Positions 1 to 64,000 are shown, numbered from the stretch's first letter. The stretch is 64,000 nucleotides of DNA from Pseudomonadota bacterium (GCA_022566895.1 JADFIA010000004.1:1647-65646), one strand, 5' to 3'. Program-made: numbers and translations. The notes: generated by a model from the sequence alone, not told the origin.

Positions 1-1
1 A

Positions 2-622
2 TCCAATACCTATAACAATGCGTTGGTCATGCGGAAGGTCCAGTGCCAGGAGATCGGGCATACCTTCGGCCTTGACCACGTCAAGAGGGACAATTCCTGC
101 ATGTACTCGAGCGCCGCCTTTGTCGGCAGCACTTATACGCCCAACGGCCATGACGGAAGTATGGTCAATAAGATCACCGATGGCCATGGCGGTTCCGAGC
201 CAACGGACGACGGCGGCGGAGGCGGGGATCCCTGCGCCAAGAAGAACCCGCCTAAGAAGTGTGGCGCTGCCGGCGTGTTCCGCGGCAAGGCGAACTGGGC
301 CGAAGGCTATGGTAGCCGCGGCGAAATGTACGAGGCGGCGGACCTGGTGGTCAGCGTCAGCGTACTGAACGGCTCGCTGTTTAATCGCATGGTCGGTGCA
401 CCGGGTCGTGCGCTGCCGGTCAGCCAGGCGGTGCTGCAGATCCGGGCGACCTTCAAGGGCAAGGCCAAGGGTGTGATACGGGTTGAGCATACTCGCGGCC
501 TCGGCCTCGAGATCGTGGACGATCCCGCTTATGTCAACGGCGACAATTATCTCTTGTACCTGCGGCAGATCGGCCCCAATACCTTCCGCGTGCTCAATCC
601 GCAAGGACGCATTCCCCAATAG
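2..622 (+). CDS. metzincin-like zinc metalloprotease, C-terminal part (5' end outside window)
   Basis: Frame is open from the window edge. QEIGHTFGLDH (nt 47-79) fits HExxHxxGxxH except Gln at the first His. A CMY Met-turn-like triplet lies 8 aa later, followed by a Gly-rich linker and a C-terminal domain. Confidence 0.55.
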   Translation, partial: SNTYNNALVMRKVQCQEIGHTFGLDHVKRDNSCMYSSAAFVGSTYTPNGHDGSMVNKITDGHGGSEPTDDGGGGGDPCAKKNPPKKCGAAGVFRGKANWAEGYGSRGEMYEAADLVVSVSVLNGSLFNRMVGAPGRALPVSQAVLQIRATFKGKAKGVIRVEHTRGLGLEIVDDPAYVNGDNYLLYLRQIGPNTFRVLNPQGRIPQ

Positions 623-670
623 GGTTTCGTCGGCTCGGCCTGTGCGGTCTCTGTTTTGGAGCAACATCTC

Positions 671-688
671 AGGCCAACAGCTTGGCCT
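671..688. terminator. short hairpin between convergent genes
   Basis: AGGCCAA-cagc-TTGGCCT, a 7-bp stem followed by TTGG. The T-tail is weak. Confidence 0.3.
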
Positions 689-731
689 TTGGATCAACGC
701 CAATCAAGAGCAGAACTGCAGATATTGCCGC

Positions 732-1879
732 CTAGTTGGCCATCACAAAGCTGATCAGATTGCGCACGCCATGGGTCTCGATGGGCTCTCCGTTTCGGAT
801 CGCCGGCGCATAACGAAAAGATTTGAGGGCTTCGAGAGCTGCATGCTCGATGTCTTTTCCCCCTTCAGATTCCAAAACCCTGATGTTGGTCACCCTCCCC
901 CGGGTCGTGACCGTAAACTCGACCAGGACGAACCCTTCGCGGCGCAGCACACGGGCCGATCTTGGATAAACCGGCGCTAGTCTGTATAGCGGCTTATAGC
1001 CGTCAACGCCTTCCCCCGGCCGCAGAAGCGAAACAGCCAGGACATGTGCATCGGCTTGGCTGCTTTTCCCGCGCTCTTCGTAAAGTGCGATGAGAAACCC
1101 ATGGGCCAGCAATTGCAATTCATGGCCCGGCGGCGAGGTTTCCTCAAACAAGCGGATCGCGTCGAGAAAATGTTCCTCGGCCGCCTTATATTTTTGCTCC
1201 TGCAGGCGCGATTTCCCCAGCCAGAAGGCCGCGAGCCCGGTTTTGTACGCGGGACGATCGTAAAGGCGTTGGTAGGTCTCGTAAGCGGCCGTCAGGTGCC
1301 GGATCGCACGCCTTCGGTTGCGCGGAAAATTGGATAAGACCAACGTCTTGCCGAGCAATTGGCTGATCTCGGCATAAAGAAGATTATTCTGGCCCCGGGT
1401 CTTTTCGACGATCCGTAAAATGCGCTTCAGATGAGGAACCCCTTGTCGTTTTGTACCGCGCCTCCCCTGTGGGCCTCAGCCAGCGCCCAAAGAGGGTCTA
1501 TAAGGCTCTCGTGGGTCTTGCCGTTCAGCTTCTCCAGTCGCTTGATGCCGGCGCGCAGGGGCCCAACGGCGTCCTCGAAACGCCTCGCACCAACCAGGGC
1601 CATGCCGTAATTGACATAGAGCGCCGCCATCGACGGGCTGTCGTCGGCGAGGATGCCTGATCCAAGATCCAGCGCTTCACCCGCCGCCGCTGCGGCAGCT
1701 TCGGCGTCCTTGTCCTCGATCGCCTGTTGGTAGCGCCCATAGGCGGCCTGAAACTCGGCTTTGGCGCCCGGCTCTGTTGCTCCAAGCGCATCGGACTGGC
1801 CCAACCCGATCAGCGCCAATAGGACGAGGCCCGCCATCCAGTAGAATATTAGATATCCTGGTTTCGATTGAATTTTCAT
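732..1879 (-). pseudogene. exported TPR + TonB C-terminal domain protein, split by a 1-nt frameshift
   Basis: ORF 1427-1879 aligns to the N-terminal 150 aa of the intact neighbour 1893-3029. ORF 732-1358 (frame open up to about 1440) aligns to its C-terminal 230 aa. The frames meet at the C4 run 1439-1442. Confidence 0.7.
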
Positions 1880-1892
1880 TTTCGGACGCGGC

Positions 1893-3029
1893 CTATTTGG
1901 CCATTATGTAGCTGATGAGATTGCGCACGCCTTGGGTCTCGACGAATTTTCCGTCCTTCATCGCTGGCGCATATCGGAAGTATTTCACCGCTTTGACCGC
2001 GTTCCGCGCAAAAGCTTTAGGGCGAGAGCCGCCTGACTCTACGACTTCAATATCCTCGACCCTGCCGCTGGTCGTAACTGTGAACTCTACGAGGACGTAT
2101 CCTTCAGCGCTTTCGCGGGCGGCAACTAAAGGGTATTTTGGCATCTTCTTATACAGAGGCCTGTAGCCGTCAACGCCATCCTGCGGCCGTAAAAGAGAAA
2201 CGGCCCGGCACTGCGCGTCGGCTTTATCGCTATTCCCGCGATCTACATATAAAGCGATGAGATAGCCATGAGTTCTGAATTGTATTTCATGGCCCGGCTT
2301 GGTCTCTTTGATCAAGTGAAGCGCATCAAGAAAATGTTCCTCGGCGGCATCATGTTTGCCTCTCTCCATTGCCGACTTGCCCAGAATAAAAGCTGCCAGC
2401 CCGGTCTCGAAGGCCGGGCCGCCATTAATGCGCTGATAGGTATCGTAGGCCTCCTGAAGGTAGCGAGGCGCCCTCTTTTTCATCCTGAATGAAGAGTAAA
2501 ACGCCTCACCCAGAGATAAGTTAGCTTCCGCGTAAAGAACATCTGCCTTGCCCCAAGTCATTGTCACAATTTGCAGAACCCGCTCCAAATAAATGATCGT
2601 GTTATCGGTTTTGCGCTCATCGCCTCGATAGGCTATGGCCAAAGCCTTTAGTGGGTCGATCAGACTTTTGTGATGCTTGCCGTTTAGCTTCTCGAGCCAC
2701 TCTATGCCCTTGTGAAGGGACCTTGTTGCCGCCCAGTATTCCCCCGCCAGGATGTGAGCCATGCCGTAATTGATATAAATCTCGGCCATCCGCGCATCGT
2801 CATGGCGAGCGAATCTCTTGCCCAGTTGCAGCGATTCCTCCGCCGCCGCCAGAGCCGCCTTGGCATCCTTGTCCTCGAAAGCCTGTTTGTAGCGTTCGAC
2901 AGCGGCCCGTAGTTCAGGATTGCTTGCAGGGTCTTCCAGCTCTGCCGCATCGGACTGGCCCAACCCGGCCACGGCCAGCAGGGCCGCGGCCGTGAAGCCT
3001 ATAAGTCGTCGATGCAGTGATCGCCTCAT
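1893..3029 (-). CDS. exported TPR-repeat protein with TonB C-terminal domain
   Basis: Signal peptide MRRSLHRRLIGFTAAALLAVAGLGQSDA. TPR-like helical repeats. C-terminus YPLVAARESAEGYVLVEFTVTTSGRVEDIEVVES...AVKAVKYFRYAPAMKDGKFV is typical of TonB_C. No Pro-rich spacer or N-terminal anchor as in a true TonB. Confidence 0.7.
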   Translation of the reverse strand: MRRSLHRRLIGFTAAALLAVAGLGQSDAAELEDPASNPELRAAVERYKQAFEDKDAKAALAAAEESLQLGKRFARHDDARMAEIYINYGMAHILAGEYWAATRSLHKGIEWLEKLNGKHHKSLIDPLKALAIAYRGDERKTDNTIIYLERVLQIVTMTWGKADVLYAEANLSLGEAFYSSFRMKKRAPRYLQEAYDTYQRINGGPAFETGLAAFILGKSAMERGKHDAAEEHFLDALHLIKETKPGHEIQFRTHGYLIALYVDRGNSDKADAQCRAVSLLRPQDGVDGYRPLYKKMPKYPLVAARESAEGYVLVEFTVTTSGRVEDIEVVESGGSRPKAFARNAVKAVKYFRYAPAMKDGKFVETQGVRNLISYIMAK

Positions 3030-3128
3030 TTACCATCCCCCAATTATGCCACCTTGAATTGCTGAACCTATCATAGCACTCGATAAATTTAAAAGCCTCT
3101 TCTCCGCCGTTTTTTTCAAGGCCCGCAA

Positions 3129-3629
3129 TCAAGCAAACAATTTGACCTCCGGCTGGTCGTCGGCAAGGCGGATCGTTCGCTCGAACCTCAGGCCGAGCTT
3201 CTCGAGCAGCCGGATCGCGGCTTGGTTGTCGGATGCCGTGACGGCCACGATGCGTTTCAGGTCGAAGTCCGCCTTGCCGTGAGCGAGAACGGCCTTGGTG
3301 GATTCATAGGCATAGCCCTGACCCCAGAATTGGGGCAGAAAAGCGAAGCCGAGATCCACATCTTCAAGCGTCTCACGCCTTAAGAGCCCGCACATGCCGA
3401 TCGGCTTAAGATCATCCTTAAGTTCGACCATATAGAGTCCGAAGCCCTGCTCGGCGTAGCTTCGGCCCGGCCCTTGGCGGATATATTTGCGCGCCTCCTC
3501 GATTGTCCCGACGCCGCGGTCGCCGATGAAATGCAAAAACGACGGCTGGTTCAGCAACTCGAGGATAAACGGAGCGTCGCCAGGCTCGAGCCAGCGCAAG
3601 GTCAGACGGTCGGTCTCGAGTACTCTCAC
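3129..3629 (-). CDS. GNAT family N-acetyltransferase (RimJ/RimL-like)
   Basis: N-terminus LETDRLTLRWLEPGDAPFI and the core FAFLPQFWGQGYAYESTKAVL are typical of the GNAT fold. Confidence 0.75.
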   Translation of the reverse strand: MRVLETDRLTLRWLEPGDAPFILELLNQPSFLHFIGDRGVGTIEEARKYIRQGPGRSYAEQGFGLYMVELKDDLKPIGMCGLLRRETLEDVDLGFAFLPQFWGQGYAYESTKAVLAHGKADFDLKRIVAVTASDNQAAIRLLEKLGLRFERTIRLADDQPEVKLFA

Positions 3630-3656
3630 GGCAGACCCTTTCGCGGCGAAGCTGCC

Positions 3657-4217
3657 CTAGCGCACCAGCTTCAGCTTGGCCGCCTGATGGTAGTAGATGC
3701 GTTTGAGGCTGACCGTGCCGTCGGGCATCGGATCCAGCTTGTCGGTCATCACCTGGCGCACGACCAGAAGGATCGTGCCCTCGATGTTCGGCAGGCGCAC
3801 CTTTGTGCGGATCATTTCGTGGCGGCCGCGCGGCGGCACGTCTATCCGGTGCAAGAGATTGTGATGCGGGATCGGCCGCTCGGGCCCGGCAATCGAATAG
3901 GCGGGCCCCATATCGGCGCCTGTGAGATCCTCGGTATAGAGAAAGACAATCTCGCCCGGATGATAGACGTAAACCTCGATTTCCACTTCGAGAAGCGCCC
4001 CCGCCTTGACCGTGGTCGCAGGTGCGGCAATGACGTCCAGCCCGGGTGCCCCGAAGGGCGCCACCTTAAGGGCCCGCATACTCATCGCCCGGCCGCTCAT
4101 CAGCGGCTCGGGGCTTAGAAGATCGATATGAGCCAGGGCAGGCAGCGCGGGGCCCGCGAGCAGGATCGCCAGGGCGAGCGCCAGTCCTGCGGCCAAGGGT
4201 TTTGAATTCGACTTCAC
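3657..4217 (-). CDS. exported protein of unknown function with predicted N-terminal His after signal cleavage
   Basis: Signal peptide ...LLAGPALPALA|HIDLLSPEP. Sequence is beta-rich. No recognisable catalytic motif. Confidence 0.55.
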   Translation of the reverse strand: MKSNSKPLAAGLALALAILLAGPALPALAHIDLLSPEPLMSGRAMSMRALKVAPFGAPGLDVIAAPATTVKAGALLEVEIEVYVYHPGEIVFLYTEDLTGADMGPAYSIAGPERPIPHHNLLHRIDVPPRGRHEMIRTKVRLPNIEGTILLVVRQVMTDKLDPMPDGTVSLKRIYYHQAAKLKLVR

Positions 4218-4245
4218 TTTTATGACTCCTTATTTGATCAGAATA

Positions 4246-4719
4246 TCAGGCGATCAGAACACCCAGATAAAGGCCGAGGCCAAAGACCGTATGGGTCATC
4301 AGGTTTTTTGCCCTGACCGCCCAGGGGGCCTCGGCGTTCCTGGCCGCGACACCGAGGCCCATGCCCGGCTGCATTAAGAACCAGGGCGCCGCCAGGGTCG
4401 CCAACCCGAACAGTATCGCCGAGAGAAGGCCCGGCTCCCGGTCGAGAAAATCCCGCATCAAGATAAGATAGATGGCCGCATAGATGACCCCGGTTCCGTA
4501 ATGCACGATCCAGCCGGTCGCCGCCTCATAACGGAAAGGCTCAGCCTCGCCGATCGCCCGGTGATAAAGCCGGCCGCGGGTAAAATGCGAGACCCAGCGC
4601 CCGAGATGCGCCCAATTCCCGCTCGGCACCCCGAACAAGAGCTTGAGCGCTAGCTGCCACAGGTCGAGCACTACGATGGCGATCACCCCGACGATGATCA
4701 TTTCGGCTAAAGCGTCCAC
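4246..4719 (-). CDS. DUF2938-type integral membrane protein
   Basis: 157 aa with 4-5 hydrophobic helices. The pattern LGRWVSHF...GWIVHYGTGVIYA resembles DUF2938. Confidence 0.6.
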   Translation of the reverse strand: MDALAEMIIVGVIAIVVLDLWQLALKLLFGVPSGNWAHLGRWVSHFTRGRLYHRAIGEAEPFRYEAATGWIVHYGTGVIYAAIYLILMRDFLDREPGLLSAILFGLATLAAPWFLMQPGMGLGVAARNAEAPWAVRAKNLMTHTVFGLGLYLGVLIA

Positions 4720-4888
4720 GGACCATCCTGCGACTTGCCGGCAACCGCGGCATGCGAGCCGGCTTCCAAGTTCTTCATTGTCCGCTTTTCGCCCGCCCGG
4801 TCAAGGCACCGGCATGAACCGCTCCCCTAAAAACAGGGAAGGGCGTTTTGACTTATCATTCCGTTGACCTAAAGGATCTTGTGTATTA

Positions 4889-4903
4889 GAACAAAACAAG
4901 AAC
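4889..4903 (+). promoter_or_regulatory. candidate alphaproteobacterial LexA (SOS) box GAAC-N7-GAAC
   Basis: GAACaaaacaaGAAC lies about 96 nt upstream of the VOC gene ATG. It overlaps a possible promoter (TTGACC 4864-4869, 17-nt spacer, TAGAAC 4887-4892). Confidence 0.35.
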
Positions 4904-4998
4904 AATATTCAAAACCGAGTCAAAACGCCGAGGTTCCATGCCTTTCCTCTGCCCACCCCTTGGCTTATGATCGAAGATCGAACAAGAGGAGACTATCG

Positions 4999-5385
4999 AT
5001 GATTGGGTATGTAACCTTGGGTACCAACGATTTGGAAAAAGCCGCGGCCTTCTACGACGCCCTGCTGGGCGAACTGGGCGCCAGCCGCATGATGGAGGCC
5101 GAGACTTTCATCGCCTGGGGCACCGGCCCCGGATCGCCGGCGGTCTCGGTGATCAAGCCCCAAGACGGCAATCCGGCCACCGTCGGCAACGGCGTGATGG
5201 TGGCGCTGGCCGTCGATTCGACCGAAAAGGTCGATCAGATCCACGCCAAGGCTTTGGAGTTGGGGGCGGCCGACGAAGGGGCGCCCGGCGAGCGCGGCCC
5301 GGGCTTTTACGCCGCCTATTTCCGTGACCTGGACGGCAATAAACTAAACGCCTTCCACTACGGCACTGCGTCTAGTGAAGACTAG
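4999..5385 (+). CDS. VOC (glyoxalase/bleomycin-resistance/dioxygenase) family protein
   Basis: Internal ATG at 4999 is preceded by AAGAGGAG. MIGYVTLGTNDLEKAAAFYDALLG...AYFRDLDGNKLNAF is typical of VOC proteins. Confidence 0.8.
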   Translation: MIGYVTLGTNDLEKAAAFYDALLGELGASRMMEAETFIAWGTGPGSPAVSVIKPQDGNPATVGNGVMVALAVDSTEKVDQIHAKALELGAADEGAPGERGPGFYAAYFRDLDGNKLNAFHYGTASSED

Positions 5386-5419
5386 AAGCGCCCCCCGGAA
5401 TCATTAGGCCGCTTGCGGT

Positions 5420-6244
5420 CTAGTCGATTGACTGGCTCTGGATGACCCGGTGCGGATAGGGAATCTCGATGCTCTCGCGGTCGAAGGCTTCTTTGATGGC
5501 CCGCGTCAGGCCCCATTTGAGGCCCCAGTAATCGCCGCTCTTGCACCACACGCGGATCAGAAGATCGACCGAGCTGTCGCCGAGGTTGGCGACCTCGACA
5601 ACCGGTTCGGGGTCGGCGAGGCTGCGCGCGTCGGCGGCAATGGTCTCGCGCACCACCCGGATCGCCTTTTCGATATCGTCGCCGTAGCCGATGCCGATCG
5701 TAAGATCGAACCGGCGGGTCGGATTGTGGCTGTAGTTTGTGATCACCGAACCCCAGATCGCACCGTTGGGCACAATGATATGGACATTATCGCCGGTATC
5801 GAGATGGGTCGTAAACAATGAGATCGATTTCACGGTGCCGGCCGAGCCCCCGGCATCGACGTACTGCCCGACCTTGAAAGGCCGGAAAAGCAGAAGCATG
5901 ACCCCGGCTGCGACGTTCGAGAGCGTACCCTGCAGAGCCAGGCCAACCGCCAGGGCGGAAGCGCCGAAAAGCGCCACCAGGCTGGTCGTCTCGACCCCGA
6001 ACTGATCGAGCACCGCCAGTACAGTAAAGATGATGACCAGGTATCTGACCATGCTGGCCAGAAAGAGGACAATTATCTCGTCGATACGGCCGGTCTTGCG
6101 CAGCCCGCGCTGGGTAAACCGTTTGGCCAGGCCGGCAAACCAGAAACCGAGGATAAGGATGACCATCGCGCCAAGGACAGAAAATCCATAAGTGGTTAAG
6201 ATTTCGATAGCCTGTTCGTAATATTTCCCGACATCCTCCGGCAT
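5420..6244 (-). CDS. mechanosensitive ion channel (MscS family)
   Basis: Three N-terminal TM helices, then the MscS beta-domain motifs LALQGTLSNVAAGVMLLLFRPFKVGQYV. Start is placed at MPEDV after AAGGAG. Confidence 0.8.
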   Translation of the reverse strand: MPEDVGKYYEQAIEILTTYGFSVLGAMVILILGFWFAGLAKRFTQRGLRKTGRIDEIIVLFLASMVRYLVIIFTVLAVLDQFGVETTSLVALFGASALAVGLALQGTLSNVAAGVMLLLFRPFKVGQYVDAGGSAGTVKSISLFTTHLDTGDNVHIIVPNGAIWGSVITNYSHNPTRRFDLTIGIGYGDDIEKAIRVVRETIAADARSLADPEPVVEVANLGDSSVDLLIRVWCKSGDYWGLKWGLTRAIKEAFDRESIEIPYPHRVIQSQSID

Positions 6245-6436
6245 TTTCCGCTCCTTATCCTGTGAAATTGTCCGGCAGTATGACGCAAGTTCGAACCCAA
6301 ACCCAAGCGATAATTGATTGAAATCAAGGTCGGCTCCGGCCAACTGCGGTTCGGCGCTGGCCGACATCGCCTTGAAGCCGCGAGCCGCCCCCGGTATGCT
6401 GCCAGCGGATCAAACCGCACGAGGAACCCAACCCCG

Positions 6437-8104
6437 ATGATGAAAAGACACGCCAGTATTCACGCCGTCCTTTTGCTCGCCGTGGCCTTTGCCGCCGGAC
6501 CGGCCGCAGCCTGCGAGCCACGACCTAAGCCCTACGACATCGACCAACAGAGGGCCAAGATCGTCCGCATTCCGATGCCCGTGGACAGCTCGTTCCTGAA
6601 CCAGGAGGAAAGGGCGGTGATCAACAAGCTGATCGCCGCGGCGGATTTGATGTCCGAGATCTACCTGCGCCAGGTCAGCCAGGACAACCCGAGGCTCAGG
6701 GCCGAGATCGCGGCCAGCCAGCGGCCGGATAAGGACAAGCTCCTCGACATGTTCGATCTCCACTTCGGGGTCTGGGACAGCCTTGCCCAGGGGCATCCTT
6801 TTTACGGCGACGAGCGGCGCTCGGCCGGGGCCGGCTTTTACCCCAAGGACATCACCAAGGTCGAATTTGAAAACTGGATCCGCGATCACCCTAAGGACGA
6901 GCAGGACTTTAAAAGTCTCTATACTGTGATCCGGCGCGACGGCGACAAACTCAAGGCCATCCCCTATTCGCTGCATTACCGCGAATGGCTCGAGCCGGCG
7001 GCAAAGCTTTTGAACGAAGCCGCAGACATTACCTCCAACAAGAGCCTGAAGGCGTTTTTACATCTGAGGGCCTACGCTTTTTATACCGACGACTATTATG
7101 AATCCGAACTGGCCTGGATGGATCTGGAGGGCACGCCGATCGAAGTGGTGATCGGCCCTTATGAGGTCTATACGGACCGGCTTTACGGCTATAAGGCGGC
7201 CTTCGAGGCCTTCATTACACTGCGCAACCCGGAGGAAAGCGCCGCCGTGGCCCGCTACAAGAAATATTTGCGCGACATGGAAGCCCACCTGCCGGTCGAC
7301 GAGAGTTACAAGAATTTCCGGCGCGGCTTTGCATCGCCGATCGCGGTCACCGACCAGTTGCACGGCGGCGGTGATAATGTGCCCGGCGTCCAGACCATCG
7401 CCTTCAATCTGCCCAACGACGAGCGGGTGCGCGAGGCCAAGGGGGCCAAAAAGGTGCTCCTGAAAAACGTCATCGAGGCCAAATTCAGGCTCATCCTCGG
7501 GCCGATGGCCGAGCATATCCTGGTGTCCGATCAGGCGCCGCTTTTGATCGAAAAATATATGTCCCTGGGGACCCTGTTCCATGAGCTGTCGCACAGCCTC
7601 GGGCCCGGGACGATCGAAAAAGACGGCGAGGAGACCACCGTCGGGGCCGAGCTGAAGGAGCTTTATTCGCCCCTCGAGGAAGGCAAGGCGGACATGTTGG
7701 GGGTCTATAACCTCCTCTTTATGATGGAAAAGGGCGAGCTGCCGGCGGCCGAAAAGGAGAACCTGCTGGCGACCTATTTCGTCGGCCTGTTTCGGTCCAT
7801 GCGCTTTGGCATCGACGAGGCGCACGGGCACGGGGCGGCCCTTCAGTACAGCTATCTCAAAGCCAAGCGCGCCTTTCTGGTCGACGCCGAGACGGCACAT
7901 TTCCGGATCGATTTCAAGGCCATGGAAAAGGCGCTGGAAGAGATGGTCCGCGATATGATCATGGTCCAGGGGGACGGCGATTACGCCAAGGCCAAGGCCT
8001 TCCTTGAGCGCTGGGGACATATCGACGATTGGGCGCGGACCGCGATCGAGCGGCTTTCGGACATCCCGGTCGACATTCAGCCGAGCTATCCGCCCAAGGT
8101 CTGA
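6437..8104 (+). CDS. lipoprotein, M49 (DPP III)-like zinc peptidase/hydrolase
   Basis: Signal/lipobox MMKRHASIHAVLLLAVAFAAGPAAAC. Zinc motif FHELSHSLG with downstream EEGKADMLG. Confidence 0.5.
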   Translation: MMKRHASIHAVLLLAVAFAAGPAAACEPRPKPYDIDQQRAKIVRIPMPVDSSFLNQEERAVINKLIAAADLMSEIYLRQVSQDNPRLRAEIAASQRPDKDKLLDMFDLHFGVWDSLAQGHPFYGDERRSAGAGFYPKDITKVEFENWIRDHPKDEQDFKSLYTVIRRDGDKLKAIPYSLHYREWLEPAAKLLNEAADITSNKSLKAFLHLRAYAFYTDDYYESELAWMDLEGTPIEVVIGPYEVYTDRLYGYKAAFEAFITLRNPEESAAVARYKKYLRDMEAHLPVDESYKNFRRGFASPIAVTDQLHGGGDNVPGVQTIAFNLPNDERVREAKGAKKVLLKNVIEAKFRLILGPMAEHILVSDQAPLLIEKYMSLGTLFHELSHSLGPGTIEKDGEETTVGAELKELYSPLEEGKADMLGVYNLLFMMEKGELPAAEKENLLATYFVGLFRSMRFGIDEAHGHGAALQYSYLKAKRAFLVDAETAHFRIDFKAMEKALEEMVRDMIMVQGDGDYAKAKAFLERWGHIDDWARTAIERLSDIPVDIQPSYPPKV

Positions 8105-8136
8105 GCCCCGATTTTGAAAATTCAAGGGAGGGGAAA

Positions 8137-8902
8137 ATGGGAACCTCGATGAGATACCCGGTCGTCTTTGCGCTGATGGCGATCGCCATTACATCGACCA
8201 TGGACGCCACCGGCTATACCGATTTCAGCGCCCTGATACTGGCGCCGCTGATGGCGGTTTTCTGGTTTCTCGAGAAGTTCTCGAAGGATCAGATCGGCCT
8301 CAAGCTCGGCCGGCCCGGCGATTATGGCTTGGCGGTCCTCTATCCGCTGGTGGTGGTCGGGGCCGCCGTGGCGATTGCGGCGATGGCCGGAGAAGTTCAG
8401 GTAGCGGACATCGATTGGCCGAAAGCGGCAAAGAATATGGCTCTGATCGCTGTCTCGACTGTGATCGGCGTGATGATCACCGAAGAGGGGTTTTTCCGTG
8501 GCGCGCTGTGGGCGTCTTTTAAGAAGGGCGGCTTGAGCAACACGCAGGTGCTGCTGTGGTCGAGCGTCGCCTTCGGACTTTGGCACCTCTCCTGGGTCAC
8601 CCTGGCCGGGGGATATGAATTGGCGCCGGCCTTCATCCCCATCTTTATCCTCAACGCAACGTTATTGGGCGCCGTCTGGGGGGCCCTGCGGATGCTCGGG
8701 TTCGGTCGTTGTGACGAGCCTCAGCCACGGGGTCTGGAACGGTATTGTCTACGTGTTCTTTGGCGCCAGCAGCACGCCGGGTGTATTGGGGATTCCAGAA
8801 GGCGCCCTCTTCGGGCCCGAGACCGGGATCGTCGGTCTGGCGCTTAATACCGCCTTTTTGCTCTATTTGCTGCGGTTGTGGAAAAAACGCGGCGCCGCCT
8901 AG
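8137..8902 (+). pseudogene. CPBP family intramembrane glutamic endopeptidase (CAAX protease-like), frameshifted
   Basis: Motif 1 EEGFFRG and motif 2 FGLWH are in frame 1. Motif 3 SLSHGVWNG is in frame 2 (ORF 8615-8902). The frames join near the GGG run at 8698-8700. Confidence 0.7.
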
Positions 8903-10203
8903 TTGTCGAGGGCACCTTGATCGATCGCCAGCACCGTGCCCAAGAGTACGTCGGCGCCGTTGGCCATATGACGTGGGCTGGTAAACTCCCTGGGGCTGTG
9001 GCTGATGCCGCCCCGTGAGGGCACGAAGATCATGCCGGTCGGCGTGATGGTCGCCAGATCCTGGGCGTCGTGACCGGCCCCCGAGGGCATTAGCCTGTAG
9101 GAATAACCGTACATCTGTGCCGCCCGGGCGATGATCCGGCGCAGGCGTGGATCGGTCGGCTCGGGATGTGAATCCACATCGATCAGATCGAAGCGGATCG
9201 AGGTTCCGGTCTGGTCGGCGATCTTGGCGGCGCGCATTTCAATCTCGGCAAACACCTGCTCCATTTTCGCCAGCTCGAGATCGCGTACCTCGAGGCTCAT
9301 CACCACGCGGCCCGGGATGACGTTGGGCGCCCCCGGCTCGGCCCGGATGCGCCCGACCGTGGCCACCTGCCGGCCCGGCATCTCAAGCGCCACTTGGTTG
9401 ATCGCCAGCGTCAGGCGGGCCGCGGCGACCAAGGCATCGCGGCGCCGGTTCATCGGTGTGGTGCCGGCGTGGTTGGCAAAACCGTCGATGGTCACATCCC
9501 ACCAGCGGATGCCAACGATGCCCTCGACCACCCCGATCTCAATCTCCGCCTCGTCGAGGATGGCTCCCTGTTCGATATGCAACTCGATAAAGGCCTTCAG
9601 TGCTCCCGGTTTGACCACCGCCGCGGCCAGACGCTCCGAATCGCCGCCGAGGATGTCGATGCCGTCGCGGATGGTCAGCCCCGAATGGCTCACCACATCC
9701 AAGGCCGCCGGCTTTAGGGCCCCGATCATGACCAGAGAGCCCACCAGCCCGCCTTCCTCGTTTGAAAAAACTACGACCTCTAACGGATGCCGGGTCACAT
9801 GGCCGGCGGCGTTTAAAAGATCGATCACCTCGAGGGCCGAGACGACCCCCACATCGCCGTCGTAATTACCGCCGCCGGGCACCGAATCGATGTGCGATCC
9901 GAACATGATCGACCGCAAGTCAGGCTCGCGCCCTTGGCGTCGGCCGATGATATTGCCGCCGCTATCTATCCGCACCTCGAGCCCCAATTCCTGCATCAGG
10001 CCTTTGATGTAGGCCCGACCCGCGATGTCGGCCGGGCTGTAGGCCACCCGGTCAACGCCGCCGGCCGCATTGGCGCCAAATTTGGCCAGCGCCTTTATGC
10101 GTGCCTCCATGCGCTCGGGCGAAGCGGCCGGGAACTCCCCGGCCTGGGCCGCCGCAGCGGCAACGGCAAGAAAGGCAAAGGCAAGCGTGAACATTCTGGT
10201 CAT
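8899..10203 (-). CDS. M20 family amidase (allantoate amidohydrolase / N-carbamoyl-amino-acid hydrolase type) with signal peptide
   Basis: MFGSHIDSVPGGGNYDGDVGVVSALEVI and NEEGG metal-site motifs. The N-terminus MTRMFTLAFAFLAVAAAAAQA looks like a signal peptide. Confidence 0.75.
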   Translation of the reverse strand: MTRMFTLAFAFLAVAAAAAQAGEFPAASPERMEARIKALAKFGANAAGGVDRVAYSPADIAGRAYIKGLMQELGLEVRIDSGGNIIGRRQGREPDLRSIMFGSHIDSVPGGGNYDGDVGVVSALEVIDLLNAAGHVTRHPLEVVVFSNEEGGLVGSLVMIGALKPAALDVVSHSGLTIRDGIDILGGDSERLAAAVVKPGALKAFIELHIEQGAILDEAEIEIGVVEGIVGIRWWDVTIDGFANHAGTTPMNRRRDALVAAARLTLAINQVALEMPGRQVATVGRIRAEPGAPNVIPGRVVMSLEVRDLELAKMEQVFAEIEMRAAKIADQTGTSIRFDLIDVDSHPEPTDPRLRRIIARAAQMYGYSYRLMPSGAGHDAQDLATITPTGMIFVPSRGGISHSPREFTSPRHMANGADVLLGTVLAIDQGALDN

Positions 10204-10215
10204 GATCTTTTTCCT

Positions 10216-11397
10216 CTAAACGGTCTGGAGATGCCTTGGATTTTCACCGAGACTGCGGTTCAAGGACGCAACGCTGCCCGCTTCCGGTTCTTGCCGCCTC
10301 TCCGCAACCGGCAGCAGGGCTCTCAGGCGGCGCGCTGAATCGATCAGGCACACTTCGCTTTCGGCCAAGGGTCCGGAGGAGTAGGAGGCCGACGCCATGC
10401 CCGCCTGAACCCGCTCGACCAGCGCCGTGTCCTCGCTATTGACGACCCGGTTGATGCGCCAGTTTAGATACCGCGCCAGCCGCATTTCGCGCCGTTCGTC
10501 GGGTAATGCGTAGGCCATCTCGCGGATCAGGGTCTGGCCCGGCGAGAGGGGAATAAACTGCATGAAATCAATCTGGTCGGGATAGATATCGAAGGCCAGA
10601 TTGGGCCACATGCGATAATAGAGCCAGCGCCGCCCTGCCGGGCCCGGTAGATGATCGAGCGGCGGCAAAATATCGCTGTAAGCGCGGACCGACCAGCCGG
10701 CTTTCCGGCTCGGCCGCAAATCCGCGGTCATCTTGTGGATGTCCCCCGCCACCTCGATGCGGTAGCTGTTGCCCACCAGGCTGGACAGGCCCGGGTGAGC
10801 GACCGGGATATGGAGGGCATCGACGTAATTATCAGCAATCTGCTTCCAGTTCACGGCCCGCCGGCGCAGGGTCACCCTGCCCAGAGGCTTAAGATCCTCA
10901 AACCGGTAGTCCTTGAGCTCGTCGCTGACGGCTGAAAACTGAGCGGCCACCGAGGGACCGTCATCGGCGGTAACCCGGACGAAGATAAAGCCTGCGAAAA
11001 TTTCGAGATCGAGTGGCTTGAGGCCATTGTCCTGGCGTTTCAGGCCTTTGAATTCCTGCTCATAGGGCACCGTGGCCAGGCGGCCGTCGAGCCCGTAGGA
11101 CCAAGCGTGGTAGGGGCAGGTGATGCGCTCGGCGCAATTGCCGCTGGGACCGTCGAGAAGCCGTGTGCCGCGGTGCCGGCAAACATTATGGAACCCCCTT
11201 GCCTGCCCATTATGGCCACGGATCACAACCAGACTCTGCCCCAGGATTTCCAGGGTGAAGTAGTCGCCGGGCTCCGGGATGTCGGCAGTGTGACAGACCA
11301 GCTGCCAGGATTTTGAGAACAGCTGTTGCCGCTCGAGCTCGAAAAACTCGGGGTTGGAATAGGTCCAGGCGGGCAGGCTTCGATGGGTAATGTGCAT
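10216..11397 (-). CDS. Rieske [2Fe-2S] aromatic-ring-hydroxylating oxygenase, alpha subunit
   Basis: CRHRGTRL...CPYHAWSY Rieske motif plus a C-terminal catalytic domain. Confidence 0.85.
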   Translation of the reverse strand: MHITHRSLPAWTYSNPEFFELERQQLFSKSWQLVCHTADIPEPGDYFTLEILGQSLVVIRGHNGQARGFHNVCRHRGTRLLDGPSGNCAERITCPYHAWSYGLDGRLATVPYEQEFKGLKRQDNGLKPLDLEIFAGFIFVRVTADDGPSVAAQFSAVSDELKDYRFEDLKPLGRVTLRRRAVNWKQIADNYVDALHIPVAHPGLSSLVGNSYRIEVAGDIHKMTADLRPSRKAGWSVRAYSDILPPLDHLPGPAGRRWLYYRMWPNLAFDIYPDQIDFMQFIPLSPGQTLIREMAYALPDERREMRLARYLNWRINRVVNSEDTALVERVQAGMASASYSSGPLAESEVCLIDSARRLRALLPVAERRQEPEAGSVASLNRSLGENPRHLQTV

Positions 11398-11440
11398 CGC
11401 CCATCCCTAGCCCTTGGCAGCGCCCATCGTCAAGCGGAGG

Positions 11441-11468
11441 GGCCCCCGGCGGCAGGGAACCGGGGGCC
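11441..11468. terminator. GC-rich hairpin between the AhpD-like and Rieske genes
   Basis: GGCCCCCGG-N10-CCGGGGGCC, a 9-bp stem with no U-tail. Confidence 0.25.
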
Positions 11469-11480
11469 GGGAGGGCCCGC

Positions 11481-12029
11481 CTAAGCGGCCCATTCTTGAG
11501 CGGAAAAGGCGCTGTCGAGGGGCGTGTCGGCGGCGTGATTGACGTAGTTTGACAGTGTTTTCATGGTCACACCGACCACCACTTCGAGATATTGGGCCGG
11601 TGTAAAGCCGGCCGCGGTGAAGGCGGATTTCGCCGCATCGGACGGCCAACCGCGGGTCTCGACGATCTCGCGGGTCAGCCTGGCCAAAGCTTCGAGCCTT
11701 GGATCTTCAAGCGGCGTGCCGTTGCGCAGCGCTTCTATGACTTCGGCCGGCACCTTTTGCATGGCCGCGGCAGTGCTATGAGCGGCCATGCAGTATTCAC
11801 ATTTGTTGACGTAGCTTGCAGACAAGATGACCGTCTGCTTTTCGCTCTCCGTCAGGCTGGTGCGGGCAAAAATATCCATCAGCGTCGTATAGGCCTCGGC
11901 GGCCGCCGGGGCTTCGGCCAAGATGCGGATTAGGTTGGGCACGAAGCCGAAGCTTTTTTGAACCGCCGCAAGGATCGGCTTTGAGGCGTCCGGAGCCGTG
12001 TCGAGGGAATGGATGGGGAAGGTTGCCAT
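11481..12029 (-). CDS. carboxymuconolactone decarboxylase / AhpD-like family protein
   Basis: CEYCMAAH CxxC-type motif in a 182-aa helical protein. Confidence 0.7.
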   Translation of the reverse strand: MATFPIHSLDTAPDASKPILAAVQKSFGFVPNLIRILAEAPAAAEAYTTLMDIFARTSLTESEKQTVILSASYVNKCEYCMAAHSTAAAMQKVPAEVIEALRNGTPLEDPRLEALARLTREIVETRGWPSDAAKSAFTAAGFTPAQYLEVVVGVTMKTLSNYVNHAADTPLDSAFSAQEWAA

Positions 12030-12069
12030 GATCTGATTCCTTTCATTGTCGGGGTTGTGACGCGTTCTC

Positions 12070-12822
12070 TTAGTTCAAGTGGTGACCCGCCGAATGACCG
12101 CCGTCAACCCGCAGGGTCGTGCCGGTGATAAAATCGTTGGTCGCCAACATTAATACGGCCTGAGCGATATTGTCGGATGCCCCGACGCGGCCAAGCAGAT
12201 GCAAACCGGCAAGACTGCTGGCATCGTCAATGCCGCCCTTGGCGTGGATCGGCGTATCGATCACACCCGGTGCAACGGTCGTGACGCGGATGTTGTCCTT
12301 GCCAAACTCGGCCGCCAATTGTTCGGTCAGGCTGTGAACCGCCGCTTTGCTGGCCAAAGCTGCCGTGGCAGGAAAGCCGCCGATGGCATGGGTCAGCAGT
12401 GTGGTTCCAATGTTGATAATGGCGCCGCCGCCGCGTTTTTTCAGCTCTGGAACCGCCGCCTGGCTGGCAAAGTAGGTACCCTTAAAGTTAATCGCGAAAA
12501 AACGGTCCAAATCAGCTTCTTCGGTATCCAAGAAGGGTTTCGGGCTGAAGATTCCGGCGTTGTTAACCAACACGTCAAGGCCGCCAAATTTCTCAACAGC
12601 GACGGCTGTCAGTTGATCGCCGACAGCCTTGTCGGACACATCACCGACCACAAGGGCGGCGTTTTCAGGTGAACCCAGGCTTTGATAGCCGGCTTCCAGA
12701 TTGGCTGCGTTGACCGAGTTCATGACAACGTTAAAACCGTTGTCCAGGAAAGTCCTGGTGATGGCCAGACCCAGACCGGTGGACGCACCGGTAACGATTG
12801 CTGTTTTGTTTTGTTGGGACAT
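12070..12822 (-). CDS. SDR family oxidoreductase
   Basis: TGASTGLGLA cofactor motif, NNAG, and a 250-aa length. Confidence 0.85.
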   Translation of the reverse strand: MSQQNKTAIVTGASTGLGLAITRTFLDNGFNVVMNSVNAANLEAGYQSLGSPENAALVVGDVSDKAVGDQLTAVAVEKFGGLDVLVNNAGIFSPKPFLDTEEADLDRFFAINFKGTYFASQAAVPELKKRGGGAIINIGTTLLTHAIGGFPATAALASKAAVHSLTEQLAAEFGKDNIRVTTVAPGVIDTPIHAKGGIDDASSLAGLHLLGRVGASDNIAQAVLMLATNDFITGTTLRVDGGHSAGHHLN

Positions 12823-12854
12823 TTTATTTTCCTTTGCGGTTGGATTGCGGTTGT

Positions 12855-13544
12855 TCAGGCGGCCGCCTTTTCGGGCTTGCCGCCCAGAAGAATGGCCGTT
12901 GATTCCTTGGTGAAAGTGGGCACCTCGTTAATCGCCGCGCCCCTGTGATACGCCCGGCGGACGGCCGGACGGGCCGCAATGCGGTCGTACCAGCGTTGGA
13001 CATTCTCAAAGCCGGGAAACTCACTGATCGTGTTGCGGATCCACGGATAGATCGCCATGTCGGCGATCGAATAGTCGCCGGCCACAAAATCACGATCCTC
13101 AAGCCGCCCGTCCAATACCCCGTAAAGGCGCTCGGCCTCGTTGCGGTAGCGATCGATGCCGTATTGAATTTTTTCCGGTGCGTAGCGGGAGAAGTGGAAA
13201 TACTGGCCGAGCATCGGCCCGATGCCGCCCATCTGCCAGTTCAGCCATTGCAGCACCTCGGCCCGCGCCTTCGGTTCGGTGGGCAGGAAACGCCCTTCCT
13301 TTTCGGCCAGATACTGGAGGATCGCCCCGGATTCGAAGACCGGGATCGGCTCACCGCCGTTCGCCGGCGCCTGATCGACGATTGCCGGAATGCGGTTGTT
13401 GGGCGAAATTTTCAGGAATGCGGGCTCGAACTGCTCGCCCTTCGAGATGTTTATGGGGCGCAGTTCGTACGGAACGCCAAGCTCTTCGAGCAAAATGGCC
13501 GGCTTGTAGCCATTGGGCGTGGTCCAGAAATAAAGATTAATCAT
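12855..13544 (-). CDS. yfcG: Nu-class glutathione S-transferase (YfcG-like disulfide reductase)
   Basis: MINLYFWTTPNGYKPAILLEE...FLKISPNNRIPAIVD...GGEPIPVFESGAILQYLAEK is collinear with my recollection of E. coli YfcG. Confidence 0.75.
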   Translation of the reverse strand: MINLYFWTTPNGYKPAILLEELGVPYELRPINISKGEQFEPAFLKISPNNRIPAIVDQAPANGGEPIPVFESGAILQYLAEKEGRFLPTEPKARAEVLQWLNWQMGGIGPMLGQYFHFSRYAPEKIQYGIDRYRNEAERLYGVLDGRLEDRDFVAGDYSIADMAIYPWIRNTISEFPGFENVQRWYDRIAARPAVRRAYHRGAAINEVPTFTKESTAILLGGKPEKAAA

Positions 13545-13630
13545 GGTGTCCTCCGCAGTTCGCGTTTCAGGTTCGCGGAGATATGTAGCGAAGAAAGTTC
13601 TTTACGTGTAGATCAAAAATTGGCAAAACA

Positions 13631-13651
13631 TTTGTGCGCGTAACGCACAAA
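13631..13651. promoter_or_regulatory. LysR-type operator (perfect dyad containing T-N11-A)
   Basis: TTTGTGCG-cgtaa-CGCACAAA. The core TGCGcgtaaCGCA is a T-N11-A motif. It sits in the divergent GST/LysR intergenic region. Confidence 0.6.
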
Positions 13652-13672
13652 TACTATTTCGGGAACTGGCAA

Positions 13673-14584
13673 TTGGACCGCCTAGCGACTTTATCCCTGT
13701 TCACAAAGGTTGTCGAGGCCGGGTCGTTCTCCGAGGCCGGACGACGGATGGGGCTGGCGCCCTCTTCGGTCTCCCGGAGCATGGTCGAGCTTGAAGGCTG
13801 GGTCGGCGCGACCCTTTTCCACCGCACCACCAGGCAGCTCAAACTGAGCGATGTCGGCCAGCGATTTCATGAGCGGGTGCCCGATATCCTCCTCGACCTC
13901 GAAGAGGCCCGGGTGGTGGCGGCACAGCTCGAGGATCACCCGACCGGGCTTTTGCGCCTCTCGGTGCCGGATAGCATGGAGCGTCACATGACCATGGCCA
14001 TGTGCGTCTTCCAGGCTCGTTGGCCGAGCGTGCACTTTTCCTTCGATTTTACCGACCGCGTTGTCGATCTGGTGGCCGAGGGATTTGATCTGGTGTTGCG
14101 CATCGGGCCGCTGCAGGATTCGACCCTCAAAGCCCGCAAAATAACAGACGCCCGTCGCACCCTTTGCGCCAGCCCCCGCTATCTCGAAAGGGCCGGCTGG
14201 CCCAAACGTCCCGAGGACCTGGCCGACCACAACTGCCTCACTTTCCGCACCAACCCCGGCTACAATGTCTGGCGGTTCGCGTCCGGCAAGACGATCGTCG
14301 ACGTGCGCGCCTCGGGCAGCTTCAGCGCCAACAGCGGTCGGGCCCTGATGGCCGCGGCCTGCGATGGTCTTGGGCTGGTCCTGGTGCCGGAATGGCTAGT
14401 CGGCGGCGCGCTGGCGCAAAACGAAGTGGTCGAGGTTCTGCCCGAATATGTTCCGGTCCCCAACCACTCACCGCTTTATGCGGTTCATCCCTATCAGCGC
14501 TTTGTGCCGCCCAAGGTCAAAACCTTCGTCGACTTTCTGGTCGCTCATTTTGGCCGGGACTACGACTGGACGTCGTCTCCCTAA
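13673..14584 (+). CDS. LysR family transcriptional regulator
   Basis: LDRLATLSLFTKVVEAGSFSEAGRRMGLAPSSVSRSM HTH followed by a substrate-binding domain. A TTG start at 13673 is preferred because the GTG at 13634 lies inside the operator. The start remains uncertain. Confidence 0.8.
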   Translation: MDRLATLSLFTKVVEAGSFSEAGRRMGLAPSSVSRSMVELEGWVGATLFHRTTRQLKLSDVGQRFHERVPDILLDLEEARVVAAQLEDHPTGLLRLSVPDSMERHMTMAMCVFQARWPSVHFSFDFTDRVVDLVAEGFDLVLRIGPLQDSTLKARKITDARRTLCASPRYLERAGWPKRPEDLADHNCLTFRTNPGYNVWRFASGKTIVDVRASGSFSANSGRALMAAACDGLGLVLVPEWLVGGALAQNEVVEVLPEYVPVPNHSPLYAVHPYQRFVPPKVKTFVDFLVAHFGRDYDWTSSP

Positions 14585-14623
14585 CGGCCCGACCGGTAGG
14601 TCATCCGAGACTGCAAGTTGGTC

Positions 14624-15619
14624 TTAAGGAGCTCCAGGATCGTCATTACGCTGCGACACGTATTCTTCGATGTTAACGCTCTTGGCATCCGGCGTCGGTT
14701 TGAACTTATGCCAACGCAAAAAGCGCCAGGCCGCCATCACATTGTGTGGATAAAAGCGATCGGTCCGATAGTGCACACCTGTTCTGTGCTCGATTACCGC
14801 CAGCGCCGCATCAATGCCCAGCTTATCGAGGCTGACATCGAACATGGCCTTGATCCGCTCACCGAATTGGTAATTGACATGAATTGCAGCCACGTAAAAC
14901 AGCCGGCTCAGGACGAGAAAGCCCATAGCTGCCAGATATCCCTCAATACGAAAGGTGGAAGACATCAATTCGATGCCCCAAATATTTTCCAGGAGGCCGT
15001 AAAATGTGAACAGGACGGTATTAAGAATGCTGCCAAAGCAGGCGTAGACCGCACTGTCGCACTGGGCCTGGTGCTCGTCCAGATTCTTTCGCATTTCTGG
15101 ATCCAGACCGAACCAGATCCGTTCCCAAAAGAAAACCCCGTCGACGCCATATTTGACTTTCGGATAGGTTTCAAAGCCGTAAATGACGTTGCCCAGCTCG
15201 GTCGGCACCATGGCGCTCACTTCCCCGGATTCAGGCGGATACTTTGCATTGCCGAGGGGATAGCGCTGGGCACGCAACTTGAATTCAAGCGCCCCCAGTT
15301 CGTCACCGGCATTCTCTAACTCGCTGGCCTTGTCCAGCCAATCCTTTAGGCGCTTTTTCTGGATGGCCAGGCCATTTTCGCGCGCCCTTCGCGGCCAATA
15401 GCGGCGGCCTTCGAGGAACATATAAATCGGCATATCCAGGAGCGTGAGAAACCAACCGACCGTGAGGATGAGAAACGGTAAAACCACGACAATGTCGGCA
15501 TCAATATCGAAGAGTCGGAGCAAACCCATGACGCCCGGCAAGAGCCCGAGCGAGACAAACGTCCCCGGTATCAGGAGCCGTAGAAAGATACGATTATCGA
15601 AGGACAGCGGCAGTTTCAT
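14624..15619 (-). CDS. uncharacterised 4-TM membrane protein (low G+C orphan)
   Basis: 331-aa ORF with two N-terminal TM helices, a soluble segment of about 110 aa (PTELGNVIYGFETYPKVKYGVDGVFFWERIW), two more TM helices and a soluble tail. It starts 6 nt after the HU stop. Confidence 0.6.
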   Translation of the reverse strand: MKLPLSFDNRIFLRLLIPGTFVSLGLLPGVMGLLRLFDIDADIVVVLPFLILTVGWFLTLLDMPIYMFLEGRRYWPRRARENGLAIQKKRLKDWLDKASELENAGDELGALEFKLRAQRYPLGNAKYPPESGEVSAMVPTELGNVIYGFETYPKVKYGVDGVFFWERIWFGLDPEMRKNLDEHQAQCDSAVYACFGSILNTVLFTFYGLLENIWGIELMSSTFRIEGYLAAMGFLVLSRLFYVAAIHVNYQFGERIKAMFDVSLDKLGIDAALAVIEHRTGVHYRTDRFYPHNVMAAWRFLRWHKFKPTPDAKSVNIEEYVSQRNDDPGAP

Positions 15620-15625
15620 GCGAAT

Positions 15626-15949
15626 TTATTCATCAGGGCCACCGCCGGCGCCATGGCCGCCGCCGCGGCCATATGCGGTGGTGACCACGGCCTTGAGAGC
15701 CTTCCCAGCCTTGAACTTGGGTTGATTGGAAGCCGGAATGTGAATCCGCTCGCCGGTCCGGGGATTACGCCCCATTGTGGCGGCGCGGTGGACCACCCTG
15801 AAGGTCCCGAAACCAACCAGCCGGACCGTGGTACCTGACGCCAAGGCGTCGCGAATTGCGTCGAGCACGCCATCAACAGCGCGTCCCGCATCTGCTTTGG
15901 AAAGCCCCGCGGAACCGGCCACAGAAGCAATAACATCGCTTTTATTCAT
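15626..15949 (-). CDS. HU family DNA-binding protein with Gly-rich C-terminal tail
   Basis: MNKSDVIASVAG...[44 protein letters not shown], plus the extra tail TTAYGRGGGHGAGGGPDE. GAAGGAG lies upstream of the ATG at 15949. Confidence 0.85.
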   Translation of the reverse strand: MNKSDVIASVAGSAGLSKADAGRAVDGVLDAIRDALASGTTVRLVGFGTFRVVHRAATMGRNPRTGERIHIPASNQPKFKAGKALKAVVTTAYGRGGGHGAGGGPDE

Positions 15950-16476
15950 GATAACTTCTTCCACTCCTTCGCGCTTGGTGTTGTTCGGCAACCCTCTCGG
16001 CGACTTGCGTCGTATATTTGGCCCGCAGCCTGATCAGGCGCTTCGTGCCAGACTTACTCTTGTAAGTCGAGCCCATTGTATCACAAGTCGATCTAGTTGT
16101 ATCCCCAGCCATTTGACGGCTTGCGGCCCATCCTGTGGGGCCTACAGCCCGACCGTTCGTCCTATCTGGGGATCGGCGGCAACGTCCCCACGATGATCAG
16201 AGAAACGGATCTAGCCCCGGCGAAGGGATACGCCGGACCGCTCCGTAACATATTCCATGAGTGGAATGTGGTAACCGATGGGGGCGTATAGGAAACAGTT
16301 TTTTGTCCCGCTCCACTCTCGCTTGGTCGCAAAGCCCTCGCCTGCGGGAAGAAAACCTGCTTGGATGCCGTTCCAGATGAGGCTGACATGCGATGCAGCG
16401 GAGCCTCAGAGGCATTTGGGGGAATGATCTGAGGCCAAGCGCAACCGGGGAAAAACAATCCTGCGGGGGAGAACGC

Positions 16477-18630
16477 ATGACAGCGAGTGTAAGCAAGTCC
16501 GGGCCAGCCGGGCATTTATTCAATTATCATTTGTGGCCATTCGCGGCCGCCCTGACCGCCCTCGCCGTGACTGCGGCAGAGGCGCAAGAAACACCACAAT
16601 ATCAAGCAACGCCACAAACGGCCGAGACCAGCCAGACGACGGTGGTTTACGGCCAGGACTTTTTCGCCAGATATCCGAACGCTGTCTCGGTGCTCGATCT
16701 GATAAGACGCATTCCGGGTACCCAGCCGATCCTCAACTCGGGCAATAACGACAATCGGGGCTTTTCAAGTAACGACGATCGCATCCTGATCAACGGCAAG
16801 CGCATGTCCGGCAAGTCGAACGACAGTGAAAGCGCTCTCGGACGCATCACATTGGATAAGGTTCTGCGGGTCGAGATCATTCGCGGCTCATCGCCGGACG
16901 TTAAAGTCTCAGGCCAGGAAGCCATCCTCAACATCGTTTTGAAAGAGGGCGCGGCCACGCAGGGCTCTGGATCCTGGCGGGCCGATGTGCGGGTCACCAA
17001 AGGGCCGGAAGTGGGTTTCGGCGGATTTTTGTCTTACGGCAGCACGATCGGCAAACTCGATTATTTTGTCTCCATAGAGACGATCCCGCGCCAGCGGCGC
17101 TTCGATCGGTTCGAACTGCTGTTTGATCCAGACGACGTCTTTCTCGGCCGGCTTGACGAAATCACCAGCCGCGAGCACAGAGAGAACAAACTTACGGCCA
17201 ACCTGACCTACGCTTTCAATGGTGATACGACCTTGCGTCTCAATGGTCAGTATATCGATCTCACGCAAACGATTGACACCAACGGTGAGCGGTTCGATCC
17301 CGATCCAATGGGCGGGCTTTTGTTTTTGGGCCAGACCCGCCGCAATGAGACCTTCGACAAGCCGGAGTTTGAGATCGGCGGCGATTTCGAGACCAGCTTT
17401 GGCAATGAACTTACGTTCAAGCTCTTGGCGCTTTACAGCCGCGAGGACAAGACCGAGAGCCAAGCGGAAGACTTTCTGATTACCGGCAGCGCCGCGGTGA
17501 ACGATTTCGAGGTCGCCCTCGGGGCACTATCGACCGAGATGATCGGCCGTACCTCGCTGACCTGGACCGTTTCGCCCAAGCACAGTATCGAGTTTGGCAG
17601 TGAAATGGCGATCAACCAGTTGACCTCTCTTCTCGAATTTTCAGAACTGCAGGGCGACATCCTGGTGCCGATCGACATTCCGGGCGCCGATACCAGGATT
17701 AAGGAAACCCGCAACGAAAGTTTTATTATCCACACCTGGAAGATCAACGATAAGGCGTCGCTCGAGTCGTCGCTGTTTACCGAATATTCGAAAATCCAGC
17801 TAACCGGAGACTTTGCAAGTAGCCGCACTTTCTTCTTCGTCAAGCCGAGCTTCGATTTCAGGTATAACTTTACACCGAGAAACCAGCTCCAGATCTCGCT
17901 GCGCCGTGTCGTCGACCAGCTTGATTTCGGCGATTTTGCGTCCTCGACCAGCAGTGACGATGAAGTCACGGCCGGCAATGCCGATCTCAGACCGCAGTGG
18001 CGCTGGGACTTGGAGGCGAGCTTTGAGCATCGTCTTAGGAACGACGGCGGACGGATCAAGGTCACGGCATTGCACCAAGAGCACCGGGATCGGATCGAGC
18101 GGCTGGAAGTGAGCCCGGGCGTTCCGGGCAATGGCAACATCGGCAACGGCACACGCCAGGAGATCAAGCTGGAAACGAGTTTCAGAATGATCGGCCTCGG
18201 TTTGCCCGATCTGGTCATCGAAACCGAGGCTGGGTATAACCGGACCCGGATCCGCGATGCCTTCACCGGCTTGCAGCGACGTTTCAATACCTGGAACGCC
18301 TATTGGGCCATGCTTCGCCTGCGCCACGACCTGACCAAGTTGGGTCTGAGCTATGGCCTCGAGGCGGCCCGCTACGGCCATTGGAATTTCCACGACATCG
18401 ACGAACTGGTTGAGCACCCGGCCATGAACCGGTTCGAGATTTTCATCGAAAAGCAACTCTTTTCGGGTATCGTGCTGCGCTTTGATGGGTTCGAACTGAC
18501 CAACCCCGACCAAGGCCGAGTGCGGACGCGTTTTGATGCCGGCATAGCGACCGGTATCGTCACCAACCGCGAATTCCGCGATCACCGCGAAGGGCGTCGC
18601 TACCAGATCAGCCTCCGCGGCACCTTCTAG
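16477..18630 (+). CDS. TonB-dependent outer-membrane receptor
   Basis: Signal peptide, plug-domain motifs (LDLIRRIPG, ILINGKRMSG, VEIIRGSSP), a long beta-barrel and terminal ...ISLRGTF. Confidence 0.85.
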   Translation: MTASVSKSGPAGHLFNYHLWPFAAALTALAVTAAEAQETPQYQATPQTAETSQTTVVYGQDFFARYPNAVSVLDLIRRIPGTQPILNSGNNDNRGFSSNDDRILINGKRMSGKSNDSESALGRITLDKVLRVEIIRGSSPDVKVSGQEAILNIVLKEGAATQGSGSWRADVRVTKGPEVGFGGFLSYGSTIGKLDYFVSIETIPRQRRFDRFELLFDPDDVFLGRLDEITSREHRENKLTANLTYAFNGDTTLRLNGQYIDLTQTIDTNGERFDPDPMGGLLFLGQTRRNETFDKPEFEIGGDFETSFGNELTFKLLALYSREDKTESQAEDFLITGSAAVNDFEVALGALSTEMIGRTSLTWTVSPKHSIEFGSEMAINQLTSLLEFSELQGDILVPIDIPGADTRIKETRNESFIIHTWKINDKASLESSLFTEYSKIQLTGDFASSRTFFFVKPSFDFRYNFTPRNQLQISLRRVVDQLDFGDFASSTSSDDEVTAGNADLRPQWRWDLEASFEHRLRNDGGRIKVTALHQEHRDRIERLEVSPGVPGNGNIGNGTRQEIKLETSFRMIGLGLPDLVIETEAGYNRTRIRDAFTGLQRRFNTWNAYWAMLRLRHDLTKLGLSYGLEAARYGHWNFHDIDELVEHPAMNRFEIFIEKQLFSGIVLRFDGFELTNPDQGRVRTRFDAGIATGIVTNREFRDHREGRRYQISLRGTF

Positions 18631-18956
18631 GGCCAGGGGCATTCTGTATTTGGGCCCTCTTTCAGCCTGTCGGCCCCCGGTGGCGACCGAGGCATATCCC
18701 TTAGGGCCCAAAGCGCCGGTCAGGGCCTTATGTTACTCAATGGTAACCTTCAATTTTGCCGCATTGCGAGCGTCAGCGGGAATTGGTGGCATCCGCCAGG
18801 AATTGCCGGCGTTGAGTCGATGATGGCGAATCGCATTCCGCCGCCCGACGCTATGAGACTTGATACCTGGTCGGCTGGCCTGAGCCAATAAATCCACCGT
18901 TTTCCGGCCATTTTTAGGTATAGATTAACTTGGGCCTAAAATAATGGTATGATCGG

Positions 18957-19027
18957 CCCAGCCTAATGAGCTCCCTTCTTGTCTATATTGGCTGGAGCCG
19001 CCCTCCCCGTGGGCGGCTCCGTTTCGT
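18957..19027 (+). ncRNA. candidate small RNA (promoter + two hairpins, C/U-rich loops)
   Basis: TTAACT-17 nt-TATGAT at 18925-18953. A possible stem CCAGCC/GGCTGG encloses CUCCCUUCUU. A 10-bp GC stem at 18994-19020 has loop UCCCCGU followed by GUUUCGU. Confidence 0.3.
18994..19020. terminator. strong GC hairpin (terminator of the TetR operon and/or of the candidate sRNA)
   Basis: GGAGCCGCCC-tccccgt-GGGCGGCTCC, located 37 nt beyond the stop of the minus-strand small membrane protein gene. Confidence 0.5.
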
Positions 19028-19056
19028 ATGGTGCTTGTGATGCCCGCCGCCGATAC

Positions 19057-19272
19057 TCAAAAACCGCGCCGTCCAATGAAGGGCTGGCCGCTCAGGAGCG
19101 TAATCAGATGGGCCGCCATCAGGATGAAGATTATGATGCCTATGAACTGCCAGATGGCGTAAGGAACGAGCGGCACCTGACCCGGCGTATGCTCCTTGCG
19201 CTCGCGCCAGTTGGCCCAGGCGGTAAGGGCGACGCTAAGCACCATCAGGCTCACTGTCACGCTCAGGCTCAT
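19057..19272 (-). CDS. small two-TM membrane protein
   Basis: MSLSVTVSLMVLSVALTAWANW...WQFIGIIIFILMAAHLITLL. Its ATG overlaps the TetR stop (ATGA). Confidence 0.55.
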   Translation of the reverse strand: MSLSVTVSLMVLSVALTAWANWRERKEHTPGQVPLVPYAIWQFIGIIIFILMAAHLITLLSGQPFIGRRGF

Positions 19273-19901
19273 GACGTCTCTCCACGGCCGATCGCCGGCA
19301 CCCCCTGCCCTTCCGGCCAAGCCTGGCTTACGATCCAGGCCACTGCCGCCTCGAAACGGACCATGTCCTTGGGGCTGACGGTGGGCAGCCCATCCCAGGT
19401 TGGGTGGCGGTCCCGGCAGATCACGAGCAAGACGATAGCGGCCCGCAAAACGGCGTGGATCGCCGCCTGGTCCGGTCCGCCGATCGTTTGGCCCGGCCCC
19501 GGCACCGCATCTCCCGCTTCCAGCTCTAGATCCAGATCCAGATCCAGATCCAGATCCAGGCCAGGGATATCGGCCCGCGCCAACTCACGCAGCAACAGGG
19601 CCCGAGCGGCGCCGTTCGATGCCAGGCGCCGGCCGTAATCGAGTAGCGCCGACAGGATTTCCTTGGGCCGCGCCACTTTCATCGATGCTTGCCGCTCCGG
19701 CCTCCTAAGATCCGCCGCCGCACGTTCGGCCAGCGCCGCGACCAGACCGTCAAGATCGCCAAAATACCGGTAGATGAGGGGCTTGCCGATCCCCGCTTCG
19801 GCGGCGATTCGGTTGACGCCCAGACTCTCATACCCTTCCGCAGCCAAAAGGCGGCTTGCGCTGTCGAGAATCCTAAGGCGGGTTTTTTCAGCGCTACGCA
19901 A
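19269..19901 (-). CDS. TetR/AcrR family transcriptional regulator
   Basis: N-terminal HTH ILDSASRLLAAEGYESLGVNRIAAEAGIGKPLIYRYFGD. TTG start with GGGAG upstream. Confidence 0.85.
   Translation of the reverse strand: MRSAEKTRLRILDSASRLLAAEGYESLGVNRIAAEAGIGKPLIYRYFGDLDGLVAALAERAAADLRRPERQASMKVARPKEILSALLDYGRRLASNGAARALLLRELARADIPGLDLDLDLDLDLELEAGDAVPGPGQTIGGPDQAAIHAVLRAAIVLLVICRDRHPTWDGLPTVSPKDMVRFEAAVAWIVSQAWPEGQGVPAIGRGETS
19528..19557. repeat. perfect hexanucleotide tandem repeat (AGATCC)x5 inside the TetR gene
   Basis: Read directly from the sequence. It encodes the (LD)n stretch GLDLDLDLDLDLELE on the minus strand, and each unit carries a GATC. Confidence 0.95.
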
Positions 19902-19916
19902 GGGCGACTCCCAGTT

Positions 19917-19932
19917 GTTACCGTATAGTAAC
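19917..19932. promoter_or_regulatory. candidate TetR operator palindrome
   Basis: GTTAC-cgtata-GTAAC, 16-31 nt upstream of the TetR TTG start. Confidence 0.4.
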
Positions 19933-20080
19933 TCCTAGATTTCGCCAAATCAAGCGCCATCCTCGGGCCGCGAAGGGACAGGGCCGGCTGGCGCCGTCGC
20001 GGCGCGGTTCTTGCGGGGTTGAGCATTTCAAGCTAATGAAACGGGGATTAACGCGGCTGATAGCGAAAAAAGGCCGATCG

Positions 20081-20155
20081 GGGCGCGTAGCTCAGTGGTA
20101 GAGCACTGTGTTCACATCGCAGGGGTCGCTGGTTCAATCCCAGCCGCGCCCACCA
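20081..20155 (+). tRNA. tRNA-Val (anticodon CAC)
   Basis: Cloverleaf folded by hand: acceptor GGGCGCG/CGCGCCC, D-arm GCTC/GAGC, anticodon stem CTGTG/CGCAG with loop TTCACAT, T-arm GCTGG-TTCAATC-CCAGC, encoded CCA. Length is 75 nt. Confidence 0.9.
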
Positions 20156-20165
20156 TTTTCCCGCT

Positions 20166-21863
20166 CTATTCGTCCTTTGAGGGGCGGCGCCTGAAGATGA
20201 TGCGGCCGTCGACCACCGTCAGCACGGTCTCGGCGCTAAGGATCTCGGTTGGATCTACGCTCATGAAGTCCAGCGAAAAGGCCGAAAAATCGGCCAGCTT
20301 TCCAACCTCGATCGTGCCAAGATCGTTCTCCGCAAAGGAGGCAAAGGCCGGCCACTGGGTAAACATTTTAAGCGCCTCGGCGCGGCTGACCGCCTGTTCC
20401 GGGTGCCAACCGGGGCCCGAAAAACCTTTAAGATCCTGCCGCGTGATGGCCGCATAAAATTCGATCCGTGGGTCTCCGCGCTCCACCGGCGCGTCCGAGC
20501 CGCCGGCAATGATCACCCCGCTGTCGATCAGGGCCCGCCAGGCGTAGGCGCCGGAAAGCCGTTCCGGTCCCAGCCGGTCCGGCGCGAAATGCAGATCGCC
20601 GATGGCATGGCTCGGCTGCATCGACGGGATGACGCCAAGGGCCTTGAAACGCCCCAGGTCGTCCGGGTGGAGGTGCTGGGTGTGCTCGTCACGCCAGCGC
20701 GGTTCGGCGACCGCCCGCTCCGCAGCCGGCACGGCCGAAAAGGCGGTCTCATACCAATCCAGGAGCAGCCGGTTGCCGCGGTCCCCGATGGCATGCACAT
20801 TGACCTGGATGCCGTGCCGCAACGCCTCGATCATCAGGGGCACGGTCTCTTCCTCCTTGGCCCGTAAGAGGCCCAAGGTTTCGGCGTCCGCGTAGGGCTC
20901 GAGAAGCGCCGCGCCACGCGAGCCGAGGGCGCCGTCCATATAGAGCTTGATCGCCCGGGTGACGATCCTGCCTGCCGCCGAGCGCCGCGCACCGCCATCG
21001 AGCAAAGCCTTGACGCTCTCGAGATTGTTGCCGTCGACCGAATTGTACACCCGGATTCCCAATCCGCCGTCGTCCGAAAGGGCTTCGATGATCGGCACAT
21101 CGTTCGGGTCGACCGACATGTTGTGAATGTTGGTCCAGCCGTAAGCGGCATAGACCTCGCCGGCGACGATGTAGGCGCGGCGCTTTTCGGCTTCGTCGGG
21201 CTGGCTGATCAACCGGCTCACCAAGCCCATTGCGCCGTCGATCAGCATGCCGGTCGGCACGCCGTCCACATTCTTCAAAATTTCGCCGCCGAAGGGCGTC
21301 TCGGTCTCTCTGTCAACACCGGCTGCGGTAAGCGCCGCACTATTGGCCACCAGCGCATGGCCGTCGGCGCGCCGCAAAATAACCGGGTTTTTGGGAGAGG
21401 CTGCATCGAGATCGTAACGGTTGGGGAATCGGCTCTGAGGCCAGTGGGTCTCGATCCAGCCGCGGCCGTAAATAATCTCGCTCGGCTCGGCGGCCTCGAC
21501 CGCCGCCTTTACGACTGCTGCCAGTTCAGCGATCGAGGCAATGCCCTCAAGATTGAGCGTCAACTCGCGAAGGCCGAGGCCCAAGAGATGGGCGTGGGCG
21601 TCGGTAAAACCGGGATATAAAAAGGCACCTTCGAGATCGATCAGATCGGTCCCCGGCCCGATTCGCTTGCCGGCCTCGGTTGCAGTCCCGACAAAGACGA
21701 TCCGGTTGCCGGTCACCGCCACCGCCTCGACCCTTGGCGCCGCATCGAGGCCGGTATAAATCGTGCCGCCCAGGATGACCAAATCGGCCGCCTCGCTTTG
21801 CGGTTCCTCGCCGCAGGACATTAATGCCGCCGCCAGACCTGCGATCATAAGCTTATGCAGCAT
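20166..21863 (-). CDS. amidohydrolase family lipoprotein (YtcJ-like metal-dependent hydrolase)
   Basis: Lipobox MLHKLMIAGLAAALMSC. PGFTDAHAHLLG metal motif, HAIGD, and a C-terminal GSDAPVE. Confidence 0.8.
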   Translation of the reverse strand: MLHKLMIAGLAAALMSCGEEPQSEAADLVILGGTIYTGLDAAPRVEAVAVTGNRIVFVGTATEAGKRIGPGTDLIDLEGAFLYPGFTDAHAHLLGLGLRELTLNLEGIASIAELAAVVKAAVEAAEPSEIIYGRGWIETHWPQSRFPNRYDLDAASPKNPVILRRADGHALVANSAALTAAGVDRETETPFGGEILKNVDGVPTGMLIDGAMGLVSRLISQPDEAEKRRAYIVAGEVYAAYGWTNIHNMSVDPNDVPIIEALSDDGGLGIRVYNSVDGNNLESVKALLDGGARRSAAGRIVTRAIKLYMDGALGSRGAALLEPYADAETLGLLRAKEEETVPLMIEALRHGIQVNVHAIGDRGNRLLLDWYETAFSAVPAAERAVAEPRWRDEHTQHLHPDDLGRFKALGVIPSMQPSHAIGDLHFAPDRLGPERLSGAYAWRALIDSGVIIAGGSDAPVERGDPRIEFYAAITRQDLKGFSGPGWHPEQAVSRAEALKMFTQWPAFASFAENDLGTIEVGKLADFSAFSLDFMSVDPTEILSAETVLTVVDGRIIFRRRPSKDE

Positions 21864-21956
21864 GCGCGCGCCCCCTTGAATTGACTGCCGACGATTGGGC
21901 AAATCGTCCCCGGGATGAAAAGCCGGCATCTCGAAGCCGGTGTCAAGACCTGACAA

Positions 21957-22295
21957 TCAGTCGCCGGGGTCACCCTTGTCGTCCCCGCCAGCGTCGTCGT
22001 TTCCCCAGGAGGTGGGGCCGCGCCGCCGGCGCAGCAAAGATTTGACGGTCACCAACAGAAGTCCAAGTGCCACGCCACCCACAAGAAACAGGAGCACAAT
22101 CCCCAGAACACCCCAAAGCTCTTCGAAAAAGCTTTCACGGTCGTGCATACCCAGACCGACAGTGATTTGATAGGCGGCGGCAACCACCAGCACCAGAAGC
22201 ACTATCAGCATCACCCAGGCCGGCCGGCGCCCAAATTTGATTCGGCTGCCTCTGCCTGCCTGACCGGATTTTGGGTCTCGCTCGTCGTCGCTCAT
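21957..22295 (-). CDS. small two-TM protein with charged termini, translationally coupled to pspF
   Basis: Its ATG overlaps the pspF stop (ATGA at 22292-22295). Two hydrophobic helices and an acidic C-terminal tail, NDDAGGDDKGDPGD. Confidence 0.5.
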   Translation of the reverse strand: MSDDERDPKSGQAGRGSRIKFGRRPAWVMLIVLLVLVVAAAYQITVGLGMHDRESFFEELWGVLGIVLLFLVGGVALGLLLVTVKSLLRRRRGPTSWGNDDAGGDDKGDPGD

Positions 22296-23338
22296 TTGTC
22301 CAGCAGTCCGTGTTTCTTTATGGCGTGACGCAGTTGATCATAACTCAGCGAGAGATGCGCCGCCGTGGCTCTTTGATTATAGCGGTTGGCGGCCAGAGCT
22401 TCAGCCAAAAGATGCCGCTCGGTGCTGCTCATAACCTCCTTCATGTCGAACGGTCGCCGGGCGTCCGGCAGGGCAGTGCCGGGGGAGGGGGAGGGGGCGG
22501 CAGCCGGGGCCGGCGCTGCGGCAGCAACCACAGCGGCCGGCGATGGAGTGGCGGCAGGCCGCCAGGGGCTGTCGAAGGGGTCAAAGATCACATCGTCAAC
22601 CGGACTGGCTTCATCCGACCAGCGATAGACCGCGCGCTCGACGACGTTTTTAAGCTCGCGCACGTTGCCCGGCCAATCGTAGTCCATAAACTGCATTTCG
22701 ACCCGCCGGCTGAAGCCCGGAAATTCCGGCCAGCCGATCTCCGATGCAATCGCCCGCGCAAAATGGCCGACCAGGGCCGGGATATCCTCGCGCCGGACCC
22801 GCAAGGGCGGTACGGTCAAAACATCGAAGGCCAAGCGATCCAAGAGATCGAGACGAAAGCGGGCGGCGCCCGCCTCGCGCGGCAGATCGACATTGGTCGC
22901 CCCGATCACCCTTACGTCCACTTGCACCGTATGGTCGCCGCCGAGCCGCTCGAACTCGCCATATTCGATGATTCTTAAAAGCTTTTCTTGGGCCGAGAGC
23001 GACATATTGGCAATCTCGTCGAGGAACAGCGTACCGCCGTCGGCGAGCTCGAAGCGACCGGCCCGGCGCCCCACGGCCCCGGTAAAGGCGCCGGCCTCGT
23101 GGCCGAAGAGCTCGCTTTCCAGAAGCGATTCCGGCAAGGCCGCGCAATTCAATTGCACAAAGCCGCGGTCCCAGCGGCCCGAAAGAAAATGCATCCGCGC
23201 CGCGATCAGCTCCTTGCCGGTGCCCCGCTCACCGATAATCAGAACCGGCCGGTTGAGGGGCGCGACCCGCGAAACCTGATCCAAAAGATCGAGGAAAACG
23301 CGCGCCTGGCCGATGATCGGAAATTGCTCAGCACCCAA
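22292..23338 (-). CDS. pspF: sigma-54-dependent transcriptional activator PspF (no receiver domain)
   Basis: AAA+ core GERGTGKELIAARMH and the GAFTGA loop (ESELFGHEAGAFTGA). C-terminal HTH. Divergent from pspABC. Confidence 0.9.
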   Translation of the reverse strand: MGAEQFPIIGQARVFLDLLDQVSRVAPLNRPVLIIGERGTGKELIAARMHFLSGRWDRGFVQLNCAALPESLLESELFGHEAGAFTGAVGRRAGRFELADGGTLFLDEIANMSLSAQEKLLRIIEYGEFERLGGDHTVQVDVRVIGATNVDLPREAGAARFRLDLLDRLAFDVLTVPPLRVRREDIPALVGHFARAIASEIGWPEFPGFSRRVEMQFMDYDWPGNVRELKNVVERAVYRWSDEASPVDDVIFDPFDSPWRPAATPSPAAVVAAAAPAPAAAPSPSPGTALPDARRPFDMKEVMSSTERHLLAEALAANRYNQRATAAHLSLSYDQLRHAIKKHGLLDK

Positions 23339-23472
23339 GACTATATTTTCCTAATTCTTCGTGATTTTTTCTATTATTTGGTAATATACACCATTTCTGT
23401 GATCATGGCAAATCTGGGCCGACTGCACCAACAATCCTTTATTTTCAAGCGGTTATTGGAAAATTTCAAGTT

Positions 23473-23487
23473 TGGCACGGTCTTTGC
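23473..23487 (+). promoter_or_regulatory. sigma-54 (-24/-12) promoter
   Basis: TGGCAC-ggtct-TTGC matches TGGCAC-N5-TTGC exactly. It lies in the AT-rich pspF/pspA intergenic region. Confidence 0.8.
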
Positions 23488-23535
23488 GACTAGAAGAGGG
23501 ATTGAGGCAGACAAAAGCAATAAAGGAACCAATAG

Positions 23536-23712
23536 ATGAATATTCTGAACAAGATCGGCGGTGCCCTACAGATCACCCACGCGGCCGAAATGGAAAGCAC
23601 ATCGGCGATCGGCCTTTTTGCCGAATTTCCAGGCGGTACCTATGGGCGTACCGCCCCCGCCTTCGGAAGTTTCAGCCGCCGGCGGGATCGCGCCCGCAGG
23701 CGATCATCCTAG
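23536..23712 (+). CDS. 58-codon ORF between the sigma-54 promoter and pspA (hypothetical small protein)
   Basis: ATG is preceded by AAAGGA. It is below the 60-aa cut-off of the ORF track. Sequence is MNILNKIGGALQITHAAEMESTSAIGLFAEFPGGTYGRTAPAFGSFSRRRDRARRRSS. It is the first ORF downstream of the promoter. Confidence 0.35.
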   Translation: MNILNKIGGALQITHAAEMESTSAIGLFAEFPGGTYGRTAPAFGSFSRRRDRARRRSS

Positions 23713-23795
23713 ATCATCCTAAAGGCTAGGCCGGAGAACCAAAAGCGCGGCCTGAGTCACGACAAAAACCAAACGATAAGAAGGACACCAAGACA

Positions 23796-24482
23796 ATGGG
23801 TATTTTTACACGCATGGCAGATATCGTGAATTCCAACCTGAATGCCATACTTGACGTGGCCGAGGAGCCCGACAAGATCATCCGCCTGGTGATCCAGGAA
23901 ATGGAAGAAACGCTGGTCGAGGTCCGCTCGTCGGCAGCCCGCGCTATCGCCGATCAGAAAGACGCTGGGCGCAAGCTCAGGCGTCTGGCCGATCTCCAGG
24001 AAGACTGGGCCAAGAAGGCCGAGCTGGCGATTTCCAAGGGCCGCGAGGACCTGGCAAAGGCGGCCCTGGTCGAAAAGGCCAAGGCGGCCGAAATGACCGG
24101 TTTTCTTAAAGAAGATCTCGATCTTCTCAAAGAAGCCCTGGGCCGCCACGATGAGGACGTGGTCAAGCTCGAGGCCAAGCTGCGCGAGGCCCGGGCCAAG
24201 AAAATGACCCTCCAGGCCCGTCACACGACGGTCACCAACCAACTGCGGGTGCGCCGCAATCTTTATAGTCCGCGCATCGAGGAGGCCTTCGCGAGATTTG
24301 AAAAAGTCGAAGCGAGACTTGACCGGATCGAGGGCGAAGCCGAAGCTTTCGATCTCGGCAAGGGCCGAACTCTGGCCGACGAGATCAACGATCTGGCCAA
24401 GGAGGAAGAGATTGCCAGTGAGTTAAAGGCGATCAAGGCAAAAGTGCAGAGGCGGTCGGCCAAGAAAAGCGCCGGCAAATAG
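23796..24482 (+). CDS. pspA: phage shock protein A (PspA/IM30)
   Basis: MGIFTRMADIVNSNLNAILDVAEEPDKIIRLVIQEMEETL followed by a long coiled coil. Confidence 0.92.
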   Translation: MGIFTRMADIVNSNLNAILDVAEEPDKIIRLVIQEMEETLVEVRSSAARAIADQKDAGRKLRRLADLQEDWAKKAELAISKGREDLAKAALVEKAKAAEMTGFLKEDLDLLKEALGRHDEDVVKLEAKLREARAKKMTLQARHTTVTNQLRVRRNLYSPRIEEAFARFEKVEARLDRIEGEAEAFDLGKGRTLADEINDLAKEEEIASELKAIKAKVQRRSAKKSAGK

Positions 24483-24509
24483 AAACCCGCGTAAAAGACA
24501 GGTGCAACA

Positions 24510-24737
24510 ATGGAAGTGATCTCTATCATATTCATCGCGGCCGTCATCCCGCTCTGGCTCATCCTGCATTACGTGACCAAGTGGAAATCCTCCAAGGTGA
24601 TTACGGCCGACGATGAGACTTTGCTGATCGACCTGCGGGCGTCGGCAGAAAAGCTCGAGAATCGGCTGCAGGCTCTGGAGCGCATTTTGGACGACGAGAT
24701 TCCAGACTGGAGGGCAAGGTGCAATGACCCGCTTTAG
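24510..24737 (+). CDS. pspB: phage shock protein B
   Basis: 75 aa with a single N-terminal TM helix, ...HYVTKWKS..., and C-terminal LQALERILDDEIPDWR. Confidence 0.85.
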   Translation: MEVISIIFIAAVIPLWLILHYVTKWKSSKVITADDETLLIDLRASAEKLENRLQALERILDDEIPDWRARCNDPL

Positions 24738-25176
24738 ACACAGACGGCACAAGCGCCGCGGTTCGCGCCGCGCAAGACGGCGCCGCGACGGCGGCCGGTA
24801 CGATCCCAACCGCCTGTACCGGGATCCCCGCAACGGCCGCTGCATGGGCGTCTGCGCCGGCATCGCCGACTATTTCGACGTGCGGCCGGGCTTCGTGCGT
24901 CTGATGACCATCATCCTGGCGTTCATTACCGGGATTTGGCCGGTTCTGTGCGGTTATTTTATTCTTGGTTTCGTTTTGGACGCCAAGCCCGATGAGATGT
25001 ACGAAAAACCGGAAGAGGACGAGTTTTGGAGGCAGGCCCGCAACAAACCCGATTACATGAGGGTTGATTTGGGTAAACGCTTTCAGGATATCGAGCGGCG
25101 GACAAGAAACATGGAAGCCTACATAACCAGCAAAAAATTCCGCCTCGACCGGGAACTCCGGTCACTCGAGGACTAA
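24724..25176 (+). CDS. pspC: phage shock protein C with Arg-rich N-terminal extension
   Basis: PspC domain LYRDPRNGRCMGVCAGIADYFDVRPGFVRLMTIIL and a C-terminal leucine-zipper-like region. Confidence 0.85.
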   Translation: MTRFRHRRHKRRGSRRARRRRDGGRYDPNRLYRDPRNGRCMGVCAGIADYFDVRPGFVRLMTIILAFITGIWPVLCGYFILGFVLDAKPDEMYEKPEEDEFWRQARNKPDYMRVDLGKRFQDIERRTRNMEAYITSKKFRLDRELRSLED

Positions 25177-25190
25177 GCTTCGGCGGCGAG

Positions 25191-25266
25191 GTGTTTAACT
25201 GCCCTACACACCCCCAGACTCTCTCACCTGCACCTCGCCGCCGCTGTCTTTATTTTGAGCCCTTTC
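25191..25266 (+). terminator. putative pspABC terminator
   Basis: 13-bp stem CGGCGGCGAGGTG / CACCTCGCCGCCG with a 37-nt loop, followed by CTGTCTTTATTTT. Confidence 0.45.
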
Positions 25267-25350
25267 TTTCCCCCCTCCGATTAACCATATATACTGGCGG
25301 CGTCAGCGGATGCCGCTGAACGGTTTTAATTTGCCTGGCAAGTAGGAATT

Positions 25351-25779
25351 ATGGCTGTCGCAGAGGTTACAATTGACGAGGTGATCGAGACCTTCCAGCT
25401 GTTCGACGACTGGGAGGACCGCTACCGCTATATTATCGATCTCGGGCGCCAGCTGCCCGAGCTGCCCGAGCGTTACCGTACCGAGACCTACAAGGTCCGG
25501 GGTTGCGCCAGCCAGGTCTGGTTCAACGTCAAAAGGAGCGGCGATATGCCGCCGCGCCTGACCTTTGAAGGTGACAGCGACGCCATGATCGTCAAGGGCC
25601 TGATGGCCATTCTGTTTCTGATCTACTCGGGCCGCACGGCCCGCGAGATCATGGAAACCGACGCCCAAGCGATCCTTGATCGGTTGGATCTGGCGCAGCA
25701 TCTTTCGCCGATGCGCACCAACGGTCTTTTTTCGATGTTGCAGCGGATCGGTCAAATGGCCGCCGCGGCAGCGGCCTGA
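25351..25779 (+). CDS. sufE: SufE family cysteine desulfuration (sulfur acceptor) protein
   Basis: DWEDRYRYIIDLG...YKVRGCASQVWF...GDSDAMIVKGL are the conserved SufE motifs, including the active-site Cys. Confidence 0.85.
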   Translation: MAVAEVTIDEVIETFQLFDDWEDRYRYIIDLGRQLPELPERYRTETYKVRGCASQVWFNVKRSGDMPPRLTFEGDSDAMIVKGLMAILFLIYSGRTAREIMETDAQAILDRLDLAQHLSPMRTNGLFSMLQRIGQMAAAAAA

Positions 25780-25800
25780 TCATAACCTGACTCGAATTGA

Positions 25801-25823
25801 AGAGGCCCCATGCAGGGGCCTCT
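25801..25823. terminator. bidirectional rho-independent terminator
   Basis: AGAGGCCCC-atgca-GGGGCCTCT followed by TTATT. It lies between convergent sufE and the NSS transporter gene. Confidence 0.7.
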
Positions 25824-25850
25824 TTATTCGGTTTGCCGATAGCTTGCCGC

Positions 25851-27218
25851 CTAGGCCAGCCCGGAGATCAGAATGGCGATGATCGCGACCGGGCAGAAGA
25901 ATTTGATCAACACATGCCAGATCGCGAAAATGCCGCCTTCGGGCAAGCCCAATTCGTCGCGCAAGACATTACGCTTGACCTGCCAGCCGACGAAGATGGC
26001 CAGCAACAGGGCGCCTATGGGCATGATCAGATTGGAGACAATAAAGTTATTTAGCTGGAAAAAGTCCATCTCGATCCCGAAGCTCGCCAGCGGATGGAAT
26101 TCGGCCAGATCATTTTGCGTGAAGACCGTCAAAAGACCGATCAAAAAGGCGATGCCGCCGCCAAAGATGGCCGATTTCCAACGGTTCATGTCTTGGCGTT
26201 CCTCGAAATAGGCGACCGCCGGCTCAAGCATCGAGATCGACGAGGTAACCGCGGCGATGGCCAGAAGTATGAAGAACAGCATGCCGAAGATCGCTCCGCC
26301 GGGCATCTGCCCGAAGGCGATCGGCAGGGTCTTGAAGATAAGGTCCGGCCCCGAACCGGGATTGAGCCCATAAGCGAAAACGAGCGGGAAGATGGCCATG
26401 CCGGCGATCAGCGCCACCCCGGTATCGGCCGCCGCAATCAGGGTGGCCGAGCGGTGAATGCTGATCGACTTTGGCAGATAGGCCCCGTAGGCCACCATCG
26501 TCCCGAGAGCCAGACTCAACGAGAAAAAGGCCTGACCGACAGCATTCAGGACCACCTCGCCGGTGAGCTTCGAAAAATCGGGCGCGAATAAATAATGAAG
26601 CGCGGCCAAAAATTCGCCGGTGGCCATGGAATAACCCGCGAGCATCAGGAGCAACAGGAACAGGACCGGCATCAGATAGGTGACCGCCTTTTCCAGCCCG
26701 GCGTTGATACCTTTGCCGACGATATATACGGTGACTGCAATGAACACGAAATGCCAGAACGCCATGACCGGCGTGCTTGCATAAAGCTCATCCAGGGCCG
26801 CCGCTGAATCCGCCGCCGTGAAGCCTAAAAACATGCCGCTGCCCGCCTTGATGATATAAGCCAGAACCCAGCCGGCGATGACGCTGTAAAAGGCCAGCAG
26901 TCCAAGCCCGCCGCCAAGGCTTGAGAGATGGCCGATCCAGCCCCAACGTTTCGAGCTGTTTGACTCCTCAGCCACATTGCGGATCGAAGTTATCGGGCTC
27001 ATTCTGCCGCGCCGCCCAATGGTCAACTCCGCGATCAGGACCGGCAGGCCAATAAGAACGACGAAGGCCACGTAAATCAGGACAAAAGCGGCCCCGCCAT
27101 TCTCGCCGGCCATATATGGAAAGCGCCAGATATTGCCGAGACCCACCGCGCTGCCAACCGCCGCAAAAATAAAAGGCATCCGCGACGACCACTGCGGGCG
27201 CACATCGGATTTTTCCAT
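25851..27218 (-). CDS. sodium-dependent transporter, NSS/SNF family
   Basis: GLGNIWRFPYMAGENGGAAFVLIY signature and about 12 TM helices. Confidence 0.88.
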   Translation of the reverse strand: MEKSDVRPQWSSRMPFIFAAVGSAVGLGNIWRFPYMAGENGGAAFVLIYVAFVVLIGLPVLIAELTIGRRGRMSPITSIRNVAEESNSSKRWGWIGHLSSLGGGLGLLAFYSVIAGWVLAYIIKAGSGMFLGFTAADSAAALDELYASTPVMAFWHFVFIAVTVYIVGKGINAGLEKAVTYLMPVLFLLLLMLAGYSMATGEFLAALHYLFAPDFSKLTGEVVLNAVGQAFFSLSLALGTMVAYGAYLPKSISIHRSATLIAAADTGVALIAGMAIFPLVFAYGLNPGSGPDLIFKTLPIAFGQMPGGAIFGMLFFILLAIAAVTSSISMLEPAVAYFEERQDMNRWKSAIFGGGIAFLIGLLTVFTQNDLAEFHPLASFGIEMDFFQLNNFIVSNLIMPIGALLLAIFVGWQVKRNVLRDELGLPEGGIFAIWHVLIKFFCPVAIIAILISGLA

Positions 27219-27340
27219 GGATTCCCCCTTCGGAAGATTGCCAGGCCGCCCCGGCAGCCCCCTCGATTAGGGCAGTTTACCGACTGCGTTCGACAGGTCA
27301 ATTGGCAAGATCGTAAAGCGGATCGGCTGAAGTCCCAGGA

Positions 27341-27895
27341 TTAGCGCCGCCGGTCCGGCTTTTCCAGGCGCGGCTTCAAAATTTCATAAGAGGTCAGCAC
27401 TGCCTGGAAGGACTTGACCGCGGCTTCGCCGGCGCCGGTGTCGGGATGGTATTTCTTGGCCAAACGGTGATAGCTCGCCTTTATCTCCTTGGCCGCGGCG
27501 TCGGATTCCAGACCCAAAGTCTCAAAAGCCTTGCGCTCGACCGCTGTCAGACCATCGGCGTCGGTCACACCACCCCAGCCGTAAACACCCGAAGTGCCAT
27601 AGCCGGCAGCCTCATGCGCCTCGCCGTGGGCGTAAGCTTGGACCTGTTCAGACGTCATGCCCTCGAAAAAGTTCCAGTTCCTATTGTATTCGGCCGCGTG
27701 GCGTTTGCAGAACCACCATTTGTGGTCCGAAAGTGGCGATTTGGGGGCCGGATGATCGGCCTTCTCGGTGCAGCTCTCATAATCGCATAGGCGCACCGTT
27801 GCCGTCTCACGGTCGGCCCCGTAACTGCCCCATTTGGGAAATCCCCAGTTTATTTTGGCCCGCGGCATGATCGCTAATCGCTCCTCGAGGTTCAA
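27341..27895 (-). CDS. J-domain protein with N-terminal Cys/His-rich domain
   Basis: C-terminal J domain AFETLGLESDAAAKEIKASYHRLAKKYHPDTG. N-terminal C..C...H...FC..H pattern. Confidence 0.7.
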   Translation of the reverse strand: MNLEERLAIMPRAKINWGFPKWGSYGADRETATVRLCDYESCTEKADHPAPKSPLSDHKWWFCKRHAAEYNRNWNFFEGMTSEQVQAYAHGEAHEAAGYGTSGVYGWGGVTDADGLTAVERKAFETLGLESDAAAKEIKASYHRLAKKYHPDTGAGEAAVKSFQAVLTSYEILKPRLEKPDRRR

Positions 27896-27959
27896 CCGCC
27901 CAGCCTACCACGCCGAGCGTGTGGCACCTGGCCTAATTCCAAAAATTTCCTGGACTCGT

Positions 27960-29564
27960 TCAGGAGGCAGTCGGTGCCGCAGCCCGAACCTCTTCGTCGA
28001 CGTAATCCTCGAACTGGGTGAAATTCTCTAAGAATTGCCTGACCAGATGCTTCGCCTTGGCGTCAAAGGCGTCCTTGTCGTCCCAGGTCTGCCTTGGATC
28101 AAGGATCGACGCCTCGACCCCGGACACCGCTTGCGGCACCTCAAAGCCGAATTTCTCGTCCCGGCGCATCGGCCCCGAGGCCAGCGAACCGTCGAGGGCG
28201 GCATTTAACAGAGTCCGCGTAACCTGGATCGGCATGCGGTGCCCAACGCCGTATTCGCCACCGGTCCAGCCGGTATTGACGAGCCAGCAGTTAACTCCGC
28301 CTTCAGCGATCTTCTTCCTCAGGAGGTTTCCGTAAACGCTCGGATGGCGCGGCATAAACGGCGCCCCGAAACAAGCCGAGAAGGTCGCCTGCGGTTCCTT
28401 GATGCCGATCTCGGTGCCCGCCACTTTGGCCGTATAACCCGATATAAAGTGGTACATCGCCTGCTCCGGGGTCAGGCGGGCAACCGGCGGCAGGACGCCA
28501 AAAGCGTCTGCTGTCAGCATGATGATGTTCTTGGGCAGGCCGCCCCGGTTCTCGGCTGAAGTATTGGGAATAAAGTCGATCGGGTAGGCGGCGCGCGTAT
28601 TTTCTGCCAGAGCGTTGTCATCGAGGTCGAGCTCACGGGTCTCGTCATCCATCACCACATTCTCAAGGATCGTGCCGAAGCGTCGCGTGGTGGCGTAAAT
28701 TTCGGGCTCGGCCTCCTCTGAAAGGCGGATTATCTTGGCATAGCACCCACCCTCGAAATTGAACACATGGGTATCCGACCAGCCGTGTTCATCGTCACCG
28801 ATAAGGGTTCTTGACGAATCCGCCGAAAGGGTCGTCTTGCCGGTGCCCGAAAGGCCAAAGAAGATCGCCACATCCCCCTGTGGGCCAATGTTGGCCGAAC
28901 AATGCATCGGCATGATGCCACGCTCTGGCAACAGAAAGTTCAGGATCGAGAACACAGATTTCTTTATCTCGCCGGCGTAGGCCGTGCCGCCGATGAGCAC
29001 CATCTTGTTTTCGAAATCGAGCGCGATCACGGTTTCCGAATTTGTCCCGTCGAGCGCCGGATCGGCCTTAAAGTTCGGCGCGTTGAGGATCGTGAATTCG
29101 GGTATGAAATCGGCCAGTTCGGTATTCTCAGGCTGGATCAGCATGGTCGCAGCGAACAGCGAATGCCAGGCCGTCTCGGTCACCACCCGCACCGCAACCC
29201 GGTTCGCTTCATCGGAGCCGCCCCACAGATCCTGGATAAAAACGTCCCGGCCTTCAAAATGTTTCAGGAACTTGGCATGCAGGCCGTCGAAATGGGCTTG
29301 GCTCATCGGCCGGTTCACATCGCCCCACCAGACGGTGTCCCGCGAGCGGTCGTTTTCAACCAGGAACTTGTCGTTGGCCGAGCGCCCGGTGTGGCGGCCG
29401 GTCTCGACAACCAGAGCCCCGAACTTGGAAATCCGGCCTTCCTGACGCTGTATCGCTGCCTCATAAAGCGCCGCACGCCCGAGGTTCCAATGGCCGGCCT
29501 TGACCCCGCCCAGTCCTTGTTGATCAAGACCGTAGGTGCTTACATGCGTACCGAATACATCCAA
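27960..29564 (-). CDS. pckA: phosphoenolpyruvate carboxykinase (ATP)
   Basis: [11 protein letters not shown] kinase-1a loop. 534 aa and collinear with PckA throughout. Confidence 0.92.
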
Positions 29565-29968
29565 CTTGATGTCCTTCCAGCTTTTCCCGTAACAGCCGAG
29601 CCTTATTGAGGCCCGGTCCAGGGCAACGTCGGCTCGAGCGCGAACGGCGGCACATTGTTTGGCAACGTCTTTAAAATCAATCCCTAACTTTACGATTGTA
29701 TTTTAATTATAGAAATCGCATCGACTGCACAAGCAGTGTGCGTAAGCCGCTCTCGGCGCACAAGAATTCGCTGCCAGGCGCTTTCAGCCGCTGCCACGCT
29801 GCTTGCCGCCGCCTACCGAGTCTTGAAATTCCTTTAACCATCCACAAGCAGTCCCTTGCCATATTATGGTCGAAGTGGCTTGATAGCGCTTTCAACCGTG
29901 CGGTCGAGGATGCTGGGTGAATAATGCAGCAGATTAGCGGCCTCAGCGATAGGACGGGAGCCGGTATT

Positions 29969-30676
29969 ATGAGCGCCAATATTGCCCTGGTGGATGACGA
30001 TCGGAATATCCTGACCTCGGTGACCATATCATTGGAGGCCGAGGGTTTTCAGGTGCGCACTTATTCGGACGGCGCCAGCGCCCTAAAAGCGCTGATCGAA
30101 AAGCCGGCTGATCTGGCGGTCCTCGATATCAAGATGCCGCGGATGGACGGTATCGAGCTGTTGCGACGGCTGCGGCAATCGAGCGACATGCCGGTCATAT
30201 TCCTGACTTCCAAGGACGAAGAGATCGATGAAATGCTGGGCCTAAAAATGGGCGCCGACGACTATATCAACAAGCCGTTTTCGCAGCGTCTGCTGATCGA
30301 ACGAATTCGCGCCGTGCTCAGACGCACAAGCGCCGAGCGCAGGATCGGAAAAGGGGAGCGCGAGGCCAAGGACCAGATAGTCGTGCGCGGCAAGCTGACC
30401 CTCGATCCGCTACGGCATCTGGTGAAATGGGGCGATCGGGAAATCCGCTTGACGGTGACCGAGTTCCTGATTCTGCAATCACTGGCCCAGCGCCCGGGAC
30501 ACGTCAAAAGCCGCGACCAGCTTATGGACGCCGCTTACGCCGACGACGTCTATGTTGACGACCGCACCATCGACAGCCACATCAAGCGCCTGCGCAAAAA
30601 GTTCCGCGCTGCGGACGATGAATTCGCATGCATCGAAACCCTCTATGGGGTCGGGTACCGTTACAGTGAGGGCTGA
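29969..30676 (+). CDS. chvI: OmpR-family response regulator ChvI/BvrR type
   Basis: Receiver domain [11 protein letters not shown]...[11 protein letters not shown] plus a winged-helix C-terminus. Position is diagnostic: divergent from pckA and upstream of chvG-hprK. Confidence 0.85.
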
Positions 30677-32316
30677 TGACTAACGGGCAGCGCAATCCGG
30701 CTGATGACCGGCGTCGGCGTCTTTCCTTGGCCATCATGTCTCCTATTCTTTGGCGTATTATGGCCGTCAACCTGTTGGCCCTCGGGGTCTTCGGAGGCGG
30801 TATTCTCTACCTCGATCAGTTTCGCGACAATCTGATGGATCAGCATATTGCCAGCCTCGAGGCGCAGGCCGAGATCATTGCGGCAGCGCTTGGGGAATCG
30901 GCCGCCGCGGGACCCGAAAGCGTAGATCTGACGCCCTTGCCGGCCCGCCAGATGATCCAGCGACTGGCGCCGCCGACCGGCACCCGGGCCCGGTTGTTTT
31001 CGGTCGGCGGCACGCTCATCGCCGACAGCCGCGACATGGGGCCGGCACGCTCGGTTTACACGGTGCCACTGCCGCCCGAAGGAGAAACTCAGAGCCTTAA
31101 GGACCGCTTTATCGCTTGGCTTAATCGCTCACTCGACAAGCTTGGCTCTAATCAAAATCTGCCGCTTTACACCGAGCGGCCGGATCAACAAGCAAGCGAT
31201 TACGCAGAGGTGGTAGCCGCCTTGGCGGGTGAATCGCAGACTCTGGTCAGGCGGCTCGAGAACGGCACGTTGCTGATCTCAGTGGCCGAACCCGTGCAGC
31301 GCTTTCGCCGTGTTTTGGGCGCCCTGATGCTCAGCGCCGACAGTGCCCGTATTCAGGCAATTATCGAGCAGGAGCGCCTGACGATCCTGCGGGTGATCTC
31401 GATTGCCATTGCCATCACCCTTCTTTTGTCGGTTTTCCTGGCGGGCACCATCGCCCGGCCCATCCGCGGCCTTGCGCGGGCCGCGGATCGGGTGAAAGGC
31501 GGCATTGGCCGCTCCGAGGTCTTGCACAAATTCACGGCCCGGCGTGACGAGATCGGCAGCCTGTCGCGTTCCCTGGCCAGCATGACCCAAAGACTCTACC
31601 GCCAGCTCGATGCCATGGAGCAGTTTGCGGCCGACGTCACCCATGAGATAAAAAACCCGCTGTCGTCGCTGCGCAGCGCCGTCGAAACGTTGCAGCGCTC
31701 CGACGATCCCGAGATCCAGGCAAAACTCTTGGGCATCATCCAGGACGATGTACGGCGACTCGACCGGCTAATCAGCGATATCGCCGATGCCTCGCGTCTC
31801 GATGCAGAGCTGTCCCGCAGCCATATGGAACCGGTGGATGTCGGCCTTCTGGTCACCACCCTTATTGAAGCCTACAGAACCACAATGGGAAAACGCCAGA
31901 CGGTGATCGATTTCGAGCCGCCGGAGCCGGGCCAGTTCGTAATCAACGGCATCGAGGGGCGGCTCGGACAGGTAATGCGCAACCTGATCGATAACGCGCT
32001 ATCCTTCACCCCGAAGGGCGGCGATATCAACGTTTATCTGGCCAAGGAAAAGGGCTGTCTGGTCATTTTGGTCGAGGACGAGGGTCCAGGTCTGCCGGAA
32101 GGAGCCGAGACCCGGATCTTCGAGCGCTTTTACACCGAACGGCCAAGCCGCGAGCTCTTTGGTCGCCACTCCGGGTTGGGCCTTAGCATCTCCCGTCAAA
32201 TTGTCGAAGCGCACGGCGGGCGAATCGAGGCTCGAAACCGCAGCGAATCCGGGCCAGATGCAGCCGAGAAAGCTCAATCGGGCGCCCAGTTCAGAATCGA
32301 GCTGCCGCTGGAATAA
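30676..32316 (+). CDS. chvG: sensor histidine kinase ChvG/BvrS/ExoS type
   Basis: Two TM helices flank a periplasmic domain, followed by HAMP. H-box FAADVTHEIKNPLSSL. N/G boxes are intact (NLIDNALSF, EDEGPG, GLGLSI). The start overlaps the chvI stop. Confidence 0.85.
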   Translation: MTNGQRNPADDRRRRLSLAIMSPILWRIMAVNLLALGVFGGGILYLDQFRDNLMDQHIASLEAQAEIIAAALGESAAAGPESVDLTPLPARQMIQRLAPPTGTRARLFSVGGTLIADSRDMGPARSVYTVPLPPEGETQSLKDRFIAWLNRSLDKLGSNQNLPLYTERPDQQASDYAEVVAALAGESQTLVRRLENGTLLISVAEPVQRFRRVLGALMLSADSARIQAIIEQERLTILRVISIAIAITLLLSVFLAGTIARPIRGLARAADRVKGGIGRSEVLHKFTARRDEIGSLSRSLASMTQRLYRQLDAMEQFAADVTHEIKNPLSSLRSAVETLQRSDDPEIQAKLLGIIQDDVRRLDRLISDIADASRLDAELSRSHMEPVDVGLLVTTLIEAYRTTMGKRQTVIDFEPPEPGQFVINGIEGRLGQVMRNLIDNALSFTPKGGDINVYLAKEKGCLVILVEDEGPGLPEGAETRIFERFYTERPSRELFGRHSGLGLSISRQIVEAHGGRIEARNRSESGPDAAEKAQSGAQFRIELPLE

Positions 32317-32387
32317 GCAACCCTTTCAAGGGGGGTCCTTGCTGCCTGGGGATTGACGCCAGTTAAAAGCTGCATCAGGCTGCGGGT

Positions 32388-32819
32388 ATGAAGACCGTTC
32401 ATGCGACCAGCGTCGCCATCGACAAGATGGCGATTCTCATCCGCGGCGAGCCGGGTGCCGGCAAATCAGATTTGGCCTTGAGGCTGGTGGATGAAGGCGC
32501 GGTTTTGATTGCCGACGATTACACCAATCTGTTCCGCAAGGGTCGTGACCTGATCGCCTCGCCGCCGCCCAGGATCGCCGGCCAGATGGAGGTGCGCGGG
32601 CTTGGTGTGCACGAATTTCCCCATGCCAGCGGCCTAACCATCAGATTGCTGGTCGACCTGGTGCCTGGCGAAATCGTGGAACGTCTGCCCGAGACCGTCT
32701 GGGAGGAAATCGACGGCGTCAGGATTTTGCGGATCAAAATAGATCCATTCGAAGCCTCGGCAACCGCAAAGGTCCGGCTGGCGGTGCGTCAAAAACCCGC
32801 TCGCGGCATGATCCTTTGA
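32388..32819 (+). CDS. hprK: truncated HPr kinase/phosphorylase (alphaproteobacterial short form)
   Basis: GEPGAGKSDLALRL P-loop and MEVRGLGV. 143 aa, lacking the N-terminal domain. Confidence 0.85.
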   Translation: MKTVHATSVAIDKMAILIRGEPGAGKSDLALRLVDEGAVLIADDYTNLFRKGRDLIASPPPRIAGQMEVRGLGVHEFPHASGLTIRLLVDLVPGEIVERLPETVWEEIDGVRILRIKIDPFEASATAKVRLAVRQKPARGMIL

Positions 32820-32989
32820 CCACAAGCACCCCTGTTGAGGTACATCTTCAGCCGTGGCATATGCGAAATTGCTGGCAAAAGTCGGGTGCCGCGTGAATAT
32901 TAACCGTCGCGAATCACCCTGGAGTCTGGCTGGCCGGGGAAACGAACCCGTACCTTGGCCGCGCGGGGCATCAAAGGAGCAATTTTGAA

Positions 32990-33397
32990 ATGATCGGAAT
33001 GGTTTTGGTAACCCACGGCAGACTGGCTGCCGAGTTCGTCGCTGCAATGGAACATGTTGTGGGACCGCAGGACGCAGTTCGAATCGTCTGCATCGGTCCG
33101 GACGATGACATGGAGAAGCGGCGGGCCGAGATACTTGACGCGGTCCAGGAGGTCGAATCCGGCTCTGGGGTCATTGTCTTGACCGACATGTTTGGCGGCA
33201 CGCCATCGAACCTGGCGCTCTCGATCATGGACCAGGGCAAAATCGAGGTTGTCGCGGGGACCAATTTGCCAATGCTGATCAAGCTGGCCAGCCTGCGCCA
33301 AAGCGCCAGCCTCGAAGAGGCGATCGGAGCGGCCCAGGATGCTGGTCGAAAGTACATTAACGTGGCTTCCAAAGTCTTGGCGGGCGAGCAGGACTGA
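32990..33397 (+). CDS. ptsM: PTS EIIA component, mannose family
   Basis: MIGMVLVTHGRLAAEF (phospho-His context) and ...TDMFGGTPSN. Confidence 0.85.
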   Translation: MIGMVLVTHGRLAAEFVAAMEHVVGPQDAVRIVCIGPDDDMEKRRAEILDAVQEVESGSGVIVLTDMFGGTPSNLALSIMDQGKIEVVAGTNLPMLIKLASLRQSASLEEAIGAAQDAGRKYINVASKVLAGEQD

Positions 33398-33433
33398 CCG
33401 ACTCTCAAGCGGACAATTCCAGGGGATCGTTCA

Positions 33434-33730
33434 ATGAAACGCGCGGCCGACAGGGTAAAGGTGTTGGAACGACACGTCCGCGTGTGCAATAAGCGCGGTC
33501 TCCACGCCCGCGCCGCGGCAAAGTTTGTGCGCCTAGCAGATACCTTTCGCTGCCGGATTATAGTCAAAAAAGAGGATATCGAGGTTGCTGGCACTTCGAT
33601 TATGGGGCTTTTATTGCTGGCAGCTGCCGAGGGCGAGGAGCTGACTTTGCGGGCCAGCGGTCCGCGGGCCGAAGAGGCCCTGGATGCCCTCGAGGAGCTG
33701 ATTTGCAGCCGCTTCAAGGAGGGGGCCTGA
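33434..33730 (+). CDS. ptsO: HPr/NPr phosphocarrier protein
   Basis: NKRGLHARAAAKF (active His) and GTSIMGLLLL (regulatory Ser region). Confidence 0.85.
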   Translation: MKRAADRVKVLERHVRVCNKRGLHARAAAKFVRLADTFRCRIIVKKEDIEVAGTSIMGLLLLAAAEGEELTLRASGPRAEEALDALEELICSRFKEGA

Positions 33731-33777
33731 GAGCCACCCGACGTGATCCTTGCAGCGATCGGGCACCACTGATATAA

Positions 33778-35166
<1,389 letters not shown>

Positions 35167-35247
35167 ACCTCTCTCCGGATGTTGCATCATCCGCCGATTG
35201 AAAGCTCTTGCCCGCGACCTCCGGCGACGCGTATTCTGGCCGGCGAT

Positions 35248-37722
35248 ATGTGGTCCCAGGTAAGATTTAATCTCGTTGCTTTGCTAATTGCCGCTTTTGC
35301 GGCAATGCCCAGACCCGCGCTGGCGCAAACTGGCGACATCGGCCTTCAGGTGAGCGACGGATTGCTATTGGCTCTCGGCGTGATGATCGGCGCTATCGTC
35401 ATGACCGCCTGGGCCCTATGGCATCGCCAGATCGCCATCGACCGCAGCCTCAACGCCGAGGCCGGCCTGCGGTTTGACCATTTGCTTCTCGAAGAGGGGC
35501 CGGCCAGCTACATGGCCATCCACCCTAACGGCGATGTCATTTGTTCGGACCGGGTAAGGGAGTGGCTGGATTTGAGCCGCCGGCCCAACTCGGTTGCCGA
35601 TCTGGCCGGCGAACATGGCCTCGGCGAAGCCGGTGCCGCTCTTTGCGCCGGCATCGAGGGCCTGTACGAGGAGGGCTTGTCCTTTTCCCTGATCTACAAA
35701 TCGGCAGCCAGTGGGGTGGCGCTTTATGTGGTCGGGCGACAAATCTGGACCGAAGAGGCCGAGGGCCCGCTTGTGGTTGTCGCCTTTAGCGATATTTCGG
35801 ATCTTGAGGCCGACCGAGTCGATCTCTTGAAGGATCTGAAGGAAAGCGAGCAGCGCCGGGGCGTTCTCGAGGCTTCATTGGACGCGGCGCCTTTCCCGGT
35901 CTGGCTGCGTGATCGCAAGCTGGATCTGGTGTGGGTGAACAAATCCTATGTTGAAGCCCTCGACGGAACCTCCAGAAAAGTGATCCTAGGCCGCCAAAGC
36001 GAGTTGACCGGCACCACAAGCACGGCGCCGGCGCGCGAGTTGGCCCGCCTGGCGAAGCTCGGCAAGCAGCTGATCTATGACACCCATTATGTTGTGGTCG
36101 GCAACCAGCGCCGTTCTCTCAAGATATTCGAGATTCCGCATAAAGGTGCGAACGCCGGACTGGTAGGTTTTGCCCTCGACGAGACCGATCTGGAAAAAAC
36201 CCAATCCGAGTTGAAAGTCTTTACGGAATCCCATTCCGAGACGTTGAATCGTCTGTCGACACCAATCGCAATTTTTGGTGCCGATCAAACGCTGCAGTTC
36301 TATAACCGCGCGTTTGCCAATTTGTGGCGTCTGCCGGAGAGCTGGATGGACGGCCATCCTTCGCACAGCGAGTTGCTGGAGGCGCTGCGGGAAAATCGCC
36401 GACTTCCAGAGCAGGCCGACTTCTTGAGTTGGAAACAGGCCGTCCTCGATCAATATACGGCGCTACCGGAGCTGGTCGAAGAAATGTGGCACCTGCCCGA
36501 CGGCCGGGCACTCAGGGTTGCCACACAGCCTCATCCCATGGGTGGGCTGTTGGTGATATTTGAGGATGTAACAGACCGTTTGGCGCTCGAACGGTCCTAT
36601 AACACGCTGATTGCTGTCCAGCAGGCCACCCTCGACAATCTCCACGAGGCAGTGGCGGTGATCGGCAGCGATGGCCGTCTTGGTCTTTCCAATAAGAATT
36701 TCGCAAAGATCCTGAACCTGACCAGCGATTTTCTTGACACTTCACCACACATCTCGGATTTGCTGGAGCGATGCCGGCGGTTGCTCGAAGAGGCCGAGCT
36801 GCCGTGGGAGGAGACCAAGGCGCAAATCCAGGGCTATACGATCGAGCGCAAACCGAAAGTCGGACGCTGGTTGCTGACCACAGGCGGCACCCTTGAGTTT
36901 GCGGTTGTGCCGCTACCGGACGGGGCAACGCTGTTTACGATCATGGACGTTTCCGATTCGGTGCAAATGGAAAAGGCCCTGCACGAGCGAACCGAGGCCC
37001 TGATTATGGCCGAGCGGCTGAAGAGCGAGTTTATCGGCAATATCAGTAGCGATCTGCGAACGCCGCTGAACGCGATCATCGGTTTCATCGAGCTGTTGCA
37101 TAACGAATATTTCGGCGAGCTTGACAAGCGCCAGAAATCGTACCTCGGCGCGGCCCTGTCATCTTCGAATGAATTAAAGCAATCGCTCGATGATCTGTTT
37201 GAGCTATCGGCTTTGGAGAGCGGCAAGAAAAAACTCAATCCCAGTGTGTTCGAGTTTGCCGATTTGTTGGCCGCCGTCGAAAGTGGGCTTGAAAAGATTC
37301 TGGCGGCCAAGAATATTTCCTTGCAGCTCGAGACGGGCGACAACTCCGGATGGCTGGTGTCTGGCGATCGCAAGCGGCTTGAAAAGGCCCTGCGCGACAT
37401 TGTTACAAACTTGGCAACTTATTGCCCAGCCAGTTCGACTCTCGAAGTCAGCGTTAGTAAACAGGGGCAAGAACTGGAGATTGAATTTCGCGGTAGCAGC
37501 TCCGATCAGACGGCGAGTGCCGGGCTGTTGATTCAGTCTTCGCTCGGCCTGACGCTTAGCGAGCAGGTTTTTGAGTTGCACGGCGGCCGGCTTGAAATCG
37601 ACACCGGATCGCCGGGTGAGTGCTTGATCCGCTGTTTCCTGCCACAGCCGGCTGCCGATCAGCTAAAGCCTGCAGCCGAGGCATTTACAGGCAAGGACGG
37701 CAAGGGGAAGGCCGCCTCGTGA
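35248..37722 (+). CDS. PAS-domain histidine-kinase-like protein lacking the phospho-acceptor His (DivL-like pseudokinase)
   Basis: N-terminal TM helices and multiple PAS-like segments. The DHp H-box reads FIGNISSDLRTPLNAI, with Ser where His is expected (codon 37048-37050). The CA domain is degenerate: no DxGxG, and G2 reads SSLGLTL. Confidence 0.75.
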   Translation: MWSQVRFNLVALLIAAFAAMPRPALAQTGDIGLQVSDGLLLALGVMIGAIVMTAWALWHRQIAIDRSLNAEAGLRFDHLLLEEGPASYMAIHPNGDVICSDRVREWLDLSRRPNSVADLAGEHGLGEAGAALCAGIEGLYEEGLSFSLIYKSAASGVALYVVGRQIWTEEAEGPLVVVAFSDISDLEADRVDLLKDLKESEQRRGVLEASLDAAPFPVWLRDRKLDLVWVNKSYVEALDGTSRKVILGRQSELTGTTSTAPARELARLAKLGKQLIYDTHYVVVGNQRRSLKIFEIPHKGANAGLVGFALDETDLEKTQSELKVFTESHSETLNRLSTPIAIFGADQTLQFYNRAFANLWRLPESWMDGHPSHSELLEALRENRRLPEQADFLSWKQAVLDQYTALPELVEEMWHLPDGRALRVATQPHPMGGLLVIFEDVTDRLALERSYNTLIAVQQATLDNLHEAVAVIGSDGRLGLSNKNFAKILNLTSDFLDTSPHISDLLERCRRLLEEAELPWEETKAQIQGYTIERKPKVGRWLLTTGGTLEFAVVPLPDGATLFTIMDVSDSVQMEKALHERTEALIMAERLKSEFIGNISSDLRTPLNAIIGFIELLHNEYFGELDKRQKSYLGAALSSSNELKQSLDDLFELSALESGKKKLNPSVFEFADLLAAVESGLEKILAAKNISLQLETGDNSGWLVSGDRKRLEKALRDIVTNLATYCPASSTLEVSVSKQGQELEIEFRGSSSDQTASAGLLIQSSLGLTLSEQVFELHGGRLEIDTGSPGECLIRCFLPQPAADQLKPAAEAFTGKDGKGKAAS

Positions 37723-37797
37723 CACCGGAGATGGTCAATGAAGGGCCGGCAAAGCATCGATGGGTTGGTTGGGGAAGGCCAGGCGGGCGAGGGCAGA

Positions 37798-38274
37798 ATG
37801 AGACTTGAGCGTTGCTCCCAACGGCAAATCGAACGCCTTGCGGTGACCATCGCATCGCTGTCAAAAAAGGGGGATCTCGTATTGCTGTCGGGGCCTTTGG
37901 GTGCTGGCAAGACCACGCTGGCCCGAGCCTTCATCCGCCAACTCATCTCTGATCTGTCGGCCGAAATTCCAAGCCCAAGTTACACTCTCGCCCAATCTTA
38001 TGCGCCCGCCGACGGTGTCGGACCGATGGTCTGGCACTTTGATTTTTACCGTATCGAGGATCCTTCGGAAATTACGGAATTGGGCCTTGAAGAAGCGCAG
38101 GCCGAGGGCGTGGTGCTGGCCGAGTGGCCGGAGCACGCCGGCTCGGCGCTGGCCGCCGGCGGTCTATTGATCTCGCTGGCGCTGGCCAACCGGCCGCGCG
38201 AGCGGCAGGTCACGATCGAAAATCTCGGTGGCTGGTCCGATCGCCTGAAACTTCTTGAACAGGCCATGCGATGA
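37798..38274 (+). CDS. tsaE: tRNA t6A37 biosynthesis ATPase TsaE
   Basis: LSGPLGAGKTTLARAFIRQL...PSPSYTL...HFDFYR. The start could alternatively be 37738. Confidence 0.85.
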   Translation: MRLERCSQRQIERLAVTIASLSKKGDLVLLSGPLGAGKTTLARAFIRQLISDLSAEIPSPSYTLAQSYAPADGVGPMVWHFDFYRIEDPSEITELGLEEAQAEGVVLAEWPEHAGSALAAGGLLISLALANRPRERQVTIENLGGWSDRLKLLEQAMR

Positions 38275-39323
38275 GCGCCCGCGGCGAACAGATAGGGAGG
38301 TTCCTCAAAGCCGAGGGCTGGGGATCAGCATCCCGAAGGCCGCTGGCCGGCGACGCCTCGTTCAGGCGCTACGAGCGTCTTCAATTTAAAAACGCGTCCG
38401 TGGTCCTGATGGATGCCCCACCACCGCAGGAAGATGTTCGGCCCTTCTGGGCGTTGGCAAATTACCTCGGCAAGAATGGTTGCAGCGCTCCGCGTGTCCT
38501 GGCCGGGCAGATCGACGAGGGTTTTCTGCTGCTTGAGGATTTGGGCGACCAGACGTTCAATCGGACCTTTGCCGCTGATCCGGCGAGCGAGACTGCGCTT
38601 TATGAGGCTGCGGTCGACCTCCTTGTGGACCTGCAACAGCGACCGCCTCCGGCCACATTGCGCTTCGGCAATGCGCAGCGATACGAGGTTGCCGCCTACC
38701 ATGAAGGGCGGCTGTTCGAGGAGCTGTTTCTTTTTGTTGACTGGTATCTGCCGTTGCTGCTCAAGCGCCGGGATGCGGACTGGAGACCTGAGCTTGAGGT
38801 CGTCTGGCGTCCTAGTTTCGAGGCCCTGGCTGCCGCTTCGGAAGTCCTTGTATTGCGCGATTACCATGCTGATAACTTGATCTGGCTGGCCGACCGGAAA
38901 GGAATCGCGAGGGTCGGTGTCCTGGACTTTCAGGACGCCCTGATTGGTCACCCGGCTTACGATCTGGTCTCGCTGTTACAGGACGCCCGGCGCGATCTGT
39001 CGCCGGGGCTCGAAGCGGCGATGAAAGAGCGCTATCTGGCCGCCACTTCGGCCCGCGGGAAGACACTGGATCGCCAGACCTTCGAGCGCCATTACCAGCT
39101 CTTGGGGGCCCAGCGGAACAGCAAAATCATCGGCATATTCACCCGGCTCTGGCAGCGCGATGGAAAGCCCCAGTATCTGGAGCTGATCCCCAGGGTCTGG
39201 GGTCATCTGGAACGCAACGTTGCCCATCCGGCATTGGCCGCCTACCGCGAGTGGCTCGACCACCTGATCCCGGGCCAAATGCGGCGCGCCGTTCTGCCGC
39301 GGGGAGCCCGCCATGGCCGCTGA
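38271..39323 (+). CDS. amgK: aminoglycoside-phosphotransferase-fold kinase (AmgK-like anomeric MurNAc/GlcNAc kinase)
   Basis: APH-fold motifs LVLRDYHADNLIW and GVLDFQDA. It is paired with the downstream nucleotidyltransferase. Confidence 0.6.
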   Translation: MSARGEQIGRFLKAEGWGSASRRPLAGDASFRRYERLQFKNASVVLMDAPPPQEDVRPFWALANYLGKNGCSAPRVLAGQIDEGFLLLEDLGDQTFNRTFAADPASETALYEAAVDLLVDLQQRPPPATLRFGNAQRYEVAAYHEGRLFEELFLFVDWYLPLLLKRRDADWRPELEVVWRPSFEALAAASEVLVLRDYHADNLIWLADRKGIARVGVLDFQDALIGHPAYDLVSLLQDARRDLSPGLEAAMKERYLAATSARGKTLDRQTFERHYQLLGAQRNSKIIGIFTRLWQRDGKPQYLELIPRVWGHLERNVAHPALAAYREWLDHLIPGQMRRAVLPRGARHGR

Positions 39324-40053
39324 ACCTCCGCCACGCGACCTTTCTTGGCAGCCGAAGACGGCCATGATCCTGGCGGCCGGCCTCGGGCAGCGCATGCGCC
39401 CGCTGAGCGATGCCCGGCCGAAGGCCCTGATCGAGGTCGCCGGGCGAAGCCTTATCGATCGGTCGCTCGACCATCTTGCGGCCTTTGGAATCAAAAAGGC
39501 CGTGGTCAATGTGCATTATCAGGCCGCAGCCCTTGAGCGGCATCTGGCCACCAGGGCAGCGCCGCCGCAGGTCTTGATCTCTGACGAGCGGCAAGCGCTG
39601 CTCGACACCGGTGGCGGGGTTCAAAAGGCATTATCGCTGCTTGGCCCGGAGCCTTTTTTTGTCTTGAATTGTGACGCCCTGTGGCGCGACGGCCGGCCAG
39701 GCGCATTGAGGCGCTTGGCTAAAGCCTTCGAGCCTGACACCATGCACGCGCTGTTGCTGCTGGTGAGTCAACGAGAGGCCCACAATTATGCCGGTGCCGG
39801 CGATTTTGAGATGCGTTCCGACGGCCGGCTTGAACGGCGTCACGGCGCCGGCACAGCCCTCGTCTTCACTGGGCTGCAGATCCTCAAACCGGCGGTTTTC
39901 GAGGATTTCAGGGTGGCACCCTATTCGCTCAACCGGATTTACGATAAGGCCCTCGAAGCCGGCCGCCTTTTCGGTTGTCTGCATGACGGCGAATGGTTTC
40001 ATGTCGGCACACCCGAAGCAGTGGACAGAACGACCAAATTTCTAGAAAGATAA
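39313..40053 (+). CDS. murU: sugar-1-phosphate nucleotidyltransferase (MurU-like)
   Basis: AMILAAGLGQRMRPLSDARPKALIEVAG N-terminal NTP-transferase motif. Confidence 0.6.
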   Translation: MAAEPPPRDLSWQPKTAMILAAGLGQRMRPLSDARPKALIEVAGRSLIDRSLDHLAAFGIKKAVVNVHYQAAALERHLATRAAPPQVLISDERQALLDTGGGVQKALSLLGPEPFFVLNCDALWRDGRPGALRRLAKAFEPDTMHALLLLVSQREAHNYAGAGDFEMRSDGRLERRHGAGTALVFTGLQILKPAVFEDFRVAPYSLNRIYDKALEAGRLFGCLHDGEWFHVGTPEAVDRTTKFLER

Positions 40054-40086
40054 TCGCTTAAGGTAGGGAACAGGAAACGCGGTTCC

Positions 40087-43068
40087 ATGGAGCTCTTTAA
40101 CTCGGGTAGGCCGAATATTTACACCATCCCCACCGGTGTATCCTTCGCCGATGTTCTGGCCCGCGAGATCGACAAGCAGATTCGAGGGGATCCGGCGGAG
40201 GCGGCGGAATTTCTGATTCTGGTTCCAAACCGGCGGGCCGTGCGCACCCTCGAAAAGGCCTTTGTTAGGGCCGCTAAGGGCGCACCGCGAATCCTGCCCG
40301 ATATTCAGCCGATTGGCGATATTTCCGACCAGGACCTGTTGTTCGAGCCGGCCTTTTCCGGTGCCGACACGGAGCTGACGCTCGATCCGCCGATCCCGCG
40401 CCTGCGACGGCTATTATTGCTGGCCCGTCAGATCAGGCAGGCGGCGGCAGGGCTCGGGCAGCCCGACCTGCCAAGCGCCGGGGCGCTTCAACTGGCCGGC
40501 GAATTGGCCCGCCTGCTGGACGAGATGCAGACTCACGGTGTTCTCCCGGAGGCGCTATACGACTTGGCGCCGGAGAGATTTGCCAAACACTGGCAGGAGG
40601 TTTTGAAGTTCCTTGAAATTATAACCACCCACTGGCCGGACATTCTGGCCGCCGACGGCCATTCGGACATCGCGGTCCATCGCAACACGCTGATTACCAC
40701 CCTCGCCGCGGCCTGGAAGGCTGCACCCCCGGACCAGAAAGTCATCGCCGCCGGCAGCACCGGATCGCGGGCCCCGACCGGCGATCTTTTGGCTGTCATC
40801 GCGCGCCTGGACCAAGGCGCTGTGGTCTTGCCCGGCCTCGATCTTGAGGCCCCGGAAGAGGTCTGGCAGGCCCTTAACGAGCCGCATCCGCAGTTTACCC
40901 TGAAGGAGCTATTGGCGCGTATGCGGGTGGAGCGTGAGGAGGTGATGCCCTGGCCCCTGAGCACTGCAGATGCCCGCCAGCTGAAAGCCAAGTCGGCACG
41001 TCTCTCCCTGGTGCGTGAGGCCCTAAGACCGGCTGAGACGATCAGCGGCTGGCGCCATCTCAAGCTAGATCCAAAGACCGCCCTAAAGGGCCTTACGCGC
41101 GTCGAATGCGCCAACCAGCAGGAGGAAGCGGGGGTGATCGCTTTGCTGCTGCGCCAGGGGCTGAATACAAGCCGCAAGACGGCGGCCCTGGTAACCGCGG
41201 ACCGGGGGCTGGCGCGCCGGGTGGCGGCCGAGCTGGAGCGCTGGGACATCGCTATCGATGATTCAGCGGGCCGGCCTCTGGCGGTAACTACAGCCGGCAG
41301 CTTTTTTCTCTTGCTCGCCCAGTCGGTGGCCGAAAACCACAGCCCGATCCCGCTATTGAGTCTGTTGAAACATCCCCTGGCCGCCGCCGGCATGGAGCGC
41401 CGAGAATTTTTGCGCCAGACCCGGCGGCTCGAGCTGGCGGCCCTCAGGGCGCCGCGGCCGGGTGGCGGATTGAGGGGTCTTCGAAAGGCGCTTGGGCCGG
41501 CGGCCCGCCAGCCGAAAATCGCCGGCTTGCTGAAGAATTTGAGAGCCGCTCTGAGGCCGCTTGAGAAGCTGCGGCGGCGGAAAAAAATTGGTCTTGAGGA
41601 ATTGGTGAAGGCCCATGTCGCCTGCGCCGAGGCGCTCGCGGCAACCGATGTACAGGGGGGCGTCGATCGGCTTTGGAGCGGCGAGGACGGTGAGGTTCTG
41701 GCTGCCTTTGTCGACGAACTGGGCGCCGCCGCCGGTGTCTATGGAGATCTGCCGCTGGAGGATTATGCGGCCGCGGTCGAACGGCTGATGCAGTCGCAGA
41801 CGGTCCGACCGCGCTATGGCCAGCACCCGAGGCTGTTCCTGTGGGGACCCCTCGAGGCCCGCCTGCAATCGGTCGATCGGCTGATCGTCGGCGGCTTGAA
41901 CGAGGGCACCTGGCCGCCGGCCCCGGGCGACGATCCGTGGATGAGCCGGCCGATGCGCCGGCAGGTCGGCCTACCGCTTCCGGAGCGGCGCATCGGACAG
42001 TCGGCGCACGATTTTGTGGAGGCCCTTGGCGCCGACGAAGTATTTTTAACCCGGGCCGCCAAAATTGACGGCACGCCAAGCGTCGCCAGCCGCTGGCTTT
42101 TGCGCCTCGAGGCCCTGGCCGGGCCGCTGCCGCGGGGGCCAAAGCCGTGGATCCGGTGGTTTCACGAACTGGACCGGCCCGAGCGCTTGCTTGCCCCCGC
42201 CGCACCACGGCCCACGCCGCCGGTCGAGGCGCGGCCGAGGCGGCTTTCGGTGACCGCCATCGAGAGCTGGATGCGTGATCCCTATTCGCTTTATGCGGCG
42301 CGCATTCTTGGCCTGAAGGTTCTCGATCCGATCGATCAGGCGCCGGGGGTCAAAGCCCGCGGTACAATCATCCACAGAGCCCTCGATCGGTTCATGAAAT
42401 CCTATGACGGACCTTGGGACGAAGGCGCCTTCGAGGTGCTGTTGACGGTCGGGCGGCAGTGTTTTTCGGAGGCGCTGACACGGCCGGGTGTCAGCGCCTT
42501 TTGGTGGCCGCGCTTCGAGGCTGCGGCAAAAGCCTTTGTTGAGCTGCAGGCGGCACGTGATGGGGCCTTCGAAGTGGTCGCTACCGAGATCAGGGGAGCC
42601 CATGCACTGATGGGGCCGGCCGGTGAGTTCATGCTGACCGCTATGGCCGATCGCATCGACCGGGAGGCCGGCAGCGGTCGACTTGTCGTGATCGATTACA
42701 AGACCGGCGTCTTGCCGAGCGACAAGCGGATTGCCACCGGCTTTGCGCCGCAGTTGCCGCTCGAGGCGCTGATGGCCGAGCACGGCGCCTTTGAAGGAAT
42801 TACAAAATGCGAGGTTGAGGGATTCGAATACTGGCAGGTCTCGGGCGGCGATCCCCCGTTGCGGATTCGGCGGCCAAAACTTGACCCGGCGACCGAAATC
42901 GCCCGCGCCGAGGCCGGCTTGCGAGGATTGATCGAGCGCTTCGCGGTGCAGGGGACGCCCTATCTGTCAAACCCCAGGCCCCGGTTTGCCGGTTACGGCG
43001 ATTATGACCATCTGGCACGGGTTAAAGAGTGGCGCTTCGCCAGCGGTGAGGAGGAGGATCTGACATGA
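40087..43068 (+). CDS. addB: double-strand break repair protein AddB (alphaproteobacterial type)
   Basis: 993 aa, located upstream of and overlapping addA. C-terminal PD-(D/E)xK nuclease region (VVIDYKTG). Confidence 0.85.
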   Translation: MELFNSGRPNIYTIPTGVSFADVLAREIDKQIRGDPAEAAEFLILVPNRRAVRTLEKAFVRAAKGAPRILPDIQPIGDISDQDLLFEPAFSGADTELTLDPPIPRLRRLLLLARQIRQAAAGLGQPDLPSAGALQLAGELARLLDEMQTHGVLPEALYDLAPERFAKHWQEVLKFLEIITTHWPDILAADGHSDIAVHRNTLITTLAAAWKAAPPDQKVIAAGSTGSRAPTGDLLAVIARLDQGAVVLPGLDLEAPEEVWQALNEPHPQFTLKELLARMRVEREEVMPWPLSTADARQLKAKSARLSLVREALRPAETISGWRHLKLDPKTALKGLTRVECANQQEEAGVIALLLRQGLNTSRKTAALVTADRGLARRVAAELERWDIAIDDSAGRPLAVTTAGSFFLLLAQSVAENHSPIPLLSLLKHPLAAAGMERREFLRQTRRLELAALRAPRPGGGLRGLRKALGPAARQPKIAGLLKNLRAALRPLEKLRRRKKIGLEELVKAHVACAEALAATDVQGGVDRLWSGEDGEVLAAFVDELGAAAGVYGDLPLEDYAAAVERLMQSQTVRPRYGQHPRLFLWGPLEARLQSVDRLIVGGLNEGTWPPAPGDDPWMSRPMRRQVGLPLPERRIGQSAHDFVEALGADEVFLTRAAKIDGTPSVASRWLLRLEALAGPLPRGPKPWIRWFHELDRPERLLAPAAPRPTPPVEARPRRLSVTAIESWMRDPYSLYAARILGLKVLDPIDQAPGVKARGTIIHRALDRFMKSYDGPWDEGAFEVLLTVGRQCFSEALTRPGVSAFWWPRFEAAAKAFVELQAARDGAFEVVATEIRGAHALMGPAGEFMLTAMADRIDREAGSGRLVVIDYKTGVLPSDKRIATGFAPQLPLEALMAEHGAFEGITKCEVEGFEYWQVSGGDPPLRIRRPKLDPATEIARAEAGLRGLIERFAVQGTPYLSNPRPRFAGYGDYDHLARVKEWRFASGEEEDLT

Positions 43069-46000
43069 AACGCCTGACCCCCGATCAGGCAGCCGCCACC
43101 GCGCCCAGTCACAGCATCTGGGTAGGCGCCTCGGCTGGCACCGGCAAGACCTACGTGCTGACCGCGCGAGTCCTGCGACTAATGCTGACCGGCACGCCGG
43201 CTGAACGCATTCTTTGTCTGACCTTCACCAAGGCGGCCGCGGCCGAAATGTCGACCCGCATTTACGCCCAGCTTGGCGAGTGGACCGGACTCGCGGACCA
43301 GACCTTGGCCGCTTCGATCTGGGCCCGGGCTAACGAGCGGGCCGATGAGCAAATGCTCGACCGGGCGCGCGGACTGTTTGCCGAAGTGCTCGATTTGCCA
43401 GGCGGCCTGAAGGTTCAGACCATCCATTCCTTTTGCCAGTCCCTGCTCGGCCGCTTTCCCGCCGAGGCCAACCTGAGCCCTCGCTTTCAGGTCATGGACG
43501 AGCGCACAACGCGGGAGCTTCTCGAGGATGCGCTGGAGCGCGTATTGGCGGCGGCCGGTGACCGGGGCAACAAAAAAATCTCGGCCGCACTGTCGCGCAT
43601 TGCCGTTCAGGTAAGCGAACAGGGTTTTTCCGACCTGATGGCAGCAGTGGCCAAGGAGCGCGGACATTTCCGGCGGCTTTTAAAGAGATTGGAAGGCGAG
43701 GAAGGAGTGGCTGCGGCAACCCTCGAGGCTCTTGGCCTGCCGGCCGACGGCGACGGTCTGGCCGACCAGCTGACCACCGAGCCGGCGCCTGATGGTGCGG
43801 GACTTCTGGCCCTAGCGCAGGCGCTGGCGGACGGCAGCCCCGCCGAGCAGGCCCGCGCGGCGGCTATCGGCGAGTTTCTGGCGGCCGAGGGAGGGGCCGA
43901 GCGGGCGGCGCGCTTCGGGGCTCATAAGGCGGTATTTCTGACCGCAAAAGATGAGCCACGGGCCAGCGTTGCGACCAAGCCGACGCTCAAGCGGCAACCG
44001 GCTCTGGAGCAGGTGATCGCAAATGAAACGGCGCGTCTCGAAGCGGCGGTGGAGCGCTTGAAGCTCTGGCAGGCGGCCCGCAACAGCGCCGCCTTTACCC
44101 GCCTTGCCGCCGCCGTGTTAGAGGTTTACCAGCAGGCCAAACGCCGCCGCGGTTTGGTCGATTACGACGATCTGATCCTGACCACCGACCGACTGTTGCA
44201 GCGTCCGGGCATCGCGCCCTGGATTCTTTATAAGCTGGACGGCGGCATCGACCATATTCTGGTCGACGAAGCACAGGACACAAACCCCGAGCAGTGGCGG
44301 TTGCTTGAGGAGCTGAGCCGCGAGTTTTTCGTCGGCCAAGGGGCCCGCGAGGTCGAGCGCTCTCTGTTCGCGGTTGGCGATGCAAAACAGTCAATTTTCG
44401 GCTTCCAGCGCGCCGACCCGGCCGAATTTCAACGGGCTGCCCGGCGCGTTGAAGAGCGGGCGACGGCGGCGGGCCTGACCTTCCGCTCGCTATCGCTTAT
44501 TCAGTCCTTCCGCTCGACCGCGGCCGTGCTCGAGACGGTGGACGCGGTGTTTGCCCTGCCCGAAGCGCACCGCGACCTGACACTCGAGGATCAGGAGATT
44601 GTTCATGCCGTGCGACGGCTCGGACACAGCGGTCGGGTTGAGTTGTGGCCCACCGAGCCCCCCGAAGCCGAGACGGAAGTCGAAGCCTGGGAGCCGCCGC
44701 TCAAGCAGGAGCCGGTGCGCAGCAGCGCCGCCAGGCTGGCCAACCGGATGGCCAAGCATATTCACCGGCTGATCACCGGAAAGGACGAGCTTAAGGCCCG
44801 CGGGCGGGCGGTCCAGCCGGGCGACATCATGGTTCTGGTGCGGCGCCGGAGCGAATTTGTCGATCATCTGGTGCGGGCGCTGAAGGCCCTCGATATTCCG
44901 GTCGCCGGCACCGACCGCATGGAACTTACCGACCAGCTGGCGGTCATGGATCTGATGGTCGCTGCCGAATTCGTCCTCTTGCCGCACGACGATCTGACCC
45001 TGGCGACCGTCCTAAAAGGGCCCTTCATCGGACTGGGCGAGGACGACCTCTTTGCTCTGGCCCACGGCCGTTCGGCCTCCGGTCTCTGGCCAACCCTGGT
45101 CGAGCGACGTCATGAACGGGCTTCGTTCGAGCGGGCGCATGCCTTTCTTTCTGGGCTTTTGGCCGAAGCCGACCGCGATGCGCCGTTTGATTTTTTCTCG
45201 CATCTCCTGAACGGTCTCGGCGGCCGGCGCAGCCTGATTGCGCAGCTGGGTTTCGAGATTAACGATCCGGTCGATGAATTTCTAAACCTGACACTGGCGT
45301 TCGAGCGCAGCCATCTGGTCTCGCTCCAGGCTTTTCTGTCCTGGCTGCGGACCGGCAAGGCGGAGATCAAGCGCGATATGGAACGCGGCCGCGACGAGGT
45401 ACGGGTGTTGACCGTGCACGGCGCCAAGGGACTGCAGGCCCCGGTGGTCTATCTTCCCGACACCTGCGGTCTGCCACCGGACCAGGAAAGCTTGCTGCGC
45501 CTGCCAGCACCCGGTCTCGAGACCTCGCTGCCCGATCTCCTGATCTGGCCCGGGCGGCGGGCCAACGAAGTAGGAGTCCTCAAGGAGGCGCGGCTGCGGC
45601 TGCGGCGCGAGGCGAATGCCGAGTATCGGCGGCTCTTGTATGTGGCGCTGACGCGGGCCCAGGATCGCCTCTACCTGAGCGGCTATGAGACCCGCCGGGG
45701 GCCGCAGGAGGGATCCTGGTACAGCCTCCTGGCGGCAGCCTTTGAAGGACTTGAGGGCAAGCAGAAAATCACTGACCCGGTAGCCGGAGAGGTGCAGCGC
45801 CTTGAGAACGCTCAGGAGGTGGCGGCTGAAGACGACGGCCAAACCTGGAAGGCTGAGCTGGTCCTGCCGGAGTTGCCGCAATGGGCGAGCCGCAGCCCCG
45901 CCGCCGAGGCCGGGCCTCTGGTGCCCCTGGCGCCGTCCAAACTCGACTTCGATGCGAGTGGCGTTATTGGCCCAGGACAGGGCGCTCGGGGGATGGCCGG

Positions 46001-46517
46001 GCGGCGCGGCCTGCTTGTGCACAAGCTTCTCGAGCAGTTACCCAAGCTGGACACCGATGAACGTGAGCAAGCCTGCCACAATTATTTGTCCAAGCCGGCC
46101 TTCCGCCTCGCAGCGGACCAGATCGACGAGATTTGGGCCTCGCTTTCGAAGATTTTGACCGATCCGCGGTTTGGGCCGCTTTTTGGGCCGGGCAGCCGGG
46201 CTGAAGTGGCGATAGCAGCGACGGTTGGCGGGCGGGCGTTGTCAGGCCGTATCGACCGGCTGGTAGTGCGGGACGACGAGGTACTGATCGTCGATTTCAA
46301 ATCAAACCGCCTGCCGCCCGAGCGGCTCGAGGACGTGCCGCCGGCTTATCTTGCCCAATTGGCCGCCTACACCATGGTCATCGATCAGATTTACCCGGAT
46401 CGTCCGGTGCGGGCAGCGCTTTTGTGGACCAGCGTCGCGCAGCTGATGCCGGTGCCCAAGGAACTCCTAAGGCCGTATTTGGCGGCCCTCGAAAATGAAA
46501 CGGCAGCCGCTTCTTGA
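43065..46517 (+). CDS. addA: double-strand break repair helicase AddA
   Basis: UvrD-type motif I GASAGTGKTYVL. ILVDEAQDTNPEQW. C-terminal nuclease IVDFKSNR. Confidence 0.9.
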   Translation: MKRLTPDQAAATAPSHSIWVGASAGTGKTYVLTARVLRLMLTGTPAERILCLTFTKAAAAEMSTRIYAQLGEWTGLADQTLAASIWARANERADEQMLDRARGLFAEVLDLPGGLKVQTIHSFCQSLLGRFPAEANLSPRFQVMDERTTRELLEDALERVLAAAGDRGNKKISAALSRIAVQVSEQGFSDLMAAVAKERGHFRRLLKRLEGEEGVAAATLEALGLPADGDGLADQLTTEPAPDGAGLLALAQALADGSPAEQARAAAIGEFLAAEGGAERAARFGAHKAVFLTAKDEPRASVATKPTLKRQPALEQVIANETARLEAAVERLKLWQAARNSAAFTRLAAAVLEVYQQAKRRRGLVDYDDLILTTDRLLQRPGIAPWILYKLDGGIDHILVDEAQDTNPEQWRLLEELSREFFVGQGAREVERSLFAVGDAKQSIFGFQRADPAEFQRAARRVEERATAAGLTFRSLSLIQSFRSTAAVLETVDAVFALPEAHRDLTLEDQEIVHAVRRLGHSGRVELWPTEPPEAETEVEAWEPPLKQEPVRSSAARLANRMAKHIHRLITGKDELKARGRAVQPGDIMVLVRRRSEFVDHLVRALKALDIPVAGTDRMELTDQLAVMDLMVAAEFVLLPHDDLTLATVLKGPFIGLGEDDLFALAHGRSASGLWPTLVERRHERASFERAHAFLSGLLAEADRDAPFDFFSHLLNGLGGRRSLIAQLGFEINDPVDEFLNLTLAFERSHLVSLQAFLSWLRTGKAEIKRDMERGRDEVRVLTVHGAKGLQAPVVYLPDTCGLPPDQESLLRLPAPGLETSLPDLLIWPGRRANEVGVLKEARLRLRREANAEYRRLLYVALTRAQDRLYLSGYETRRGPQEGSWYSLLAAAFEGLEGKQKITDPVAGEVQRLENAQEVAAEDDGQTWKAELVLPELPQWASRSPAAEAGPLVPLAPSKLDFDASGVIGPGQGARGMAGRRGLLVHKLLEQLPKLDTDEREQACHNYLSKPAFRLAADQIDEIWASLSKILTDPRFGPLFGPGSRAEVAIAATVGGRALSGRIDRLVVRDDEVLIVDFKSNRLPPERLEDVPPAYLAQLAAYTMVIDQIYPDRPVRAALLWTSVAQLMPVPKELLRPYLAALENETAAAS

Positions 46518-46595
46518 CGATCGGCGGCGGCGTACCTAAGTTACAAAAACTCTCGGGCGACGACCCTTCCCGACGGCAAAGAAAGGCAGATTTGT

Positions 46596-46919
46596 ATGGC
46601 AACGCTTGAAGTGACAGACGACAGCTTTGAATCGGACGTACTTGGTGCGGAGGGTCCGGTCTTGGTGGACTTCTGGGCGCAATGGTGCGGCCCCTGCCTG
46701 CAGGTGGCGCCCTCGCTTGAGGAATTGTCGGACGAGATCGATGGTTTGACCATTGCCAAGCTCGATATCGACAGCAATCCGATGGCGCCGACGCGCTATG
46801 GCGTGCGTGGCATTCCGACCATGGTCCTGTTCAAGGACGGCGAGGCAATTGCGACCAAAGTTGGGGCTCTTCCAAAAGGGGCGATCGCCGATTGGCTGCA
46901 AAGCAATCTCGACCAATAG
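46596..46919 (+). CDS. trxA: thioredoxin
   Basis: FWAQWCGPC active site. 107 aa. Confidence 0.92.
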   Translation: MATLEVTDDSFESDVLGAEGPVLVDFWAQWCGPCLQVAPSLEELSDEIDGLTIAKLDIDSNPMAPTRYGVRGIPTMVLFKDGEAIATKVGALPKGAIADWLQSNLDQ

Positions 46920-46952
46920 AATTTCTTCGATGGCGACGATTGTTGTGGCCCG

Positions 46953-48278
46953 CTAGTTCGGTATAAGGCCGATTTCCTGCAGAACCGCGCCAGCCAGGTA
47001 AAGTGAACCGGTGATGATGACAAACGGCGGTCGCGCCGCGGTCGCCGTGCTGCCGATTATCTTGAGCGCCGAGCGGACATTTCTTGCCTCCTGCGCCTCA
47101 AGCCCATGGAACACAGCTGCGGCAACCAGATCGGAGGGTGGCTGCGTGCCTTCCTGATCCGGCACCGGCACAGCAAAGACGCCGGTTGCCAGGTCGGCAA
47201 ACGGCCTCAAGAAACCCTTGCGGTCCTTCCCCGTCATCATCGCGATAATCAGATAGAAATTCTGATCGCGCTCCTGTTCCCTGATCACGTAGCGCCTCAG
47301 CGCTTTGGCGGCGGCCGCGTTGTGCCCGCCGTCCAGGAAGACCCGGCTGCCCGCGGGAAGAGCGGCGGCAATGGGGGCGTCCGAAATGTCCTGCAGTCGG
47401 GCTGGCCAGCGCGCCCAGTCGAAACCAGCCCGGTAGGCAGCACTTGGAATGCGCAGTCGCCTTTGGTGCCGCAGCGTTGCAACCGCGATGCCGGCGTTCT
47501 GCTCCTGATGCTCACCGCGAAGCCGCGGTCGGGGCAGGTGCAGCTGGCCCCTTTTGTCGCTGTAGATCAGGCGATCGCTGCCCTTGTCTTCTTGTTCGAT
47601 CTTCCACTCGTGCCAACAGGAAAAATGCACCACCTTGGCCTCGGTCGCCTTGGCGATAATGATCCGCTTGGCCGGCACCGGCTGGGTGCCGATGATCACC
47701 GGCACCCCTGGTTTGATAATCCCCGCTTTCTCGGCCGCGATCTCGCCCAAGGTCTTTCCGAGAAAGGAAATATGGTCGAAATGTACCGGCGTGATTACGC
47801 TGACCAGCGGCTTTTCGACGAGGTTGGTGGCATCGAGCCTGCCGCCCAGACCAACTTCGAGAATGCAGGCGTCGGCGGGCCGTCGCGAGAAGGCCAGGAA
47901 GGCGGCGGCGGTCGTAATCTCGAAAAAGGAAATCGACTGACCGTTGTTCGCCGCTTCGCATTCCTCCAATATCTCGATAAGGGCATCGTTTTCAATCAGC
48001 CCTCCGGCCAGTCGGATACGCTCGTTAAAGCGCACCAGATGCGGTGATGTGTAGGCGTGAACCCGGTGGCCGGCGGCTTCAAGGATAGCCCTTAGGATGG
48101 CGCAAACCGAGCCTTTGCCGTTGGTCCCCGCGATGTGGAAGACAGGTGGCAGTTGGCGCTCCGGATTGCCCAGGGTCTTGAGCAGACGCTCAATGCGCTC
48201 CAGTGAAAGATCGATCCTTCTGGGATGCAGGGAGTACAGCCGCTCGAGTACCGCGTTGACCGCTATCTGGCTCACCAT
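46953..48278 (-). CDS. folC: bifunctional folylpolyglutamate synthase / dihydrofolate synthase
   Basis: HIAGTNGKGS P-loop and a Mur-ligase fold. Position next to accD. Confidence 0.88.
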   Translation of the reverse strand: MVSQIAVNAVLERLYSLHPRRIDLSLERIERLLKTLGNPERQLPPVFHIAGTNGKGSVCAILRAILEAAGHRVHAYTSPHLVRFNERIRLAGGLIENDALIEILEECEAANNGQSISFFEITTAAAFLAFSRRPADACILEVGLGGRLDATNLVEKPLVSVITPVHFDHISFLGKTLGEIAAEKAGIIKPGVPVIIGTQPVPAKRIIIAKATEAKVVHFSCWHEWKIEQEDKGSDRLIYSDKRGQLHLPRPRLRGEHQEQNAGIAVATLRHQRRLRIPSAAYRAGFDWARWPARLQDISDAPIAAALPAGSRVFLDGGHNAAAAKALRRYVIREQERDQNFYLIIAMMTGKDRKGFLRPFADLATGVFAVPVPDQEGTQPPSDLVAAAVFHGLEAQEARNVRSALKIIGSTATAARPPFVIITGSLYLAGAVLQEIGLIPN

Positions 48279-48302
48279 TTGGCCTGGTCCCGAAAAGAAT
48301 CC

Positions 48303-49193
48303 CTAACCCGCCGCGGCCCGGCGCTGGAATTGGTTGCCTTCGCCGTCATTGGTCAGCATCGCCATGAGCCGGATCAGGATATCGCGCAACTCACCGCGCG
48401 GGACCACCATATCGATCATGCCGTGTTCTAGAAGATATTCGGAACGCTGAAATCCCTCCGGCAGCTTTTCGCGGATCGTATCCTCGATGACCCGCGGCCC
48501 GGCAAACCCGATCAAGGCCCCCGGCTCGGCAATGTGAACGTCCCCGAGCATGCCGTAGGACGCGGTCACGCCGCCCGTCGTCGGGTCGGCAAGGACCACA
48601 AGATAGGGCAGCCCGGCGCTGCGCACCATATCAATCGCGACGGTGGTTTTCGGTAGCTGCATTAGCGACAGGATTCCCTCCTGCATGCGGGCCCCGCCGG
48701 CCGATGTGACGACGATCAACGGCGCTTTCAGCTCGACCGATTTCTTGGCCGCCGTCACCAGCGCATCGCCGACCGCCACCCCCATCGAACCGCCCATGAA
48801 GAAAAAGTTCTGCGCCGCCACCACAACACGGCTGCCGCCCATGGTGCCGACTGCGACCTTAATGGCGTCCGGGTCACCGGTTTTCTTGCGGGCGTCCTTA
48901 AGGCGCTCGGAATATTTCTTCTGGTCTTTAAAGCCCAGGGGATCGTCCTTGGTCTTCGGGAGATCGAGACAGTCGTACTGCGCCCCATCAAACAGCGAGC
49001 GGAAGCGCTCGTCCGGTTGGATGCGGTCGTGAAAACCGCAATTGGTGCAGACCGACAGATTGGCCTCGAACTCTTTGGCAAAAATCAGCTGTCCACAGCC
49101 CTTGCACTTGTGCCAAAGGTTATCCGGCGTTTCCTTTTTGCGCTGCAGAACCGCCTTGATTTTCGGTCGAACGTAATTGGTCAGCCAGTTCAT
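48303..49193 (-). CDS. accD: acetyl-CoA carboxylase carboxyltransferase beta subunit
   Basis: N-terminal zinc ribbon CKGCGQ...CTNCGFH and GGARMQEG. Confidence 0.92.
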   Translation of the reverse strand: MNWLTNYVRPKIKAVLQRKKETPDNLWHKCKGCGQLIFAKEFEANLSVCTNCGFHDRIQPDERFRSLFDGAQYDCLDLPKTKDDPLGFKDQKKYSERLKDARKKTGDPDAIKVAVGTMGGSRVVVAAQNFFFMGGSMGVAVGDALVTAAKKSVELKAPLIVVTSAGGARMQEGILSLMQLPKTTVAIDMVRSAGLPYLVVLADPTTGGVTASYGMLGDVHIAEPGALIGFAGPRVIEDTIREKLPEGFQRSEYLLEHGMIDMVVPRGELRDILIRLMAMLTNDGEGNQFQRRAAAG

Positions 49194-49257
49194 CGCTCAT
49201 CCCTCCGGGCCGGCCAAGTTTCGCCCCTTGGCCTGCTATCAGGGGCATTTCGCCCGC

Positions 49258-50088
49258 TCAAGAAAGGCGCACAGATTCAGCCAGTTGGCGCACAAAGTCC
49301 AGAACCTTTTTCGTCAGATCCGGCTTGGCGGCCCCCGCCCGGTCAAGATTAGCAGCGATTAGCTCGACGATCGCCGAGCCGACGACGACCGCATCGGCGT
49401 GCCTGGCTAAGGCCCTCACGTCGGCCGCAGTCTTGATGCCAAAGCCAACCGCAATCGGCAGGGATGAGGCTTCTTTCAGATCGCCAATGGCTCGCGAAAT
49501 ATTTGCCCCGGCCGGTACGGAATCGCCCGTAATGCCGGTCATCGAAATATAATAGAGAAATCCCTCAGCCCCATCCAGAACACAATCAAGGCGGTCCCCG
49601 AGGCTGGTCGGCGCGGCGAGACGGATCAGCCGCAGGCCGGCGCGCCTGGCCGGGTCCGCCAGTTCGGGCTCCTCTTCCGGAGGCAGATCGACGACGATCA
49701 GGCCGTCAACCCCGGCCGTGCTTGCGGCCTTGGCAAAGGCCTCGACACCAAAGGCCAGGATCGGATTGAAATAGCCCATCAGGACGACCGGGGTGGTGTC
49801 ATCCTGGCGGCGGAAGCCGGCGACCATCGACAGAGTCTTCTTTAACGTCATACCTGCTTTCAAGGCGCGCAAGGACGCTGCCTGAATGACCGGACCATCG
49901 GCCATCGGGTCGCTGAACGGCATGCCCAGTTCAATCAGATCGACACCGGCCGCCGGCAGAGCAGCGAGCAGGTCGCTGCCGGTCGCGGCATCCGGATCAC
50001 CGGCCGTAATAAAAGCGATCAGACCGGCCCGATCCTCATCTGCAAGTGCTGCAAATCGCTTTTCGATGCGCCCATCGGTGCGGCTCAT
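49258..50088 (-). CDS. trpA: tryptophan synthase alpha chain
   Basis: [17 protein letters not shown] motif. Its start overlaps the trpB stop. Confidence 0.92.
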
Positions 50089-51299
50089 ATGTCCATCCCC
50101 AGGGCTTCGGCGGCGGTGAAGATGTCCTTATCTCCACGCCCACACAGGTTCATGACCATCAGATGGTTGCGGGGTTTTTTGGGCGCCAGTTTGATGACGT
50201 AGGCCAGCGCATGGGCCGGCTCGAGAGCCGGGATGATCCCTTCCAGACGGCTGCACAATTGGAAAGCCTCGAGCGCCTCCTGATCGGTCGCCGAGACATA
50301 TTTAACCCGGCCGGTCTCGCTGAGCCAGGCGTGTTCAGGCCCGATACCCGGATAATCAAGGCCGGCCGAGATCGAGTGCGCCGCACGGATCTGGCCGTCT
50401 TCTGTCTGCAAAAGGTATGTCTTGTTGCCGTGTAGGACGCCGGGCCTGCCGGCGGCAATCGAAGCGGCGTGCTGCTCCGTATCAAGGCCCTTGCCGGCCG
50501 CCTCTACGGCGAACATCTCAACCCGCTGGTCGTCCAGAAACGCCGCGAACAGGCCGATAGCGTTCGAACCGCCGCCGATACAGGCAACCAGACTGTCAGG
50601 CCTCCGGCCTTCGGCTTGGTGAAGCTGTGCCTTGGTTTCGCGTCCGATCACGGACTGAAAATCGCGCACCATCTTAGGGTAGGGATGCGGCCCGGCCACG
50701 GTACCGATGATATAGAACGTATCCTCAACGTTGCGCACCCAGTCGCGAAGCGCCTCGTTCATGGCGTCCTTAAGGGTCTGCGAGCCCGAGGTGACGGCCT
50801 TGACTTCGGCCCCCAGAAGCTTCATCCGGAAAACGTTTGGCGCCTGGCGCTCGATATCGCGCTGGCCCATGAAAATCGTACACGGCAGGCCAAATCTCGC
50901 GGCCACGGTCGCGGTAGCAACGCCGTGCTGACCCGCCCCGGTCTCGGCGATGATCCGGCGGCGGCCCATACGCCGCGCCAAAAGGATTTGTCCGATGGCG
51001 TGGTTGATCTTGTGGGCGCCGGTGTGATTAAGCTCGTCGCGTTTGAGATATATCTTCGCGCCGCCCAGATGGCTGGTCAGCCGCTCGGCGAAATACAATG
51101 GACTGGGGCGGCCGACATAATGGCGCAGCAGCTGGTCAAACTCTTCATTGAACGCAGGATCCTGGCGGGCCTCCTCGTAGGCCCGCTCGACCTCCAGGAC
51201 AACCGGCATCAGGGTCTCGGCCACATAACGGCCGCCAAAGCGCCCGAAATGTCCGGCCGCATCCGGAAGATCGCCAAAATTGTCGCCCAAACTTGCCAT
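50085..51299 (-). CDS. trpB: tryptophan synthase beta chain
   Basis: [15 protein letters not shown] (PLP Lys) and GGGSNAIG. Confidence 0.95.
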
Positions 51300-51323
51300 T
51301 GCGTCCCACTTTGCAGCCGCCGG

Positions 51324-51965
51324 CTATAATCCGCTGGCTTGGCTCAAAAACTCCCGGATCATCCGGCCGCTTTTCACCCCGGGCGATACCTCGACCCCCG
51401 AGGAGACGTCCACCATGCGGGCCCCGCTGTCACCTACGGCACGATTGAGATTGCCGGCCGTCAGGCCGCCCGATAGGAACCAGGGTGCTCCGAAACTCCG
51501 TCCTTCGAGCAGCCGCCAATCGAAGGGCACGGCGTTGCCGCCGGGGCGCCCGCTGTCGGCCGGCGGCCGGGCATCAAACAGAAGATAGTCGCAAATGCCT
51601 TCGAAGGCGGCGGTGGCCATCAGATCATCCTCTATTTCGACCGGCAAGGCCTTGATAATTGGCCGTCCGGTCATTTTCCTGATTTCCGCCGCACGCTGCG
51701 GAGATTCGGTCCCGTGGAGCTGTAAAAAATCCAAACCCGCCTGCTCACAGGCCTGGCGGATCAGATCATCGGCAGCATCGACGAAGACACCCACCTTGTT
51801 GACCTCCTTGGGCACAAAGCCGGCCAGATCTCCGGCCGCGCCGGGCGTCACCGCCCGCGGCGAGCCTGCAAAGAAAACAAAGCCGATATAGGCCGCACCG
51901 GCCTCGGCCGCCGCCCGTATCGAGGCCTGGTCTTTGAGGCCACATATTTTCACGTCCAATCCCAT
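51324..51965 (-). CDS. trpF: phosphoribosylanthranilate isomerase
   Basis: VKICGL...FLQLHG...LSGGL motifs. Start is placed at MGLDVKICG. Confidence 0.88.
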   Translation of the reverse strand: MGLDVKICGLKDQASIRAAAEAGAAYIGFVFFAGSPRAVTPGAAGDLAGFVPKEVNKVGVFVDAADDLIRQACEQAGLDFLQLHGTESPQRAAEIRKMTGRPIIKALPVEIEDDLMATAAFEGICDYLLFDARPPADSGRPGGNAVPFDWRLLEGRSFGAPWFLSGGLTAGNLNRAVGDSGARMVDVSSGVEVSPGVKSGRMIREFLSQASGL

Positions 51966-52027
51966 GACCCCTTCGCCTAGCGTCAATCGGCCCGATTTGC
52001 CCTACAAAATATCGTGAGCACCGACGA

Positions 52028-52744
52028 TCAGTTCGTCAGCTCACGATTGATTTCCAGAACCGCTTTGTGGGGATCCGGTGCTTTTGTGATGGGCCGGCCG
52101 ATGACCAGAAAATCCGCCCCGGCATCAACCGCTTGGCGCGGTGACAGGACCCGCTTCTGGTCGCCAAGTTCACTCCCCTCGGGTCGGATGCCCGGTACTA
52201 CCAGAGTAAAATTCTCGCCGCAGGATTGCCGCAACGTCGTGACCTCACGGGGTGAACAGACGACGCCGTCGAGTCCGGCGCGGCGGGCCAGCCCGGCCAG
52301 CCTTACGACCTGGTCTTCGGGTCCGCTCGGTACGCCGATCGCCTGAAGGTCGCCGGTATCGAGGCTGGTCAGCACGGTAACGCCAATGACCAGAGGCGGT
52401 TCGATTTTCGCTTCGTCGGCCGCCTTAACAGCCGCTTCCTTGGCGGCCCGCATCATCGCCTCGCCGCCCTGTGCATGGACCGTCAGCATGAAGGGCCGTA
52501 GCGCCACCAGAGACCGGACGGCGCCGGCCACCGTATGCGGAATATCGTGGAGTTTAAGGTCCAGAAATATCGGTGCCCCGCAAGCCGCGACGGCCAGATA
52601 ACCCTCGGGCCCGAGCCGGGCGAAGAACTCGAGGCCCAGCTTCAGGCCAGCGACCTCCCCTTTGAGACTTGCGGCTAACGCCGTGGCCGTCTCGAGATCT
52701 GGGGTATCGAGAGCGCAAAGAATCCGCTTGCGGTTAACGCTCAT
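52028..52744 (-). CDS. pyrF: orotidine 5'-phosphate decarboxylase
   Basis: ILCALD...FLDLKLHDIPHTV...VIGRPI motifs. Start is placed at MSVNRKR. Confidence 0.9.
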   Translation of the reverse strand: MSVNRKRILCALDTPDLETATALAASLKGEVAGLKLGLEFFARLGPEGYLAVAACGAPIFLDLKLHDIPHTVAGAVRSLVALRPFMLTVHAQGGEAMMRAAKEAAVKAADEAKIEPPLVIGVTVLTSLDTGDLQAIGVPSGPEDQVVRLAGLARRAGLDGVVCSPREVTTLRQSCGENFTLVVPGIRPEGSELGDQKRVLSPRQAVDAGADFLVIGRPITKAPDPHKAVLEINRELTN

Positions 52745-52781
52745 GAAGGTTCTCCGGTCGCAGGGTTCGGGGCCAGCAGCT

Positions 52782-53159
52782 TTAGGTGTTTGACATCTTG
52801 TTGGCAAGAGGACTTTGCGCCGCGACATCCTTTGCCGATTGATTGTCGGTCTTGGCGGCTTCTCCGAGCGGCTGCCCGCCTGCCTGTTCCTCATAAGCCG
52901 CCAGCTTACCCTCCAACGCGGTTTTTTGACGGGCTGCGCGATGGCGCTCGACGCCGCCCGCCGCCGAGCGCCAGAGCATGATCAGGCCGGCCATCAGAAA
53001 GCCCAGGAAAAGGCCTCCGAAAAAAACCAAATACAGAGGCAGTTCGGTCTCAAAGGCGAAAGGGAAAAAGATCACGCTCACAAGGCCACGATTGGAAACG
53101 CTGAAAATCACCAGCACCGCAACCAGAATCCAGAGGGGCAGGGCTTTTAGGTATTTCAT
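52782..53159 (-). CDS. LapA-domain (DUF1049) inner-membrane protein
   Basis: Two TM helices and a coiled tail. Conserved position between ihfB and pyrF. Confidence 0.65.
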   Translation of the reverse strand: MKYLKALPLWILVAVLVIFSVSNRGLVSVIFFPFAFETELPLYLVFFGGLFLGFLMAGLIMLWRSAAGGVERHRAARQKTALEGKLAAYEEQAGGQPLGEAAKTDNQSAKDVAAQSPLANKMSNT

Positions 53160-53231
53160 TTATTGAAAGTCCTTTTGCCCCCGGGTTGTCAAGCCGCGCC
53201 GGCCACCGGCTGCGGTTTGAGGCGGCCGGCC

Positions 53232-53528
53232 TCAGACCGCGTGAGGCTTTTTTCGATTGAGCCGCTCGCGCAAAGCCTTGCCGGTTTTGTAATAGGGGGC
53301 AAATTTCTCGCTCACGTGAACCTGTTCGCCTGTCCTCGGGTTGCGGCCAAGCCGGGCCGGGCGTCGCTTAACCGAAAATGCGCCGAAGCCGCGCAATTCC
53401 ACCCGCTCGTTTCTGGCCAGGGCAGCTGAAATTTCTTCGAACACGGTGCCGACGATGCGCTCAACATCCCGCTGATAAAGATGCGGGTTGGCTTCCACCA
53501 ATCGCGCGATGAGTTCAGATTTGATCAT
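53232..53528 (-). CDS. ihfB: integration host factor beta subunit
   Basis: [10 protein letters not shown]...[28 protein letters not shown]. Confidence 0.92.
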
Positions 53529-53823
53529 CCGTTCCGCCCCTTGTCCGCCGGCTTGTGCGACTCACTCTGCCAACGACGACGCCGGAGAGCGTGCCAACAG
53601 TCGAAGGCGCCGTCAAGGGTAAGTACCTCATTTTTCATGCTTTTTCCGGTTTTCGGTAGGTCAAAGTCCGGTTTTCGCCATCGAATCGGCCCGGGAACGT
53701 CTGGAAAATGAAGTGAAACGGACCCGTCGGCGTCATTTTCCGACCCGATTCGCAGCAAAGGCCCCACCGCAAAAAATCCGCTGGAGCCTTCATGCGAGGC
53801 GTCCGCCTCCATACGAGTCGAGA

Positions 53824-55818
53824 CTATTTTTTGGCCTCTGTCGCTGCCGAATCGGCCGCGTTTTCTTCTTTGTCTTCTTTGGCGGATTTCTTTTTGGTCG
53901 CCTTGGACTTTGGCGCAGCTTTCTTTTTCTTCGGCTTTTCCGGCTCGACGTCCTGGGCTTCCGGCTGTGGTTCCTCCACCGTCTTGCCTTGCTTGGCCGG
54001 CGGATCTTCTTCAAGCGGTTCGATTTTAGTTTTCTTTTTAGGTTTTGCTTTTGCCGCGATCTTCCGGGTCGCCTTCTTCGGCTCTTCGGTTGCCGCCCCG
54101 GATTCCTCGTCCTTGGCTTTCTCTTCGCGCTTGGCCTTGAGCACCGCGCCGAGGATATCGCCAAGGCTGGCTCCCGAATCGGTCGAGCCGTATTGGGCCA
54201 CAGCTGCTTTTTCTTCCGAGATTTCGAGCGCCTTGATCGACAGGTTAATGCGACGCGCCGTCTTGTCGACGCCCACCATCATGGCATCGACCTTGTCACC
54301 CACGGCAAACCGCTCGGGCCGTTGATCGGACCGGGCTCGCGACAAATCGCCACGGCGAATAAAGCTTTTGGTTCCGGTATCGCCGACGCTGACTTCAATG
54401 CCATTATTGTTAACCGCGGTGACCGTGCAGGTCACTACAGTGCCCTTTTTCTTAGCCGCCGAGGTGCCGAACGGATCGCTCTTCAGCTGCTTGACGCCGA
54501 GGCTGATGCGTTCCTTTTCCTTGTCAACATCGAGTACGGCAGCCTTGACGGTTTGGCCCTTCTTATAATCCGCCAGCGCCGCTTCGCCCGAGCGCTGCCA
54601 GTCCAGATCCGACAGATGGACCATGCCGTCAACATTGTGTTCGAGGCCGACAAAAAAGCCAAATTCGGTGACGTTCTTGATCTCGCCCTCGATCGTCGAG
54701 CCGACAGGATATTTGGCTTCGAACGCCTCCCAGGGGTTTTCTTCGCATTGTTTCAAGCCGAGGCTGATGCGGCGCTTTTCGCTGTTGACCTCAAGAACCA
54801 TGACGTCAACCACTTGCGAGGTCGAAACGATCTTGCCCGGGTGGATATTCTTCTTGGTCCAGGACATTTCCGAGATGTGCACCAAGCCTTCGACTCCCGG
54901 CTCAAGCTCAATAAAGGCTCCATAGTCGGCAATGTTGGTGACCGTCCCTTCGAGCTTCTCGCCGACCGGGTACCGCTCGTCAACGCCATCCCATGGATCC
55001 GCTTCCAGCTGCTTGATCCCGAGGCTTATCCTTTGACTTTCCGGGTTTATGCGGATGACCTGGACCTTGAGCGTATCTCCAACATTTAGAACATCGGAGG
55101 GATGATTGATTCTCCGCCACGACATATCGGTGACGTGCAAGAGTCCGTCGATCCCGCCAAGGTCGATAAAGGCACCATAGTTGGTGACATTCTTGACCAC
55201 TCCTTCGACCACCTGGCCTTCGACCAGATCCCGCATCAATTCGGCCCGCTGTTCGGCCCGGGCTTCTTCCATGACCGCCCGCCGCGAGACAACAATGTTG
55301 CCGCGCCGGCGATCCATCTTCAAAATCTGGAACGGTTGCGGGATGTTAAACAGAGGCGTGACGTCCCGAATCGGCCGTACGTCGACCTGGCTGCCCGGCA
55401 AAAAGGCCACCGCACCGGCCAGATCAACCGTAAAGCCACCTTTTACGCGTCCGAATATGGCACCTTCGACCCGCTCTTCGGCCTCGAAGGCTTTTTCCAG
55501 ATGCTCCCAGGCTTCCTCGCGGCGCGCCCGCTCACGGGACAAAATTGCCTCGCCGGCGGCATTCTCGATACGATCAATGAAAACCTCGACCTTCGAGCCG
55601 ACGGCAATCTCTTCGGGCTCCTGTTGGTGGCCAAATTCGCGCAGTGCGACACGGCCTTCGGCCTTCAGGCCAATATCGACAATGGCGTAATCCTTTTCAA
55701 TCGCCAGGATCGTGCCGGTGACGACTCGCCCTTCGAATCGCTTCACCTCGCCCATCGATTCTTCGAGCAGGACGCCGAACTCTTCACTTGTTGGGAATTC
55801 GATTTGGTCTTTAGGCAT
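53824..55818 (-). CDS. rpsA: 30S ribosomal protein S1 with a Lys-rich C-terminal extension of about 100 aa
   Basis: Six S1 repeats (e.g. GRVVTGTILAI, GQVVEGVVKNVTNYGAFIDLGG). Start is at MPKDQIEF. The tail is KAKREEKAKDEE...KPKKKKAAPKSKATKKKSAKEDKEE. Confidence 0.9.
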   Translation of the reverse strand: MPKDQIEFPTSEEFGVLLEESMGEVKRFEGRVVTGTILAIEKDYAIVDIGLKAEGRVALREFGHQQEPEEIAVGSKVEVFIDRIENAAGEAILSRERARREEAWEHLEKAFEAEERVEGAIFGRVKGGFTVDLAGAVAFLPGSQVDVRPIRDVTPLFNIPQPFQILKMDRRRGNIVVSRRAVMEEARAEQRAELMRDLVEGQVVEGVVKNVTNYGAFIDLGGIDGLLHVTDMSWRRINHPSDVLNVGDTLKVQVIRINPESQRISLGIKQLEADPWDGVDERYPVGEKLEGTVTNIADYGAFIELEPGVEGLVHISEMSWTKKNIHPGKIVSTSQVVDVMVLEVNSEKRRISLGLKQCEENPWEAFEAKYPVGSTIEGEIKNVTEFGFFVGLEHNVDGMVHLSDLDWQRSGEAALADYKKGQTVKAAVLDVDKEKERISLGVKQLKSDPFGTSAAKKKGTVVTCTVTAVNNNGIEVSVGDTGTKSFIRRGDLSRARSDQRPERFAVGDKVDAMMVGVDKTARRINLSIKALEISEEKAAVAQYGSTDSGASLGDILGAVLKAKREEKAKDEESGAATEEPKKATRKIAAKAKPKKKTKIEPLEEDPPAKQGKTVEEPQPEAQDVEPEKPKKKKAAPKSKATKKKSAKEDKEENAADSAATEAKK

Positions 55819-55970
55819 GGAGAACCTAGTCTCAATCGGCCAACCGGTTGTCTCCGGCGGTCTTCCCGAAACCCAAGCTGACACGTATTGCCTGCTTTCC
55901 AAAGGCTTCGGACACGAAAAGTGATTTTGAGGCCGATCCGACGCTAGAAGAACGCAGCCCCGATCCAATT

Positions 55971-56621
55971 TCAGGCGCTTCGGGCACCGTCGCGGCTAGC
56001 TTTAATCAAGTCAAGCGCCGCCTGGAACGCGGCCTCTATATCCAAATTCGTGGTATTTAGCAAGAGCGCATCTGCGGCTCTCTTCAGAGGCGCCGTTTCA
56101 CGCTCGATATCGCGCTGATCACGAGCCTGGATTTCGGACAACACTTCCTCGTAGTCATGGGCTTCTCCGCGGCCCTTAAGCTCGAGCATTCTGCGGCGCG
56201 CGCGCTCTTCGTCGGTGGCGGTTATGAACAGCTTTACGTCGGCCTGCGGGCAGACCACGGTGCCGATGTCCCGCCCGTCGATAACCGCGCCGGCCGCCCC
56301 GCCCGGCGGATGGGAGGCAAAATCACGCTGAAAATGAACCAGCGCCCTGCGCACTTCTGGGATAGCTGCGACCAGGGAAGCAGCGGCCCCGGTCTCTTGG
56401 TCGCGAATGGCGGGTTCGTTCATGATTTCCGGATCGAGCTCTTCGGCCGCGCTGACCGCGGCGGCTGCGTCGCTCGGCTCCCGCCCGGCCCGCAGGAGAG
56501 CCAGGGCGACAGCTCTATAAAGGGCGCCGGAATCAAGATGGGCGTAGCCGAAATGCGCCGCGATCTTTCCGGCTATCGTCCCTTTGCCGGCCGCCGATGG
56601 CCCATCGATGGCAATGATCAT
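55971..56621 (-). CDS. cmk: cytidylate kinase
   Basis: MIIAIDGPSAAGKGT P-loop after GGAGG. ...GRDIGTVV. Confidence 0.9.
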   Translation of the reverse strand: MIIAIDGPSAAGKGTIAGKIAAHFGYAHLDSGALYRAVALALLRAGREPSDAAAAVSAAEELDPEIMNEPAIRDQETGAAASLVAAIPEVRRALVHFQRDFASHPPGGAAGAVIDGRDIGTVVCPQADVKLFITATDEERARRRMLELKGRGEAHDYEEVLSEIQARDQRDIERETAPLKRAADALLLNTTNLDIEAAFQAALDLIKASRDGARSA

Positions 56622-56889
56622 GGTGCCTCCCATGGCGCCGCCCTGACCGCGCCAAAGGCAATCAGATGCACTACCAAATGCTGTGCTGACGTTGCTGCCC
56701 CATACGTGATCGCCCGTCAAGGGGTCGGCGCCCTCAAGCCGGGCCGAAACGGATCTGGCGGGCGTCCTGCGGCGTCAAATTCAAAATCGTCCGCCCCTTC
56801 GAGAAGTCTTTGACACTCGCGCCTGATCGTGGCAATGGATGCGGCTGTTCAAGACCTTCAGACCAACTATGTGAGGTGAGGAAACGAAA

Positions 56890-57270
56890 GTGGCGAAACC
56901 TGAATGGGGATCAAAGAGGACCTGCCCCGAGTGCAGTACGCGGTTTTACGACTTGGGAAAGGGCGAGCCCGTGACCTGCATCTCTTGCGGCCACGTCTGG
57001 ACGCCGGGGCCGCTTTTGAAATCGCGGCAGCACGATGCACGTACGCGCAAGCCGCGGGCAAAGCCTGACCGCCAAGTCAAAGACACCGATGCGGAAAAGC
57101 CGGATTCGGCGGATGCCGGTGCCGAAGTCGATACTGATGTTGATGACCAGGTTAAAACCGATGCCGATGGCAAAGGGCGCGAGAAACCCGTCCCGGACGC
57201 CGACGAGGATGACAATAATCCTGATCCCGCGGCGGGGACCGTGCAAAAGATCGATGCAAAAAAGGGCTAG
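56890..57270 (+). CDS. TIGR02300/FYDLN_acid-type zinc-ribbon protein with acidic tail
   Basis: GTG start. KRTCPECSTRFYDLGK...CISCGH zinc ribbon followed by an Asp/Lys-rich tail. Confidence 0.7.
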   Translation: MAKPEWGSKRTCPECSTRFYDLGKGEPVTCISCGHVWTPGPLLKSRQHDARTRKPRAKPDRQVKDTDAEKPDSADAGAEVDTDVDDQVKTDADGKGREKPVPDADEDDNNPDPAAGTVQKIDAKKG

Positions 57271-57329
57271 GCGGTCGGCCAGGATCGTCGGGGCTGCCCC
57301 CAATGCAGCCGGTTTGAAGTGACGGATAT

Positions 57330-57405
<76 letters not shown>

Positions 57406-57513
57406 ATCTTCGATTACTTTCGGATTTGGCTGGCCATTCTCGCCAGTCTTGAACTTTGTGTTAATGTTTACCCGCTAGATAGACACCGGGGTACTCAATC
57501 GCGGGAGTGAAGG

Positions 57514-57741
57514 ATGACCGATTCGGGCAGATTGGCGTTGGTTATAGCCGTCATCGCGGCCTACATGAGCCTGATCGCCGGCCCAGCCATGTCCTATATC
57601 GGCCCCGGGGCTGGATTAACGGCGATCGGAACGGTTCTGGCTCTCATCGGGGCGGTCGTGTTGGCGATTTTTGGTTTTGTCTGGTATCCGATAAAACGAT
57701 ACATGCGCAAACGCAGGCAAAGCCGGACCAAAGCAAAATGA
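57514..57741 (+). CDS. 75-aa two-TM protein with basic C-terminal tail
   Basis: LALVIAVIAAYMSLIAGPAMSYIGPGAGLTAIGTVLALIGAVVLAIFGFVWY followed by KRYMRKRRQSRTKAK. Its stop overlaps the next start (ATGA). Confidence 0.55.
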   Translation: MTDSGRLALVIAVIAAYMSLIAGPAMSYIGPGAGLTAIGTVLALIGAVVLAIFGFVWYPIKRYMRKRRQSRTKAK

Positions 57742-58106
57742 TCTATCTCTTTATCAGCTTCGGGCTGTTTCTCTTTGTCCTCGCCTTTCATTTTCTGAAG
57801 ATTGTTCCCGCGACAATGGACAGCGTTGCCGTGGCCCGTGGCGCCTTTGACGCGGTGCGCTCCCAGTCCCTTGGCGATGAGGAAAAGGAGGCGGCCTCCC
57901 GCAAGGCCGCGGCGCAGCTGTTCGGCGGTTTTTTTTCGATTCTCATTCGCAGCGCCGCGGCCCTGGCGATTTCTCTCTTACCCGTGCTTTTCGGTACCAC
58001 GGCCGGTCTATTTACGATCGGCGAAGCGACCGCCGCCGCCACGAATGGATATTTCGTCGGCGGTTCGCTTCTGCTGGTCTTGCCGATGATGGTTATTCTG
58101 CGATGA
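57738..58106 (+). CDS. 122-aa multi-TM membrane protein
   Basis: MIYLFISFGLFLFVLAFHF... with 3-4 hydrophobic helices. ATGA overlaps at both ends. Confidence 0.55.
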   Translation: MIYLFISFGLFLFVLAFHFLKIVPATMDSVAVARGAFDAVRSQSLGDEEKEAASRKAAAQLFGGFFSILIRSAAALAISLLPVLFGTTAGLFTIGEATAAATNGYFVGGSLLLVLPMMVILR

Positions 58107-59188
58107 CCGATAGTCGGTCGTACAACGCTTTCGAGCGCGGCTTGCACCGGCTCGCTTTTGCCGTGACACGGGCCCAGTTGGGACTAGCTGATGTTGAGGA
58201 CGGAATATTCGCGCAGCGTTTGGAACGGATCGAGATCAGGCGTCCGCTGTTCATAACCTCATTGCCGCGGGCCGGCACGACGCTTCTCTTGGAGATGCTC
58301 TGCGCCACCGGCGAATTTGCCTCCCACACCTACCGGGATATGCCTTTTGTGCTCTGTCCTATGATTTGGGATCGGCTGTCGCGAGGGTTTCGAAAAGCGG
58401 AGATGCGGCGCCAGCGGGCCCATGCGGACGGTATGGAAATTGGTTTCGACAGCCCGGAAGCGCTGGAAGAAGTTATCTGGAAGCGCTTCTGGCCAGAAAA
58501 ATATGGCGACACCAGCATCGCCCTGTGGTCGGCGGCCGATCGAGATGTCGATTTTGAGGATTTCCTGCAAAAACACATGACCAAGATCGTCGCCCTGCGA
58601 AGTGTTGCCGATACGGATAAATCGAGGCGCCGCTATGTCTCCAAAAACAATGCGAATATTGCGCGCATTGAACTTATTGGCGCGCTTTTCCCGGACGCGG
58701 GGTTCCTAATCCCGTTTCGCAATCCTGCCGACCATATTTCATCGCTATTGAGGCAACACCAACGCTTTTCGGATTTGCACGCCGGCGACGCTTTTGCCCG
58801 CGACTATATGCGATGGCTGGGACACTTTGAGTTTGGCCATCTCACCAGACCGCTTGATTTCGACCGATGGTTCACCGGCGCTCGGCAGCTGGAGGCCGGG
58901 GACCCGGGGTTTTGGGCGGGTTATTGGCTGGCGGCTTATTCACATCTTTTGGGATTGGCGGCGGACCAAGTCGTGTTGATCGATTACGATCGGCTGTGCC
59001 GGGAGCCTGAGGAAACGCTGGCCCGTCTGGCTCTAAAATTGGGGCTCGACGATCCTAACCGTTTGATCGCCCAAGCGGGGCGCTTGCGGTCGCCAACAGG
59101 ATACGAGGCGACCGATCTGGGAGTCCCAACCGGCATCCTGGAGGCCATCAATGAAACCCATAAGCAATTGGTTGAAAGCGCTATTTAG
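58103..59188 (+). CDS. PAPS-dependent sulfotransferase family protein (Sulfotransfer_3-like)
   Basis: 5'-PSB loop ITSLPRAGTTLLLEML. 3'-PB region YVSKNNANIARIELIGALFPDAGFLIPFRNPADHISSLL. Confidence 0.75.
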   Translation: MTDSRSYNAFERGLHRLAFAVTRAQLGLADVEDGIFAQRLERIEIRRPLFITSLPRAGTTLLLEMLCATGEFASHTYRDMPFVLCPMIWDRLSRGFRKAEMRRQRAHADGMEIGFDSPEALEEVIWKRFWPEKYGDTSIALWSAADRDVDFEDFLQKHMTKIVALRSVADTDKSRRRYVSKNNANIARIELIGALFPDAGFLIPFRNPADHISSLLRQHQRFSDLHAGDAFARDYMRWLGHFEFGHLTRPLDFDRWFTGARQLEAGDPGFWAGYWLAAYSHLLGLAADQVVLIDYDRLCREPEETLARLALKLGLDDPNRLIAQAGRLRSPTGYEATDLGVPTGILEAINETHKQLVESAI

Positions 59189-59215
59189 TTGGACTCCGCA
59201 AAAGGTGGAAGGGCG

Positions 59216-60490
59216 ATGAAAGAGAAGCACGCAAGATATCTATTCCTGTTCTCGGTGGCGTTTCTGGCCTATTTGACCGGCGTCCTGACCGGCGCCTTCG
59301 AGCTACCGCCCTATAAGCTCGTCAGCTCCTCAATTCGCGATGTGGCGGGTTTCGTGATCCACTGGAAAAACGATTTGGGGATCGAACCGACCCGGCATCT
59401 GTATCGAGGGCAGAAGTCCCGCACAGTCTGGAACATCGTCGATCCCCAGCGTATGTCCAAGGGTCTTAGAGTGGTCGCCAGCGTGACGCCAAGCCATGAC
59501 GCTTTATACGGCGTGCGCCTGTTTGATCAGGACGGAAACGAACTGCATTACTGGCCGGTTCATTATGACCGCCTGGATCCCGACGGCAGAAGCCCGAATA
59601 ATATCTTCCTGCATGGCTTTTCGGTCTTCGAGGATGGAGCGATTGTTGTCAATTTTGACCGCGGCGGTGCCCTGGCCAAGATCGACGCCTGTGGCAATAC
59701 GCTTTGGAAGCTGGGCGGCGGCTTCCATCATCTCGTAAACCGGTCCTACGACGGCTCAATATGGGCTTGGCAATACCGTACGGACTATACTTTCGATCAC
59801 TGGCTCGTCCAGATAGACCCTGTCAGCGGGGATTTTTTACGCAGAATCTCTCTGATTGAGGACATCATACTGAAACCGGACCAAATGGGAATCTTTGGCG
59901 TCCTACGTTTTGACGAAGTGACTCCCTCACGATACCAGTCTGACCCATTTCACCCCAATGATGTTGAGATACTGGGTCCCGACAAATCGGACGCCTTTCC
60001 GGAGTTTGGTACAGGAGATATAATGATCAGCCTGCGTAGCCTCAATTTGGTGGCGGTCCTGGATTCGGAAAGTCTGAAGGCAAAGTGGTATCAACACGGT
60101 CCCTGGCACCGCCAGCACGACCCGGACTTCCAGCCCGATGGAACGATTACTGTCTTTGACAACCGCCTCGATCTCGGCCAGTCGCAAATCGTCAGGATCG
60201 ATCCCCTAAGCGGTGAGTGGGCGAGCCTGTTCCGCGGCAGCGACGAGATTCCCTTCTATACCCGCATGCGCGGTCAGCATCAGCTGTTAGAGAACGGCAA
60301 TCTGTTGCTGACTCCAGCCAACAGCGGCCGGGTTCTGGAGGTTTCGCCGCAAGGCAAGCTTGTGTGGGAATATCAAAACGTCTTCGATGAGACGAGAAAC
60401 GGCGTCGTCAGCATGGCCATGTTGGTACCCGAAGATTTCTTCGCGCCCGGTGCTTTGACCTGTCCTTCTCGTCTCTCAACCGGCGGCTAG
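59216..60490 (+). CDS. membrane-anchored arylsulfotransferase (ASST)-like beta-propeller protein
   Basis: N-terminal anchor YLFLFSVAFLAYLTGVLTGAF. FHPNDVEIL, GDIMISLRSLNLVAVLDSESLKAKW and HRQHDPDFQPDGTITVFDN resemble ASST family signatures. ATG at 59216 follows GGTGGAAGGG (an alternative TTG lies at 59189). Confidence 0.6.
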   Translation: MKEKHARYLFLFSVAFLAYLTGVLTGAFELPPYKLVSSSIRDVAGFVIHWKNDLGIEPTRHLYRGQKSRTVWNIVDPQRMSKGLRVVASVTPSHDALYGVRLFDQDGNELHYWPVHYDRLDPDGRSPNNIFLHGFSVFEDGAIVVNFDRGGALAKIDACGNTLWKLGGGFHHLVNRSYDGSIWAWQYRTDYTFDHWLVQIDPVSGDFLRRISLIEDIILKPDQMGIFGVLRFDEVTPSRYQSDPFHPNDVEILGPDKSDAFPEFGTGDIMISLRSLNLVAVLDSESLKAKWYQHGPWHRQHDPDFQPDGTITVFDNRLDLGQSQIVRIDPLSGEWASLFRGSDEIPFYTRMRGQHQLLENGNLLLTPANSGRVLEVSPQGKLVWEYQNVFDETRNGVVSMAMLVPEDFFAPGALTCPSRLSTGG

Positions 60491-60500
60491 TCCACGCCGG

Positions 60501-61211
60501 CTACCAAGGGATCTCGCGGCCCTCGTAGCTCAGGAATTTTCCGGAATCGGATAGCGTCAATCCGTCGATCACGGCCCTGAGGCCGGTCACGCTTTCCTCG
60601 ACCGAGATTTCGCCGGCTTTTGTGCCCATGTCTGTCCGCACCCACCCCGGGTGCAGAACCAGGGCAATTATACCGCGATCCCGCAAATCGCCACTCAAGC
60701 ATTTCATGACCACGTTCAAGGCTGCCTTTGAAGATCGATAGGCATAAAAACCACCCTCCATGACAGTCAGCGAGCCCATATCGGAGGTAATCGCAGCCAT
60801 GATCTTCTTCTCGCTCGCCGCCACATTGTCGGCGAAGGCCTCGGCGAACTTCATGGCGGTCATAGTGTTGACCTCGAAGGCCCGGGCCCAGATTCCGTAG
60901 TCCATTGATCCGAACTGCTGGTCCGGGGCGCCTTCCCCGAAACCCTGGCCGCCCAACACGCCGGCGTTGTTGACCAGAACATCGATCGGCGTGCCGGCAA
61001 GATCCGCCGCCAGCGCCTCGATCGCTATATGGTCGGTAACGTCCAGTTGGTGAACGCTCAGTTCGTCGTGTTCCTTTTCGAGGTTTTCAAGCGCCTCGCA
61101 GGCCAGCAGATCCCGGCAGGTCGCAAAGACCCGCCAGCCGTCGGCCACATATTGGCGGGCCAACTCAAGGCCGATGCCGCGGTTGGTCCCGGTAATGAGT
61201 ACGCTTGGCAT
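60501..61211 (-). CDS. SDR family oxidoreductase (CsgA/C-factor-like short form)
   Basis: VLITGTNRGIGLELARQY, NNAG, and YRSSKAALN catalytic motif. Confidence 0.85.
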   Translation of the reverse strand: MPSVLITGTNRGIGLELARQYVADGWRVFATCRDLLACEALENLEKEHDELSVHQLDVTDHIAIEALAADLAGTPIDVLVNNAGVLGGQGFGEGAPDQQFGSMDYGIWARAFEVNTMTAMKFAEAFADNVAASEKKIMAAITSDMGSLTVMEGGFYAYRSSKAALNVVMKCLSGDLRDRGIIALVLHPGWVRTDMGTKAGEISVEESVTGLRAVIDGLTLSDSGKFLSYEGREIPW

Positions 61212-61254
61212 AATCTTTTTGCTCTCCTTTCGCCGACCTTCCCAACCGTGAGGT

Positions 61255-62493
61255 TTAAAGCGGCTTGCCTTTGCTCTCGCCCCAGCGGTCCATCAGCTGG
61301 TTCGAGGGCCTGGTCTCGTCAACGACCTTGTCGGCAGTCTCGACCCCCGCCACCGGCAGGCCTTCCGGGTTCAATAACCCGATCTGGACCAAGACCGAGG
61401 CCTGATCCCAATAGATATGCTCGTGATAGAGCTTGCCGCCGCGCATGCAGGCGATCACCACCAGTGGAATCTCCACCCTCTTGCCGGTCGGCGGTACGCC
61501 GGGCAGCATCCAGTCGATTTCCTTTGTGTGGGTAAATGAAAAGATCATTTCATCGACCACGCGGTCGGTGCCGATGGTGCGCGAGATCGAAGTCAGGGCC
61601 GTATCTTCAGGCAGACTGGGAATGAAATGATATTTGTAAAAACGGTGCAAAAGCTCCTTGCCGACGCCACCGGTCATGGTTGGCACGTGGTTGACGTAGG
61701 GCGCCTCGACCATGGTTTTCATGGTTTCGGCCGCGTCGTGATCGACAAATTCGAGCTTGGTGTGCTGATCCCACAGCGCCTCAAGATCGAAATGCGGCCC
61801 CATGACGCTCTTGAGGCACGCCAGGGTCCGCGATTGGGCAATCAGCGCCGAGGGCCGGTGGTAATGCTCCTCACCCTCGCGGGAAAAGGCGTGATCGACC
61901 CCCGGATAGACATATATTTTGACCAATGGGTGCCCGGCGAAGTTATTCTCGACCGCGGCGATGGCCTCCGGCGGAACGAACTGGTCCTGGCCCGCGAAAT
62001 GCAGCACGGTCGGGCATTTAATGCCTTTTGATTCGCCCAAATGTTCCTCGATCCCGACCCCGTAATAGGAGACGGCAGCTTTTGGCGAATGCCGGCAGGC
62101 GGTCAGAAAGGACAGCTTGCCGCCGAGGCAATAGCCCAGCACCGCCGGGCCGTCCGTGCATTCGGGAAGCGCGCTGAGGGCGTCCAGGGCGGCGCCCATA
62201 TCCTCAATCCCGCGATCGACGTCGAAGGCTTGAAATAGCTCAAAGGCCCGCTGCCAGTCCTCTTCGCTGTAGCCCAAGTCGATATCCGGCTCGAGGCGCC
62301 AGAACAGATCCGGCACCAAGACCACATAACCTTCCTCGGCAAAGCGATCGGCCACCAGCCGCATAACCTTGTTGACGCCAAAAATCTCCTGGGCCACGAC
62401 GATCCCCGGGCCCGTACCGCCTTCTGGCAGGGCCAGATAGCCCGAAAATTCGCCTCCGTCGCTAGCCTGCATGGAAATTCGACGGCTCTTCAT
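61255..62493 (-). CDS. dienelactone hydrolase domain fused to a C-terminal NTF2/SnoaL-like domain
   Basis: N-terminal 240 aa: GIVVAQEIFGVN...GYCLGG (nucleophile elbow)...HAF. C-terminal about 170 aa: LEALWDQHTKLEFVDHDAAETM...ACMRGGKLYHEHIYWDQASVLVQIG is typical of SnoaL-like folds. Confidence 0.65.
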   Translation of the reverse strand: MKSRRISMQASDGGEFSGYLALPEGGTGPGIVVAQEIFGVNKVMRLVADRFAEEGYVVLVPDLFWRLEPDIDLGYSEEDWQRAFELFQAFDVDRGIEDMGAALDALSALPECTDGPAVLGYCLGGKLSFLTACRHSPKAAVSYYGVGIEEHLGESKGIKCPTVLHFAGQDQFVPPEAIAAVENNFAGHPLVKIYVYPGVDHAFSREGEEHYHRPSALIAQSRTLACLKSVMGPHFDLEALWDQHTKLEFVDHDAAETMKTMVEAPYVNHVPTMTGGVGKELLHRFYKYHFIPSLPEDTALTSISRTIGTDRVVDEMIFSFTHTKEIDWMLPGVPPTGKRVEIPLVVIACMRGGKLYHEHIYWDQASVLVQIGLLNPEGLPVAGVETADKVVDETRPSNQLMDRWGESKGKPL

Positions 62494-62563
62494 AATCTGT
62501 TTCCCTGTTTATCAAATGAACTTAAATTTGCACCGAGTCGGCCTGGCCAGCATAGACCTTTGC

Positions 62564-63769
62564 TCAGGCCTTCTCCACAACCCCCCGCAGTCGTCCCACG
62601 GCCTCCCATAGGTCTGTAAAACGCAGGCAAAAGGGCTGGAAACCGAATCGCATAGCGTTGGGCGGCCGGAACGAGCACAAGACACCGGCCTTGATCAGGG
62701 CTTCGCTCAGCTCGGCCCCCCGCTCGTGGGCGATCGTCACCTGACCGCCGCGTCTGTCCGTCTCTTTGGGTGTAATAATTGTAAAGCCAAAGGACGACAG
62801 TTCCTGCTCCACGAGATCGATAAACAGGCCTGTTAGCGCCCGGTTTTTTTCGAAGGCCAGGCTGGGATCGATCCCCTCCCAAACGTCGAGCGCCGCTTCG
62901 AGCACGGTCAGTGCCAGCACTTCCGGCGACCCGCAGAGGAAGCGGCGCATGCCGTCGGCCGGCCGGTAGTCGGTCTCGAACGACATCGTATCGGCGTGGC
63001 TCATCCAGCCCGTCAGGGGATTGCTGGCCGTCGCCTGAAGATCCCGGCGCACGAAAGCAAAGGCCGGCGCGCCCGGTCCGCCGCCCAGATATTTATACCC
63101 GCAGCCGACCGCGAAATCGACGCCGGCGCCATTGAGATCGACTTCGGTGGCGCCTGCCGAATGCGAAATGTCCCACACCACAAGCGCCCCGGCCTGGTGA
63201 GCGCGGTGGGTAATCGCTTTGAGATCATGGCAGGCGCCGGTGCGGAAGCTGGCATGGGTCAGCGTGACTACCGAGACCTCTTGGTTGATCGCCGCAAGAA
63301 TGTCGTCGCCCTGCTCGACCATCTTGAGCTCGTACCGGTGGCCTCTCAGGGCGACGATGCCCTGGGCAATATGCAGATCGCTCGGAAAATTGTCACGCTC
63401 GGATAGGATCACCCGGCGCCCTTCGGGTTGCAGGGCAAGCGCCGCCATCAGAAGTTTGAACAGATTGACCGAAGTGCCGTCACCGACGATCACCTCGTCG
63501 TCTTCAGCCCCGATGAGGCGGGCCAGTTTGGCCCCGATGCGGGCCGGCGCCCCGATCCACCGGGGGTTCGCCCAACTGCGGCTGCGGCCCCGGCCCCAGG
63601 CCTCCCTGACCGTGGCTTCGAGCCTCGCGGGTGCGTCGGCGGGAAGCGGCCCCAGGGAATTGGCGTCGAGATAGATCGCGCCCTCTTCCCCCGCCTCGAA
63701 GCGGTCGCGAAACTCGGCCAGCGGATCGGCCGCATCCAGGTCCTTGCAATGTTCGAGGTCGATTGCCAT
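62564..63769 (-). CDS. kynU: kynureninase
   Basis: Collinear with my recollection of Pseudomonas KynU: IYLDANSLG, TSVNLFKLL, WDISHSAGA, GCGYKYLGGGPG, MRFGFQP. Confidence 0.85.
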   Translation of the reverse strand: MAIDLEHCKDLDAADPLAEFRDRFEAGEEGAIYLDANSLGPLPADAPARLEATVREAWGRGRSRSWANPRWIGAPARIGAKLARLIGAEDDEVIVGDGTSVNLFKLLMAALALQPEGRRVILSERDNFPSDLHIAQGIVALRGHRYELKMVEQGDDILAAINQEVSVVTLTHASFRTGACHDLKAITHRAHQAGALVVWDISHSAGATEVDLNGAGVDFAVGCGYKYLGGGPGAPAFAFVRRDLQATASNPLTGWMSHADTMSFETDYRPADGMRRFLCGSPEVLALTVLEAALDVWEGIDPSLAFEKNRALTGLFIDLVEQELSSFGFTIITPKETDRRGGQVTIAHERGAELSEALIKAGVLCSFRPPNAMRFGFQPFCLRFTDLWEAVGRLRGVVEKA

Positions 63770-63780
63770 CGAGGCGCCTC

Positions 63781-64000
63781 CTAATCCAGATTTCCGGCCA
63801 GTCGAGCCGCCGCTTCCTTGATCGTTGCCTCATTGCGGCAGGTGCAAAGCCGCAGAAAACCTTCTGCTTGGGCCGAGAAGAAGCTGCCCGGCGTCAAGCC
63901 GACGCCGGTTCGGCTCAGGATAGAGCGGGCGGCCTGGCGTGAATCCGGCATGCCGTCTAGGGCAAAATAGACATACATGGACCCCGGGGGCTTGGGCGGC
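63781..64000 (-). CDS. PLP-dependent aminotransferase, C-terminal fragment (5' end outside window)
   Basis: Frame is open to the window edge. ...LTPGSFFSAQAEGFLRLCTCRNEATIKEAAARL is a typical class I/II aminotransferase C-terminus. Confidence 0.6.
   Translation of the reverse strand, partial: PPKPPGSMYVYFALDGMPDSRQAARSILSRTGVGLTPGSFFSAQAEGFLRLCTCRNEATIKEAAARLAGNLD

Follow-up and report, generated by a model that had tools for sequence, protein, structure and literature searches.

Can a PAPS-dependent sulfotransferase and an aryl-sulfate-type sulfotransferase, encoded together with two small membrane proteins, form a single functional unit? The question is raised by positions 57406-60490 of the window, the whole 64,000-nucleotide stretch of Pseudomonadota DNA analysed here, in which a sequence-only reading had proposed a block of four genes. 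Open reading frames of all four proposed lengths (75, 122, 361 and 424 aa) were recovered, and the block is one copy of a widespread, previously undescribed four-gene membrane module.

Layout and distribution of the four genes

All features lie on the + strand. A tRNA-Ala(GGC) was located by ARAGORN at 57330-57405, directly 5' of the block as had been proposed; it is outside the module, serves as context only and occupies the same place in the related genome L087. Within the 108-nt leader that separates the tRNA from g1 (57406-57513), an imperfect inverted repeat spans ~57428-57448, and the g1 ATG is preceded by a ribosome-binding site of GGAG type. The leader is near-identical in L087 despite protein identity of ~85%, and the Rfam search returned the tRNA as its sole family match and none for the leader. 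g1 (57514-57741, 75 aa) encodes a signal peptide and single-TM peptide, g2 (57738-58106, 122 aa) a 3-TM sulfotransferase membrane anchor, g3 (58103-59188, 361 aa) a predicted PAPS-dependent Sulfotransfer_3 enzyme, and g4 (59216-60490, 424 aa from its ATG, with an alternative TTG start at 59189) a TM-anchored protein of predicted Cpz4/ASST type. The start codons of g2 and g3 overlap the preceding stop codons as ATGA at 57738-57741 and 58103-58106, confirming the overlaps noted earlier.

The main sample comprised 80 genomes found through g4 and contained 75 module loci. All four genes were present in about 75/80 of these genomes, in the order g1-g2-g3-g4 or g4-g1-g2-g3, which upholds the proposal that they belong together. 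The module was found in Alpha- and Gammaproteobacteria (Rhodobacterales, Rhodospirillales, Hyphomicrobiales, Halomonas), Nitrospirales and Fibrobacteraceae. In a second, independent sample of metagenome loci anchored on g1, g2 followed g1 in 51/58 loci and g3 did so in 28/33, while g4 was adjacent in 17 of the 22 long loci that also carried g2 and g3. g1 stands first in most operons. It adjoins g4 without neighbouring g2-g3 in lineages L114, L117, L128 and L142, and in L087 g4 has been lost, leaving a remnant, while g1-g3 are kept.

Both small open reading frames are conserved and are real genes: the g1 family is large, and a g2 profile matched all 75 module loci (E 1e-24 to 1e-43). Their earlier description as two tiny membrane proteins is not supported: g2 is a sulfotransferase anchor, and g1 is a single-pass peptide that is made with a signal peptide and whose N-terminal Tyr is invariant.

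Predicted sulfotransferases on either side of the inner membrane

g2, previously called a multi-TM protein, has three TM segments in its 122 residues. Among its homologues K/R residues number 6.0 per sequence in loop 1 and 0.2 in loop 2, a charge distribution that predicts an N-out/C-in topology, with the C-terminus and the attached g3 on the cytoplasmic side. An in-frame fusion of g2 to g3 was observed in 49/75 loci. g2 is an anchor that holds g3 on the cytoplasmic face of the membrane, the two being one polypeptide in two thirds of genomes.

g3 matched Pfam Sulfotransfer_3 at 1.2e-20 and 75 bits (cut-off 27). In alignments of 73 and 28 homologues, the 5'-PSB L54-P-R56-A-G58-T59-T60 and the 3'-PB R206-x-P208...S214 were invariant, and K181-N182 is likewise invariant; both PAPS-binding motifs originally attributed to g3 are upheld. 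Foldseek searches with the AF2 model of g3 (pLDDT 88.3) returned Stf1 (5.8e-9), Stf9 and then TPST1/2, and the top matches were all sulfotransferases. TPST1/2 ranked 3-17 among the fold matches with modest scores (~1e-6, TM about 0.4-0.5), and by sequence TPST1 matched g3 weakly (E 0.7) and in the 5'-PSB region alone. The nearest folds, the mycobacterial Stf1 and Stf9, have to our knowledge no known substrate. With both PAPS motifs and a sulfotransferase fold, g3 is classed from its sequence and model as a predicted cytoplasmic PAPS-dependent sulfotransferase.

RaxST is a bacterial protein-tyrosine sulfotransferase, and RaxX is its peptide substrate. As with TPST1/2 and RaxST, g3 falls in Sulfotransfer_3 with a PR[AS]GTTL 5'-PSB loop, and a gene for a short peptide with an invariant Tyr adjoins it. 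Unlike these enzymes, g3 shows a weak likeness that is exceeded by that to Stf1/Stf9, the g1 Tyr has a Gly/Pro-rich context, and the peptide is membrane-anchored. The module also differs from RaxST/RaxX in having no peptidase-containing ABC exporter.

g4 scored well above the cut-off against Pfam Arylsulfotran_2 (PF14269; 1.5e-34, 120.3 bits, cut-off 27), as expected of the ASST-like protein that had been proposed, and just under the cut-off against Arylsulfotrans PF05935 (22.4, cut-off 24.2), the family to which E. coli EcAST belongs. Its AF2 model (pLDDT 86.8) is a beta-propeller with Cpz4 (9kf6; 2e-13, TM 0.55) and E. coli ASST (3elq/3ets; ~1e-11, TM about 0.51) as top Foldseek matches, and Cpz4 was also the closest of the PDB sequences in a profile search (3.6e-5). 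Residues H172, H246, N248, R274, H301, C159 and C416 are invariant (20/20 homologues for H301). By motif comparison, not 3D superposition, g4 residues were matched to EcAST H252, H356, N358, R374 and H436, and the local motifs of the sulfate-coordinating set (H172, H246-P-N248, R274) match those of EcAST. The predicted catalytic His301 (codon 60116-60118), in RQH-DPDFQPDGTITVFDN, aligns with EcAST YTQH436-TAWISSKGTLTIFDN in the HMM alignment and with the QHD motif of Cpz4. The three g4 motifs singled out beforehand as ASST signatures are indeed ASST active-site motifs. The N-terminus of the protein is basic and there is a single TM helix; C159 and C416 are its two invariant Cys. From sequence and model, g4 is predicted to be a PAPS-independent sulfotransferase of Cpz4/ASST type whose catalytic site is complete, with a one-helix anchor and a periplasmic propeller.

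The resemblance to EcAST of E. coli CFT073 (3ELQ) covers the propeller fold, the catalytic His, the sulfate-binding His/His/Asn/Arg, the extracytoplasmic location and the conserved Cys. Unlike EcAST, which is soluble, g4 is TM-anchored; it has no N-terminal beta-sandwich domain, and the identity between the two is ~14%. dsbL and dsbI, the operon partners of EcAST, were not found beside g4.

It had been supposed that a PAPS-dependent and an aryl-sulfate-type sulfotransferase are not paired in any described pathway. Caprazamycin biosynthesis does pair them: in the account given in PMC4257720, which cites Tang 2013, the relay runs from the PAPS sulfotransferase Cpz8 through a sulfated triketide pyrone (Cpz6 type III PKS) to the ASST Cpz4, the closest solved structure to g4. 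The module shares with the relay so described the joint encoding of a PAPS sulfotransferase and an ASST, and would share its logic of PAPS to aryl sulfate to acceptor. Unlike the caprazamycin system, the module lies outside an antibiotic gene cluster, its components are all membrane proteins with the two enzymes predicted on opposite sides of the inner membrane, and it has no polyketide synthase or small-molecule carrier gene. Neither a type III PKS nor any other carrier-biosynthesis gene occurred in the recurrent neighbour clusters of 87 loci and the window block. Conversely, the Cpz pathway as presented in that account has no counterpart of the Tyr peptide g1 or the anchor g2.

The tyrosine peptide g1

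g1 had been described as a 75-aa protein with two TM segments, the motif YIGPGAGL and a basic tail. The size, motif and tail were retained, but the first hydrophobic stretch is a signal peptide (27 codons, 57514-57594, MTDSGRLALVIAVIAAYMSLIAGPAMS) with a predicted signal peptidase I cut after A-M-S. The basic n-region, hydrophobic h-region and small residues at -3 and -1 are those of a Sec-type, procoat-like signal peptide. Mature g1 (57595-57741) starts with Tyr1-IGPGAGLTAIGT and contains one TM helix, GFVWYPIKR and the basic tail. No Pfam or NCBIfam family was matched by g1; its own family comprises 2793 50%-identity clusters at E<=1e-3 and 1333 at E<=1e-10, and the best 150 clusters are all 64-131 aa long. 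Each module locus has one copy.

Of 120 database homologues, 119 contributed to the signal-peptide statistics. Ahead of the conserved motif lies a stretch with a median of 26 aa that is otherwise unconserved in sequence, with Ala at -3 in 112/119 and at -1 in 114/119 and a variable residue at -2. Tyr occupies +1, after A-x-A, in 119/119. The N-terminal motif is Y[VI]GPGAGL, and the alignment invariants are Y28 G30 P31 G32 A33 G34 L35 ... G54 F55 W57 Y58 P59 R62. The mature part is 60-80% identical, compared with ~45% for the enzymes, and its TM helix contains invariant small-residue positions (G39, A43, G54). The flanks of the invariant N-terminal Tyr, A-x-A and VGPGAG, contain no acidic residues. 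As judged from sequence, g1 is a protein with a Sec-type signal peptide (A-x-A) and predicted cleavage, an invariant Tyr, one TM helix and a basic tail. Mature g1 is predicted to be N-out/C-in, with its N-terminal Tyr at the periplasmic face; the two invariant Tyr would thus lie one at each membrane interface, Tyr1 near g4 and Tyr58 (W57-Y58-P59, cytoplasmic side) near g2-g3.

This architecture resembles that of M13 procoat, in which a cleavable signal peptide is likewise followed by a short N-terminal segment in the periplasm, a single TM helix and a basic tail at the C-terminus, and the small size of g1 suggests post-translational insertion, as in procoat. Unlike procoat, to which it has no sequence relationship, g1 is cellular and sulfotransferase-linked, and its periplasmic segment is uncharged unless modified.

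A candidate sulfate relay and its alternatives

The idea of a dedicated, co-inherited, membrane-associated sulfation module is supported, and its best reading, offered tentatively and by analogy with known systems, is a two-step sulfate relay across the membrane in which all four proteins take part and the g1 Tyr is the phenolic carrier. g1 is proposed for this role because its invariant Tyr is the only module-encoded phenol. PAPS is confined to the cytoplasm, where g2-g3 would use it to make an aryl sulfate. Pre-g1 (75 aa) would be sulfated by g3 on Tyr28 before post-translational, hairpin-type insertion, and signal peptidase would then expose sulfo-Tyr1 at the periplasmic side. g4 would take the sulfuryl group from sulfo-Tyr1 onto His301 and hand it on to an acceptor outside the cytoplasm, for which a hydroxyl group on an envelope glycan or glycolipid is the most plausible candidate; g1 would be spent once per sulfate transferred.

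Several results argue for the relay: the co-inheritance of the four genes in about 75/80 genomes and in the independent g1-anchored metagenome sample, the g2-g3 fusion in 49/75 loci, and the predicted opposite-side topology of g3 (cytoplasmic) and g4 (periplasmic). The invariant catalytic set of g4, whose nearest solved structure is the ASST of a known two-step relay, points the same way, as do the invariant PAPS motifs of g3 and the presence of protein-tyrosine sulfotransferases among its nearest folds. For g1 itself, the A-x-A and invariant Tyr, the mature part better conserved than the enzymes and the adjacency to g4 without g2-g3 were counted in favour. ASSTs have been reported to act on Tyr-containing peptides (PMC13426309). 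A glycan acceptor is hinted at by neighbouring genes: g4 paralogues adjoin NeuB, CMP-sugar synthetase, Wzy_C and an O-acyltransferase, and AsmA-like, GT-C (TMEM260-like/PMT_2), DUF4185 and HAD-UbiA genes adjoin the module in ~20 Rhodobacterales loci. The earlier statement that glycan genes are not adjacent holds within this window, but many other loci have glycan-related neighbours.

Against the relay, a single-use protein carrier would be costly, and the VGPGAG context of the Tyr is not acidic, unlike that of TPST and RaxST substrates. The nearest folds of g3 are Stf1 and Stf9, which offer no substrate precedent, and its TPST likeness is modest. As the g1-g4 pairs show, g1 needs no neighbouring PAPS enzyme to work with g4; the second invariant Tyr (W57-Y58-P59) is left unexplained by the carrier model, and in this window the module has no conserved gene of an acceptor pathway beside it. 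The relay's fully specified form is doubtful: here g1 would be a ribosomally made, procoat-like 'sulfate shuttle peptide', its Tyr sulfated from PAPS in the cytoplasm by a membrane-tethered TPST-like enzyme; the short loop with its sulfate would cross the membrane, be exposed by signal peptidase and then serve as donor for a periplasmic Cpz4-type enzyme acting on envelope molecules.

The carrier may instead not be a protein, a reading judged unlikely. At the inner leaflet g2-g3 would sulfate a membrane-soluble phenol or lipid, quinol-like or some other phenolic lipid synthesized elsewhere; after flipping, this carrier would serve g4 as donor. g1 would then be a small structural or activating subunit belonging to g4, or else a component of the flipping machinery. 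Such a carrier would be recyclable, catalytic and cheap; both enzymes are membrane-tethered, a small-molecule phenol serves as carrier in the known Cpz relay, and the TM invariants G39, A43 and G54 of g1 suggest helix packing. However, genes for making a carrier, a PKS for instance, are not conserved beside the module, and the absolute invariance of Tyr +1 and the flexible GPGAG segment would go unexplained.

It is quite improbable that g1 is itself the end product, a peptide anchored in the membrane that bears sulfotyrosine at its N-terminus and perhaps on the cytoplasmic side as well, sulfated by g4 and/or g3 and acting as a surface-charge or signalling device. The two interfacial Tyr, the g1-g4 pairs lacking g2-g3, the RiPP-substrate-like first position of g1 in most operons and the sulfation of Tyr peptides by ASSTs are consistent with this role, but this would leave g4 dependent on an aryl-sulfate donor from outside, the steady retention of both a PAPS enzyme and an ASST would be unaccounted for, and no release protease or exporter was found with the module.

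Independent action of the two enzymes on one envelope glycoconjugate is likewise quite improbable. g2-g3 would sulfate a lipid-linked precursor at the cytoplasmic face, and once the polymer had been exported g4 would remodel it in the periplasm, where sulfate could be shifted, stripped off or added with scavenged aryl sulfates as the source; g1 would be an accessory subunit. The glycan-related neighbours in some lineages, the g4 paralogues that occur alone in glycan clusters and the loss of g4 from L087 with retention of g1-g3 all fit this arrangement. Sugar sulfates, however, are poor donors in ASST chemistry, the module is not accompanied across phyla by any glycosyltransferase or flippase, and g1 is left unexplained.

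The sequence-only reading had also framed the block as a low-GC segment acquired horizontally at the tRNA, citing 47-52% against 70% G+C, values drawn from single 60-nt lines. The block as a whole has a G+C of 0.562 (56.2%) and the window 0.599 (59.9%); this lies within the lowest 2% of 3-kb windows, but GC3 of the block genes (0.64-0.69) differs mildly from that of 48 other ORFs (0.709+-0.048; z = -0.4 to -1.45), and core genes such as rpsA (0.566) are as low. Among the tests by which that reading had proposed to be judged, composition gave the only unfavourable outcome. In L087 the order rpsA-cmk-FYDLN-tRNA-Ala-g1-g2-g3-(g4 remnant)-adh_short-DLH preserves synteny on both sides, and elsewhere only 2/75 modules have a tRNA within 1 kb. 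A search downstream within the window gave no repeat of the tRNA 3' end, and the called genes of its right flank have adh_short, DLH and aminotransferase domains, metabolic in kind, with no integrase domains. The same-species metagenome contig L001 and the window part company at precisely the 3' end of the tRNA, but the module and right flank stay joined there, so any insertion would lie to the left. With composition deviating by <2 sd and shared by core genes, and with no integrase domain among the called right-flank genes, no tRNA repeat downstream in the window and synteny kept in L087, a recently acquired genomic island at tRNA-Ala is very improbable and already largely refuted. The module is vertically maintained.

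The module may show how bacteria sulfate envelope molecules where PAPS is absent. If the shuttle-peptide proposal is true, g1 would be the first sulfuryl carrier that is itself a protein, and would give bacteria a general solution to sulfation beyond the cytoplasm.

Gene layout and conservation of the module

ORF calls and ARAGORN bore out the same-strand block that the sequence-only reading had described. Downstream of tRNA-Ala(GGC) (57330-57405, + strand) lie g1 (57514-57741, 75 aa), g2 (57738-58106, 122 aa), g3 (58103-59188, 361 aa) and g4 (59216-60490, 424 aa), all on the + strand and with ATGA overlaps at both the g1/g2 and g2/g3 junctions. The g4 ATG is preceded by a 27-nt gap containing the ribosome-binding site AAGGTGGA, and the equivalent Met is the start of g4 homologues in the databases. 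The tRNA and g1 are separated by a 108-nt leader (57406-57513, + strand) that is nearly unchanged in L087, the corresponding locus of a related genome in which the proteins have diverged, and that contains an imperfect inverted repeat at ~57428-57448 (GGCTGGC-cattctc-GCCAGTC). An Rfam search returned the tRNA only, with no family match for the leader, and a promoter and terminator scan was uninformative. Possible roles of the leader are tRNA 3' processing, termination or regulation of the operon.

A single genome of each species was scanned with a pattern, which detected g4 relatives in at least 244 species-level genomes, and the module genes were located in the best 80 of these by tBLASTN and a g2 profile. 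Given the fusion of g2 and g3 in most loci, g2 was sought with an HMM on stop-to-stop translations. All four genes occurred together on one strand in ~75 of the 80 genomes, confirming that the grouping first noted in the window co-occurs elsewhere. The usual order is g1-g2-g3-g4, with g4-g1-g2-g3 in five genomes, and the hosts comprise Rhodobacterales, Rhodospirillales, Hyphomicrobiales, Halomonas, Billgrantia, Nitrospirales and one Fibrobacteraceae MAG. An independent sample of metagenome loci anchored on g1 showed the same co-inheritance: g2 followed g1 in 51 of the 58 loci of sufficient length, and g3 came next in 28 of 33. Where at least 3.3 kb was available past g1, 17 of 22 loci held g2, g3 and g4, with g4 downstream in eight and upstream in nine; two of the remaining loci lacked g4 and three lacked g3.

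The two sulfotransferases and their predicted membrane topology

The assignment of g3 as a PAPS-type sulfotransferase with both binding motifs was upheld. It matches Pfam Sulfotransfer_3 (1.2e-20), and its PAPS loops, L-P-R56-A-G-T-T60 and R206-x-P208...S214, show no variation among 73 homologues from the loci and 28 from databases, so that by sequence g3 has the features of a PAPS sulfotransferase. An exact-sequence look-up of g3 gave no match, and NCBIfam gave no meaningful one. In a predicted model (pLDDT 88.3) the closest folds are mycobacterial Stf1 and Stf9, followed by the protein-tyrosine sulfotransferases TPST1/2 and the CurM/olefin-synthase sulfotransferase domains. Two genes from the orphan g4 of a Magnetospiraceae MAG lies a small protein of 234 aa carrying the PAPS-loop motif PRTGTTL (L016 4829-5533, - strand), which could be an alternative PAPS sulfotransferase partner.

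Neither Pfam (above threshold) nor NCBIfam (meaningful matches) recognized g2. Its homologues have three hydrophobic segments and carry 6.0 Lys/Arg per sequence in loop 1 against 0.2 in loop 2, which predicts an N-out/C-in topology with a cytoplasmic C-terminus. Since g2 and g3 form a single ~500-aa reading frame in 49 of 75 loci, this predicted topology points to g2 as the membrane anchor of the PAPS enzyme.

The 424-aa g4 product, proposed earlier to be ASST-like, matched Pfam Arylsulfotran_2 at 1.5e-34, while the classical ASST model PF05935 scored slightly below threshold; NCBIfam gave no meaningful match. An AF2 model (pLDDT 86.8) comprises a beta-propeller after an N-terminal TM helix and a juxtamembrane helix. 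The top solved-structure matches were Cpz4 (9KF6/9KF4; 2e-13) and then E. coli ASST (EcAST; ~1e-11), and the only significant PDB sequence-profile match was Cpz4 (3.6e-5). The EcAST active site consists of His436, which is sulfurylated, with His252, His356, Asn358 and Arg374 (PMC13426309); this numbering is that of the precursor minus 27, as checked on the EcAST sequence. Residues were paired by motif mapping and an unfiltered HMM alignment, hhalign of the g4 profile against the EcAST sequence having aligned the wrong region (11% probability). By both routes, RQH301DPDFQPDGTITVFDN of g4 corresponds to YTQH436TAWISSKGTLTIFDN of EcAST; by motif, FH246PN248DVEIL...ISLR274 corresponds to AH356VN358SIAY...LSSR374, and FHH172LVNRSYDGS to ATH252ESIETPNGT. 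The five active-site residues and two cysteines of g4 are invariant in 20 diverse homologues. From its sequence and predicted structure, g4 has the tested defining features of ASST-type enzymes of the PF14269/Cpz4 branch. The propeller would lie in the periplasm, as indicated under the positive-inside rule by the basic N-terminus ahead of the TM helix.

The g1 peptide and a candidate sulfate relay

The g1 family comprises 2793 clusters (50% identity, E<=1e-3), 1333 of them at E<=1e-10, and members of the best 150 clusters are all 64-131 aa long. Homologues named by their source carry hypothetical or unrelated automatic labels; g1 itself gave nothing above the Pfam threshold and no meaningful NCBIfam match. 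All module loci, and 119 of 120 homologues from databases, have a first hydrophobic stretch of variable sequence and length (median 26 aa) with a basic start. The stretch ends in A-x-A, with Ala at -3 in 112 of 119 and at -1 in 114 of 119 and a free -2 position, directly followed by an invariant Tyr. This combination predicts a cleaved Sec-type signal peptide, and the earlier view of g1 as a two-TM protein was accordingly not borne out. The part that begins with this Tyr shows extreme conservation across phyla (Y-[V/I]-G-P-G-A-G-L-[T/S]-A-I-G-T), continuing into a TM helix in which G39, A43 and G54 are invariant and then into G-F-V-W-Y-P-x-K-R and a basic tail. For the g1 of the window, the predicted cleavage site falls after A-M-S27, ahead of Tyr28 (codon 57595-57597, + strand), which would leave a single-pass peptide of ~48 aa with a free N-terminal Tyr, carried by a flexible Gly/Pro stretch at the periplasmic surface of the membrane. 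This architecture matches that of the M13 procoat.

ASST chemistry requires an aryl-sulfate donor, and the sole phenol encoded by the module is the invariant Tyr of g1. In four loci g4 comes directly after g1, and the flanking sequence covered contains no g2-g3 (L114 3609-5256, L128 285-1932, L117 992-2513 and L142 1407-3083); three of these contigs are low in G+C (37-50%) and that of L142 has 70% G+C, and the full g1 motif set, WYPxKR included, is kept. Tyrosine peptides have been reported as ASST substrates (PMC13426309). From these four points together we tentatively favor a trans-membrane sulfate relay with the g1 Tyr as carrier. Tyr28 of the short g1 precursor would be sulfated by g2-g3, the precursor would be inserted post-translationally, and signal peptidase would expose sulfo-Tyr1, from which the sulfuryl group would be taken onto His301 of g4 and delivered to an extracytoplasmic acceptor.

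The sequence-only reading knew of no described pathway that pairs a PAPS enzyme with an ASST and two small membrane proteins; for the pairing of the enzymes, caprazamycin biosynthesis supplies a precedent. In the account given by PMC4257720, citing Tang et al. 2013, Cpz8 sulfates triketide pyrones from a type III PKS, and Cpz4 sulfates the antibiotic with those phenolic sulfates as donors. The module resembles this system in its pairing of enzymes and goes beyond it in that all parts are membrane-tethered, the enzymes are predicted to lie on opposite sides and a Tyr-peptide is conserved; we regard it as doubtful that the module is a categorically new, protein-borne sulfuryl shuttle. If a lipid or a small phenol were the carrier and g1 a subunit, the module would stay closer to the Cpz relay; this reading is unlikely, since no carrier-synthase gene is conserved nearby, unlike in that relay. 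Against the relay through g1, a single-use carrier would be costly, the Tyr context is non-acidic, and the second invariant Tyr of g1 (WYP, on the cytoplasmic side) is not accounted for by the model. That g1 is itself the sulfated end product is an improbable reading.

Candidate acceptors, origin and significance

Gene neighborhoods hint at a glycan as the acceptor of the favored relay. The related genome in which the module g4 is a remnant (L087 7705-8055; 116 aa, N-terminus intact, frame then lost) was observed to carry two tandem full-length g4 paralogues elsewhere (L004 6631-9245), beside NeuB, a CMP-sugar synthetase, an Acyl_transf_3-SGNH O-acyltransferase and a Wzy_C protein, which is a surface-polysaccharide context. 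In ~20 Rhodobacterales loci the module adjoins AsmA-like, GT-C (TMEM260-like/PMT_2) and DUF4185 genes (e.g. L022 93-4957, L054 9685-14627 and L023 2195-3649), with a HAD-UbiA fusion gene nearby in six. DUF4185 includes endo-D-arabinofuranases, and UbiA-type enzymes make decaprenyl-phospho-ribose; on this basis, an arabinan-like glycan of the envelope would be one candidate for the acceptor. Such neighborhoods would also suit both enzymes acting independently on one glycoconjugate, a reading to which we give little likelihood beside the conserved g1. The module is also present in Halomonas maura CECT 5298 and H. stenophila CECT 7744 (L059, L064), which make sulfated exopolysaccharides (mauran). 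A link to these polymers is a lead so far unsubstantiated, the review consulted stating only that some halophile exopolysaccharides are sulfated.

The proposal that a low-GC block had been acquired at the tRNA fared less well. The block has 56.2% G+C against 59.9% for the window, and the GC3 of its genes is 0.64-0.69 against 0.709±0.048 for 48 other ORFs; housekeeping genes are equally low (e.g. rpsA, 0.566), and the composition claim was not upheld as stated. In L087, whose g1 is 85% identical to that of the window, the order rpsA, cmk, FYDLN_acid gene, tRNA-Ala(GGC), g1, g2, g3, g4 remnant, adh_short, DLH and aminotransferases matches the window to the left and right of the module. No copy of the tRNA 3' end was found downstream within the window, and the called right-flank genes have ordinary metabolic domains and no integrase domains. 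Only 2 of 75 modules elsewhere lie within 1 kb of a tRNA, and tRNA adjacency was rejected as a general trait. What speaks for an event at the tRNA is L001, a metagenome contig of the same species (99% identical) that aligns with the window solely from the tRNA-Ala 3' end onward (window 57400-57415; L001 4400-4430), a molybdopterin oxidoreductase (Oxidored_molyb) gene and a 107-aa gene replacing rpsA-cmk-FYDLN-tRNA on its left. The breakpoint is either genuine strain-level variation, through rearrangement or insertion at the tRNA, or the product of a chimeric assembly; since the module and right flank remain joined, any such change is on the left. A short CCACCA-like remnant was observed at the L001 junction. 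Given the synteny on both sides, the rarity of tRNA-near modules and the lack of a repeat or integrase, a tRNA island is a highly improbable frame for the module.

No established route is known for sulfating molecules in the periplasm of bacteria, a compartment that lacks PAPS. What bacterial aryl sulfotransferases naturally act on, and what they do physiologically, is still largely unknown (PMC13426309). In the accessible literature, neither the module nor g1 or g2 was found described, and there was nothing on PF14269 function beyond family listings or on sulfotyrosine as an ASST donor; neither g1 nor g2 is in a described family. Across marine and soil Proteobacteria, Nitrospirales and others, the module ties a complete ASST-type enzyme, in a constant genetic arrangement, to a PAPS enzyme predicted to lie on the opposite side of the membrane and to a peptide in which a phenol is the sole invariant functional group. 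It thereby suggests a concrete, testable route for activated-sulfate export. If the relay is right, it would account for the origin of some bacterial envelope or exopolymer sulfation, and would offer a PAPS-to-aryl-sulfate coupling usable in biocatalysis.
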